A stretch of 64,000 bases of DNA from Zootoca vivipara (Eukaryota). Made by a program: the position numbers and the translations under genes. Shown piece after piece: positions 1-64,000 of this stretch. Within the stretch, counting starts at the first letter, position 1. Every line of letters begins with the position of its first letter. The notes under the pieces were generated by a model, which saw only the letters and a list, made by a program, of their open reading frames with translations, made no database searches and was not told where the DNA came from. The stretch lies in assembly GCF_963506605.1 (NCBI RefSeq), contig NC_083284.1, positions 20,708,001 through 20,772,000 of the forward strand. The letters run 5' to 3'.

Positions 1-122
1 CAGTGCAATTAATTACCATGACTTGATTTAGGTCTATTTCAGCGGCTCTACCCTGTATAAAAGTTTAATATAACCCAACATGAATAATTCTTGTCATGTG
101 TTTTGTGTGTGTATAGACTGAA

Positions 123-128
123 AATAAA
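123..128 (+). terminator. Candidate plus-strand poly(A) signal of an upstream convergent gene (MTTP by human synteny)
   Basis: AATAAA followed by GT-containing sequence. Gene identity rests on synteny only; no MTTP coding sequence is seen. Confidence 0.25.
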
Positions 129-2322
129 ACATAAAAAAACCAAGGTGTACTTAAGAGGTTGTTTATAATATAGTTTAATGAAAAATACATTTTATTTGTC
201 ATAACATTCAAAAAATATACAAATGCTTGCTTGTTTGCATACAAAGGTTGATGCTTAAAGCATTTAAACAGTTTATTATATTCTTGTGATCCTCATACAA
301 TTAAATCTTCGCTATGTGCAACACACCCGTAGTGCAATTCCCAGAGCTCCTTTGCTGGGTTTGCTGTCCTTGAATTCCAAGCTCACAGCATTCTGTAATG
401 GGATCACGCCAGACTTCAGCCAATAACTTGCTACAGTGTCATCTATGTTGAAAGCAGCATAGAGTCAACATTTTCTAGATAATTGTCTTTAGGTTTTCCG
501 CAAACAGCAGTCCATTTCACCAGAACAGTCTTCAAAGCATTCTGCCCTTACCATTTTGCTCAACTGCACTCAAGCCCAACATACAACTGACATTATCATT
601 CATTATCATTGCACTTTCTTTATGTCTCCCCGCTCTTTAAATTACTTGACGCTGATCCTCCCTTATCTAGAAGATGGAGAGAGGCGGAGAACCACCACCA
701 CCACAGATCATTTTTTAAAATCAAGCACTTTAGAATTTACTGCCCTTAAGTAATTTGCTGCAGTTTGTAACAGGAAAAGAAATGACGCCATGGCCATCAA
801 AACTAAGTGGCAAAGGCATCTTTCTGTGGACAGAAAACAAAGTTATCTGAAGCAGCTACCAAAGAGAAAATAGTAACAAACATAATAGTGTAAAAGTCAT
901 TCCTGTATATAGACATTCAGTACAACATCTCAGGCTTGAAAAGGCGGCCTTGTACAAGACCCAGGGAAACCAATCAGAAATTTCCCTGTGGATTGATTGA
1001 GTGGGCTCTGATGCTGACCCAAACCACTAAAGTGATGCCTACATGCTATCATTGCTTCTTAACTGAGAGTAAGCTTACCTGCAAAATGATATGGCTGCCA
1101 TGTGTAAAATATATAAACCTATTAGCATGTTAACCCTTTTATGGGGAGACCATGGTTTACATTACAGTAAATCAAAAGCCGAACTACTTGTGACCTGGAA
1201 ACTTAAATTCTGCCAGATACGGTAAGCAGGTAATATAAATTACACCTGTTCTACAAATGTTGTTAGCTGATTTTATACAATCAACTAATTTGGCTTATTC
1301 ATAGGCTTGAATCTGAAGCTAATCTTCCTCATGTGGAAGGGTTATTTTACAGTTTGTGTGAGAATGTGGTTGATGAAAAAAGGAAATCCAAAGAGGTTTG
1401 CTTGTACAACAGCCTACACAAAGCAAACAAATACTTAAGTGTTTGCAGAACAGCACCAGCAACCATTTCCCTTCTCCTCACGGTTCTTTTTATGCAACCC
1501 CCTAGTCTGGGTTCAAAGCACAGTTAAAAAATCAAAAATTGATTTATTAAATGTTGTTCTGCATCAGCACTCATAATAGTAACTAATATTAAGTAGGACC
1601 AAACAGGTTCGGTTTTCTGTCTTAATTTGTATTAAATTGAAAAGCTGTAGAATGATATGTTAGCTATACATACTCAGGGTAGATCCATAAAGATCAATGA
1701 ACTTAAGAAACGTGTCCATTTATTTCAATGGGTCTACTGTGAGTATGACTTAATTGGATATCAGCCGGAATAAATAAATACATGGATAATGCAAGGCATT
1801 AAGGATAGGGGAAGAAAAGTTGGAGTAGGGCTCCAGTGGGCAGGTATACAGACTTGTGAAAGGGAGGGGGATCTGATTATTGAAGCCCTTCCCAGACTAC
1901 ATACAGTTCAACTTTTAAAGCTGGCTTATAGCAGACCAGTAATCAATTTAGTGCAGTGCTGCTATGCTGACTGTCCTGAGCTCTCCAGAGTTTTAGGGAG
2001 GCAGTCTTTGCAGCTCTGCTACATGAGATCCATTAACTGAGCTGAATCTGAAATATGATACAAACCAAGCATGTGCTCTACTACTGAACTACGACCCCTC
2101 CCTAATAACATGAGGCATATGTAGAGCACCACATTTATTGGATTTTTCCAACAGCTTGGACCAGTATTTTTAGAGAGGGCCAACTCCACAAACCCGCCTG
2201 TCTACACGTAAAAATTTGGGGGAATAACCCTGCAAAGTAACCCATGAAACCTCTGACCCTGTGCTTTCACCAAGACCATTCCTGTCACATATTTAATTGC
2301 TTTCCTGGCTTGGGTCCAGAAT

Positions 2323-2537
2323 TAGGGTTGCCAGACTCAATAGTGGACAGGACTTCTGTGCCTTTAAGTGCCCTGCTTTCTTTTGAGTCTGAAAACCTTA
2401 AAGAGAAACCAGCAGACCCTTTGTTTAATTTCCAAGCAAAGGGTCTGCTGGTTTCTCTTTCAGGTTTCCAGACTCAAAAGAGAGCAGGGCAATTAAAGGC
2501 ACAGAAGTCCTGTCCTCTGTTGTGTCTGGCAACCCTA
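2323..2537. mobile_element. Palindromic hAT-type MITE
   Basis: TIR TAGGGTTGCCAGAC; 8-bp TSD TCCAGAAT (2315-2322 and 2538-2545); ~100-bp arms are near-perfect inverted repeats. Confidence 0.9.
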
Positions 2538-4614
2538 TCCAGAATATTGTCAGGAAATCTCACAGCAATCTTATAGAATCAAGTTCTCTCTACAATCACA
2601 AAAGTGTAGTTAGTATATAACAGTAAAAATTAAGCATAACCTGATATTATGACTGAAATGTGCCAAGTGAGGAGATTTGCCCTGAGAAAAGTTTTTTTTA
2701 CAGGCACTAAAAATCTGTACACACATCTAAATACAGAGTGCCTGGTCTTTTTATAACAGCAGAACTACGTATTATCAGAAACACTTCCCTGGTGGTCTTG
2801 GGTCATTATACTGTTTCCCCAACACTGCCAGCTAAAAATGAAGGATTGGTCAAAAATGCTCAGTGTAATGATGTCAAGACATGAGGTAATTTGAATCATG
2901 TGCTACTGAGGAGGGGGAGGGGGATCAGACAAAGGGCTGCTGTGTTTTTGGCAGTAGCCCCGTGTTTTTGATCACATGCAGTTCCACTCTTATTGTCAAG
3001 TACACTGGGCAAAATTATAACCCCTGAGAGCTTCTGGCCACAATACAAGACAGAATTAAGTGTGCCTAACTCTGCGCAGGGTTGTGGTGTGTGTTTGTGT
3101 GCAAACACGTATCTTGTAAACTGTACAGAGAAACATTTCCATGAGCACCGAGATAGAGGAAATATGTCACTGATTACACGGGTTCTAATATTATGGGCAT
3201 GAGAATATGACTGAGCTACTGTGGTATCCATACTGTCCGGCAGTCTGAAAACATCATACAAGTCTTTTGTGCATCATATGCAGGCTTTGAAAAATAGCAG
3301 AGAATACTTTCAGAATTAGATTTTTTGAAAAGAATGAATGAATTCATTTTATGTTAAGAAGCATTAAACTGAAAAAACAAACCCCAAGCTAGAAAAAATA
3401 ACATTATTTATACCATACGAAAAATGGGGTTGGTATAATTTCACTTCATACAGGAAAACGGGAAGTGCACATATTAAATCACCCCTAATTAGAGATATGC
3501 TTGCAGAGTATTTAATAAGGATGTAAGATTTCAGAGCTTTTTCACACATGCCATAGAAATTATCGTTGAGCCCCTCTCATGCTATTTGTAAGCACATGTG
3601 AATGGTGATAATGCAGCTCTGACTGCGCAGGCATCCCATTTTGAAATGGATTAAATAGACTGAAAGGAAGGTGGATTGCCCTTTTAGCCTCCAGTTGGTG
3701 CCATGTGTGAACTGGTTTTCCATTCACCATTAATGCCATAGAGGTGAATACTTTCTGGAGCAGGTAAGTAGAGGACTCTCCTACACTTACATAAATTGGA
3801 ACTGGCACTTGTAATCATTCAGCTTCCTTAGTTGTGGTTGAAGGAAATATGAATAAAGTCAGGGGGTGTCTTGGGTAAATGGCTTGCATGAAAACACTTT
3901 TACACTGCAACAGATCAAATGGTCTATCCCTATACTATCAAAAAGTTTTACATTTAGCGTTCAAAGCAAGTCGACAATCAAAGCCACTGTGATGCTCACT
4001 TAAACCCATTGTGATGGAACGTGGCCTGATAAATATGTACCTTTGAGCTCATCAAACTAACTAGTTCAATAAATAAAAAAAACCCTCCAACAATGTGAAA
4101 AAATAGAACCCATCTTTAGAGTACTATAGCTTATTTATTTGGGCTGGGAGCTGCTGCAAATGCTCCCATCAGTTACACAAAGCCCCAGCAAGCATGTCTG
4201 GTCTTTGGGGGGACTTGGCTGCTGGTTTTATCAGCCTAGCATGGCACGGTTATGGGACATGCCCTTAGTTTTGACATGCCTTGGCAATTTATTAAGACTG
4301 AGGCAGCAACCCCCTTTTCAAGAAAAGATCTGCTTCTCCTTTAAGCTCTGTACCGTAAAATACTGCACAGCAATAACGTGAAATGGAATTGTACGTACAG
4401 CCTATTGAGTATCTTTTTCTTACACAGGCTTTGCGTGTTTCAAGTTTCACTTTCTAGTAAATCTTCACTGCAGGTGCAGCGAATGAACTGACTGGTAATG
4501 TTGTGTGAACACACATGGCCTTCACTAAAATCTTAGGATGTGTGAAATCTCCCCTGAGAAATGTTACAATTCCTGTATTGAAACTACTCTGGGCTTCCCT
4601 TGAAATTCCTCATA

Positions 4615-4833
4615 CAGTGGCACCTTGGGTTACAAACACCTCAGGTTACAAACACTTCGGGTTACAGATTCCACTAACCCGGAAGTAGTACCTCGGTTTA
4701 AGAACTTTACCTCAGGATGAGAACAGAAATCGTGCGGTGGTGTGGCAGCGGGAGGCCCCATTAGCTAAAATGGTACCTCAGGTTAAGAACGGACCTCCAG
4801 AATGAATTAAGTTCATAACCAGAGGTACCACTG
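4615..4833. mobile_element. Tc1/mariner (Tigger-like) MITE
   Basis: TA TSD; ends CAGTGGCACCT / AGGTACCACTG. Confidence 0.85.
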
Positions 4834-7596
4834 TAATGTCTGCAAATTCACTTTAGGCAATATACCATGATAGTGAAATGATGTGCAGAACAGCTTAAAG
4901 AAACTCCTGTGTTTTGCTTTCCTTGGATGTTTCACCTGAGGAGGAAGATCCAAATTCACTCCAGTGGCAAATCTACTAAAATCACAATAGGCAAATGACA
5001 AATCTCCCCACAAGAGAAACGCAGCACCTCATCCCTAGCTAATTGATCTAGTCCAAAAAGTATTGATTTCAATGCAACAAAGAGTGAACGGAAGGTATGC
5101 CTGTATGTTTGGGGGATGGGTAGAGGGTTAGCATATCTGACAGAGCATATTCTGTCTCTCTCAGCTATAAATGGCACATATGCCCAGTAATCATGGCAGG
5201 CCAGGGAACGTCTTAAGTTCTCCTGGGTGGGTCCTAAGTGTAGCTGAGATTGCAGTGCCTGCATCAAGTAAACTTCCTACAACATTTCTCTATTTCAAAA
5301 GCTCACTAAAGTGTTCATTCTCCTCCCTTGAGAAAGCTTTGAGGTAAATCTTTGAGCTTTAGCTTGATGCCAAACATACATGTAACTGGCATAGGACACT
5401 GACAAGAAATCAGCAGGTTACGTTAACATTCATAAAATACTTTCTAAAGAGAATCTCCAAAATTCATACATTTGCAAAAACACAAACACAAAAAACATGT
5501 TTAGCTTAAACACTTGGATAGAAGGGAAAATAAAAGTTATCTTCACCTTTAAAATGAAAGGTGAACACCTTTTGCATACCTATATACAAGACTAGAATAT
5601 CAACAAGAATACCACTTTTTTCTACATGAAGATTAAGTGATGGGGTAAACTTCACCAGTTGAATTTCTGTCTGTTGCAAAACTCTTAAAGGCACCCAGCC
5701 TGCTAAAGAAAATTAGTATCCCTAGATTTAAGTACATTCCTTTTCTAGTTTTCTGATCTTATTTTTAATGTGGTCAAGGCTTGTTATAAAATCACACAAA
5801 ATAGTACAAAGCAGGAAATTTTGAATTATAAAGCAATCAAAGCGTATTTGCAGTTATTTTTACAACCGAGTCTGGAAAAAACATAATTAGTGATTAAGGC
5901 CCAATCCATCTAAATCATAACTAAAAGTGTGATCCTGTTCACATGTATTTGGCAATAATCCCCAATAACTTAATTTGCTTCAAAGTAAACATGCATAGGA
6001 TTGGGCTTCACATACTGCTAAAATCAATGCAACCCCAACCATATATAATCTGAAGCAAACCCAATTGAATTCAATGGGTCTTACGCTTGGGTGAGTGTTT
6101 TTATGCTTGCAGTCTTCGTCTTGCAATTAGTAGGAGGAATCCAAGGAGATCCCTTTGTCAATGCAAACATTTCTGCTTGCCTGATGGAATGATCTCCCCT
6201 TTCCTTCCCTGAGTGCTATTCTTTGGGTCCTCCTGTCTGCCCTTAGCAGATTCAGGGGGTGGGGAGAGGTGGGGGAAGCTTTGCTGTGCTAGCTCAAGTC
6301 CTATTGTGGGCTTCTGCTAGCAGGACCTGTTAGTTGAATCCAGCTCAGGAACACTAAACCCTTTTGACCCCCCCCCATATTTGTTTGGGGGGCATCCCCC
6401 CAATGTTAGGTGAGGTCAGAGGAGCCAGGAATATGGCAGCAGCGTGGCTTTAGTGGCCAGCTCCTTCTCCTCCTCCTGCCGTGGCGGGGAAGGAGGGGGA
6501 AGCAGCCTCCAGCCGGTGACAACAGGAGGAGGAGGAGCTGCCAGCCACTGAAGTCATGTGGCTGCCACATTCCTAGCTCCTCCGACCTAGCGCAATGTGG
6601 GAACATTGCACATCGCATCCTGATGCGACGTCATTGCATGCATGACCTCCTGAAGGAACAACGGTCCCCCAATCTGCCTCACAAGCTGGTGCCTCTGGTT
6701 GGGCCTGTATGTTTTCACTGGGGCACAGACATGACTGGCTTTAGCTAAACTGGAACCTAAGTGCATTGAACCAAGCTCATCAAAGTGCATACCTATAATG
6801 TAAACCAGGTCCTAACTCAGCTTCTACTGAAGATTATTTCAAGAATACAACTTGTGTATTCTTTCAGGGGAAACAACATGTGTTGGCTGTTACTTGCAAA
6901 CTTTTAATACCTTTGAAGAAACAGAACTAAGTTTGAAATGACTTCACATCATCTTTACATGTCTTTTTCTGAAAAAATAGTTCAAGTTAAAGCTTAAGGA
7001 AAACTACATGTTACACACAAATGTGTGTATCAAATTCCTTACAATCAATTTTTTTAAAAAGAAACACAGATGATGGAGGGGCATCTAACCCTTCCCATGT
7101 CCAGTTTTTGCAGTTATGTCAGGGAACAGGTTAAGCACTTGCCTTCTTTCTGCATTCTGTTGTTTTCCATTCAAAGCTGCTTTTCATTAAAAAGCAAATG
7201 GCTCGTATTGTTTATTTACATGCATTTGCATGTAACATGTAGTTAGCCACATGTGTTAGCAGGCATAACAATTACCTTGCATTATATATAGACAGTTTAC
7301 AAAAATACCACAACTCACCCACCCACACTTGCATAATTAAATTTACACACAGTTAAAAAACAGGGGGAGGAGGTGTTATACAAACATGAACATCATCAAC
7401 ACTTGTGTTGTACAAAAAATGCATGAGAAATACATGACAAAGAGAAAAAGCAGCTTAAATGAGAGCTTAGCATTACCAAGTCGTTTTCAGATTAAGGGAA
7501 AGAAATTCTCGTTGTTTGTGCCTGTAAGATAAAGTACAAACAAAAAATAAATCCTCGATTTACAGAACAATGTTTGTTAGAAAGCATCTTAGAATA

Positions 7597-7730
7597 NNNN
7601 NNNNNNNNNNNNNNNNNNNNNNNNNNNNNNNNNNNNNNNNNNNNNNNNNNNNNNNNNNNNNNNNNNNNNNNNNNNNNNNNNNNNNNNNNNNNNNNNNNNN
7701 NNNNNNNNNNNNNNNNNNNNNNNNNNNNNN
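7597..7730. other. Assembly gap
   Basis: Run of N. Confidence 1.
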
Positions 7731-8234
7731 CATTCTTGATAGGGCTATATCCAACTCAGTCACACACCCTACACTAGCCATCTCCATTAAATACAGTGAG
7801 TTTAAATACAGTGGGAGTACTCTGAGCATGGTTTATATTAGATGCAACTCATATTAGATACAATTCATAAATTCTCCAGTCCAAAATCTGATCTCAGAAT
7901 CATAAAATTGGAACGAACCTTGAAGGTTGCCCAGTCCAACCCTGACATGCTTACATCACTCTCTGCTTCTGCATCTTAAATCTGTGTTAAATTCCTCATT
8001 CACAAAAACAAGACTTGCAACCAAAGTTGGGAGTCAAAAAGGTGCAGGAAATTTCTACCTTTGAAGACACTCCCAAAATGATTTTCATTATGCTGAGGGC
8101 CACCAGTTTCTATTTTTATACCAAAAAATATCTTTAGACAAAGCCCAAGCAGAATGTACCTCTGAAGTTTGAATCTTAGTGTATGAGATTGGATAAAAGC
8201 ATATAAAATTATGCATTTTGTGGAGAAAGAAAGA

Positions 8235-8450
8235 AAAATATCCCCCTCTCATAACACTAGAACTTGTAGGCATCCAATGAAGCTCAATGTTAGAAGATTC
8301 AGGACAGATCAAAGGGAGTACTTCTTCACACAGGGCATAGTGAAATTGTGGCGTTCACCCCCACAAGAGCTAGTGATGACTACCAACTTGGATAGCTTTA
8401 AAGGAGAACTAAACAAATTCATGGAGGCTAAGGCTAGCAATGTCTACTAG
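8235..8450 (+). mobile_element. CR1-type LINE 3' fragment
   Basis: Translates TRTCRHPMKL..RFRTD.R.YFFTQ.IVKLW, the typical CR1 ORF2 C-terminus. Confidence 0.75.
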
Positions 8451-10742
8451 CCATGTTGGCTACCATCTACGTTTAAGATCAGAGTCAATATGCCTTTGAA
8501 TACCACTTGCTGGGAATCCAAGACTCATGTCCTGCTTGCAGGCTTCCCTTGGGCAGGTTGCTTTTGTGATTACACCTAGACACTGAATCCACAAAGACGA
8601 GATATTGGGCTTCTAGCATTAAAAAACCCCCCACAAAAAACCAGCTGCCTATATTGGATTAGAGCCACAGCAGTAGGGGATGGGTAGCCCTTTCACCCAA
8701 AGCTCCTACTCCCCACTCACGCTGGGCAAGTAGCTGCTTCAAGGCAGGGGGGGATGATTTAAAAAGGAAAGGAAGGCATTGGAGGGGTGTGCTGTAAACC
8801 CAACCTGGTTACCCTGTGGCTGCTTTTAACCTTTTTAAAAAAGAAGGAGTGGGAGGTGTCCTCCTGCCATCTCATCTAAGTGCACACTTAGCTCGCTTGA
8901 AGTTCTCGTGTACAGAGATCGACAAGGCTATTTGTGTAACCACAAATATAGAGTATCCACTGCCCCATTAAGATGAAAGATTTATTACACTCAACTCAAG
9001 CTTATCCCTCTGTACACAGATACACCTCTTTAAGAAATAAGACGAGACACTTCAAGTGAGGGGAAAGCATCCTAGAAAATGAAGTACAATATGATGCAGG
9101 AGAATCTTTTGCTGATATTGAACCTTGGCCAAGACATACAGCAGACTCCAGGCTTACCCTGCTCTCACCCACTGGGTGCAATGAGGGCCAACCTAAACAT
9201 TGCTTTAATCACCATTTTTGAATACTATGGGTCTCATTTTTTTGCAAAAAGCCAATGCAGGTGAGCCAAGTCCAGATCACGACCTTGACATGGTGGTGAA
9301 CTCTTTTCATTTCACTGTTTCCCTGCTGAAACCCAAGCTGCTTTATGGCCTAGGCTTTTTTTTAAAAAAAAACAACAACTATAGGTTGTATGCAACTGGG
9401 AGGTGCCAGTCACAAAATAGCTGCTATTGGGGGGGCAAAGCATAACATATGGGGAGCATTGCATAGCACAAGGTTAGATAGCTACCTCCAGCAACCTTAT
9501 ACTTACCATGAGAAATCAGCTATGTGCTGCTGGTCCCAATTGTGGAGATCATACAATATTGATTTTACATGCCACACGCACACTGATGGTGGCCACAGTA
9601 TACCCACTCTCATTTCACAGAAGTCACTTAGAAGGTACCTGTGCATTTTACCCCATAGATTTTTTTCTAGGAGTGCTAGAGTGAAAGCCATGGTACCCAT
9701 GGGTGCTGGGTTGGCGACCCCTGAGATAAATGCTTCTCAGGGTAGATCCATTGAAATTAACAGGCCTAAGTAAGTTATGCACTCTAATTTCAATGGGCAC
9801 GACTAACATTAAAATGTTCTGAACTGGCAAGAGCTCTCTGAGGTAATTTGCTGAATGTTACGATTGCCAACTTTCTTTTCCTGGCAAGACTCCTGTACCT
9901 TTATCTATACATAATGAACAAAAACTCCACCTGCAGAATCTCTGCTTGTCGAGCAGCTGTTAAAGCCCTACAAGAAAAAAGTTGGCAACTCTACTGTTAG
10001 TATGAACAATATCATATGTCACAGATGAGTGATGAAACGGCAGCTCAGTGGCTCTTGGCATTTCTTTGAAGTGTGTAGTGTGAGCCAGGTGGTGATCTAC
10101 AATCTCGCCACTTCTGTGATATGTCAGAGCATTCATGCTAACAGTCAATACACACAGACACTCCTCACTTTCTTCAGCTCAGCTGTTCCTCTGAATTTAT
10201 CCTGCCTTATACAGGGACCACTAAGAATCTGATGCCTCTCATCTTCCAAAACATTCTTCTTCTGCTAACCCTCTCTCTTGCCAAAAAACCCCAAAAACCT
10301 ATCTTGGGGGAGATGCAAGTGGGTGCATTAACCAATAAACCTGAAAGTGCTTAGATACGGAGTTTGATTAATCAATTACAGAAAACTTTACCCCCCCCCA
10401 AATTAATCACAGGGCAACAACATGCACACACATGCAACAATGACTACCTTTAAGGACATTGCTTTCTGCACAGGAAACATGTATAAACCTCATGTACACC
10501 ATCATGTGAGTGCACACATATTATTCCCCTTTGGAAACAGCTTCCTGGTGTGAACATACAAAGGAGCCACTTGTGACAAATTTAATAACTAATCATCATC
10601 AGTACCAGCTTATTCATGGGGATCAAGAAAGGGCTGCTCAAGTTGTTAGCATGATAACCAGCTGCCCTGAATCAAAGGTAAAGGTAAAAGCAAGCTGTCA
10701 ATGTGCACAGTGCCTTACCCCACAGGGCTTCCACCTCACAAC

Positions 10743-10956
10743 TAGGGTTGCCAGACTCATAGAGGATAGGATTTCTGTGCCTTTAATTGCTCCGCTCTCT
10801 TTTGAGTCTGGAAACCTTAAAGAGAAACCAGCAGACCCTTTGCTTGGAAATTAAACAAAGGGTCTGCTGGTTTCTCTTTAAGGTTTCCAGACTCAAAAGA
10901 GAGCAGGGCAATTAAAGGCACAGAAGTCCTGTCCTCTATTGAGTCTGGAAACCCTA
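10743..10956. mobile_element. Second copy of the palindromic hAT-type MITE, opposite orientation
   Basis: 8-bp TSD CTCACAAC (10735-10742 and 10957-10964); near-identical to 2323-2537 with the central loop reversed. Confidence 0.9.
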
Positions 10957-11353
10957 CTCACAACACACACATTTGTAGGAAGTAGGGTTCCCACCTTTGT
11001 TCTGGCAAAATACAGGACAAGCTTGTGATTGGAACAGTGTTGTTGTTTTTTTTAAAAAAAATCTGATGCTGAAGTGACTTCAAAGCAATCCATTACAATC
11101 CATTGCAACCTAGATGGCTCCTCTGGAATTTGTAGGCGTGCACACACATGAATTCGTAAAAGCTTGGCTACCCTGAGCTGAAGTACGTTACTGTTCACAC
11201 ACCCGTTCAAACCCATGCAACTTGGCAGAGATCGAGAGAGAGAAGACCTGACACCCAGGTCAAAATTGTACCCATACAGGACGTAGCCTTTTGCACTGAA
11301 ATGCGAGACAGAGACAATTCTGTATTATGAAGGGCAGGTGGCTATCCTAGGAG

Positions 11354-11355
<2 letters not shown>

Positions 11356-11398
<43 letters not shown>
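11356..11398. repeat. (TG)n microsatellite
   Basis: About 21 TG units, ~90 nt inside the putative 3'UTR intron. Confidence 0.95.
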
Positions 11399-11399
<1 letters not shown>

Positions 11400-11479
11400 T
11401 GGAGGCCCTTTCCGTAAGTTGCCTGTGAGGAGGCCTGGGATAACAAACACGATGCCCTGGCTTGCTGGCCAAGAGCCCA

Positions 11480-13300
11480 ACTCACCTGTGGCAGCATCAG
11501 CAGCATCCCTGGCCAGGCTCTCCATCACCGGTGCTCCACAACGAAGCGCATAGTGGTGCCGTCGAAGGAAGGAGGCGCGATGATCCTGGGCCCCAGAGGC
11601 TGCGAGTTGATGCTGATGAGCGGCGCCTTCCCCTCGCCAGGAACCCCTTGCTGCTGCTGTGGTGGCTGCTGTGGCTGCTGCTGCTGAGCAGCTTTGCCCG
11701 TGGGCATGTAGTAAGGGCTGTCCGCCCCGGGGCTGGTGGGACCGAGCTCTCCGCCCGGCTGCTGGGCAAGCTGGCCCTGCAGGGCGCTGGCAGGCAAGAC
11801 CGCAGGCAAGAAGCCCGGGTAGATCATGTAGGCCGCGGCAGGGGCACCGTAGGCTCCCCCCGCGCCCAGTGCCAGGGAGGACACTGGGAGGGTCATGGGG
11901 GCCACGGCCGGAGGTTGCGCCTGGGCCGGCAGGGGCACCTCCACGTACTGCCCGGTCTCGGGGTCGAAGAGGCGCCTCTTCTGAGGCGGCTGCTGCTGCT
12001 GCAACGGAGCGTCCACCACGTAGCACTGCCCGGTGCTGAGGTCCAGCAGCACTTTGCGTTGCGTCTGAGGCGCCGGGAAAGCGGCAGGCTCGGCGGCCGC
12101 GGGCGGAGAGAAGCACAGCAGAGGTGCGGGCTGGGCAGCGCCCGAGAAAGCGGCGAAGGACAAGGCCTGAGGGAAGAGCTGCGCGGGGGACACTTCGAAC
12201 TGAGGCGGCTGCTGCGGAGGATGGGCGGCCTGAGGCTGCGGGGCGGCTGCCTCTCCTCGCTGCTGTTGCTCGGCCGCCTCCTGCCCATGGGTCTTGCCGG
12301 TGCTGTAGGGCTGGTGGCTGCACAGGGCCGCCGCTGCCGCCGCCGCGGACAGTAGGCCCGGGCGGCAGCCTCGGTCTCCTGACGCGGCTGCCCCCGGTTG
12401 CTCCGTCGACGACGCCTTCAGAGGGATGGCCAGGTAGTTCCCGCAGTCAGGAGCCGCGGCAGTCGCCACCTTGGGGACCCTATCGGGCTCCACGAGACTC
12501 CCCTGCCTGTCCCCAAAGAGCTTGATGGAGCGAGGCCCGGCCTGGCCTTTCAGGCCTCTTGGTGGCGGATCAGGAGATGGCTGAGGCTGCTGCTGCTTGG
12601 CCTTCTGGGCCTGGGCATTGAAGGTGAAGGTGTTGCGGGGTGCCACAGGGGCCCTGCCTCTCTCCGTGCCCCCTGCGGCCTCCCCATGGAAGCCTGGCCC
12701 GCGTGCCCGCTCCCGAGCCTGTGCCAAGCTTTCGAAGGTCGCCATCTTGGCTGACACCTTCTCTGTGTTCTTGGTTGGGTTGGCATTCCGGCTGCGGGGT
12801 TGACGCTCGGGCGCAGCCCTGCTGCTGGCGATGCTGCTGGGGGAAGTCGTCAAGGCCGCACTCTGACTGGCATCCTGGTCCTCTCCCTTGTCGCCGGCCG
12901 TGGACTCGTCCCTGGATCCCGTGGCTGTGGCTCCCCCGGTGGTCCTTTCCTCGCTGGCGATGAGGGACAGGACATGGCTGTCGGTGATGGGCAGCGGGTC
13001 GCTCTTGCGCTTCCACTCGTTCTTGTGGAAGCTGTAGAGCTCCTCCATGCTCCGGACGGCCGCTGTAAGTTTCTCCAGAGCTTGGTGGTTCGCTGTGAGG
13101 GGTGCCTTGGCCACCTCTTCTCGTGGAATTTCTTCTTCACTAGCCACCGCCAGTGGGCTTACCTTGCTGCTTTTCTCCACTGGCATGGGTTGAATGGGCG
13201 GTGGTGGCGGTGGTGGCGGCTGTGCTTGCTGCCTCCAGGGCACAGATGTTTTGGACACTATCTTCAGCACAGCAGGCTGGCGAGGGTCGCTTTTGTTAGG
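11480..13300. promoter_or_regulatory. Intragenic CpG-island-like segment over the 3' third of the CDS
   Basis: Very high GC and CpG density compared with the rest of the same exon and the window. Confidence 0.7.
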
Positions 13301-16300
13301 GGCAATTGTAGCTACGGGCAGCCTCCCTGAGGTCCTGTGCACCAGGATTGTCCCATCTTGGCTGGATGGCAGCATCTTGCCCCCGCTACTTGCTTTGGCC
13401 CCTGTCTCTGAAACCATGCTGGCCCTCTTGTCTTCCTTGCTGTTGCTTACTGCCTGACAGGTTATCACCATGGGAGACAGAGGCCTGGAAATGCCTGCTG
13501 TCACCAGCCGCTTGGGTTTCTGCTCAGATGTTCCCTGGTCAGAGTTGACACTGCCTCTGTCACTGTTGTTATCCCCCGACTCGTGGCTATAGCTACTCTT
13601 AATTAGTTTCCTGACATCTGTAACCTGATGGATAGGCCCTTGCACCTTGTGTTTGTTTTCTCTTACATCGCGTACCAGGAATTGAGGCACTTTGTCCGTA
13701 CCTTCCCCTTTGAATTGTTTTTGCTGCTGGCCTCTGGTATCTTCAGCTGCCTTGAAAAAGTTTGGGACACTTCCAGATAGCTTGGGTGTGAGGAGCTTAG
13801 CAATATTGAAAGGGTGATCTTTATTTTGCTGCATGCTACCCAAACTGATCTTGATCTCAGGAGGTTTGGGCTTTATCATTGTGGTAGCGATGGCAGTCTG
13901 AGCCGCTGTGTTGGTTGCTGTAGAATATTTTGTCACTTGTGTGCTGGATTGCTTTTCTTTGGTTGTTTGTTGAATATTTGGGACAAAGAGACGAGACATT
14001 TTAGTTGATTTGCTGGCTGAGAATTCTCCCAAATCAGCCTTCCAGTCACCTTTGGAGGAATTTTTCAGTTTTCCCACAGGAGCTTTCTCCTCCTTTTTCT
14101 CTGCTTCTTTTTCTTTCCATGTTCTAAATGCACTGTTCTGGCTGCGGAGAAAAGTTGCCTTGAGAGTTTCAGAAGCACTCTCTTTTATTTTACATGCCTC
14201 TTCTAAGAGTGTTTCAGAAAGGGATCGATCCAGGCTAATATTTCCCTCCCGGGGAGTAGATGGCTTGGAGGTAGGGGACTTGCTGTCAAAAAACTCCCCC
14301 AAATCATCTGCTGTTACAATAGTGTAATCAGAGCTGCCTTCTGAATATCTAGAATTCTGTCTCTGCAAACCCCCATCCCTTAACTTTTCTTTGAAAGCAC
14401 CATCTACCTCTTTAGAAGATAAGGAATTGGACATACCAGAATATGTGGTGTCCGAGAGTTCGCCCCTTTCCATTTTGAATTCATGCTCCAGTTGCATTTT
14501 CTTTGAGATAACATTTTTAAGGAGACTAGATGCAAACTTTGATTTATTCTGTGTGCCTTCCATGGTTTCTGCAGCCAGCCCAGTTTGTTTGCAAGTTTCA
14601 TTGCCCAGCTCCTTTGGCAGTGTTTCTGTAACTTCATCTGTGCAACTTGATCCAGCAGCAGCATTTTCAGAAGGTTTAGCAGGTCTGGGGACACCCGCTT
14701 TTATATTGCTGCTAAAATTCAGAGTCTCCAACAAAGTAACAACCCGGGAGCCTGACTGGATCCGTTTTTCAAAGCAAGGCGGTGTCTCAACATGCGTTAT
14801 TTCCCCATCAAGCTTGCTGACAACAAACTCTAATGCTTTAGTCTGTGACTTATTGGAGTGAATGTAGAACTGGTCACTGGATGTCTTTGTCCCAGTGCTT
14901 CTGTTCCATCCTGCAGATGCGGTGCTGCTTTTGAAAAGATTTTGCTCTGCTTTCTGCCCAAGGCTGCCACACTTTAAATCCAAGTAAGTTGACCACCGGT
15001 TGATTCCTAGTGTGTGATCCGAAAGAGATGTGGAGGATTCACTGGAGCTCAAGTTCAAGGTATCAAAGTAGGGATAAGCTAAGCTGCGGAATGCCCTTGC
15101 TGTCAGGCTTCTTACTTCTTTATCTGCATCATCCAACTCACTTACCACGCTTGAGGCACCGCTTGAATATCCTCCCAATTCTCTTGCTCTTATGGCTCCA
15201 CACCTAGTTTGCAAACGTGCAGGAACTGCAATAAATTTTTTTGCATAGTCATGAAACACATCTTGTTTCAAACTTGAATTTCGTTCATGAGCTGTAGAGA
15301 CACAGAGGCTCATGTCGCCTTCATGCTTGGCAGCATAAATAATGTTTTGCTTTTCGTGCTGGTTGCTAGGCTCATTTATAGCCCTGGAAGTAGGTTTGAT
15401 TGATAGGAGTATCTGGCCTGCCGAATTCTCACTCATGTTGCTGAGGTTCTTGGACTGACTTTCTTCCGAGCTGGCGCATTTGTCTGTGCTAGGGGTATCA
15501 TTTTCAGAATTAATGCTGACTATCTCTTTACTGCTGGTATTATCGATACTGTCTGTCCGATTATTGGGATCACTAGTGGTCGTGCTGAGATAACAGCTAT
15601 TGTCCTCTTCTGTCTGGGTATCCGCAAGAGTCTCGTCACTCCCAAAGGAAGCGTAATCCACAAAGGAATAAATCACGTTGTTGTCCTCGAAATCCCACCG
15701 AGAGGCTAACCCATAATCAAAGTCCATGTCATGGTCCACTTCGCTAAGCTGGATTTCATGGGTTGTAATATAATGTGCTTCATCGTTATTGTTACAGTTG
15801 TTCTCACTGGTGTAGCTTTGCTGTGAGTGCATCAGTTGTGAAGCACGCCTGCACCCTCCTCTCTGGTTACTAAGACAGATTTCTTTGCAGTCTGCATCAT
15901 CGTCCTCATCACTTTCATATCCAAATGAAGAAGAGGAGGTTTTCCCCTCCGTTCCCATGTCATCCATTTTTGGAAAGCTGCCTGTCTCTTGTACTGGCGA
16001 AGGACAAGAGGATGAGGATGATTCTGGGCAGCCATTTGTGTAAAGCTGAATGTTGGAGATACTAGGGGACAAAGTGTTCTCAGACCCTTCTGAGCTGTTG
16101 CGAGTGATGCTTCCCCCCACCTCATCAGCCTTCATCCCCACAGGGGAAGGAGTGCCTTCCATTTTAGATTTATAATCCTGAGGTGCTTCATTTGCAGATT
16201 TGTCTGCCAGAATATTGTTAGCCAATCTGTTAACCTCACTGATCCCATAAGGTCCATTTTTAGGTTTGATAAAGGCCACTTTACTTCCATTCCCTGCCAA

Positions 16301-16492
16301 AGTCAGTTTTAGAGCTCGGGGACTCTCTCCCCTCCCTCCAGGGAAATCATAAATCTCCACATATTTTGATTCCTCAGATGAGGATGTTGATGGCTCTTGA
16401 GAATGGTGCTTCATCATTCGGCTGTTGCTTTCTCCAGCATTCCCTTTTTGAGTGATGATCGGCTCAGCAGGCGATTTTGTAAGCAGTTCCAT
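11525..16492 (-). CDS. C4orf54: C4orf54 orthologue (DUF4585-domain protein, ~1655 aa), single coding exon
   Basis: Uninterrupted 5-kb ORF with blocks I recognise from C4orf54: [88 protein letters not shown], the DUF4585 motif [18 protein letters not shown]...[15 protein letters not shown] (~11930-12065) and C-terminal [22 protein letters not shown]. The track start (16501) is GTG; the first ATG is at 16492 in strong Kozak context (GGA ATG G). Confidence 0.95.
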   Translation of the reverse strand: [1655 protein letters not shown]

Positions 16493-16555
16493 TCCGATCA
16501 CTGCAAGTTGACTGAAGGGAACAAAGAGATTTCGACCAAGACTCGAAGCTGGGAG

Positions 16556-16852
16556 TCACACACGTGTCTCCAGTGCTGTGGTTCCCAACTTCACTCCCTG
16601 CAGTTTAGCGGAAGACCCTGGAGAGACGCCCGATAGTCCCGCAGTGGTAGTAAGGCGGGTGGCTGCTGTTGTCTCTGCGGAGATGGGGGGGGGTAGCTGC
16701 TGCTGCCAGTGTCTTATTCCAGAGCTATGAAGTACAGTTGTTGGTTTGGCACGAAGAGCTGTCAGTCTGAATGCCATTGGTAACTGAAGTAGCAGTATTA
16801 GCAGCATCTGCAGCTCAGCTTCCCCAGACATCCCAAAATGAAGAGAAAGCAT
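16556..16852 (-). CDS. 98-aa upstream ORF in frame with C4orf54 (uORF or interrupted N-terminal extension)
   Basis: Same frame as the main ORF. Ends at TGA 16558-16556, followed by 21 sense codons to ATG 16492. Starts MLSLHFG, similar to the annotated human N-terminus as I recall it (MLSFHFW). Confidence 0.5.
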   Translation of the reverse strand: MLSLHFGMSGEAELQMLLILLLQLPMAFRLTALRAKPTTVLHSSGIRHWQQQLPPPISAETTAATRLTTTAGLSGVSPGSSAKLQGVKLGTTALETRV

Positions 16853-16974
16853 ATGGAAATTCTTGTACTTCTAGTTATGAAGGGGACAGGGGGTCTTGTT
16901 CAGTATATAGTCATTATATAGTTAGAGGAATATTAGCCTTATTTATTACGTAGTATTTGGACCGAGAGAATGCT

Positions 16975-17000
16975 CTGTGACAAGAAGAAGGGGTAGCAGG
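16975..17000 (-). other. Putative 3' splice acceptor for the large C4orf54 exon (exon 16974..11486)
   Basis: Minus strand CCCTGCTACCCCTTCTTCTTGTCACAG|AGCATT: strong polypyrimidine tract plus CAG. Confidence 0.6.
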
Positions 17001-18309
17001 GTGGAAAGCATATACTGCTGTTTGAAGTGCTAATTTTAAATATATAAATAAAAATATATATTTTTATTTACACTGTTTGCATGGACAAGAGGCTCACATT
17101 GAACTAAGTTTTCATACAGCATTGAAGACAACAAATTATTTACAGTTTTAATAGTAAACTTTTAAAAACTTCCGAATTTTAGTTCATATTAGAGAAGTTA
17201 GTTTGTCTAGCACCTGGTTGAAATTTCATGCAAAAATGTTTAAAGTATTTATTTCATGCCCAAAGTTTTTCAAAAGGTTTTTCTTTAGTGTAGCCCCATA
17301 TCAGAATTATTGTTTTCCTCCAAAATACTTGAAGCAAACATCTTCTGGATGTCTTAGAACACATATAGTTAAATAAATGAATTTAGGTACCGTAATTTGA
17401 AATTACCGTACACAGAATCTATCAGTTAAACCCTCAATTCTATAAACTGAGTACAGAAGGAAAGAGTTTTAGTCAAGGCATGTCAGCCACAATTAATTGC
17501 ACTTAATTCCCATTAGAGTCAAGCGGACTTAAGCACGTCTAACTTTATGCTGGATTGTGGCCACCTGTTATAATCAGATCCAATCACATTTCAGCACAGA
17601 AGACAATTGATAATCTTGGGTAACAAATCATTTACCTTCTCTCTGACTCTTGTAAAGCTGTTCCTTGGATAACAAGCAACTTTTTGTACCTCACAAGAAG
17701 AAAATAATTTCCTACTGAATCTTCAGATATGTCTTTAACCGCCTGGAAAGGGAAGTTGAAGAGAAGCACTGGGAAATGTTAAACTGGTTTGGATTTTCAT
17801 AGCCACTTTGGTGAGAGGAATGAAACTGTGGAGCATTTTTGTAAGATCAGTGTAGCTTGCTAGGTCAAAACTATTAACTATACATAGACTGTGTGTCATA
17901 TCATCCGATTGAATAAAGTACTATTTTAAACTATCACATTTGTACATAGCAGAAATAAATGTGTTCAGCCATCAGTCACAGCAAGAATCCCAACCCCCAC
18001 TAATAAAATGTTCTTGCCCATCTTTCTACTTTCAAACACTTAATGTGGAAAGCTGTTACTGATAGCAAGGAAAATACAAACAAAAGATGTGAAATGGTGG
18101 ATCAGGTAGAATTAAGTGATGTTTGCGTAGGAACTGTAGTTTGGAAAAAAATTTCATTTGGGTAACCTGTGGGTGGAAAAACCATGTTCCAAATGTATAC
18201 CTTCTGGACCAGAGGCAATGTTCTTTACCATGTTTTTTTTTTTTTTTACAATGTTGTGCTTTAAGACAATGTTGGCCAATCTGAAAATTAAGGAAACATT
18301 TCTATAACC

Positions 18310-18590
18310 ATATAATTTATTTATATTCACTTTCTTTGAAAAAGGGTGTAGTACAGGAATGCTAAATATTCAGAATGATAAAACTTCAAAAGAATAAACA
18401 CTTGAGCAGCACTAAAACAGCCTATAACTTTTAAAACAGCAGGGGATGGAGCATACATCAAGTGCCTGGCTGGATAAAAAAATGTGTTTATAGACTTCCT
18501 GAAAGCAGGAAGTAAGGGAGCCTTTCTAAAGCTCCATGACCATGGCACCACCACCAAGAAGACCCTTTCCATGGTGACCAAGTACTTCAG
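18310..18590 (-). mobile_element. Degraded L2-type LINE 3' fragment
   Basis: Resembles squamate L2 3' ends (minus-strand translation ERVFLVVVPWSW...FRKSINTFFY). Confidence 0.5.
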
Positions 18591-19966
18591 ATATGTCTGT
18601 AAATGGTTGGAAATGGGAGTCAAGCCCACAGTGGCATCCTCTCTTTCCACTGGAGAAAGGCCAAAGACTATCCAAAGACTATTTTAGGGCTAAAGTAAAT
18701 TAATATTGGCAAAGGTAGACTTTTAGGTAACCTGGGCGTCTTTATTGTTATGCAACAGGGATTTGTTTGTTGTGAAAAGGATCCTTCGAAGACATTTCCT
18801 TTCCATCCGTGGGAAAAGGAACAGCAGTAGAAAACTCAAAAAGGGAAGGAGCAATGTGTTCAACAGTGTTTCCTTTTATCTATGACAGCTCAGATTTGGT
18901 CAGTAACATTTCCTCATAACATCAGGTAGCTGGTTGGGGTAGACTTCCATTTAACATTGGCAATACTGCATAAGGTGAAACTTGTGAAACAATGTAAGAT
19001 GGAGTCTTAAGTGTCTTTAGTAGATAGATTACTAACATTAAAGATGATTTATATTGAAATAGAATGAGAATAGATCCGTAAGAAAGGAGGGAAAGAGAGG
19101 GAAAGGTGCCACATTCCATCTTCTTTAGGAGAAGAACTTTGATGATACTCAACAATGGGAGAATATTCAAATAAAAGGATTTTTAAAAACTAATTTACCC
19201 ACTATAGTCTATTTATAACTGATAATGTTAAAGTAATTGTTGTCCAGAAGCATTCTGTGACTACAAAATAAGGCAGTTTTAAAATTATAGTTAGAACGAA
19301 GACAGCATTTCTAGGAAAATGGAATGTTCAGGTTATATTACAGGCTGGACATTCAATCAGAGTAAGGCACTGAGCCAGTCATACAGGGTTCATAATGTAA
19401 TGACCTGCCATACAGGATAGCCAAATTTGGGAATCAATTTGGATCATGAATCACTTCTCAGGACATCTGTGTCTAAGATCAGGTGGGAGGGATTTAAGTC
19501 CCTGGGCAGTAGAAAGGAAAAGCATCACAATTTCACACTTTCACCATGACAGCATCTGGTCATGGAGAGCTATTTCAAGTGTCCAGGAAGGTCCAGTGGG
19601 AGAAATATAATTTCCAGGGAGGAAATTGATTATGAAGGGCAAAAACTGGTTTGGAAGGACGTCTCTTTTAAGAGAGTTACCTGCAAAAAATATCCCCAGT
19701 TACAACCTGTCATCTTTGTACCCAGTATGAAAATACAACACATTTAATGAAGTTTCCACTACATGCCAGGGGTTCAGATTGTACCAGTAGCTTGCTTTTT
19801 GAGGTTTGCAAGTCACCATGGGCTGACTGGATAGCACCAAGAATTCCATTAGCTTGTACAAAACGGCCCTCTAGTGTTGAAATATTATATTGTATTAGTT
19901 TCTTGGTGTTTCAGAAGATAAGCACACACCTTCAAAAAATATGTAATCTCTTGCTTTAGTCTACAA

Positions 19967-20703
19967 CAGGGGTTCCCATCAAAATTTTCTCGAGGACCCC
20001 TCATCGAGCCGCTATTGTGACAAGGACCCCCATTAATTCCTAATCCTAAATCTAATTCCTAATTCCTAATCTAATTTTTCCAGTAAGCTTAACACTGATC
20101 TTGGAAGGGTTAGGTTCAAGGGACGCCGACGATTTAGGTTCAATGGACACTGACAAGATCGGTTCGAGAGTCACTGACTTACTTGCTTGAACATCAAATG
20201 CATTATCTTCCTCTTCATCTGTAGGCCTTTGTCGTTTTAACGAACCACTTTTTAACCAACGGTCCATTTTTAACTACGCAAACTGTAGCTTCCGCGAAAA
20301 ACAACGCTTTGTTTACAAACAATACTGTTTTGCAAAGAGGCAGCGCGTGCCAGGGAGGAGGGAGGGGAATGGAGAAGACAGGGTACCTGTGCAGTAGCGC
20401 ACAAATGAAGCCGGCGCGCACAAAGCATCTTGGGGAGGTGAGCGTTAGTAGAATGTGCGCGCTGCCGCTTTGCAAAACAGTAGTGTTTGTAAAGCACCAG
20501 CTAACGGCATACAGCAGAACTACTGCCTCTATCTAATTCTAGTTTAGCGCTAGACTGCTCATGCAGGAAGCGGCCAAAACAAAAAATATGTTATCATATG
20601 AAATATATTTAATATTTTTTTTATTCTAATAGCATCTTGCGGACCCCTCTGGCATAGCCCGCGGACCCCTGGGGGTCCCCGGACCACCTGTTGGGAACCA
20701 CTG
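19967..20703 (-). mobile_element. Internally deleted hAT (Charlie/Buster) transposon retaining the transposase N-terminus
   Basis: TIR CAGGGGTTCCCA / TGGGAACCACTG; TSD GTCTACAA (19959-19966 and 20704-20711). ORF 20267-20052 begins MDRWLKSGSLKR, like Buster/Charlie transposases. Confidence 0.85.
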
Positions 20704-20761
20704 GTCTACAACATGGTCGCTACTAGGAAAGTTTAATATAGAACATTTTTCATAAGAAGTA

Positions 20762-21051
20762 CAGTGGTGCCTCGCTTAACCAATGCCCTGCTTAATGAAA
20801 TTTCCGCTTAACGAAAGGATTTTTCGAGCGGAGCTTGCCTCGCTAGACGAATGCGTTTTACGAAAAATTCGTCTAGCGACTCGCGGTTTCCCATAGGAAT
20901 GCATTGAAATTCAATTAATGCATTCCTATGGGCAAAAAAAAAAAATCCAAAAAAAAAAATCAATGCATTCCTATGGGATTCGCTAGATGAATTTTTCGCT
21001 ATAAGAAAAGACCCATGGAATGAATTAATTTCGTCTAGCGAGGCACCACTG
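20762..21051. mobile_element. Tc1/mariner MITE
   Basis: TA TSD; TIR CAGTGGTGCCTCGCT; internal CCCATAGGAATGCATTGA inverted repeats. Confidence 0.9.
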
Positions 21052-21566
21052 TATTAGATACTTTTGCCAAAAAAGAAAAAAAGAATTAATACATAAGGAG
21101 AGCCCTGCTGCCTCAGACCACAGGACCATCTAGTCCAGCCTCCTATTTTTACAATGGCCAACCAGAATGCCTACAAGAAACCCACAAGCAGGACCTCAGT
21201 GCAATACACTCTTCCCACATGGTCTGGTTTAACCTGGGAAGAGTCTTGAGGGCCAGCTAATGACGCCTGATACAACTAATACTGCAGACTTCGGTGTGCA
21301 GCAGAATTTATTTGACAGAGTGTAAAGTGATTTACTTTACATAAGCACCTATTCCATCAGGCTGCAGGAGAGAGAGAGGGGAAGGGAAGGGATGGGAAGC
21401 AGGGCCACTCCATCTGTTCAACTGAGAGACCAGCTTCTGGTGCCTCCTCTTCAATTGTTTTTATTCTATTCAATTGTTATAAAAACTAAGATCAGGTGGC
21501 TGAGTTTCCTTTTATTATTTATTTTTATAGCCACTGTATGATGTTGTTGTTGTTGTTGTTGTTGTT

Positions 21567-21934
21567 TTTGAATTATGGTGCTGGAGGAGACTCTTGAGAG
21601 TCCCATGGACTGCAAGAAGATCAAACCTATCCATTCTGAAGGAAATCAGCCCTGAGTGCTCACTGGAAGGGCAGATCGTGAAGCTGAGGCTCCAATACTT
21701 TGGCCACCTCATGAGAAGAGAAGACTTCCTGGAAAAGACCCTGATGTTGGGAAAGATGGAGGGCACAAGGAGAAGGGGACGACAGAGGACGAGATGGTTG
21801 GACAGTGTTCTCGAAGCTACCAACATGAGTTTGACCAAACTGTGGGAGGCAGTGCAAGACAGGAGTGCCTGGCGTGCTCTGGTCCATGGGGTCATGAAGA
21901 GTCGGACACGACTAAACGACTAAACAAAAACAAC
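21567..21934 (+). mobile_element. RTE/BovB LINE 3' fragment
   Basis: RVPWTARRSNLSILKEISPECSLEGQIVKLRLQYFGHLMRR...HGVMKSRTRLND followed by a (CAA)n tail. Confidence 0.95.
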
Positions 21935-22191
21935 ATCAAATGTTTTTTTTGGTTGAAAGGTGGGACAAAACTGCTTTGAAAACATCTAAATGTAGAGCCA
22001 CTTTGGGCCTTCTTGCAGGTCAAACTGCTGAAAAAACTACCAATGTCTTCCTGGTTTGTGAATCTTACGCTTGTTGGAAGCTTCCTACATAGTGGAACTT
22101 TCCATGCTAACTTTTTTTGTCAGGAAAATAACCAGTATGTATTTAATAATGAGTGGGATCCACTGAAATTTAAAGAATTAGGAAATGATTA

Positions 22192-22220
22192 GGAGGAGGA
22201 GGAGGAGGAGGAGGAGGAGG
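22192..22220. repeat. (GGA)n microsatellite
   Basis: Seen directly in the sequence. Confidence 0.9.
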
Positions 22221-23478
22221 AAGAGTGCGGAATCTGTTTCAGCTAAAATAATCTGTTGCAGCAGGGGCAAAATCTTGTTATCCTTAGTGTAATCCTTGGC
22301 AGTTTGGCTTAAGTAGTACTTGTCATTTAGATGGATAGTTAACAGGACAAATGCATGTAAGAACTGGAATTGGAAATTGGAAGAATTTGTGGGGGTTTTT
22401 TTAGATGGGTTGTTTCTTGTGGTGTACTTGAATAACTACTATCAATAACTTAATTTATTTTTATATGCATGTTATAATGTTGAGTTACATTTCTTTAAAA
22501 GCAGGAACAAAAATTGTAACTTCATTTTGAAGTGGCACAAACATTTCATTGCCATAGGACTCATTCTGCTACATTTGTGGATCTGACCTTATTCCTGAAC
22601 AACTTATACTAGATTGTCTTTTCTGTTAAAGCATTCTGAACATCTCAGAACAAGGACTTCTGTGCATTAGAGACCTATTTGCACGACCTTAAAAACATTT
22701 AAAACAAAAAACAAGAAACCCAAATCTTTAGTCCCCTTTTTCATTTGAGAGATTAGGATCATAATAAGCTATTTTGCACATGTCAAACACTCCTGGCAAC
22801 CTTTTCAAATTTGCCTTTCCCTGCAAGCGCGACCCTCTTCCAAGGAATGGAACTGTAAACCTGGACAGGTTTCAAGACCTTAACCTGAGTGAGATTAAAA
22901 GGATTTAGAGGCCTTACATTGCCCCTTAGAATGGGAGACTGCATTTCCTCTCCAGGATGAGAACGGATCATATTCTGGCATGCTGTATTACACAGTGCAA
23001 TGTGCTGCCTTGTAACTGAAGCCCTGTTAGTGTCAGGGGCAGAAGTACTTGCGAAATAACAGATACAAAAAAGTACTCCCTTTCCCCTTAATCAAGTCAC
23101 ACCATCACGCCAGATGCTCTTTGCAAACACGCTGACCAAGGCATGATGAAGTTATTAAATTGTTAACCTTTTGCATCCCCCCCTCCCTGGCTCATCATGC
23201 TGCATTTATTTTAGAAAGAAGCACCTTTTAAAGAAAGCAGAACTACTGCTCAATTTCTGTTGCATGAATGCCTTTCCACCAAACAGATTAAGAGCTAAAC
23301 ACCTGCCATCCTGACATGCAAATAATCTTCACTACATCCATCTAGAATTTACAGTGCTGTTGGCATGAAAGAGTATTTATGGGAATAGCTGGCTTTACTG
23401 AAACCCAAGGAGATAGCATTTCATGCACAAGCAGCGTGTATCATGAGAAAAACTGAGTACAAGAAGTTTTGCGGACAC

Positions 23479-23516
<38 letters not shown>

Positions 23517-23616
23517 TTCCTTTTAGCCCCTTTTGTCCTTGGAACAGAGGATAAAAGGCCTTCATTGGGTGGGGTGGGAGAATCAGTGAGATGAAAATGT
23601 AGGAGTATTTCAAATA

Positions 23617-23859
23617 CAGTGGTACCTCTACTTACGAATAACTCTACTTACGAATAACTCTACTTACGAATGGAGCTTTGTCCGCCATCTTGGATGCGGT
23701 TTAGATAGGATTTTTTCTACTTACGAATTTTTAGATAGGGTTGCTTCGACTTACGATTTTTTTCTCCCAATGCATTCCTATGGGATTCGACTTACAATTT
23801 TTTTCTACTTACAAATGTGCGTTTGGAACGCATTAAATTTGTAAGTAGAGGTACCACTG
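23617..23859. mobile_element. Tc1/mariner MITE
   Basis: TA TSD; TIR CAGTGGTACCTCTACTTAC; internal CTACTTACGAA repeats. Confidence 0.9.
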
Positions 23860-24014
23860 TATTTGGGCTTAGACAAGAATAAAGGACAAAATGGTTGCCC
23901 CTCTCTCATTTCCACATACAGAAGGTGACTGTACTTACTTATTTAAATCAGACAAGGGAATGTATTTCTTTACCCAGAGCATAGTCAAACTATGGAATAT
24001 GCTTCCACAAGAAG

Positions 24015-24855
24015 CACTGGAATTGAGGATGCCTTCCTTGGAGACACTCCTGTGGAAACGTGTTTTTAGCTATTGGTTAACACTTAGTTGGTCTCTAAGG
24101 TGCTACTGGAAGCAATTTTTTTATTTTTTGTTTCGACTTTGGCACAGATTACCTAATTATTATCTAGCCCAATGCTTATGGCGTGATGAGTTTACTGGCC
24201 CTTTTTGGAATTTCACCATTAGAAATTCTGAAGTATGATCTTACGACAGCAAAAAAGATTATTACCCAAAGATTGGACGATATAGAGATGCAACGCCCAA
24301 ATGTTCTCCGCGACATTTGGGCGTTAATCCTTCATTTCATGTGCCAGCTTACTTATCATCCCTTCCTATTGCCACTCATCGTTTTGCTTTTATTAAGGCA
24401 TGTTTTAATGTCTTCCCCTCAAATGTCCTCCTTCACAGATTTTCTAAGGGCCAAGTTTCGGTTTTATGTGCCTGTGATAACTCCTTGATTGAAACCCTGC
24501 AGCACATAGTGTTTATATGTCCTTTATATTGTGCTGTCCGTAAGAATTTATTGCTCCCACTAATTCAAAAACTCCCCAGGCATCTGGAAGAATCTCACCT
24601 TGCTTTTTTATTGCAAGACACAAATCCGTTTGTAACTCTACAAATGGCAAAAAAATTAACTTCTGTTTTGACATATAAGAGACAGAATGGATTGTTATAT
24701 ACAACTTGAAATTCTTTTATTATATCCTTATCTAATTCTGTATATCCTTTTAAGCTATTTTACCTTTTAATTGTAAATCAAATTGTGCGTGTTTCTGTTC
24801 TTGTTTTATTATGTCTATGAGCTTAAAGCTGAAATAAAGTGATTTGGATTTGGAT
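24015..24855 (+). mobile_element. 5'-truncated non-LTR retrotransposon (RTE-X-like) inserted into a CR1 fragment
   Basis: C-terminal zinc-finger-like CACDNSLIETLQHIVFICPLY; AATAAA and (GGATTT)n tail; ~24-bp TSD with 2 mismatches (23991-24014 and 24856-24879). Clade assignment tentative. Confidence 0.75.
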
Positions 24856-26109
24856 TATGAAATATGCTTCCGCAAGAAGTAGAAGGGATGGGCGCTAACT
24901 TGGGCAGTTTTTTAGAGGATTCAACAAATTCATGGAGGATAATGGCTACTAGCTAATATGACATTGTTCTACCTCCACTGTTGGAGGCATTATGGACTTT
25001 GAATAGGAGTTGCTGGGAATTGTAGGTAGGGAGAGTGCTCTTGTGCTTAGGTCCTGTTTGTGGTCTTCCTATAGGCATCTGATTGACCACTGTGAGAATG
25101 GGATTCTGGACTTGACAAGCCACTGGCCTCAACCAGCAGGACTCATGTTCTTACTTCAACAATAGCAGAGAGACAGTGTCTTACACTGCACCTGAGGCCA
25201 CCTGGTGGGGCTGATGGGAATGATAGTCCAACAAAATCTGGAGAGCACCATGTTGGCAAATTCTGACAAAGGAGACAAGTTTTTACGGAAGCCCCACCCC
25301 AAGCTAATGGATGAAATCATTCTCTCGCCAGCCCTAAATACCATACCCTTGGTAACCACTCACAGACAATGAGAGACACTAAAAAAATGCTCATCCCACT
25401 TAGAGGTATTATCTGGTGCTGTCAACTCTACCACCCCATTCTAACTACTCAAGGATTCAGGGTGAACAAGCAATCCATGTAAATAACTACTCAGAAAACA
25501 AACAATTAAAAAAAAAAGATTGGGAGCTCGGCCTGTATTAATTGATGGCACAATGGGAGAGAATTCAGCAATTTGCCCAAAGTTTCCTAGTCAAGTACAA
25601 TCTCCTCCCAAAAAAATAGAGACTAAAAAGGATGTGGCCCTTGTGCGAACTCAACAGGTTGACACAAAAGGAGAAACACCAGTTGTGCCTCTATCCAGAA
25701 ACAGTCCTGACCAAAATGACTGCCATGTAGACAGGCCTACCTCCTGAGTCATGCGGATCTGTCTGCTACTGCTCCCAATTCATCCTCACAATACTGGGGG
25801 GGGGGGAGCTAGATAGCAATGCCTTCCCAGGGACAGATGGTCCAACTGCTGCACCACTTGATGTCTCCATCTGAGCAGAATTTCCAGGCCCCGAGTTGCT
25901 GCATCTCTGGCTATGCCTCTGCAGCATTGCTTTTGTATGCAGGGTAAACAGTCATTTGTACTAGCTGCGTGTTTGTGAAATAAATATAAATGGGATGGAC
26001 TGTAATAGTGTGTGAGAGGTCAAATAGTTGAGATTCATAAGGAGCTCTGAGTGATGGAAGTTTGGTTTGCAGTACCATCATTCACGGCTTGAGACACCCT
26101 GAACAGTGG

Positions 26110-26275
26110 TTGAGATGAATATTGGAAGATCCAGGCCAGACAAAAGAAAGTACTTCTTCACACAGTTCACAGTTAAACTATGGAGTTGGCTCCCACAAGA
26201 CCGAAGGACAGCTGCCACCTTGGATAGCTTGAAAAGAGGATTAGATTGATTCATAGAGGGTAAGGCTATCAATGT
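26110..26275 (+). mobile_element. CR1-type 3' fragment
   Basis: GACAAAAGAAAGTACTTCTTCACACAG...AAAAGAGGATTAGA, the same family as 8235-8450. Confidence 0.75.
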
Positions 26276-26495
26276 CCTGGCTCCCACCAAAAGACAAACA
26301 ACTCAGACTCTTGGTGTGGGGGACCCTAAAAGTTTTATTAAGGAAATCGGTAACACAATCTTTGCATCAGTTCAGAATAAAGGTTGCAAGGTTCAGCAGG
26401 TACAATAGCAGAGTCTAGGATACATGGCTAGGCATAAGCAAAGACATTCCAACACTTGACATGTAGATGTTAAGCACCATAGAGGATACAATCAA

Positions 26496-26810
26496 ACCCT
26501 GAGGAACCCCATACTGAAGTCTCCACAGGACCAAAGATCACTCCCCAGGCACTCTTTTGAAACAACCATTCAAGTAGGACTGGAAACACCGCAAAGCAGT
26601 GCCACCCACTCCTAACTCGGACAGCCACTCAAGAAGGATTTCATGGTCGATGGTATCAAAAGCTGCTGAGAGATCAAGGAGAATGAACAAGGACACATTT
26701 CCCCTGTCTCTCTTCCGACAGAGGTCATCATACAGGGTGACCAGAGTAGTTTCTGGGCTAAAACTAGGCCTAAACTCTGATTGAAATGTATCTAGAAAAT
26801 CAGTTGCCTG
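26496..26810 (-). mobile_element. L2-clade LINE reverse transcriptase fragment
   Basis: Minus strand translates LLDLSAAFDTIDHEILLEWLSELGVGGTALRCFQSYL. Confidence 0.9.
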
Positions 26811-29800
26811 GATCTAGTCACACACCCCAGGCACATTGGACAGTTACTCATTTGAGCCAGTTGGCGATATTTCTTTCACTTGTTCATCATTCCATTGACA
26901 CCTTGATGTTTGTTTACTGCCCAGGTTAAGTCAATGCACTATTGCAGTAGCATGATGTAGAAGTCTACCTCTCAGATAGCCTGCAGTGTGAACTGGGATT
27001 CTCTGCAAAACAAGATTCAAAATACTGTATCCACATTCACTCTGAACCAGGAATCAAGATACATGTATAGAAGGCACAGAGTCCCCTTCTGGTTTGGGAA
27101 CTGCAAGCACAGATTGGGTGGAGATACGTAACAGCATTGAGATGTGAGGCATCCCAATGCAGGTCCTGTTTATGCTACATGCTGTGAATCTGGAAGCAAG
27201 TTCCATAATGCTTCAGTGCAGATGGACATTGAATATACCCAGTCACTAATGTTAGTCTAATGAAAATTTGACTCTGGGGTGTGGGTATGTTTGGTTCCCC
27301 CTCTCTACTATGCACACACAAATCTGCATTGTACATTTGTGCATAACATGAAAATGCACACTTTTTGCCCAAAGTAGCATACAGGTATTCATCGTTCTAC
27401 ACCAGTCCTTGGCTACATCCCAACAATTTTTAATGGGATGAAATGTGCAGATTAATCTATATTTATGCTGTTGATCTGACAGCTTGAGACACTGGATTTA
27501 AGCAGCAGCCAGGATTTGCACTGCTTTAATGTTCTTTGCCATATTAGCGACAATCTGTGACACCTGCTTTTGGTGATATTAACTGAAGCTCATGCACTGC
27601 AAATTTCTTCTTTGGCTTGCCTTGTGGGGCAAAGAAGTACTTTCTATCACATGGTGATAGAAAGGCAGATCAAGCAGCTCTCAAAGCAAAGCCTCCATGA
27701 AACTGCATTTGCTATATATAGATGGGTGCAATAAACACCATTGTGAATTGTTTTCCAGCCTGCTGTTTGAGATTATTTGCGTGTGTGTGTGTGTTTATAC
27801 ATATATACCTACACACTGAGATACAATTAGATCTCTGTTATACACATTACCACATTTTATATCATTTAGGCTTCAATCCTAACCCCACTTACCTGGGAGT
27901 CTGCCCCACTGAATTTGATAGGACTTAATTTGAGTCAATGTGGTTAGGAATGCGGTGTTAGTAAATTAGTCAATACAAATTATAGTGAGAGCGGTAGTGC
28001 TTGGAGTCTTAACACTACAGCTGCTGTAAAAAAAATCAATAAGTCAAAAAGGTGCAATTTTATCTATCTATCTATCTATTTATGATACAAAACTAAATGT
28101 AATAATCAATAAACATTTAAAAGCATCACAGCAACTCAAAATAGTTTTTTTAATTAACTGCAAGCTAAAATGTATCGGGAATGAGAGCATGTATACCTTA
28201 ATGAGCTTTGAACAGAATTCAGAATTGAATTTCCATCTAGTAAAACACACTGTAAAGGTCAGGTTCAAGAGCAGATCGTGCCAAATCTCTAATGACTTTA
28301 AATTTTTACGAGACTGAAAAACGATATTGTGGCAGAATATAGGTAGATAGCACCAAAGCACAGGCTGGGCACTTCATGTGCTTCATAACTTTCACTTTTT
28401 AAATGAGTATTGTACAGGAGAAGTGCATTCAACTCCAGTGCACATGAATACAGCCTGGTACTGTATTTTGAAACATTTGCTTTTATTTGTAACCGAACTT
28501 AGGGTACTGCAGCCTGCCGTTGCCTAATCACAGGAAATCCCACTGAACAAAGCTAGTTAACACAGAGCCTGACCCACGAAATTCAGAACATTCTGAATTT
28601 CACAACGCCATCCACTGCTACCTGCCACATTCCCCCCCCCACAAGCACACACAGGGGTGACTCATGCGTTTGCAAAAAACCTGCAGAATTATTTCCCCCT
28701 TCCTACACATGGAGATCTGTGTGGTTCATTTTCTCCCACAGCTACTCTCCTTTCCTTAAGCTGCTTTAGCTTTGCAGTTGGCAGCCTGATAATCAAGAGG
28801 GAGTTCGGGCTTCTGATGCATTTGCCAGCTGCCTGGCCCTGATGCATTTGTGTTACAGACACTATGGTACTTTCCAAACACAACAGGTGTGCCCTCTTTT
28901 AATCTCTTTCACATTTTGACAGTGGCACGCAGGACACCAGCTCTTCCATCCTCCTCCAAGAAAGGCAATTGCTAATGAACCTGGTACAGTAGTTACAAGC
29001 TCTGCAGTCTGGGCTGAAAGACAGCGACATTATCCTGATTTCCCCCCACTTTTCACACGCATGAAAACTTCACAATCTCTGTCACCTATCTCCTTCAGCA
29101 ACCCTACCCACTGATTCTCTTTCCATGGCTCCTCTGCAAACTCATATCAGTTTTAGAAGTTAGCTGTCATAACAGCTTCTTCCAAATAATCCTGGGGTGG
29201 TATTCAACTGAGTTTTACTTAAATTAAACCCACTGAAATGTACCTAACATGACTAAGTTAGGGTCATTAGTTTCATTGGGTGTACTCTGAGTGGGACTTA
29301 GAACTATAGTTTGCCAAAGTGGTAAGCTTTTTCAGAGATCTCACCTGACAGAACTACAGTTCCCTGGGAAGAGGGAACGATGTTAAATCAGCTTTAGAGA
29401 GTGGATAATTGTCTTATGGCTGTCTTATTCCATGGATCCTTTCCTCTACACACTCAAAATTGATTTATCTGTTACTAGAGGAGCACTTCCCTATGTCTGG
29501 ATTTCATGATGTGCAAATAATGTTCATACCACATGAGTCAGGCAAATGATACGACTCCTTTGGCATCCATGATTAATCCTCTAAGGCAGAGAGGCCTTAG
29601 CACCAACATTTTATCTGTTTAAGGCTACAGTCTTATGCTCATTTACTTGGACCTAAGTCGAGCTGTCTCCAAACTTTGGGGGGGCACCAGGGCATTGGGC
29701 AAGATGTTCCTCCTTGGGTTGGCCTATTGCCTATTCTTCAGGGCTCAGTCTACAAAACTGCCCACAGGGAATGCTCCATGGAACCATAGACTTGAAAGAC

Positions 29801-30184
29801 CTCAAATGACATCCAGTTCACGCTCTGCCAATTCAGGAAATAGACTACTACAGCAACCCTGATAGGTGGCTACCCAGCCTCTGCTTAAAAACCTGCAATG
29901 AAGAGGAGCCTATCCCAGTGGTACTATCAGGAGCAGACAGAGACCAGGAGCCTGCTTAACAGAAGGATCAGGTTGGCTTAGCACATATCACCATCTAAAG
30001 AAGTAGTCCCCATAAGACCATTAGGCCCAGAGGCTAAAACTGCCTAGCTGTCAACACTGAGTCCGCCACCTTTTGATACAATCTGTTCCACATTGAATAG
30101 CTTATACTATCATGATGTTCTTCCTAGTTTTCTCTACATCCTTCTTCTTGTAATTTGGGTGATGCAGTTTTGTTGTTTATGATG

Positions 30185-30362
30185 ATGGTGGAGCTCTGGC
30201 TTCCATCGTGGTGTCCAGAAGTGGTTTAGTCATGCTGGCCACATGACCCAGAAAGCTTTCAGCGGACAAATGCCGGCTCCCTCGGCCTGAAGGGAGATGA
30301 GCATTGTACCCCATAGTCGCCTTTGACTGGACTTAACAATCCACGGGTCATTTATCTTACCT
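30185..30362 (+). mobile_element. Sauria SINE 3' part (degraded)
   Basis: GTCATGCTGGCCACATGACCC core shared with 31421-31757. Confidence 0.7.
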
Positions 30363-31420
30363 GTTGGTACAATAATGATGGATTAGTAGTGGGTTAGGAC
30401 TGGACTGTCCACACATCATTAGACCAAGTATTTTATTTTTCTTAATCACCAACTGTTTCTTTTTAACCTGGAGCTCGAGAGCAGAAGAATGTTGAGCTGT
30501 GAGATCAGTCATTAACAAACCTGGAGGTGGAGCTTATCTGCACTGTCACGCTTATTAAGTGAAAAGTGTGGAAGTCAGCTGAATTTGATACTACTGAGGT
30601 TTATGATACCAGGGCTCATAAATCCAGTAAAGCGGGGAAACAGATGAGGATGGACTCTCTGGTGCATGAATTCTCTTCCTTAACTTAGAAAAATAGTCAC
30701 CCAAGGTTACAGTGAAGGGGGTAACTGAAGAAGAAGCAGACAAAAACTCACATGGCAGCTGCTTTTGCCTATTTGCCAGGTCTAAAACCCAGACCGGAGG
30801 AATTATTCTGACGTAAAAAAAACAAGGCAACCAGAAAAGGCATCCATTTATGGACAGCTGTTCAGAGGCTGTTGCGCTCAGGCCCTGCTTATGGGTTTCC
30901 CATGGGTATCTGGTTGGATACTGAGAAAGGAAGTTGCAGTGCTAGGTGGGCCTTTGGCCTGGTCCTGCAATGTTATTCTTCTTTTCTGAAATGTTCTGTG
31001 CATTTTTAACACCAGAAGCCATTAAAAAATAATAAGCTCGAGCTATTCAGTGCATGAAGTGCAGCAGCGTTTGCTAAAAGCTGCCTTCACGCCTGTCACT
31101 ATCCCTGTGAAAAGTGCTGATCTTTCAGATGAATCTTAAAAAGCAATTGATGTGTTATGCAGAGTCATTTCCTGGCTGGCTATGCTGACACATCAGAACA
31201 TGAGTTATGGAGACATTCTGCGAAGGAAGGGAGAATGTGACGGTTGCCCAGTTAATTTGTTAAATGGCTGTAAGGACTGGAAAACAAAAATAATTGTCCT
31301 GGTTAATGGCAGATCTGTTTTAACTGTTGCAAGCATTTGTAAAATGAATAGTGGAGAGAGGAGCTGGAGTAGCCTGCTGGAATCCTGCAGCTCTGTGCAT
31401 TTGCATCTGTGTACCTTGAA

Positions 31421-31757
31421 TGCGGGTGGTGCTGTGGTCTAAACCACAGAGCCGAGGGCTTGCCGATCAGAAGGTCAGCGGTTCGAATCCCCGTGATGGG
31501 GTGAGCTCCCGTTGCTCGGTCCCATCTCCTGCCAACCTAGCTGTTCGAAAGCACGTCAAAGTGCAAGTAGATAAATAGGTACCGCTCCGGTGGGAAGGTA
31601 AACGGTGTTTCCGTGCACTGCTCTGGTTCGCCAGAAGTGGCTTTGTCATGCTGGCCACATGACCCGGAAGCTGTACGTCGACTTCCTTGGCCAGTAAAGC
31701 GCCGCAACCCCAGAGTCGTCTGCGACTGGACCTAATGGTCAGGGGTCCCTTTACCTT
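31421..31757 (+). mobile_element. Sauria SINE
   Basis: tRNA-derived head with B box GGTTCGAATCC, AATAGGTACCGCT core and TTTACC tail. Confidence 0.9.
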
Positions 31758-32269
31758 GAGTTACCAAGTGAAGGATGACCTTTCATTCTGGAGCAGGAGG
31801 TTCCAGTGCTTAGATGCCCAGGAACTGGGAATCCCTGCTCTAGAATCTATTTATTTATTGCTGTGGAAAGACACTGATGATGGTTAGACAAATTCATGGA
31901 GGATGACCATGGTTACTAGCCTGTGTTCTGCCTCCACTGTTGGAATATATCACAAGCTGAGAGAGCATGGTTGCATTCAAGTCACAGGAGCAAAAGAAGA
32001 GCCTGCTGGATCATGCCAGTGACCCATTTGAGTCCAGCATCCTGCTCTCACAGTGACCAACCAGATGCCTGGGAGAAACATGCAAGCAGGACCCAAGCAC
32101 AAGAGCCCTCTCACCTCCTGCATTTTCAGAATTTTTTTTCAGAAATTCTGCATTTTCAGAATATTTTTTTTTTCAGAAAACCAGAATTGGTTTTCAGAAG
32201 CATGCTCCCTCCAACAGCAGAGGTGGAGGTTAGTAGTCATTTGCATCCATATCCTCCATGAATTTCCCT

Positions 32270-32580
32270 AATCTTCTAAAGCCATCCAAGTTGATGGCTA
32301 CCACTGCCTCTCAGGGGAGAAAATTCCATGGTTTAACTGTGTGAAAAAGTACTTCCTTTCATCATCCAACATTTAGATTCATTGGATGTTCCCAAGTTCT
32401 AGTGTAATGCAAGAGGGACAAAAACCTTTCTCTATCCACTCTAGCCATGTATAATTTTGCACACTTCTATCACGTTGCCTTTTCCTCTAAACTAAAAAGC
32501 CCCAAATGCTGTAACATTTCCTCATAGGGGACTTTCTCAAGAACTCTGGTTGCCCTTTTCTGAAGCTTTCCAGGTCCGTA
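32270..32580 (-). mobile_element. CR1-type LINE fragment
   Basis: Reverse complement of the CR1 3' region (AAAAAGTACTTCCTTT, TTTTCCTCTAAACTAAAAAGCCCCAAATGCTG). Confidence 0.7.
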
Positions 32581-34403
32581 GCCATATGTTTCTGGTTGTG
32601 CACTCTGAGAGCAGACTGCTGGACTAGGTGGTCCTTTGGTCTGATCCAGCAGGGCTCCTATGATCTTATTTAGAGATTTGTGCCATCAGTGGAAAACTGG
32701 TCAGGGCTGAAGAACTGATGCTGAACCCTTCAAAGTGCCCCTTGGCTTTTCGCTGATGCGTAACGGTAGATGTTGACTGAATTTCATGCGCTGTTGCAAA
32801 TTCTCCACTTCTCGTTAGCTTTATCTGAGATCCGGTTCACATAACCCTTTGCACTTCTTGGCATGGGAGCTGATCCGTGCTATTGCTGCATTGCAGTGGA
32901 CACTCATTGAAGCGGTTGACTAATTGCTTCACCACATGGCCAGGTGGCCCATCAGCTTCTGATCAGCTGAGGGTAAAAATACATACCTCATCACAAGCTG
33001 TCCACCCGCATCTTAGAACCAAAGGGGAGGGGATCGTGGCCTTGGGTTACTTTGAAATGTTAAAGGGGAAGGGGGAGAACAGGATGGAAAATGTCAGCTT
33101 TTTGATTAAAAAGACCTGTTCACACATACACCCAAGCATACCCACACCAGCAAGTCCAGATGAACTGTGTTAAGTGGGCGGGGGGGGGGGAGCTTCATTC
33201 CAGTATACCATGATCCTAATTATATATCCATTTGCCAGGCTTACATTGAAATGTGTATTTAATGCCCCATGTATTTAAATCACATTTAAAGCACCCCCCA
33301 CAGAGCTACAGTTCCCAGCACCTTTAACTAACTGCAGTTCCCAGGACACTTTAGGGGTTACTTTTAATGTATGGTGTGTATGCAACCACAGTAAGCAGAA
33401 ATCAGAATTTTCTGTAAGAGAAACACTTAGGAGTGTGAAATACCTGAAAGCTACAAAAGGGCTTAGAAAAGTCACAAGGCAGAGTTCTCTGGCAGGGTGA
33501 CTGAATCATATTGTACAGCTCTCTGGGAGCACAGCGCCAGATGTTTAAGGTTCCACAGGTATCTCTTTCAAGTACCTGTTTCAAGGACACCTACCTTTCG
33601 GAGGTATCGCTCATCACACATGTTACATCATTTTTTTTGCAAAGCGGCACACAGGGATGGCCACTAGCCATCACATCTTCAGAAGCCTCCAAGTGGCAGT
33701 AGCAGCAGCCGTAGTAGTAGTCAGAATTGACAGGTAGGTACCACAGGACCCATAGCCAAACCTGTTCCAGCTCTTCCAGTGCCATAGCTTGCACTTGCTT
33801 ACTGAATCATTTACTCTCTCTCACGGAAGGAAACAGTGCAGTAACCAGTAGGCCTGCATTTCCTTGGCAGTAGCCACTAAGGAACTGCACTATTACTGCA
33901 CTATTACTCTTGTATCTGTGCTAGAGATAGGGATATAAGAAAGCATCCTTTCCTAGTCTGCCTTGCATTCATCCCACACATCACTGCTTCCGTTATGCTG
34001 CAGTTTGTCTTCTGCCAAAAACTATGTTATTTGCCTCTCCGTCTGTTTTGGTGAAATTACGTAAGTTACCTAATTATCTATGTAAATTATGTTGCCGTTA
34101 GGTTATTCCACCCTATGCATTTCTGTGCAAAAGAAACAGAATGCAGCGGAAACATAATCAGTTACGGTACATTATCATTTGTGGACTGAAAGCAACAACA
34201 GCCAATAACAATGTCCGGCATTAGTTGAACTGGTTTCTGTTTTGCACCTTGGATGAATTAGTGAACAATTTCCACTGCTTCTTTCTGTTTTCATCTGAAT
34301 TCTCTTAGCTTCTCTAGCTAGAAAACAATAAGTTGCCTTCTCAGACAAAACAAGTGGGATTGCAGCACCAACCAACAAATACTAAAGCTTTCTTTCCTCA
34401 GAG

Positions 34404-34602
34404 GTAGGTAGCCGTGTTGGTCTGAGTCGAAGCAAAATAAAAAAATTCCTTCAGTAGCACCTTAAAGACCAACTAAGTTTATATTTTGGTATGAGCTTTC
34501 GTGTGCTCATACCAAAGCTCATACCAAAGCACACGAAAGCTCATACCAAAATATAAACTTAGTTGGTCTTTAAGGTGCTACTGAAGGAATTTTTTTATTT
34601 TG
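34404..34602. mobile_element. Penelope-like pLTR fold-back insertion, copy A
   Basis: Perfect 75-bp inverted arms (34433-34507 and 34528-34602); TSD TTTCCTCAGAG (34393-34403 and 34603-34613). Confidence 0.85.
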
Positions 34603-36627
34603 TTTCCTCAGAGGGCTCTTGTGAGCCTCAGTTCAAGCTCCAGGCATGGGTCCGACAGACCTTTCACATGTAGTTTGTACCTGTCTGCCCTGGCCGTTCA
34701 TGAGGTTGAAACTGGCTGTATGAATGGGTGATTCAGCTCTATGAACAACAACTGCTTGGGAGCAGGGGACTGAGAAGCAGATTTGAGATACAGAATTCAC
34801 CATATTGGACATGTTTTCATTCCTGGATTTGTACAGGAATCAGGTCCTTTACTGTCCAGCCTTGAGTGGCTGGCAGCTCTATCTTCTAGTCTAGAAGATT
34901 CTTACTTTAATTCAGGGATGGGGAACCCTCCCCCCGCCCATGTTGGACTCACCATTCATAGTCCGGGGTGGTGGGAAGTGGAGTCCAATTACATCTGGAG
35001 GCCCAAAGGCTCCTTACGCCTGTTTTAATTCTTTCTGTAGAAAGGAGGTGGGATAACAGGATAATGAAATCACATCACCAAGGCTTCAGCTACTAATTAT
35101 GAAAAGGGAATCCTTGGTTTTTCTTTGTTTTATTATTCTTTATAACTTGGACAATTTATATACCACTTTTATTTAAACAAATCTCTAAGTGGTTTATAGC
35201 ACAGGTTAAGACATAATAAATAAAATAAACAGATGCAAAAAAGCCCAGAAAACCTCCATATTCTGTATAGCACAATTAAACACTAAATAACGTATTTTCT
35301 TTAGCATCAAAATAAAAATGTACCTAATGCTACAAAAATACATAGAAAAGTTCACATTGAAAAATACAATAAGCAACTAGGCATAATTTTATCTAAACAT
35401 CATTACAAGTGAAAACCTACAAATTCCACATTTTTAAATAACTGGATAAAATAAAACCCAAGCATCATATGCCCAATCATTCATAACAATTAGACAAGTG
35501 AATCCAATTAAATTCTCAACCCCCTTTACAGCAATAAAAGCCAATTTGATCTAATTACAGTATGGTTAAAAATGCATTCTATAGAGTTCTGCTCAAGTAC
35601 ACACTCACAACATGTAAACATGTAAACTCTCTAAACCAATATACTCAAACTTACTATTCTAACACACCGTCAAACCCCTCCCATACTTTAATCTTACATT
35701 CTCAATCAACAGCCCACTCACATAGCTATACTGTGAAACATGGATAAATCTGGACAAATACTGACTCACTTGCCAGCAGGGGTTTCTATCCCCAGTAGCC
35801 TGTTGGATTAAAAAACAAAAACCACTTTCTCCAACCTTCTAGATAGGCCAGGCAATAATACTTCACCTATTCTCACCTTTAAAAAAGCTACTATAAAAAA
35901 TAGTGCCTTGTACAAATACCACAGATTTTGCCTGTCTCTCGCCTGAGGGGCCAAAAGCTTTCCTGTGGGCATGTGTGCTTAGGACTGCTGAGAGGTGATG
36001 GGGGGGGGGGGTTAAGAGAGAAATATGCCAGCAATTCCAGGAGGTCTCAAGTGAAAGTTCAGTGTCCTTAATTGGCTTGCTAATGGTCTTTTGCTCTGCT
36101 GCTTCTAAATCAGTCTCCTGCATTCGGTTGCTTTCAAATTTTCTTCACAGTGTAAGAGATGAGCTGTTCTTTCGTGGAAGATTAATTCCCAAGGAAACAG
36201 GAGGCACAGTTACCTAACCAAAGACCAAACAGGGCTCTTGCAAAAAGAAAAGAAAAGAAAAAAACAACTGGATAATTTAACAACAACAAAAATTTAAAAA
36301 CAAAAAAAAATATTACTGATTGATGGTGATCCAAACCATACCATAACTGCATTTTGTCATCTGTAATTAACCAAAGGTGATCTGGCGGTTCACAGGGCTT
36401 GTAGTGCATGCAATAGATCTTGATGCTAGCCAGCATCTTGGGCTTGTCCACATGATGCTGGACTGGCAGAACACTGCATGGAAGAACTAGGGAGTGTTTT
36501 GCTATATTTGAATAGGTGGCTCCTGAGAAGGTAAATGCAACCTTATTTTTATAAGGAGCAAGAGACTAATTTCTAAGACTTCCGTGACCTCAGGACAAAA
36601 CGGGAATTTTCTGCTATGTATGGAGAA

Positions 36628-36760
36628 GGGCTGTAGCTCAGTGCAGAGCATTTGCCTTGCATGCAATCCCAGGGACCTCCAAGTAGCAATGGGAATATTC
36701 CCTACTTTAAAAGCCATGGAGAACTACTGCTGGCCAGTGTAGACAATACTGAGCTAGACA
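36628..36760 (+). mobile_element. tRNA-derived SINE remnant
   Basis: A-box head GGGCTGTAGCTCAGTGCAGAGCAT; body GAACTACTGCTGGCCAGTGTAGACAATACTGAGCTAGA. Confidence 0.7.
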
Positions 36761-36788
36761 ACCCATCTTATATGCTTATGCTCTTAAC

Positions 36789-36924
36789 CAGGCATCCCCA
36801 AACTTCGGCCCTCCAGATGTTTTGGACTACAATTCCCATCTTCCCCAACCACTGGTCCTGTTAGCTAGGGATCATGGGAGTTGTAGGCCAAAACATCTGG
36901 AGGGCCGCAGTTTGGGGATGCCTG
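36789..36924. mobile_element. hAT MITE (136 bp)
   Basis: TIR CAGGCATCCCCAAACT; TSD CTCTTAAC / CTGTTAAC. Confidence 0.9.
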
Positions 36925-37129
36925 CTGTTAACCTTCCTTTTCCAAGCTCATACTCAGTATAAGGCAGCTTCCTGTATTCTTATGTTCCTGTGAAAAGACC
37001 CAATTTCTTATACTCACTACTCTAACTGATCTTTGTGGTTCTAGTTACAGGTAGGTGTTGGTCTGAGTCAAAGCAAAATAAAAAAAAATCCTTCAGTAGC
37101 ACCTTAAAGATCAACTAAGTTTTTATTTT

Positions 37130-37164
37130 GGTATGAGCTTTCGTGTGCATGCACACTTCTTCAG
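37130..37164 (-). ncRNA. Hammerhead motif with intact catalytic core but lacking the 5' strand of stem I
   Basis: Minus strand CUGAAGAAGUGUGCAUGCACACGAAAGCUCAUACC, preceded by GAUAC instead of GGUAU. Confidence 0.7.
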
Positions 37165-37203
37165 GTATCTGAAGAAGTGTGCATGCACACAAAAGCTCAT
37201 ACC
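37164..37203 (+). ncRNA. Minimal type I hammerhead ribozyme motif (G12->A in this copy)
   Basis: GGUAU-CUGAAGA-A-GUGUGCAUGCACAC-aAAA-GCUC-AUACC: stem I GGUAU/AUACC, conserved core, palindromic stem II and palindromic AGCU stem III. Confidence 0.75.
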
Positions 37204-39684
37204 AAAATAAAAACTTAGTTGATCTTTGTGATGTGCATGCAAACTGGGCCCAGCAGGTTCATACAAGAGCAAATGGTTATACAAATATCCTCATCCCAAA
37301 CTATTTAGGGCAAAAGGGATTAAACACCCTGCCTGGGAGGCTAATCTGCCCCCCCATTTTTTTACCGCATCAATTTTGGCAATGGCTTTCCTGTATAATG
37401 TGCTCCACCCCCACCCCACCCCCGCCATTTACGTCTTGTTTGGGGGGTTGCCTGCGTGGGAGACAAGATTAACAATAATTATCTAGAGAAAAACCACATA
37501 AAAGTCCCATGGATTTGCATTTGCTATAAATACAAACTTTATGGGTGGGAGGGATCTCAACTGCTATACTGGAACTCCTGCTGCTGCTGTTCTCAGTGAA
37601 GGTGAGAACAGATGTGCCTCACACCAGAGGTGGTGTTATCCTCTCCCTGGCATTGAGATGCAGACTTCCCCATTCAAGAAATGCATGCGCAGAATTGCAC
37701 ACTCTCTCCACTAAAGCAAGTGAGCACTCTTGTGCTTGCAGTGATAGTAAAGATGGAAACGACAGTGCCCCTGAGGGCAACCAAGTGGGTGGTTAATTTT
37801 ATTCATTCACTTATCTGAGCATTTACAAATGGGTAACTCGTTTTTAAAATGTCACAGTGGTGAAGAAAAAATAATAATAATGAAAACATCAAAAACATTA
37901 CAACATCATACAGTTCAGAACAAATGACCAATATGATGAAGATCTTCTATAGCAGGGCTTAAACATCAGCATATGAATCTGTGCTGTGCTTTAGGCTTAA
38001 AGCCACATTGGAAAGTCAGTTGGCTATTAAGAATCCTCCCTTCTAAAAAGTCACAGCTTCCAGAATATGGTCGTGGGATCACTACCATTCAGCTGAGAGA
38101 TGTAATGGTGCCCTCACTGGTGGCTGGTGCTGGTGCTGGTGCTGGGAATGGGTGGTGCTGGGAATGGGTTACTCTTTTTAAATGGTATTCATAACACTTT
38201 GATCCCATTCTTTCTCCCAGGGAGCTAAAGGTGCCTCCTCATTTATCCTCTGAAAGAACCTTGAGAGGTAGATTAGGCTGGGAGAAGATACAGTAGGTGG
38301 TACAAGTTCACCCATGGAACTTCGTGGCTCAGCAGTAGGCCTCATCCGTCGTAATACAATACTCTGATCTATCCACACTGGCTCTCAACAGCCCTTGCAT
38401 GCCTTTGAGCTCTTTCATCGTAATGTGGGGTACCTTTAACTACAACTTGAATAAAGGACTAAAGGTGAGCGTGGAGTTGTGTATCTGGTTTTAATCTGTT
38501 ATCCTCGTCTGGGAAGTATAGATTAGATCGGTCTGTGCAGGTATCACTAAACAAGATTTTCAACAGCCCTTGTCGTCATGGAAGGACCGGTCATACCACC
38601 AGGCAAAAATGAGGCAACTGACCCAAGTAGCTCCCTCCCGAGCCCCTCGCCATACCCCCATCATTGGCTATATACCCCCTAAACTACTGGGCTGCTTCAG
38701 GTGCAGTGGAAGATGCTATCCGTTTGCCAGTGCTGAAATAAGATTCAACTGCCAATCCAGTCAATGCTCGGCAAGGAATTGGGTGGAGAGGAAACACTAT
38801 CATGTCCCTTGCTTCAGGCAGCACAAATGTCTCATGCCAACTCTGGCCTAATCCAGCAGGCTCTTCTTTTGTTATTATGTTCTCTCCCCTCTTGATTTGG
38901 ATCCAAACCATTCCTGGGATTGCATGGGGGAAAGGATGCTACATCAGCTTGCCCTCCACACAAAGTATGGCCATTCAGTAAGCAACATTTTTTTACCTCC
39001 TTGGGGGAGTGTTTTTGTCTTAATTGATGAGGAATGCCAGGTTCAGATCTTCCTTCCTGCCCCTCTCACAAACAAGCTAAGTTTAGGTTGTTGTTTGGAA
39101 CCATACACTTGTCTGCTAGACACGTACAAGTATAAAGAGATCTGTAACCTTTCCTTAGTGTGGAGGACCCTGAGGTCTAAAGAGGGTTGCTGTTTAATTT
39201 AGCATGGCACTGCTTTTCTCAGCACCCGTCCTGTTCATATATATTGCTTAGTGACATTTGGGCATGAGGAAAGATTTGGCCAGTCGTGATTTGGAACCAC
39301 TTCTTGCTCATTCAGAATCAGTCTTGTGGTTTGTGAATGATCTGTGCAGAAGGGAAGACATTTGGGTGCCTTGATTTTCATGAGAAGGAATCATGAGCTG
39401 GGGTATTGAAACTTGTTCATACTTGTTTTTGGGGGATCAGAGCCAGTTAAAGTTGATTTGATGTTTTATAAGACTAGCAACATCTGCACGGAAGCCATCT
39501 GGGAAACAGTTTAGGCAGGGAGATAACTTATATTGGTATGTTGTGAACTATATTGAGAGCTGGGGTAGGGTAGTCTTTAGAGTCTATTCCACAAACAACT
39601 GGATTAAAATCCCCACTTAACTCTGGAGCTCACTGAGTTGCCATGGACCCATCTCTCAGCCCAAGCTGCTTCACAGGGTTGTTA

Positions 39685-39773
39685 CATAGCTGCCAAGTTT
39701 TCCCTTTTCTCACGAAGAAGCCTATTCAGCATAAGGGGAAATCCCTTAAAAAAGGGATAACTTGGCAGCTATG
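39685..39773. mobile_element. 89-bp hAT-type MITE inside an older SINE
   Basis: 15-bp perfect TIR CATAGCTGCCAAGTT; TSD GGTTGTTA (39677-39684 and 39774-39781). Confidence 0.9.
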
Positions 39774-39927
39774 GGTTGTTATGAGGGTAAAAATGAGTAG
39801 GTGAGAGAACTAACTGAAGGGAAGGTGGGATAAAGTTGTTGTACAGTAAAGAAATACAGTGGATGGGATCAACTGGCTCATTACTATCAGTATTTTGGGA
39901 AAGATTCAAGCACGTACTAGAAATTTT

Positions 39928-40228
39928 AAAAGGTAAAGGGGTAAAGGGTCCCCTGACCATTAGGTCCAGTTGCAGACGACTCTGGGGTTGCGTCGCTCAT
40001 CACGCTTTACTGGCCGTGGGAGCCGGCGTACAGCTTCCAGGTCATGTGGCCAGCATGACTAAGCCGCTTCTGGCAAACCAGAACAGCACACGGAAACTCT
40101 GTTTACCTTCCCGCCAGAGCGATGCCTATTTATCTACTTGCACTTTGATGTGCTTTCAAACTGGTAGGTTGGCAGGAGCTGGGACTGAGCAACGGGAGCT
40201 CACCCCGTTGCAGGACCCACAGCGCCAC
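39928..40228 (-). mobile_element. Sauria SINE with internal deletion
   Basis: Reverse complement of 31421-31757. Confidence 0.9.
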
Positions 40229-40753
40229 AATTAAAGCGGATTAAAGTTCTCTGTCACACACACACACACACAACCACTTTTTTAAAATGACTTTTTGCAG
40301 GGAAATGCATTAGAAAGTGTGGTATGATTAGCAGGAAGACATATGAACACCCCACAAACCAATCAGGGAGAATTCTGGTTTCAGTACTCTTTGTACCTGC
40401 AGAAGTTTTGGGGCAAACATACTGTATTGTCCTGTAACTTCCTACTAAAATCATGTAACTTTTCATACCACAAATGTTCCGTGTCGGGGTTGTTGTTTTT
40501 ACCTGCTTTGGTTGCAGTATAGTGATAGCGTTCCTCCAGATGCCAACAATGTGGTAACACTGAGGATGCACTGCAGTACAACTAATAAAGCAGAATGATG
40601 TTGTGGAGACCCAAGTCACAAATGTACTATTACTGTGTCAGTGACATAACCATAAATCTGGAGGAGCCCATAAGTTTTGTGCAAACAAATCAAGATAAAT
40701 GCTCAATAAACAAGTTGTCTGGAGAAGCTCCACAAGGAAGCCATTGCTTAGGT

Positions 40754-40889
40754 CAGGCATCCCCAAACTTCGGCCCTCCAGATGTTTTGGACTACAATTC
40801 CCATCTTCCCGGACCACTGGTCCTGTTAGCTAGGGATCATAGGAGTTGTAGGCCAAAACATCTGGAGGGTCGCAGTTTGGGGATGCCTG
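40754..40889. mobile_element. hAT MITE, same family as 36789-36924
   Basis: TIR CAGGCATCCCCAAACT; TSD GCTTAGGT. Confidence 0.92.
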
Positions 40890-42926
40890 GCTTAGGTGAA
40901 TGCAGGATTTATGAGTTGAATGGTGAACTTAATAAACTTCCAAGAGAAAGGGGGCACTGGAAAGTCCAGATAAAGGAGTTGGGATGCCCTTTCCAACAAC
41001 ATGCAAGGAAATAATTGCAACAGTTGAGCTATCAGTAAACACCTTCAAGAAGCTTAAATCAAAATACCAGATATTGCAGGTTCTCCAATACCCCCCTTTT
41101 AGCCCCTTGAATCCTATAGATTTCAGCAACTGAAATTAAACTTGTTGACTTCAGTACCAAGATCTGAAGCTGGATCTCTTTTCCAGGAGGCTGAGCCAGT
41201 GCAACATTTTCATTCTTGACACCAAATAAAACCTGCATCCAAATTCACCCGCCAGGTTTTCTTCACACATTTGCTGTTGACTGCTATCTTTATTTTTGCA
41301 CTTCTGAGCCATCATCTCCAGACTATTTTGGACTTGTAAGTTGTTCTGGACCACTGTGGTGGGGTAGGGGGGGAATATATTGACTAATAAAAACAAATTT
41401 TATCACCTGCAAAATATGAGATAGATTAAATGCTCATATGAAATCTTCTGAGGAGATCTTCCTCTCTCATCCAGATTGAGTTACTGTAAAGTCTTTAGGT
41501 GTAGGCTTGCCAGAAACTCTGCTACACCATTTGCAGTTGGTTCACAAAGTATCCTGTGTTTTCATCTGACCAAGAAAAGAAGCATTTCCTTTTTAACTCT
41601 TCTAATGGAGTGGGAATCATCCAAATTTGGGATTATGTCTGGAAAAGTGAACCCTAAAGTTGCACCATTGCATTGTATGAACCTCCGACTGTCACTATTT
41701 TGGAGTGAGATTCAGCTATATTGGTTGCCTCTTTGTTACTGGGCTCCATTGAAAGGCCTGAATGCTCTGAGATGAGCGTTCCTTGAGGAATATCTCCTCC
41801 TGCATGCACCTGCCTGACTCAATTAGATCTACACCAGAGCTCCTGCTTCATGTTCTCCTACAGCCTGAAGTTCAGCAGGTGGATATAAGAGGCAAGAGCC
41901 TTTTCCTTCAGCTACTGCAACGTGGGCTGTCGAATGCCATCCTTAGCAAGGCCTGTCCGGCTTCTTCATTCTTCTGCTTTTGCCATATAGAGAACAGCTG
42001 GAATTTGGGGATCTGGCACATGGACTTGTGAGCGTGGTGGCCACTTATGTATCTCCCCACCCCCACCCCAAAAGGAAATGGATCACGCAGGGAAAAGGAT
42101 TTTTCATCACCAAACATTTGTCTATGCTAAATTTATATCTACAGATACTTGCTACACTTTAAATGGAAATACATTACACCTCACCAGAGTGGGGAAGGCT
42201 GTGACCAGGCGACTTGGGAAGCAACATTCCTGTATCACTTGGTGTTCACTCTTGATGGGCAGCTTCAGGGCTTTTCCTGCTCTTCTTCATCTTTAAACTG
42301 GACTCGACAGCCATTCAAACAGAGGACCATTCTTTGTAAAGTAGGACGCATGGCTGCCCTGATTGTCAGCCTTGTTGCTCTTCTGTTCTTCTGAGTGGTC
42401 TTTTGTTTAATTGTTGGGTGATTAATTCATCTATTAAGCTATCGTCCCTAACTGATCAATTAACACATGGGAGCAAGTAAAAACCCAACTGATTGATTGT
42501 TCCTGACCCTGTGTTTTAAAGCCTGCCTGGTCCCTTTTGAAACTCTGGGCTGTCTGTTTGTGTACTTCCAAATAATTTCACTGTTCTTTGGATTTTGTGA
42601 ATTGGTGTGTGTGTGTGTGCGCGTGTGTGCTGCCTTGGTTTTCTTTTGAAAGAAAGACATGCTCTTCTATCTTATTTAGGAGTATTTTGTTTGTTTGTTA
42701 CATTTATGCACCACCTTTTCCTCCAAGGGACTGAAGGTGATGTGTATGCTCCATCTCTCCCCAATTTTATCTTCACAACAAACCTGTGAGGTAGGCTAGG
42801 CTGAGAGGTAGTCACTGGCCCAGGCTTGGTGGGGCTTGGTCCTAGTCCAACACATTACCCCACACTAGTACCCACTAACTGAAGTTTCTGAGGTGCCTTA
42901 CAATATATTTAAAACACAATAAACCA

Positions 42927-43187
42927 TTGTTGTTGTTTAGTCATTTAGTCGTGTCTGACTCTTCGTGACCCCATGGACCAGAGCACGCCAGGCACTCCTG
43001 TTTTCCACTGCCTCCCGCAGTTTGGTCAGACTCATGTTGGTGACTTCGAGAACACTGCCCAGCCATCTCGTCCTCTGTCGTCCCCTTCTCCTTGTGCCCT
43101 CCATCTTTCCCAGCATCAGGGTCTTTTCCAGGGAGTCTTCTCTTCTCATGAGGTGGCCAAAGTATTGGAGCCTCAACTTGTATGGTT
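42927..43187 (-). mobile_element. BovB 3' fragment
   Basis: LRLQYFGHLMRREDSLEKTLMLGK...; (CAA)n tail; TSD CAATAAACCA. Confidence 0.92.
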
Positions 43188-43342
43188 CAATAAACCATAC
43201 AATGATACAAAACTCATGGAAGCAGAGCAGAGGTGTATGTAAGTTTCTGTATGCCCACCCCAAACCATTCTCTGATGTTTTGACAAGTGTCATTCTACAG
43301 CTCAGTCTCCTGGCCTTGAACTGACTTTGGAAGCCGCTAGAT

Positions 43343-43776
43343 CAGGGGTCCCCAGACTACGGTCCGCGGGCCAGATGCGGCCCAATTGGCCTCCCAATCC
43401 GGCCCGCGGCGACCCCCACTGCCCGCTGCCGCCTCCCGCTCTTACGGCGCGCTGCACAGCGGTGCGCTTCCAGATCTGAAAAAAGCACCGAAAATCGTTT
43501 CTGCACATGCGTATGGGCCTCTCCCGACCCAGAAGAGGTCATTTCTGGTGCACTTCCGGGTCAGGGGAGGCCCATACGCATGCGCACAAACAATTTTCAG
43601 CGATTTTTCCGGCCTGGAAGCGCGCCACCGCACCAGTAAATATGTGTGCGCATGTGCACGGGCGCGCACTCCACCACCCTCCGGCCCACTGCGCATGCAC
43701 TCCCCCGCCCTCCGGCCCGCCGCACAATCGGCACGGCGGGCACCGGCCCCAAAGCGGGTAAGTCTGGGGACCCCTG
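43343..43776. mobile_element. Young GC/CpG-rich hAT non-autonomous element
   Basis: 16-bp perfect TIR CAGGGGTCCCCAGACT; TSD CGCTAGAT; internal inverted repeat. Confidence 0.92.
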
Positions 43777-43952
43777 CGCTAGATGGTTGACCCACACAGG
43801 CCAGGAGAACTTCCTTGCTGGGTGGCTGCTGCTGCCTCCACCTCTCTAAGCCCTAGTCCTGGAGGCAGATGCAAGAGGTGCTGGGGGAGCACCTCCCAGT
43901 TCATCATCAGCATCATTTCCTGCATTTCTTTTGAAAGAGCACCAAGGCAAGT

Positions 43953-43991
<39 letters not shown>
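43953..43991. repeat. (AAC)n microsatellite
   Basis: Seen directly in the sequence. Confidence 0.9.
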
Positions 43992-43992
<1 letters not shown>

Positions 43993-46492
43993 TTGTTATT
44001 TGCTCTCTGAGCCCTTAGGCGTGCACCTGAATGACTGAGCAGCAGTGACCTGAACAAAAGACCCTCCAGCGGTGACCACGAAGGGGCCAGGCAGGCTTTA
44101 AATAGTCCCTCCGACAAGGAACTGAAACCTGACCTGTTTTTATGTTGCCATAGCCACTTGCCTCTCTGCAAATATAATGAAAACAAACACTTCCCTTCTA
44201 TGAACAGACCAAATTGGGCTAAGCTGTACCTGGGAGGAGGAGGAGGGTAGAGGCTTCAGTTTCCCTGACCCAAACCAGGCAAGCTGGGCTTTGGACAGAA
44301 GCCTCTGCAGCCAAGCCACCCTGCCTTATTTGCCCATAAGAATCAATCTCCGTGGCTCACTTGCTTGTGTGCCATCTGTGTTTTGTTTATCTGAATGGGG
44401 TTTAATACAGTCTAATTATAACTCCTCTGAAGTGGGTCGAGAGATCTGCTATGAATAGATGCCATAAACATAAAAAAGGAGGGTTGATGGACTGGCTGAC
44501 CTGTTGGCAGAAAGTGAGCATGTCGGCCACGTGGGGCCCTTGAGCAGCTGTTATCACCTATGCGATAATAAATAACCAAAGGAAGAGGACTGGATCACAC
44601 TGGATTGGGCGGTGGCGGTGGGGGGGGGGAGGACAAGGGCGAGAAAGTAAGGCATCACTTCATGCTCAGCTCACCTGCACCAGTGATTAAACTAACAAAA
44701 CCCTTCATTCAGCAAGATGGGATTTTAATTACATTTTCACTGCAACTCTTCTTCCAAAGAGCTCAGAATGGCGCCCATGGCTTAACCCCCATTTTATCCT
44801 CCCAGCAACCCTGTAAGGCTATATCTACAGTACTTAGAAGTAAGTCCTATTGAATTTAGTGGGGCTTACTCCCAGGTAAGTGGGGTTAGGATTGCAGCCT
44901 AACTCATTGGGCTGGTTTGCACATAATGCCAAACCACGCTTTATTAAGCTGTTGTTTATTAAACTATGGCTTAACATAATGTGTAAGGCCTGCCCAGCAG
45001 CTTAACTACCATTTGTTTATGGCCATCGAGGCATGAAATAAAACCATGGTTGATTTATGAACCTTGGTTTGTTTTATGTGTTACCTGTGAACCTAGCACT
45101 CTTCCTTAACCATAGTTTCTTTGACCAGCCCACCCCAGACATGTGAGGCAAGAGCAGCTGGAAATCAAGCCAAGTATTGGAGAAACAAGCCATGGTTGGT
45201 TTGTTCCCCTGTGGGACAACTCACACTTGCCTTAGCATTATGTGCAAACCAGGACAGTATCAAACCAATAATCTGCATGGTCCATTGGGAATTTTAAGTT
45301 TGGTTTCCCACCTCAGCAGTCTAGAGAAGGGATAGCCATTTAGTCCTTGCTGGACTACAATTCCCATCACCCCTGAACATTAAGAACATAAGAGCCTGCT
45401 AGATCAGGTCAATGGCTTGTCTAGTCCAGCATTCTCTTCCCACTGTGTCCAACCAGATGCCCATGGGGAACCTGTAAGTGGGACCTGAGCACTGCAGTGA
45501 CTGCCTCTGGAGGAAGAGCATAACCATTGTGGCTGTAGCCATTGATTAACTTATCTTTCATGAATTTGTCTAAGCCATGCTGGCTGGAGCTGATGGGAGT
45601 TGCTGGAGGTACATCCTGTACTTGGGAATACCTCTGGGATAGGACCTAAATCTGCTATCCATTGCTGGCAATTCAAGCCATCAAATTGCAGAGTGTGGGA
45701 ATTGGCTTTTGATTGATATAAAGAATGTAACTACTAGGTCTGGCTCCAAAATGGGTGATCCAGTAACAAGTCACCTCCCTTGCGGGGGAGCATTAAAACA
45801 CCTTTGTCAAGGACAGAGGTGGAGATCTTCAGTTCTGCAGGGTCTGGATGCATCCCTCCAAACATTATCCAGCCCTTGGAACCCTCTATAGACCATATTC
45901 CCTTTCCAACCACACCCCATACTGGCCTTCTTTACAGCTCATTGGGTGGTTTTTGTCTGGCTGCAATGCATCCTTGAACTCTGACAATGTCTCCTGCTTG
46001 CCTAGATAGAGAAGGGTGCATGAACGTGAGTAGAAACTATCCTACTGTAAAAAATAAATAAATGTAACATTAACACTCATTGCTCCACTCACTTTTGTCT
46101 CTATCCCCACCTACCACTAGCATATGGCCCTTCTAAGCTTGTTCAGAAGGGGATGTGGCCCTTGGGCTGGAAAAAGCTCTCCACTGCTGCTCAGGGACAA
46201 AGAGTAATCACAAGTACGAGTGGGCTGGCAGTGGCAGTTTTAGGGTAATGCAACTGGTGCAGTCACCCTGGGTGCCCTCTGCAGGGTGGTGGTGGTGGTG
46301 CAAAAACAATGCTGTAGAACCAAGGGAGAGAGGCGGATTTTAGCATTGCACGGGGTGCTGCTGATATTTGAGACACAACCATGGCCTTTTACATTAGCTG
46401 GCCTTTAGTCCCTACTTTTGTCCTAAAGTAATTTTGCTTCTAGACTATGTGGCCACAGAGGATCATTTTAAAATAATGCTAAAGGAATCCAA

Positions 46493-46778
46493 TGAGCGAT
46501 CACTGGAAGGACAGATCCTGAAGCTGAGGCTCCAGTACTTTGTACACCTTATGAGAAGAGAAGATTATCTGGAAACGACCCTGATGTTGGGAAAGATTGA
46601 GGGCACAAGGAGAAGGGGAAAACAGAGGACGAGATGATTGGACAGTGTTCTTGAAGCTACTAACATGAGTTTGACCAAACTGTGGAAGGCAGTGGAAGAC
46701 AGGAGTGCCTGGCATGCTCCGGTCCATGGGGTCACGAAGAGTCGGACATGACTAAACGACTAAACAACAACAACAACA
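46493..46778 (+). mobile_element. BovB 3' fragment
   Basis: SLEGQILKLRLQYF...; (CAA)n tail; 12-bp TSD AAAGGAATCCAA. Confidence 0.93.
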
Positions 46779-48268
46779 AAAGGAATCCAAACAATGAGAA
46801 AAGTAAATTTTCTGTGAACGAGATACCATGCGCATTGGTAAGGTGTGTCTATTGCCAGTAGTGGAACAGTTTTAATTGAAGAAATATATTTGCAGCCCAC
46901 ATATGGAAATAATGCATGAATAACTTTCTAGATCAGAGTGATTTATTTTGAATGTATCAATATTTTTCAGTCTCTGAATAAAGACATTTGATATTCCTTA
47001 AAGATTTTAAGGAATGTAGTAGTGATCATCAGAATGCTCCAGTTTTTTTTAATCTAGGACATAACATTGATATATTAACATATGAGCAGTGGGGTGTCCT
47101 AGTCCGATGCAAATTCTAGTGATCACAAGAAGAGCACCAAAAGATCATGTTTGTCCTGAACAGATTCGCCTGGATCTAAAGAGTGCATTATCTTATGAAC
47201 GCTCCCTTAAACTCGCCTACAAAGCACATTATTCAGTACTGTAAGAAATACTTCCTGCCTCCTTCTCCTCCCCCAGAGGGGAAAAGAAAATGGATAAGAA
47301 GTGCCAAGTAATAGACAAGCACGAATCATGGCTTTTAATACTCCCAAATGGCCGTTCCAGGTAAGACTATGCCTCTCGAGAGGATCTCTATTTATAACCG
47401 GCATGCTGATAGGCTGTTGGCACCAGGTGTTAATGTGACAAAGTATTGGTTTTTACCATGGCTCAGATGCCTCAACCCAAAATGGAAGACAGCAGAGCTG
47501 AGATTCGTCATTCATATCAAGCGCTGGTGAGGGGGAGAAAGGAGAGAGTTGGGTGAGTCAGAATATACAGCATGCAGTGCACTGGACACAGCTCAACAGG
47601 ACTTAAAAGCCTCTTAACTCTTTTGAATGCCTTTCTGGAATGAGGGCCCTTTTCTTCTTAGAAGTCTTTCGTGCAAGGGAGCAGGGGTGGCATTTGAGGA
47701 CTTTAAATAATCAGCCAAGCTGTCAATGGCTTGGAAATGCCACTGGCGTCTCAGATTCCCACTTGTTATCTTTGTGGTTTCTGGTTACACACATATTAAT
47801 GGTGGCTAAGCCATGCCCATACAGAACTGAAGAGTAAGCTGGGGGGTGAACCAACATCTATGTCACCAGAAAGCAAGTATGTGTAGCACGCTATCATCTG
47901 GAAATATACACATCATACATTTAATGCACATTTAATGCTGTTGCTTACTGGGAAGTGGGGGGGGGAGGTTTTGGGGAGGTTGGCATGGTGCAAACACATT
48001 GGATTGGCTCCACAAGTGCACTTGCACCATGTCAACCTCCCGACTGCTTCACCCCTCTCCCTCCCAGTAAGCACAGCGATGCCGGTGAAAGGAGGCCAGG
48101 GACATGGTGGTGCCCCTTCCTCCCTGACAGCTGCCCCTGGTTTTTCCCTTCCAGGGAGGTCTGGGGGGAGTAGTCAAAGAAGTTCTAAAGTAGTATAGTC
48201 TACCCTACCATCTCGCGATTGCACCATCTCATCCTGTTGCAGGTATAGGATAAGTCACAGACATCTTC

Positions 48269-48825
48269 TGTCAGGAGTCGGAGTCAGGCAATAAAGCAAT
48301 AAATCACCTGATGTCAGTGAAGTTAACTTTTTATTCAAGGAAACAAAACCAGCTCATGCCTAGTGGTCACAGCAACACTTCCTCGCAGTTGCGAGGACTG
48401 AAGATCCCTGCCTTCCCACTGCTCACCAGTTCCTTCCCCAGCAGCCTAAGACTTTGTTGTCTTGCCTCTTGTTGCTCTGCTATCTTCATTTATCTGTATG
48501 TTCTGGGAGACCAGGAGGAAGGGAAGCTGGAGGGGGAAACTCCTTGGCTTATTCAGCCCCGTGGCCCCCTCTTCTCTCCAGCCTCTGCTTCTGCCTCTGA
48601 TTCTGCACTGCTCTCTGCCCCAGCCTCTTCCTGCTCACTAAAGCCTGTTGCCTCTTCAGCTTCCGACACTTCCTCCTCTCAGTTCCCAGCTCCCTCTTCT
48701 CCCTCTGACCACTCATCATCCTCCCACCACCAACCCTCTCTGAGCCTTCTTCTGCTGGAGTTCCCCTGGGGGTTCCCCAGCTGATTGCCTCTCACCACTC
48801 CTCGGCATCCAGCCAGTCCAGTACA
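48269..48825. mobile_element. Solo LTR (probably Gypsy-type)
   Basis: TG...CA termini with 5-bp TSD TCTTC (48264-48268 and 48826-48830). Confidence 0.75.
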
Positions 48826-49910
48826 TCTTCTCTAAACTCTGAATGGTCGGTCCCTTGTGTCCTGGCATTCAAAAGGGACTATTGGGAGGGTTGCCTGGGC
48901 TTTGCACTGGTGTGTAAGTGCCTGGGACAGGCAGCAGCAGCAGCAGCAACAACAGCTACTCATGCAGCATACCGTAAAGGTATTATTGCAGCAAGCAACA
49001 CATTATGTGTTATTATGCCACATGCCATCGGTGGCCCCTGATGCAAGAACAGATGTGCCAGCAGGGCTCTTTTTACATCCTTATGACTTGCCAGCCAGTG
49101 GGCCTGCTGACTGTGTGGCAGCAGCTACTATTTAAACACCCTGGGACAGAGATGGCCTGTTTCTCAACTCCTTCCCTCTTGACTCTGATCAGACGGAATC
49201 AAGACACTATGTCCTCTTTACTCAACTTCTCATGCAACTTCCATTTCCCCATTAGGGTGGAGCCATAACCACAGCCCTATGCAAGGGAGTTGGTTTCTCC
49301 GCAGGCTGCCTCTGCTAACCTGACAAGGTAGAACGGGAGAGCAGCAGACAACAGAGGGTGGGGTGTCAAAGGGTGGGTGGGAATTGGTTCTCTAGCATTG
49401 CTTTGAGGGGCTGTACTTCACTGCTTTGTAAAAGAAATATTCTACAACCTTCCTGTCCGCTCATAACGACGACGACCACAACTAATTTTGAATTTTAGGA
49501 ACAATTTACTTATGCAGATACTAGACTAGGGAGCATATGCAGAGTTCCTGCCATTATTCCATTTCAGGCTGCATGCTTCCTATGCAAAATTGCAACTGTG
49601 ATGCTGTCCATTATGCAGCTTCAAAGGGCCAAAAAGTGCTTTGCTAAATGCATCTTGAACCATTAGGTCAGTTTAAATTCCTTTTTCTTTTCTTTTTTTA
49701 AAAAAAGTAAGTGTGTGGTGCTTTTCATGGGGACTGTAGCAGGTGGGGAGGAAATGTGCTTTCCTCTCTTGCTGTGGTTCTTACGAAAATCTCCCTCCCC
49801 ACAGCTGCAATTAGCCCTGAGTGCTGTTAGACATCCATGGCTCTAATAAGAACTTTTCTGTTCAAGGCTAACTGTGGCTGTGTTGGTGTGTGTGTGTGTG
49901 TGTGTGTGTG

Positions 49911-50395
49911 TGTTGGATTTTCATCAGAACCATGGCAGGGGAAGGGTGGGGGAAGGACCTGTTGAATATTCATTCCCTGTGTCTGCAGTCATGGGATTGT
50001 TGTCTATCACATGACGGTATATGTTTTCATTCCACAGAGTGGGAAGTGACGAAGACAGGATGTTTTTGTTCCTTGAAGTGGGACTATTGTCCTTTGTTCT
50101 TTCTCTTTGCTGCCTGATGCTAGAGAGAGGGGTAGCCATGTTGCAGTGCTCCATGTGTGTTTATATGTAAATAAAATAGATTAGCCGAATGCTGAGTTGC
50201 TGAGGTCTGTTACGCAAACTGCAAAAACTCTGCGGATCCCTAAGCTTGCTAATGCTTTTTGGCATCAGTTGCTGTGAATTTCGTGCTGGAAAAAGCTTTT
50301 GAAGCTCCTGAACGATTGACCAGGAGGGAGAGAACATGCCAGTCAGGCATGCGTCTTTGCCACGGTCCTACTCATGAGTAGACGCTCCTGTAACA
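49911..50395 (+). mobile_element. Probable solo LTR (ERV-like)
   Basis: TGTT...AACA termini and internal AATAAA near 50170; no clear TSD. Confidence 0.45.
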
Positions 50396-51155
50396 GGACC
50401 CACCCACCCACACTCTGGTCTTCATAAAAGATACACACACCCAGCCCCACACCTGTTACTGTTATTTTTAAAAACCCAAAGATGTTTTTACTGCCATACC
50501 TTATTCGGCCTTAAGGGAGCTAATGAGGGGGAGAATCAGGAGCCACAAGTTCCTGGGACTAAGGCCAGTGGGAGAAGCTGGCAGGAGGCAGGCTTCTGTG
50601 AGAACTAGGTCTGGCCAGCAATAACACCTAGTCAAGGCTGACTGTTCCTCACTGGAAGCCTGCCCAGTCTATGCCCACCGTTGAAGACGGCATACCTTTG
50701 AATACCACTTGCTGAGAATCACAAGTGTGGAGGTCTGTGTTGTACTTACGTCCTGCTCGCGGGCTTCCCATAGGAAGAGGCTGGGCGCTGTGAGAATAGG
50801 ATGCCAGACTGCATGGGCCCTTGGCCTTATCGGGCAGGGTTCTTCTCATGTTCCTAAAGTTTTGGGCTGCACATAATAACATTTTAAACCCCAGAAGCAA
50901 TAATAACAGAACAGGTAGAGTCGATAGACCTTTGGGCTTGTCCAGTAGGGTTGTCTTTACATCCTCGTAGCTCTCCCAGAACACGGAAACAATGGGATAC
51001 TTGGTTGTGAGGAGTCACTCTAGAGAACAGCTGGAAAAACTGTGGCCCTTCTGTTGTTGCCGACTACAGTTCCCACCATCATATTCTGCCTTGTTCAGGC
51101 CACACCTGGAATACTCTGTCCAGTTCTGGGCACTACAATTTAAAAAGGATACCGA

Positions 51156-51290
51156 CAGTGCTATTTTTCTAGGGAAAGGTGCCAGAACTCACCATGAATG
51201 CCTCCCCTTTTCTCTTACAATGGCAATGGCGCCCACCTAAGAGGTGCCAGAACTGATTTTCTGTGAGTTCCGGCTGAAAAAATAGCCCTG
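51156..51290. mobile_element. hAT MITE nested in CR1
   Basis: TIR CAGTGCTATTTTT / AAAAATAGCCCTG; degenerate 8-bp TSD; the CR1 sequence resumes afterwards. Confidence 0.75.
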
Positions 51291-51553
51291 GGTATTGACA
51301 ACTGGAATGTGTGCAGAGGAGGTCTGGAAACCAAGCCTAATGAGGAATGGTTAAGGGATATGGGGTATGTTTAGCTTGGAAGAGAGGAGGCTGAAAGGAG
51401 ATATGATAGCCATCTTCAAATATCTAAAGGGCTGCCACATGGAAGATGGAGCAAGCTTGTTATCTCCTGCTCCAGAGGGTAGGACCAGTACCAGTGGATT
51501 CAAGTTACAAGAAATGAGATTCTGACTAAACATCAGGAAGAACTTTCTGACAG

Positions 51554-51733
51554 GTAGGTAGCCGTGTTGGTCTGGCGCAGTCAAAACAAAATAAAAAAAA
51601 TCCCTCCAGTAGCACTTTAGAGACCAACTAAGTTTGTCATAGGTATGAGCTTTCATGTGCATGCACACTTATACCAACGACAAACTTAGTTGGTCTCTAA
51701 GGTGCTACTGGAAGGATTTTTTTATTTTGTTTT
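51554..51733. mobile_element. Penelope-like pLTR fold-back insertion, copy C, nested in CR1
   Basis: 13-bp TSD AACTTTCTGACAG (51541-51553 and 51734-51746); inverted arms; partial hammerhead. Confidence 0.88.
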
Positions 51734-52692
51734 AACTTTCTGACAGTAAGAGCTGTTAAACAGTGGAATGGACTCCCACAGAAGGTGGTGAACTCTCTTT
51801 CATTGGATGTTTTAAGCAGATGTTGGATGGCCATCTGTAATGGATGCTTTAGTTGGATTCTTGCATTGCAGGGGGTTGGACTAGATGACCCTAGAGGTTC
51901 CTTCCACCTCTAGAATTCTATGATTTTATGGTTCCTGGCTGGGGCTGATGGGAATTGGAATCCAACAACATCTGGAGGGCTATGGGTTACCCATCCCTGT
52001 TCTAGACTCTGAGAGGATATCATGGACCAAGCAACTTTCTGAGGTGAGCCCGTTTCCTCACTCCATTGATCCTAAAGGTGGGGATTTGGAGGAGCATCTC
52101 CTCCCCCATTGTATCAGCCTGGACACTGAGGTCCACCTCTGGGGGCCTTCTGAGAGAACCCTGGGAGTTGTAGTTTACTCTCCACAGAACTCTTAGTTAG
52201 CACCCTTGGCAAACTACAGTGCTTGGGATTCTTTGGGGGAAAGCCACGTGCCTTAAATGTATGGTGTGGTCTGGATGTGACCCAAGTCTCTTTACTGATC
52301 AACCTCTGCCAGTCATCATGGAGGGTCATCAGTAGGAGATGCTTTAGTTGCGCCCTCCATTGGTGAGCCTGTATTGAGCAGGAGGTTGGGCTAGACAGAG
52401 ACCTTCTAACTCCACGATTGTGCCCTGTAAATATGTTTGTTGCTTTCTAGTGGCACTGGTTGTTATGATGGATGCACCTGGCACCCTCACTTTTCTCTTT
52501 CCAAGGAATAACCTCTCAGATAAACTGTGCCTTTGGGATGGAGGCCAACAAATCTCCTGCTGCTAGAAAGCCGTGTGTCAGTACAGATTGAATTTTGGTT
52601 GGTATTTGAAGCACGATGTACTTAGATGATCAGGCCTCAAGCTAGCCCTGTGAAATTTCACCCTCGATCGGAAGTACTTAGCAAATGTACAG

Positions 52693-52795
52693 ACAGGTAC
52701 CTGTATTAGTCTGCTCCAGCTAGGAGAGTTTTGCAGGGCATTAACGACTAGCAAATTTGTTGTGGCATGAACTTTTTGTGGCTTATCAGAATGCT
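52693..52795 (-). mobile_element. Older degenerate Penelope-like pLTR remnant
   Basis: CAGGTACCTGTATTAGTCTG...GACTAGCAAATTTGTT...GCATGAACTTT...TTATCAGA aligns by eye to copies A-C. Confidence 0.5.
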
Positions 52796-52842
52796 GTCAG
52801 TTCTGATTTCTCTGTCCAGTTCAAAGATTTCACCTCTGTAGT

Positions 52843-53019
52843 CAGGGCAGTCTCGAGCGGGTCGGCCGCCCTGGCGCTGAGGGGCGGAGATCGCTCCGGC
52901 GCCCCCGCCCTCGCAGGGCGCAGCATGGTTTCCGCATGGCTTTGCCGTGCGGCGCCCTGCCTACTGGCCCAGCGCCCTAGCACACTGCACCACCGGGGGT
53001 CTACCTAGAGCCGGCCCTG
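52843..53019. mobile_element. GC-rich hAT (Tip100-like) MITE
   Basis: Ends CAGGGCAGTCTC / GAGCCGGCCCTG; TSD TCTGTAGT. Confidence 0.85.
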
Positions 53020-53442
53020 TCTGTAGTGGGAAATGCCTCCTAAACTGAGTTACTTCATATTATTACTTCATATTATTTGTTGCCATTTCTCTTAGAAATG
53101 AAAATTAAAAACTCACAAATTATATAGTTACAGAACTGGGCAAGGGTTAGTCTGGGTGTCATTTTTGGGATGCCCTCCAAGCAAGGTGGGATTCTGTAGC
53201 GGGGAAAAAAGACTGCTGGAATGATCAAATCAGTCTTTTTGTTAAGTCGGTCCAAATCTGTTAAATATCTCTTTGCATGACTAAAGAGTACAGATGACTG
53301 GTTGCAGCAGAAACTATGAGATGAAGAAGCCTCCAGAAGGTCGGCTAAGGGGCAAGGCAGGCTCTCCCCTTCTTTTCCATCTGGGGATGATGTCAGAAGA
53401 ACAAAAGACCTGGGGCGAGCCTAGTCTTGGACTAGGCTGGGA

Positions 53443-54990
53443 CAGTGGCGTAGGAAGGGGGTGCGGTTGGTGCTGGTCACCACGGGTGTCACCACTGAGG
53501 GGGGTGGCAAATATGGCCATAGCTAGGGGGTGGTGAGGAAGGTCCCCGCCAGGGGCGCCAAGCTTGTCCTCCCCTTTGTGGAGCACTCTCACTTCTCGCC
53601 GCGGCGGCAGGCTCCTCCATTCCCCCCCCTCCATCTTTCTCTCCAGCGGCGTCTGGATGCCTTGAGCTGATAAGGAAGCCAAGAAGCCGAGACAGGAGCA
53701 GGAGCGGCGGCGGCGGCAGGAGAGCATGTGCCTGTGCCATTCACCAGGCGCTCCGGCGCTGCTTCACTCTCCTAAGAATAAAAGTTTCCCTGGTCTCAGT
53801 TTGGGCATTGTTGGGTCTCCTGGCTTTGCCCAAGGAAAGGGGAGGGGGAGAAAAGTGTCCTGTTTCCTCTCCCCATCACCTCTCTGCCTTCCTCAGGACC
53901 CATAACAAGCTGCTCTCAGGTACAGTAGCGGCAGGAGGGGACAGCGAAGGAGGAGGAGGAGGAGGGAAGAGCCATCGTGTTCTTAGATTGGGGACAGCCT
54001 CCCCCATCCTTCTCCCCAACCAGTGGAAGGACCAGACTCAAATTCCTTGCCTTTTGACCCCTCAGCAAACCTTTATTCCCCCCCCTTCTCTCTTCCCCCT
54101 TCCCCCCAACGAAGTTCTTTTGGAGTGAGAGACTTTTCCTCATGCACGTGTTTTCGTGTTGGTGTTACTGAGAGAGGAAAGGGGGGTTAGTTCTGTGAGG
54201 AAGGTGAGGGGGGAGAGAGAAAGAAGGAAGGAAGGAAGGAAGGGCCGGTGCTGCCAGGAGGACTTACAGAGTGGGGGTGGGGGTGGCCTTGACTAGGGGG
54301 CGCAATCTGGACGGTTCTGCCAGGGGCACAAGATCACATAGCTATGGCTCTGGTGACAAAATGGCAAAAACGTGTTTTTACAATTAAAAGTGGGGGCTCA
54401 CGATACTTTTTTTGGGAAAAAAATTATTTAAAACGAGTTTAATAACTTCATCTGATATTTAATTAACCTCAACAAGTCAACATAATACGTATTGAAACTT
54501 TTTAGTTCAGTCAACAAAACGCAGCTGAACTCGACGCTGTGTAGTGGAAAGCATATGGATAAGGAAAGGGGTGTGTGTGTGTTTCTGTCCACTGATTCGC
54601 CAAAGTCTGTCTCTGCAGTTTGTACTTGAGCAAGACGTAAACAACCGGTGACTCATCATCACTCATCCCGCAACCAATCCTGTCCACTGCCGTGCCTGTC
54701 AGTCACCCCACGTCATTCTGTTGAGTTAGTTGTGCATTATTACTGAAGCTTATAAGTGCCGTGCTGAGTTTATTTTTGTCACACTTTTTAGTTCATTGAT
54801 TCATTGTGATCATCCTCTTCTCTATGATATTGAGCTTGGTACGTAACGTAAACGTTATGATGTATGCTATTTGTTTGTATTTGTACGTTAAGCAAAAGCT
54901 GCAAAATAGCGAAATTAAGTAAAAAAATTCATTCATAAGAAATTCCCATCACAATACATTTTAGATATAATTTTGTTGTTGTTTTGAAGC
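53443..54990. mobile_element. Composite of probable DNA-transposon fragments
   Basis: Starts CAGTGGCGTAG; GC-rich part ends TAGCTATGGCTCTG at 54352, followed by CpG-containing AT-rich transposon-like sequence; no TSD found. Confidence 0.4.
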
Positions 54991-56434
54991 AAATTTTCTT
55001 CTAATAATGAGGGTCTCTCCATAAACCCTTTTTGCATTTTATCTTTATTAAATTTACTATTTATTTGATGGAACTGGATCCAACCCGATAGTAAATGTTT
55101 TATTTCTTCATATTCCTTTATCTTCAGCTTCCCTTCTTTTTCTTCTAGTAAGTCTTTATATTTCCCCTAATCTGGACTTTCTCTCTGTACTAAAACCAAA
55201 ACTATGGCTTTGGAGATCCCCCTGGAAACATAATGGGTCACAAGCACAATTAAATCACCTAAAATAAACAGAAACAAACAAACAAAATCCATAAAAAACA
55301 CCCTGAAAACCCTAGAAATGTGAAATGGAATTGGGTTGTTTTAAACTGCAGACTGCTTGTGACTTGGTGGTGGGTTATGTTTGACTCTGTTTAAGACTCT
55401 TGTGTGTGTCTACTCCAGACCATCAGTATTTTGCAGGAGAGATCCAAACACATATTAGAAATTTTTATTCTGAAAGTGTCTCTGCTAAAAGTGTGGCCCA
55501 GTTTGAGAACCTCTGCTGTAAGGAAATCAGGTCCAATGCTTAATTAGCAGCTCACCTGAGGGAGCACACTGTGGGTGTTGACTGAAACAAGAGCGGTGCC
55601 CACCAGAGCTACAGGTCATAAGATAAAAACTGAGCTCAAAAGCAGAAGAGAAAGCCAAGGCAGGAGATGAAGTGTGGGCAGCAGTCTAAGAGACAGTGCG
55701 TGCTTACCTAACATTGTGGCATCAACTGGCTTAAACAGCGCCAATCCAGGCCAGCCTCTCTAATAGGAGACTATATGCTAATGAGACCTCATCTTGGCAG
55801 ACAGAAACTTTATGGCTTGTTCCTCATTCCTTTTAAGAAAGTTAAAGTGCTAAACTAGAAATGAAAGATGAAGGTACCTCAGGGAACACAAATTCCAAGT
55901 TGGCAGGGAAGAATGTGCCACTTTCATTTACCAGAGTCATTCTTTCCTGCTGTGCCACTTTATTTTGCTTTTTGAGCTGTTTGATCCTCATGCGGTATGC
56001 CTGGTTGCTGAATTAGCATGCCTGGCACACCCCAAAATTTCTCAGTCTAGAAGCATCCATACTGGCTATTTTGGTCTTACACAGAGCCTCACAAACACAC
56101 ACAAAAAAGTCCATTTCCTTGAATTAATGCATTTGCATCCCATTGTTCTTCCATGGTTTCATGCTGGCACTCTTAAGCTCGTCTCTTTTTATCCTCAAAA
56201 CAACCCTGCAAGGTAGAATAGGTGGGGAGATTATGGCTTGCCTGAGGCTATCTACATGGTCTTTAAGGCTGTGCATAGATTTAAATCTTGGTTTTCTCTG
56301 ATCCAAGCATAGCGTTCTAGGCCAGAGATAGCCAAAGTTGTGTCCTCCAGTTGTTATTGGACTATAATTTCCCTCAGTCCCAGCTAACATGGCCAATGAT
56401 CAGGGATGATGGAAGCTGCAGCTCAACATCCAGA

Positions 56435-57089
56435 TGTCATGAACTGGCAGGGTGATGGGGAGGAGGAGGAAGAGGATCCCAGCAAGAGGTGTCACTAGAA
56501 CTGGAACACACTGGGGGAAGCAAGGGATGGAGAAGGAAATAGATGGTGACAGAAGATGGCGAGGGGATGGGGGTCAATGCACAGGAATCAGAGCAGCAGC
56601 ACCCATCACCAGAGGGGCCCCTGTCTCCATGAACATGGTGTAGAGAGCAATGGCAGCGGTGCTCTAGGAGGCTGAGGCAGGCAAGGGCCCACAGCCCAGC
56701 TCGCTAGTTGATCAGGTGGGACTTGCTAGCTCTGGAAGGAGGGGTTTGATTCCTCAACTGGAGTAGACTTGGAGCAGGTGAGGACCATGTGCCTCAACAA
56801 GCCCAGATGCTGCAATCAACATGCAAAGTACAAAAGGGAAGCAGAGCGCAGGTGCTTGGTCTGCTCAACTGCTGATGTTGATGAACTTTGGCTTGGGTGT
56901 TCCTGGACCTCTATGGGACTGTGCTTTGGGTTTGACTCTGGACTGTATCCTGACTGCTAGACTTCAGATTTGGCTATTTGGGTTGACCCTGAACTGCATT
57001 TCCTGACCTTTGGACTTGTGTGGATTGGCCCTCGGACTTGGAACTTTGGCATGGTGACTTGCTGCCAGGTAGGCCAGGGGTTCAGGGCA
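56435..57089 (+). mobile_element. Probable solo LTR interrupting a MITE
   Basis: Starts TGTCATGAAC; GGACT-rich 3' part; flanks rejoin as the CAACATC..GGAGGGCA MITE motif; weak TSD. Confidence 0.5.
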
Positions 57090-57640
57090 CAGGAGGGCAT
57101 CTCATTTGCCAACCTGGCTCCAGACAGTTCTCCACAATAGTGCAAAAGAAACCCTTCAGAAAGCTTCAAGCTGCTTTGCTCCCAGTGTGACATCCAAGTT
57201 GCAGAACTCTGGGAGCATCGGAATATGGTCTTGAGTAGAGCGCTGAGTGAGACAGGCTGTATGTCGACACTATCAGGCAATTACTTCACTGTTTGCACAT
57301 ATTATGATTTCCAACAAACAAAACAAAATCCAGGCTGACATTTTACCTTCCAGGACTCTTCAACAGCAAAACCATACATGCAAGGAGGCGCAAATGGTTA
57401 TGCAAAGCAGCAAATGTTCTCTTTCACACATGAATGTGCACACACACAGTCTTGGAGACAAATACTTGCTCAGGCGATGCTAGTTCCGTATATACACATT
57501 CCCAGCATTGTAGTGAGTGATGACAGCAGGAGAGGCGGAACAGCCCGGGCGGCATTCTCTGCCTGAACTGGAGAGGCAAGGGAGGGCACTTTGGTGTAAG
57601 CAGGGAGGGACTCGTTTTTTTTCACTTCCTCATTCACTCC

Positions 57641-57675
<35 letters not shown>

Positions 57676-59911
57676 ACAGCTTGCTGGCATGCTTGCGTTG
57701 TAGAGATTTCCTGTTGTCCACAGAAGGGAGGCAGAAGCCGAAGTGAAAGGATGCCCCTTTCCCCTCCTGCCTCCCACCTCTTTCTTCCTCTGGCCTATGG
57801 TGCCCTGAAAAGGAGCCACAACAGGTGCTACGGATGGGCATAGCCGAGATGGAAGAAAGGAGGAGGATGAGCTACCAGCAGGATCAGCGCCGCCACTTGG
57901 AGCACAGTGATGTAGAAGAGGAGCTCCAGAATCTAGGGTGAGAACAAGTAGCTGTGCGTCATTCCAGCAGGCAGAGGAACCCTCCATTCCCAGGGAAGCT
58001 CTGAGAAGGCTGAGAAAGCCTGCTGGCATTAGCATGACACCAGAGGTACCTTTCCTGCTGACCCTTGTCTGCTTTATTTCTTTAGTGCTAACTCACATGG
58101 TAACATCGTGCAATAGGCTAGGCGGACAGGAACAGTTGTATTGCAAACTGACACTCCTGTTTGCTCCTCTCCCCCCTTTTGGAAGTAAACAGGGCAGGTG
58201 TGTTTCTGTGCTGGTAGTTGAAGCTCTGAGCCTTGAATTTAAAAATGCATGAGTCTCTCAGCCTCACTCACATCAGAGTGTTTGTTGTGGGGGAGGAAGG
58301 GAAAGGACTGGAGATTGTTAGCTGCTTTGAGACTCCTTAAGGGGAGTGAAAGGCGGGATATCAAGTCCAAACTCCTCCTCCTCCTCCTTAATTGCAGGGC
58401 TGTGGGTTCAACCCCCACGTTGGGCAAAAGATTCCTGCATTGCAGGGGGTTGGACTAGACGACCCCCAGGGTACCTTCCAATTCTACAGTTCTATGAAAG
58501 GGCAAGGGATAAGAGAAAGTGTTCAGTTAGGGATACTTATTTACTTGAAACTCCTTCAAGAACCATCTTTTGCAGTGTAGGTTACTATGCATTCAGCCTC
58601 AAAATAAGTCCCTCAATTGTTCTTTAAATGAAATAATGCAGTGTCACTGGTTATCGGCAATATTGCAGCATTATCCAACAGGATAACACTCCTAGCATCC
58701 CATACTGCTTTCCCCCAGTGGCAAAATATTCAGTCAGCCAGTTTAATTGTGTATTCAGCCTACAGACCAATTATATGAAGTATTCAGAACTAAGCACACA
58801 TGCTTCAGATAACATGACAAAACATTCTCGTTCGATGCTGCAAGAATGCAGTTTCTCTACAAGAGATGTGCTATTTGATGAGAAAACATTTGGATCCCCT
58901 TCAACAGCTGAATAACAACCACTGTTTCCTATCTCCAGTCCATAGTTTGGGTTTCTGCTCTCTAGTCTCCTATGTGAATACTTAGCTCCCACAAACACAG
59001 AGAGCAACTTTGTGCCATTTCTGGCTACTGGTCCATTTTGAGAAATATTGTGTACTCTGTCAACAGGTCTCCAGGCTTTTCCATATTGCTGCCTACCTGG
59101 TTTATTTATTTTAACCAGAAATGTTAAGACTGAATCTAGAACCTTCTGTATACAAAGCATGTAGTCTACCACCAAGCTATAATCTATCCCCATGGTTGGC
59201 TATAACCACTGCTAATGTTACATTTGCATCTAGGATAAATATGGTTTGAGCTAACCAGGACTGCCTACAGCATTTGTTTTCAAACCCACCTGAAATTCTA
59301 GTTTCAAGGTATAGTTAGGAGGGTATTGGCTTTAACCATGGCTCGACTGATAGAGTCAGAACACTAAACTATGGTTCTAGATAACTATGGAAGAGAAAGG
59401 GAAATCAGAGCACAAAGCAGGGTAGGATGTGGTGTGAGGGTATGGGAGTTTGTGGCACACTCCTGATCTCCAAACAATGGTAGGGAGATGTGGACTGTCA
59501 TTTTGAATTAAGTCATTTGAATTAAATCACTCTACCCCCCCCCCAAATGTTCTGCAGCCACTAAATGCCCTTAATACCAATTGCTGAAGGCAACAGTGAG
59601 GGATAATAATTGTCCTGATTGTGGTCTTGTCACTAGCTAGACCTTTGTTCTGATTCAGAAGCAGCTGGGCTCTTATTGTGTTTGCCTGGATTAATAAACC
59701 CCTAAAGAAGTGAAGCACTAAAAGCTAAAGCCACACAAACAGTATCCCTAAAGGTAAAGTTTGTATGTGTGTTCTTCAACATCAGATCTACTTCCCTTGT
59801 GCTGATGGCCTGAGTCTTAAGTAAGTTACATTTGCCATGGAGCCAGCCGAAAAAATGTACAGGAGACACATTGTGCCTTGTAAAACTAAAATATAGTTCT
59901 CACTGAGATGC

Positions 59912-60058
59912 NNNNNNNNNNNNNNNNNNNNNNNNNNNNNNNNNNNNNNNNNNNNNNNNNNNNNNNNNNNNNNNNNNNNNNNNNNNNNNNNNNNNNNNNN
60001 NNNNNNNNNNNNNNNNNNNNNNNNNNNNNNNNNNNNNNNNNNNNNNNNNNNNNNNNNN
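59912..60058. other. Assembly gap
   Basis: Run of N. Confidence 1.
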
Positions 60059-60656
60059 TATGTGATTTCTTGTGAAAAGAGAAAGGGGAATAAAAGTCTG
60101 TGGGTCAGAAGTTCCTAAGATTCAGCAGTTATTCACAACACTCTTGGTTTTCCATGTTGAAAAACACAAGGTGGTTTCCCACTGTATAGTTGTATACAGT
60201 ACATAAAAAGACACAGAGGGAGCTTCCAAGAGACCTCATTCATCCTGATTTGTTTGCAAGGAGATTAGGCGACTTAATGAGATTAGGCTATTTAATAAGC
60301 ATTCGCCTGATTTATTTGTGAGGTTTGATGTTGTGTCAAAACAAGTGTTATCTCCCACTTTCTAGTGCATTTCCCCATCCCTTCTTGCAAAAGGTCTCAG
60401 CTTTCGGGGAAGCAGATTTGTTGCACAAGACCTCCGAATCGCCTAAAACTGTGCAACCTGAACTAGTTGGTTTGTGATTGGATCCCACCTGTTAATATCA
60501 ACAGTCTGGAAGTGCCCAGAATTTAGAAGTGACAGACTATGTTTTATCTGAATAGCTCAGTTGGTTGGAGCATGGTGCAGATAATGCCAAGGTTGCAGGT
60601 TCAATCCCAATATGGGACAGCTGCATCTTCCTGCATTGTAGAGGGTTGGACTAGAT

Positions 60657-61191
60657 CAGGGGTCAGCAACCTTTTTCAGCCGTGGGCCGGTCCACCGTCC
60701 CTCAGACCATGTGATGGGCCGGACTATATTTTGGAAAAAAATTATGAACGAATTCCTATACCCCACAAATAACCCAGAGATGCATTTTAAATACAGTGGA
60801 ACCTCGGTTTACACCTAACTCTGTTTATGAACGCCTCCGTTTACAAACGCCACGGACCCGGAAGTGTTTACATCCGGGTTCCGCGGCGTCGGATGCGCAG
60901 CTCGCTTCTGTGCAGCTCGCACATGCGCAGAAGCGATTTGCGCAGCACGCGCGTGTGCGGAAGCGCTCTATCGGCGCTTCGCGCACGCGCAGAAGCGTTC
61001 CTTTCGGGGAGCGAATGCCTCCGTTTACGAACGCCTCCGTGGAATGGATTGCATTCGTAAACCGAGGTTCCGCTGTAAAAGGACACATTCTACTCATGTA
61101 AAAACACGCTGATTCCTGGACCATCCGTGGGCTGGATTGAGAAGGCAATTGGGCCACATCCGGCCCACAGGCCTTAGGTTGCCTACCCCTG
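60657..61191. mobile_element. hAT MITE inside the SINE
   Basis: TSD GACTAGAT (60649-60656 and 61192-61199); ends CAGGGGT / ACCCCTG. Confidence 0.9.
60794..61075. mobile_element. CpG-rich mariner MITE inside the hAT MITE
   Basis: TA TSD; TIR CAGTGGAACCTCGGTTTAC / GTAAACCGAGGTTCCGCTG. Confidence 0.9.
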
Positions 61192-61714
61192 GACTAGATG
61201 ATCTTTAGGGTCCCTTCCAACTCTACACTTCTATGATCTCACTGCAACCCTGCTTCAACTAATGGCAGACTGGCTTTATTACACAGTGGGCAGAAATTGC
61301 TCTCTATTTTTCTGGGGGAACAAAGTTAACAAGAAGATACTATGGGAATGTGGAGCTGTAAAAGCCAGAGAGAAATAAAGGCTGTATTTAAGTGATCTTA
61401 GGAATGAAGAGGGAGTTACTATATAATTAGGCATTCATGAGTCTGGGCACTTGTGTCTTTTGTATGAGCTAAGAGAACATTTTATTTATGCTTTTATTTC
61501 TCATATATTTATTCCAGCCTTCAAAGAAGGATTGAACATGCCTGTGTGGGGAAAGCTTTTAAGGAGATGTCATGTCATGTACACAAGCAAATAATGGCAA
61601 TGTAATTAAACGTCACAGGTATTTGCTTGTGTAAAGCCACCGGTCTTAGTTGTCTTGTAAGTAATTTGGAAAACAGAAATTTCCAACACCTTCTCATAAA
61701 AGGCAATAGAAACA

Positions 61715-61815
61715 GAAGTCTTGGGACACCTTTATGACTAAAAAGACTTGGGCTCTAATCTTCAGACGTTTACACAATGATAAATCCATCTGTCTTGAAG
61801 GTGTCACACAGAATT
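61715..61815. mobile_element. Old fold-back Penelope-like remnant
   Basis: GACACCTTTATGAC ... GTCTTGAAGGTGTC inverted pair, resembling the GCACCTTAAAGAC arms of copies A-C. Confidence 0.45.
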
Positions 61816-63021
61816 CTTTGTGAGAGTGTTCACCTCCTGTGGTATGCGTACCATCTCCAGTGTCAACTTAAATGGTTCATAGAAACAAGTATATTTAAAC
61901 GGCTCACAAGCTGTTAAGAGGATTTCATACATTCAATGTAAGGAATCTCAGGATAAAGATTAGGGCTCAATCAAGACCAGGTTTTTTTTCTAGGTGGATC
62001 GCGTTATCACCAATTATTGCTGCTGTAAGCAGTTAGTGTGCTTAGCTTTGCATAGAAATGTCCCAGGCTGTGTTTTTTGGACTTCTGGCCTCTCTGTTTA
62101 GACTTCTTTTATATCCATGGGTGCATGGCACAATTGCTTTTGGACACAAATGTTCATTAGTTTGCTAAGCTGAATTGAAAGTGGCTATTCTGCTGTTTCT
62201 AAAATGAGGAAATCTTTAAAATCTTCTTAGAAACTGCAGTGACATCATCTTGGCCTCAGTGACTTTTCTGTAGAGCAGCGAGTATCTCCCAGTAATGCTT
62301 TAGCTGAGGGTTGATCTCCACAGCTGCTTTTGGACTGAACTTCCCATCTAGGCTGACTTCTGTTTCTTTTTGGTCAGTGGGTAGAAATGGCAGAACTGAC
62401 CAAATGAGGAAACACTAAACATGTTGAGCTCCAAGTTGGGCAAAAGATTCCTGCATTTGCCAGGGGTTGAACTAGAGGACCCTCGTGGTCCCTTCCAACT
62501 CTATGAAATTCTATGAAACCTTGCTGACAATCATCTTCCTGGCCTCAGCAACTTTCCTGTGAAGTAGCAGATAGCCATTTGGGGCTTAGTTTTCCATCTA
62601 TGGTTATATTTTGTTAATTTTGTCAGTTGAATTGAAAGCAGAAGTGGTAGAATGACCATCCATTCACAGATTAAGATTCTGGCTTTAAAAAAATATTGTC
62701 CACTTAATCAACAACTAGAATCATACCAGACAAGCACTCACATGCTAGCCTTGCCACCCCGTCATTCATTAACTGGTGTATGTATAGAACACTTTTGACT
62801 GCAATTTACATCACAAAATATACTTCAAGACCCCTGCTGCCCTCTCTTCTTAGGGTCCTATATCTTTAAACCACACGTTGATTAGGCATCCCTTCAAAGA
62901 GAGGACACCTTCAAATGAGGGATTTCCCTCTGTAAAGTAGAATGTGTACATGGTCACCTTAACAGTCATGCACAATGTGAGACTAACATGCAGGGGTGAA
63001 AACAGGCACATTTTGACTGGT

Positions 63022-63056
<35 letters not shown>

Positions 63057-63669
63057 ATATACACATGCATACATTGCCAGGAAAGGTCATGAGTAAAATA
63101 TATCTAAAAATACTCTGGTTTTATGGTTGCCAGAGTGAGATTTCTGAACCAGAAGAGGTACATAGCATTGCTCTGCAAGGCAGATAATGACCAACGTAGG
63201 TTAGAAAAGGAGATGAAACTGAATTGGCTTAAGGCACCATCCTGTCTGATGAGACCTGAGAGGTATGTGTGAAGAGATGTTGGCCAATATTCAGAGGCAC
63301 AACCACAAACACGTTACAGTATTTCACAAGTCAGTTTCAACAGCACATGTAAACACTGTGAATGAGTCATAGATGGTCTTAGCAATATGTTCAGAGACGA
63401 GCAATAATTTTAAAAGTGTGCCATGTTACTCCCATGTAATTAGTGGCACTGCTGCTTTCTCTTTCCATTGTATCGTCTATAGTTATATGCCAAGACTTGT
63501 ACAGGCGTCTTTGCTCTCTGGCTGACTCTCAAATACTGTCAATGTGGAGGGTTCTCTAAGATCAGCGTTTGTCTCTGGTATCATATGTAATGAAGATACT
63601 TGATAGAGTCTGGCGATATGCCTACCCTCAATCAATTACTTCTCTTGTCATTGCACCATAAAACTAGAT

Positions 63670-63962
63670 CAGGGGTCCCCAAGCTGTGCTCCATGGACCA
63701 TCAGTGAGCTTAATTCAGGTGGTCCGTGGCATGTCTGTGGATTTGTGGTTGAAGATGGGAGACAGCACATCAATTGCATTGAACAGTCATGTTGATTTTT
63801 TAATTGCTTTTTAATTGCTTCTCACTTTTATGTTGTATTGTGTTGCATTACAATCTGAATCTCATGAAACTGCAATTTCTGCAACAAGCAGAAAGAAAGC
63901 ATTAAGTTGTCCATCATTATTTTCCATTAGCCCATGGCAGGGGGGAAGTTTGGGAACCACTC
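63670..63962. mobile_element. Older hAT MITE
   Basis: CAGGGGTCCCCAAGCT / AGTTTGGGAACCACT; TSD AACTAGAT / AACTGGAC. Confidence 0.7.
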
Positions 63963-64000
63963 AACTGGACCATAAGAAATGGTTCAACTCAACACCATAT

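What the first reader, a model, noticed from the sequence alone, without database searches (positions are those of the whole stretch)
37048..37227. Mini fold-back retroelement carrying head-to-head minimal hammerhead ribozymes
Seen: a 59-bp inverted repeat centred on a 40-nt motif GGUAU CUGAAGA A GUGUGCAUGCACAC (G)AAA GCUC AUACC. It has the hammerhead core (CUGANGA / GAAA / UH), a 5-bp stem I, a perfectly palindromic 14-nt stem II, and only AGCU for stem III. The plus copy keeps stem I but has G12->A at 37191 (a CpG transition). The minus copy keeps the full core but has lost the 5' strand of stem I. Established: Penelope-like elements carry minimal type I hammerheads with a palindromic vestigial stem III that act as dimers. 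Inference: this is a non-coding, ribozyme-bearing mobile unit of ~180-200 bp with predicted cleavage CUC^AUACC. Three recent and two old relatives occur in 64 kb, implying a very high genomic copy number.
Basis: partly seen in the sequence, partly recalled or inferred. Interest (0 to 1): 0.85.

Follow-up and report, generated by a model that had tools for sequence, protein, structure and literature searches.

The report
Head-to-head Penelope-type mini-insertion with dead hammerheads
This is one ordinary, non-coding insertion of a very abundant Penelope-like retrotransposon fragment: two short copies laid down head-to-head in one event, each carrying a minimal hammerhead ribozyme motif that is already disabled, so it is a clean example of a known kind rather than a new mobile element.

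Summary
Arms 37106-37164 and 37169-37227 form a 59-nt inverted repeat with one mismatch, and each arm carries a minimal type I hammerhead motif.

The Penelope-like (PLE) family assignment is supported. The motif has the published PLE "min-HHR" traits. Three fold-back copies in the window (e37, e34, e51) sit inside exact 11-13-bp target duplications. One arm of each carries a one-sided 24-30-nt tail. The distance from cut site to distal end (85-93 nt) matches the reverse-transcription start mapped for Anolis Poseidon (85-92 nt), whose protein nicks and extends both strands.

Two parts of the reading fail:
- The fold-back is not the mobile unit. The arm junction differs in every copy, so each hairpin was made anew at insertion.
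- The two hammerheads cannot act as a dimer. They lie on opposite strands, so any transcript folds into a -107 kcal/mol hairpin.

Neither ribozyme here is complete: the plus copy has G12A and the minus copy lacks helix I. RNA reads show no ends at the predicted cut sites.

No RT/GIY-YIG partner lies in the window, and helix covariation could not be tested. The scan had already reached the same reading for this family elsewhere in this genome. Interest is low.

The parts
37027..37037 (.). Left copy of the 11-bp target-site duplication TGATCTTTGTG
   Evidence: Exact direct repeat with 37220-37230. Sequence.
37038..37049 (.). 12 nt (GTTCTAGTTACA) between the left TSD copy and the end of the tail. 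Origin unknown: untemplated, or template RNA beyond the tail.
   Evidence: No counterpart in e34 or e51, where the TSD abuts GTAGGTAGCC.
37050..37073 (-). One-sided tail. The sense reading is CUUUGACUCAGACCAACAC..CUACC. It is AC-rich and marks the distal reverse-transcription start. This copy is 6 nt shorter than the family.
   Evidence: Alignment A1. Reads put GTAGCT/GTAGCC back in behind 37054 (table 4). The right arms of e34 and e51 lack this segment.
37050..37164 (-). Left arm: an antisense copy of the unit, running from C3 of the hammerhead to the distal RT start (30 nt 5' and 85 nt 3' of the predicted cut site).
   Evidence: (nhmmer E 7.7e-27).
37130..37164 (-). Minus-strand hammerhead motif with an intact core (C3 at 37164, G12 at 37142, C17 at 37135, predicted cut 37135|37134). 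It lacks the 5' strand of helix I.
   Evidence: 0 mismatches. (the only strict descriptor hit, 0.005 expected). (monomer folds to helix II only).
37165..37168 (+). Spacer GTAT. It belongs to the right arm and, together with G37164, forms the helix I 5' strand GGUAU.
   Evidence: Family reads laid on the left arm continue with ATAC, the reverse complement of GUAU (tables 3 and 7).
37164..37203 (+). Plus-strand hammerhead motif with 5-bp helix I and helix II, but G12->A at 37191 (predicted cut 37198|37199).
   Evidence: 1 mismatch. (monomer -9.1 kcal/mol with helices I and II). Part of the family reads carry G at 37191 (table 3).
37169..37227 (+). Right arm: a sense copy of the unit that stops only 29 nt 3' of the cut site. 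Its last 8 nt (TGATCTTT) overlap the right TSD copy. The inferred cause is internal priming by microhomology.
37220..37230 (.). Right copy of the 11-bp target-site duplication TGATCTTTGTG
34404..34602 (.). Relative e34: a 199-bp head-to-head insertion inside the exact 11-bp TSD TTTCCTCAGAG (34393-34403 / 34603-34613). Arms are 74/74 identical and both are cut off inside helix II. Stuttered GCTCATACCAAA units sit between them. A 29-nt tail is on the left arm only.
   Evidence: period 12, 4 copies.
51554..51733 (.). Relative e51: a 180-bp head-to-head insertion inside the exact 13-bp TSD AACTTTCTGACAG (51541-51553 / 51734-51746). Arms are 92% alike. The left arm starts at A9. The right arm starts exactly at A1.1, the 5' end that ribozyme cleavage would leave. 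A 30-nt tail is on the left arm only.
24079..24150 (+). Relative e24: an older solo sense arm, 5'-truncated downstream of the hammerhead, with a diverged tail.
   Evidence: E 4.6e-15.

Best explanation
The stretch is one dead-on-arrival insertion of a Penelope-like-element (PLE) derived retroposon unit, laid down as two copies head-to-head.

**The unit.** The template RNA runs from the minimal hammerhead to the internal reverse-transcription (RT) start sites. That is about 35 nt 5' of the predicted cut site plus 60 nt (proximal start) or about 90 nt (distal start) 3' of it.

**How it was made (inferred).**
1. A PLE RT/GIY-YIG protein nicked both target strands 11 bp apart.
2. Both 3' ends primed cDNA on this RNA. 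The left end started at the distal site, which gives the one-sided tail. The right end started at an internal site with 8 nt of microhomology.
3. Both cDNAs ran to the 5' edge of the hammerhead.
4. The cDNAs were joined there.
5. Filling the 11-nt stagger gave the target duplication.

I think the template was a dedicated short (~130 nt) non-autonomous RNA (about 55%) rather than a heavily 5'-truncated full-length PLE (about 30%).

**What it does now.** At this locus it does nothing as a ribozyme. The plus copy has lost G12, the minus copy has no helix I, and any read-through transcript would fold into a 59-bp perfect hairpin that buries both motifs.

**Shown:** the anatomy, the target duplications, the tail, the copy-specific junctions, the hairpin, and the absence of local transcription in three RNA runs.
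**Inferred:** the double priming, the microhomology start, and the identity of the enzyme.
For: **1. The motif has the traits that define PLE min-HHRs** (PMC4209133): an unpaired base between positions 9 and 10.1, a G10.1-C11.1 pair, a palindromic 15.2-16.2 with no loop 3, and a short helix I. The published Anolis Poseidon_Ac hammerhead (CUGAGGA-U-helix II-GAAA-CG-UC) has the same build but a different sequence.

**2. The layout matches published PLE insertions.** These are 5'-truncated, with an adjacent inverted 5'-truncated copy and a 30-40-bp tail at one end only (PMC8557442). Here there are three such insertions, with 29-30-nt tails (24 nt in e37, which has a 6-nt deletion) on the left arm only.

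**3. The target duplications are exact and vary in length:** 11, 13 and 11 bp.

**4. The geometry matches experiment.** In Poseidon_Ac the cut site is 26 nt into the ORF. RT starts 111-118 nt in, which is 85-92 nt past the cut. There are two adjacent starts in an AC-rich region, the tail is the sequence between them, and the protein cleaves and extends both strands (PMC11167929). Here the distal end lies 85-93 nt past the cut and the proximal end 60-63 nt past it, and the tail is AC-rich (GACCAACAC).

**5. Each copy has its own junction,** and within-element arm identity (74/74, 58/59, 92%) mostly exceeds between-element identity (81-95%).

**6. The hairpin wins over the ribozyme fold.** The hairpin is -106.9 kcal/mol, z -18.7. 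The hammerhead monomer fold is -9.1.

**7. Reads.** Family RNA is seen on both strands at hundreds-fold depth, while the flanks have zero. 92-93% of laid reads run on into unlike sequence, so they come from other copies. No pile-up of molecule ends occurs at 37198/37199 or 37135/37134.

**8. A short template is suggested.** None of the 7 arms reaches more than 35 nt 5' of the cut site. Reads that continue past 37164 agree on ATAC and then fall to flank-like agreement (0.53, against 0.38-0.5 for true flanks) (table 7).
Against: - No RT/GIY-YIG ORF lies in the window, and none could be linked to this family with the collections at hand. The enzyme is therefore inferred from anatomy alone.
- Rfam's hammerhead models do not score the motif even at E <= 10. 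Published work needed relaxed descriptors for this class.
- The right end of e37 is atypical. The arm stops early, 12 unexplained nt lie at the left end, and a 12/14 match to the helix II palindrome sits just past the right TSD copy. The simple two-primer picture may be incomplete, or the target may have been an older relic.
- No covariation supports the helices, because the copies in the window are invariant there.
- Seven arms are too few to fix the 5' boundary of the template.
Confidence: 0.85

Rival explanations
1. One reading: the ~180-200-bp fold-back is itself a non-autonomous mobile unit. Its two head-to-head hammerheads cooperate as a dimer to process its RNA.
For: Three fold-backs of similar size (180-199 bp) lie in 64 kb. 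PLE hammerheads are thought to work as dimers (PMC4209133; PMC6765202).
Against: - Junctions differ in all three copies, and e34 and e51 have lost most of the ribozyme on both arms. A copied master would pass on one junction.
- The two motifs lie on opposite strands, so one RNA carries one sense motif plus its complement. It folds into a -107 kcal/mol hairpin.
- No copy in the window has a complete ribozyme.
Confidence: 0.04
2. The arms are heavily 5'-truncated copies of a full-length autonomous PLE transcript, not of a dedicated short RNA. They stop in the hammerhead because the stable helix II or bound protein halts reverse transcription. This is a variant of the best explanation.
For: - PLE insertions are typically strongly 5'-truncated (PMC8557442; PMC8969392).
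- In Poseidon_Ac the hammerhead lies at the pLTR-ORF junction, about 90 nt upstream of the RT start.
- Earlier notes report intact Neptune-type PLEs in this genome (unchecked).
Against: - All 7 arms end within about 50 nt of one another, and none continues upstream of helix I.
- Family reads lose agreement right after GUAU (table 7).
- The sense strand has a stop 11 codons after the only AUG in the hammerhead, so the region is non-coding here, unlike Poseidon_Ac.
Confidence: 0.3
3. It is a miniature inverted-repeat DNA transposon (MITE) that happens to contain a hammerhead-like palindrome.
For: It has long, near-perfect inverted repeats and a small size.
Against: - The TSD length varies (11, 13, 11 bp).
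- The outermost termini are not inverted repeats of each other (GTAGGTAGCC... against ...TTATTTTG), because of the one-sided 24-30-nt tail.
- The inner ends of the arms vary, while a MITE keeps its termini and varies inside.
- A solo arm with a tail exists at 24079-24150.
Confidence: 0.02
4. The hairpin has been taken over by the host as a small-RNA or double-stranded-RNA locus, such as a miRNA or endo-siRNA precursor or an ADAR substrate.
For: It is a perfect 59-bp hairpin. Below-threshold Rfam hits to hairpin miRNA families reach 52-66 bits against gathering scores of 79-100. RNA reads show an excess of A>G and T>C changes compared with the DNA run (table 1).
Against: - The Rfam hits are generic for any long hairpin, and all are far below threshold.
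- The unique flanks have zero RNA depth in three runs, so this locus is not transcribed there.
- The A>G excess is confounded by reads from thousands of other copies.
- No small-RNA data were available.
Confidence: 0.03

Closest known systems
Minimal hammerhead ribozymes of Penelope-like elements (Cervera & de la Pena 2014, PMC4209133; the dimer work of Lunse, Weinberg & Breaker 2016 is known to me only through the review PMC6765202)
   Same: - Type I topology with the CUGANGA / GAAA / UH core.
- An extra unpaired base between positions 9 and 10.1, and a G10.1-C11.1 pair.
- Helix III reduced to a 4-nt palindrome (AGCU), and a 4-5-bp helix I.
- Massive dispersal as single or opposite-strand pairs 100-700 bp apart.
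- Reported in reptiles (turtle, snakes) and characterised in Anolis.
   Different: - Helix II here is a perfectly self-complementary 14-mer. It folds as 5 bp plus a tetraloop, shorter than the 6-8 bp described.
- The two motifs are only 4 nt apart, and neither is complete.
- No activity or covariation data exist for this family.
PLE insertion architecture and mechanism: Poseidon_Ac of Anolis carolinensis (Frangieh et al. 2024, PMC11167929) and the general scheme of Craig et al. 2021 (PMC8557442)
   Same: - An inverted 5'-truncated partner copy and a one-sided ~30-nt tail.
- An AC-rich internal RT start 85-93 nt past the hammerhead cut site (85-92 nt in Poseidon_Ac), with two adjacent start sites.
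- Both target strands used as primers.
   Different: - The sequence family differs from Poseidon_Ac.
- Here the hammerhead-to-start segment is non-coding, whereas in Poseidon_Ac the ORF begins in helix II.
- No ORF or tandem pLTR is attached. The whole insertion is only 180-199 bp.
Metazoan non-LTR retrozymes (Cervera & de la Pena 2020, PMC7229834; Li, Clavereau & Pollet 2026 preprint, 10.64898/2026.07.22.740005)
   Same: They are short, non-coding, carry a type I hammerhead, are probably mobilised by PLE machinery, and leave dispersed solo monomers.
   Different: Retrozymes are defined by tandem direct repeats that yield circular RNAs. Here there is no tandem unit repeat, the copies are inverted, and no circular-RNA evidence was obtainable.
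Twin-priming inversions of LINE-1 (from my own knowledge: Ostertag & Kazazian 2001; not checked here)
   Same: One insertion event gives two oppositely oriented, 5'-truncated pieces of the same template inside one target duplication, because both nicked strands prime cDNA.
   Different: - L1 twin priming gives an inversion of adjacent template segments, not two copies of the same 3' segment.
- It has no tail and uses a different enzyme (APE/RT, not GIY-YIG/RT).

Membership tests
PLE minimal hammerhead (min-HHR) | Conserved core C3-U-G-A-N-G-A9, G12-A-A, U16.1-H17 | tested here: met
   Met in full by the minus copy 37130-37164. The plus copy fails at G12 (A at 37191).
PLE minimal hammerhead (min-HHR) | [quoted passage not shown] | tested here: met
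   CUGAAGA-A-G...C-GAAA, read. Criteria from PMC4209133.
PLE minimal hammerhead (min-HHR) | No real helix III; positions 15.2-16.2 are palindromic, so that two copies can pair | tested here: met
   A-GC-U followed by C17.
PLE minimal hammerhead (min-HHR) | Helix I of 4-5 bp closing the type I fold | tested here: inconclusive
   The plus copy has GGUAU/AUACC. The minus copy has none. No single copy in the window combines an intact core with helix I.
PLE minimal hammerhead (min-HHR) | Compensatory changes in helices I and II across family members | tested here: inconclusive
   The helices are invariant in the window's copies, apart from one CpG change in e51 that turns G10.1-C11.1 into G-U. No further copies could be fetched.
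PLE minimal hammerhead (min-HHR) | Self-cleavage at C17 | tested here: inconclusive
   No pile-up of read ends at the predicted sites in three RNA runs (table 6). Standard RNA-seq is a weak test. The right arm of e51 begins exactly at A1.1, but that is one of seven arms.
Penelope-like element insertion | Inverted 5'-truncated copy next to a sense copy | tested here: met
   e37, e34 and e51.
Penelope-like element insertion | 30-40-bp tail at one end only, between two RT start sites in an AC-rich region | tested here: met
   29-30 nt in e34 and e51, and 24 nt in e37 (6-nt deletion), always on the left arm. The distal end lies 85-93 nt past the cut site, against 85-92 nt in Poseidon_Ac.
Penelope-like element insertion | Target-site duplication from staggered nicks | tested here: met
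   Exact 11-, 13- and 11-bp duplications.
Penelope-like element insertion | Sequence continuity with an element that encodes a telomerase-like RT plus a GIY-YIG endonuclease | not testable with these tools
   No such ORF lies in the window. The genome itself is not searchable here. Earlier notes mention Penelope RT/GIY-YIG elsewhere in this genome, unchecked.
Non-LTR retrozyme | Tandem direct repeats of a hammerhead-bearing unit | tested here: not met
   There are no tandem unit copies. The only tandem array is the 12-nt stutter in e34.
Rfam Hammerhead families (e.g. Hammerhead_1) | Covariance-model score at or above the gathering threshold | tested here: not met
   No hammerhead match at the gathering threshold over the whole window, nor at E <= 10 on 501 nt or on 55 nt.
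MITE / TIR DNA transposon | Symmetric terminal inverted repeats at the very ends and a TSD of fixed length | tested here: not met
   The termini are asymmetric because of the tail. The TSDs are 11, 13 and 11 bp.

The most novel reading that the evidence does not exclude
The copies may record how the ribozyme shapes the template. All seven arm 5' ends fall in or next to the hammerhead. Family reads lose similarity right upstream of helix I. One arm (e51, right) begins exactly at the nucleotide that self-cleavage would expose, and e34 carries stuttered copies of the 12-mer spanning the cut site.

If a genome-wide census showed a sharp peak of arm starts at A1.1, and a second peak at the 5' edge of helix I, these mini-insertions would be a genomic footprint of in vivo hammerhead cleavage and of RT template-switching at the ribozyme in a vertebrate PLE. 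RNA-seq in Anolis failed to show that cleavage (PMC11167929).
Probability: 0.15. Interest if true: 0.55.

Novelty: new member of a known kind. Interest (0 to 1): 0.2.

Why it matters
As a single locus it matters little. It is a dead, untranscribed repeat copy.

As a class it has some use. Thousands of such two-armed mini-insertions are natural records of where Penelope reverse transcription starts (two sites about 30 nt apart) and stops (at the hammerhead). They also show that both target strands are used. A census of them could test, in vivo and at scale, the mechanism so far shown only in vitro for one Anolis element. It could also show whether the ribozyme ever cuts in vivo.

For annotators, these perfect hairpins break short-read assemblies. 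Contigs here end inside the arms (table 8). They also mimic miRNA precursors in Rfam-type scans.

Tried and rejected
**Rfam.** I ran the gathering threshold on the whole window, E <= 10 on 501 nt, and E <= 10 on the isolated plus motif. No hammerhead family matched. The only hits were sub-threshold hairpin miRNA families, which I take as generic hairpin matches.

**More copies from public collections.**
- A 27-nt degenerate arm pattern found nothing in metagenome or viral contigs.
- A 19-nt hammerhead pattern gave four metagenome hits. All are 19-24-nt chance matches inside GC-rich contigs with no similarity beyond the short match (apparently bacterial).
- So no covariation test and no link to an ORF was possible.

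**ORFs.** Pfam on the nine long ORFs outside the large exon gave no RT or GIY-YIG domain, only an Isy1-like piece.

**Dimer folding.** RNAcofold of two sense motifs pairs them through the palindromic helix II and helix I, not through AGCU. It therefore neither supports nor excludes the helix III dimer.

**Literature.** The dimer paper of Lunse et al. is not held. I cite it only through a review.

**Other readings considered and dropped.**
- A tRNA-like SINE reading of the antisense strand: the A- and B-box-like strings are only about 10 nt apart.
- A Pol III terminator reading of the T7 run: there is no promoter evidence.

**Steps not taken.**
Full report
**What is there.**
- The window reads like a vertebrate genome. 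The source organism is coded in the run table, and earlier notes of this scan call it a lizard.
- At 37106-37164 and 37169-37227 lies a 59-nt inverted repeat, 98% complementary, with the 4-nt spacer GTAT.
- Its inner part is the 35-mer CTGAAGAAGTGTGCATGCACACGAAAGCTCATACC. This is exact on the minus strand (37130-37164) and has one mismatch on the plus strand (37169-37203). No match occurred in 100 shuffles.
- Read as RNA, the motif has these parts:
  - CUGAAGA.
  - An unpaired A.
  - The self-complementary 14-mer GUGUGCAUGCACAC as helix II.
  - GAAA.
  - GC.
  - UC, then AUACC.
- On the plus strand, GGUAU (37164-37168) pairs with AUACC to give a 5-bp helix I, but G12 is A (37191, a CpG position).
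- On the minus strand the core is intact, but GAUAC stands where GGUAU is needed.
- A strict minimal-hammerhead descriptor hits the window once, at the minus copy, against 0.005 expected. With helix I required, nothing passes. So no copy in the window is a complete ribozyme.

**Relatives and anatomy.** BLAST and nhmmer find three further insertions:

| Copy | Insertion | TSD | TSD coordinates | Arm identity |
|---|---|---|---|---|
| e37 | 37038-37219 (182 bp) | TGATCTTTGTG, 11 bp | 37027-37037 / 37220-37230 | 58/59 |
| e34 | 34404-34602 (199 bp) | TTTCCTCAGAG, 11 bp | 34393-34403 / 34603-34613 | 74/74 |
| e51 | 51554-51733 (180 bp) | AACTTTCTGACAG, 13 bp | 51541-51553 / 51734-51746 | 92% |
| e24 | 24079-24150 (solo arm) | none identified | - | - |

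- All three target duplications are exact.
- In each fold-back, both arms are copies of the same sense sequence pointing outward. That sequence runs hammerhead, then AUACCAAAAUA..ACUUAGUUGGUCUUUAAGGUGCUACUG..UUUUUUUAUUUUG.
- The right arm ends there, 60-63 nt past the predicted cut site.
- The left arm goes on for another 29-30 nt, CUUCGACUCAGACCAACACGGCUACCUAC, to 85-93 nt past the cut site. So the two outermost ends are not inverted repeats of each other.
- The inner ends differ in every copy:
  - e37 joins C3 to the start of helix I.
  - e34 joins two arms cut inside helix II, through a stutter of GCTCATACCAAA.
  - e51 joins A9 to A1.1.
- Arms within one element are 98-100% alike (92% in the older e51). 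Arms of different elements are 81-95% alike.
- Each fold-back was therefore made at its own insertion from a linear template. The hairpin is not what is copied.

**Comparison with what is published.**
- Cervera and de la Pena (PMC4209133) defined minimal hammerheads in the terminal repeats of Penelope-like elements. They listed four traits that their search did not impose:
  - A base between positions 9 and 10.1.
  - A G10.1-C11.1 pair.
  - A palindromic 15.2-16.2.
  - Families rich in covariation.
  The first three are met here. They also noted a 4-5-bp helix I, pairs of motifs on opposite strands 100-700 bp apart, and occurrence in turtle and snakes.
- Craig et al. (PMC8557442) describe PLE insertions as 5'-truncated, often with an adjacent inverted 5'-truncated copy, and with a 30-40-bp tail at one end only.
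- Frangieh et al. (PMC11167929) reported the following for Poseidon_Ac of Anolis:
  - The protein cleaves and extends both target strands.
  - Reverse transcription starts at two adjacent internal sites in an AC-rich region, 111-118 nt into the ORF.
  - The tail is the sequence between those two sites.
  - The hammerhead cut site is 26 nt into the ORF.
- That puts the distal start 85-92 nt past the cut. Here it is 85-93 nt, the tail is 29-30 nt, and it contains GACCAACAC.
- The deposited Poseidon_Ac consensus shows the same ribozyme build (CUGAGGA-U-helix II-GAAA-CG-UC^A) with an unrelated sequence. So this is another PLE family, not Poseidon_Ac.
- Here the segment is non-coding: a stop follows 11 codons after the AUG in loop II.

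**Mechanism (inferred).**
1. A PLE enzyme nicked the two strands 11 bp apart.
2. The top-strand end primed at the distal start, giving the left arm with its tail.
3. The bottom-strand end, ...AAAGATCA-3', paired with UGAUCUUU inside the RNA and primed there. That is why the right arm stops 29 nt past the cut site and why its last 8 nt overlap the target duplication.
4. Both cDNAs ran to the 5' edge of the hammerhead.
5. The cDNAs were joined at CAG-GTAT-CTG.

- Both arms share the rare variant GAUC, where 333 of 334 family reads have GGUC at the left-arm position 37111. This fits one template RNA species for both arms.
- Three things are not explained:
  - The 12 nt GTTCTAGTTACA at the left end.
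  - The 12/14 match to the helix II palindrome at 37231-37244, just past the right duplication. The 10-mer TGTGCATGCA occurs in the window only inside element copies and there.
  - Whether the target was an older relic, since PLEs tend to insert next to earlier copies (PMC6765202).

**Function at this locus.**
- A transcript of either strand folds into a perfect hairpin (-106.9 kcal/mol, z -18.7). The hammerhead monomer fold is worth -9.1 kcal/mol.
- The published dimer needs two sense copies. Here one RNA has one sense motif plus its complement.
- G12 is the general base of the hammerhead (established knowledge), so the plus copy is expected to be dead. The minus copy cannot close helix I.
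- Three RNA runs of the same species give zero depth on the unique flanks.
- On the arms they give hundreds-fold depth in both orientations. 92-93% of those reads run on into unlike sequence, so they come from other copies embedded in other transcripts.
- No pile-up of molecule ends occurs at the predicted cut sites. Frangieh et al. likewise saw no such ends in Anolis.

**Template length.**
- None of the seven arms extends more than 35 nt upstream of the cut site.
- Reads that continue beyond the left arm agree on ATAC (the complement of GUAU, the helix I 5' strand). Agreement then drops to 0.53 overall, close to the 0.38-0.5 seen for true flanks of the neighbouring repeat (table 7).
- I therefore favour a dedicated ~130-nt non-autonomous RNA, from hammerhead to RT start, over random 5' truncation of a 3-kb element. 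Seven arms and one consensus line are thin evidence for this.
- The summed DNA word depth (~1e6 on the arms against ~20-40 on the flanks) fits a very large family, but the tool warns that it is not a copy number.

**Rivals.**
- A MITE is excluded by the variable duplication length, the asymmetric termini and the variable inner ends.
- A retrozyme in the strict sense is excluded by the lack of tandem unit repeats.
- A host small-RNA gene has only generic, sub-threshold hairpin hits and no local transcription.

**Limits.**
- No RT/GIY-YIG ORF lies in the window.
- The public collections at hand hold no copies. So the partner element and helix covariation remain untested.

**Earlier work of this scan.**
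- The scan had already followed up this family on other pieces of the same genome, with the same reading.
- I used those notes as leads only. The anatomy, duplications, tail geometry and fold were measured here.

**Verdict.** It is a new member of a known kind, of low interest as a locus and moderate interest as a class for a census.

Noticed in passing
window 36787-36926: Immediately upstream lies another small fold-back repeat, with arms 36800-36845 and 36868-36913 (46 nt, 89% complementary). It is even more abundant in the reads: summed DNA word depth ~5e6 against ~20-40 in flanks, and RNA depth in the thousands on both strands. Reads break sharply at 36787-36789 and 36924-36926, with CTAG-like letters beyond. 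It looks like a MITE-type element.
   Followed up: partly
window 34505-34550: Between the arms of e34 lie stuttered copies of GCTCATACCAAA (period 12, 4 copies). This 12-mer spans the predicted hammerhead cut site, and the pattern looks like repeated template slipping at a GC microhomology.
   Followed up: partly
window 51671: The right arm of e51 begins exactly at A1.1, the 5' end that hammerhead cleavage would leave, and is joined directly to the left arm at A9. One case in seven arms could be chance (about 1 in 8 by a rough estimate).
   Followed up: partly
window 37231-37244: ATGTGCATGCAAAC, a 12/14 match to the helix II palindrome, sits just past the right target duplication of e37. The 10-mer TGTGCATGCA is otherwise found only inside element copies (7 hits against 0.18 expected).
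   Followed up: partly
window 34000-38000 (read table): In the three RNA runs, A>G and T>C differences (20-27 places each) clearly outnumber C>T and G>A (7-12 each). In the DNA run they are about equal (12 and 9 against 6 and 10). This could hint at A-to-I editing of hairpin repeats, but reads from many copies confound it.
   Followed up: no
window 40595-41014 (+): A 139-aa ORF has an Isy1-like splicing-family match (Pfam PF06246, E 1.3e-07, profile positions 66-100 only). It may be an exon or a retro-copy fragment.
   Followed up: no
window 11525-16501 (-): A 1658-aa open frame, presumably the large coding exon that another first-stage note calls C4orf54.
   Followed up: no
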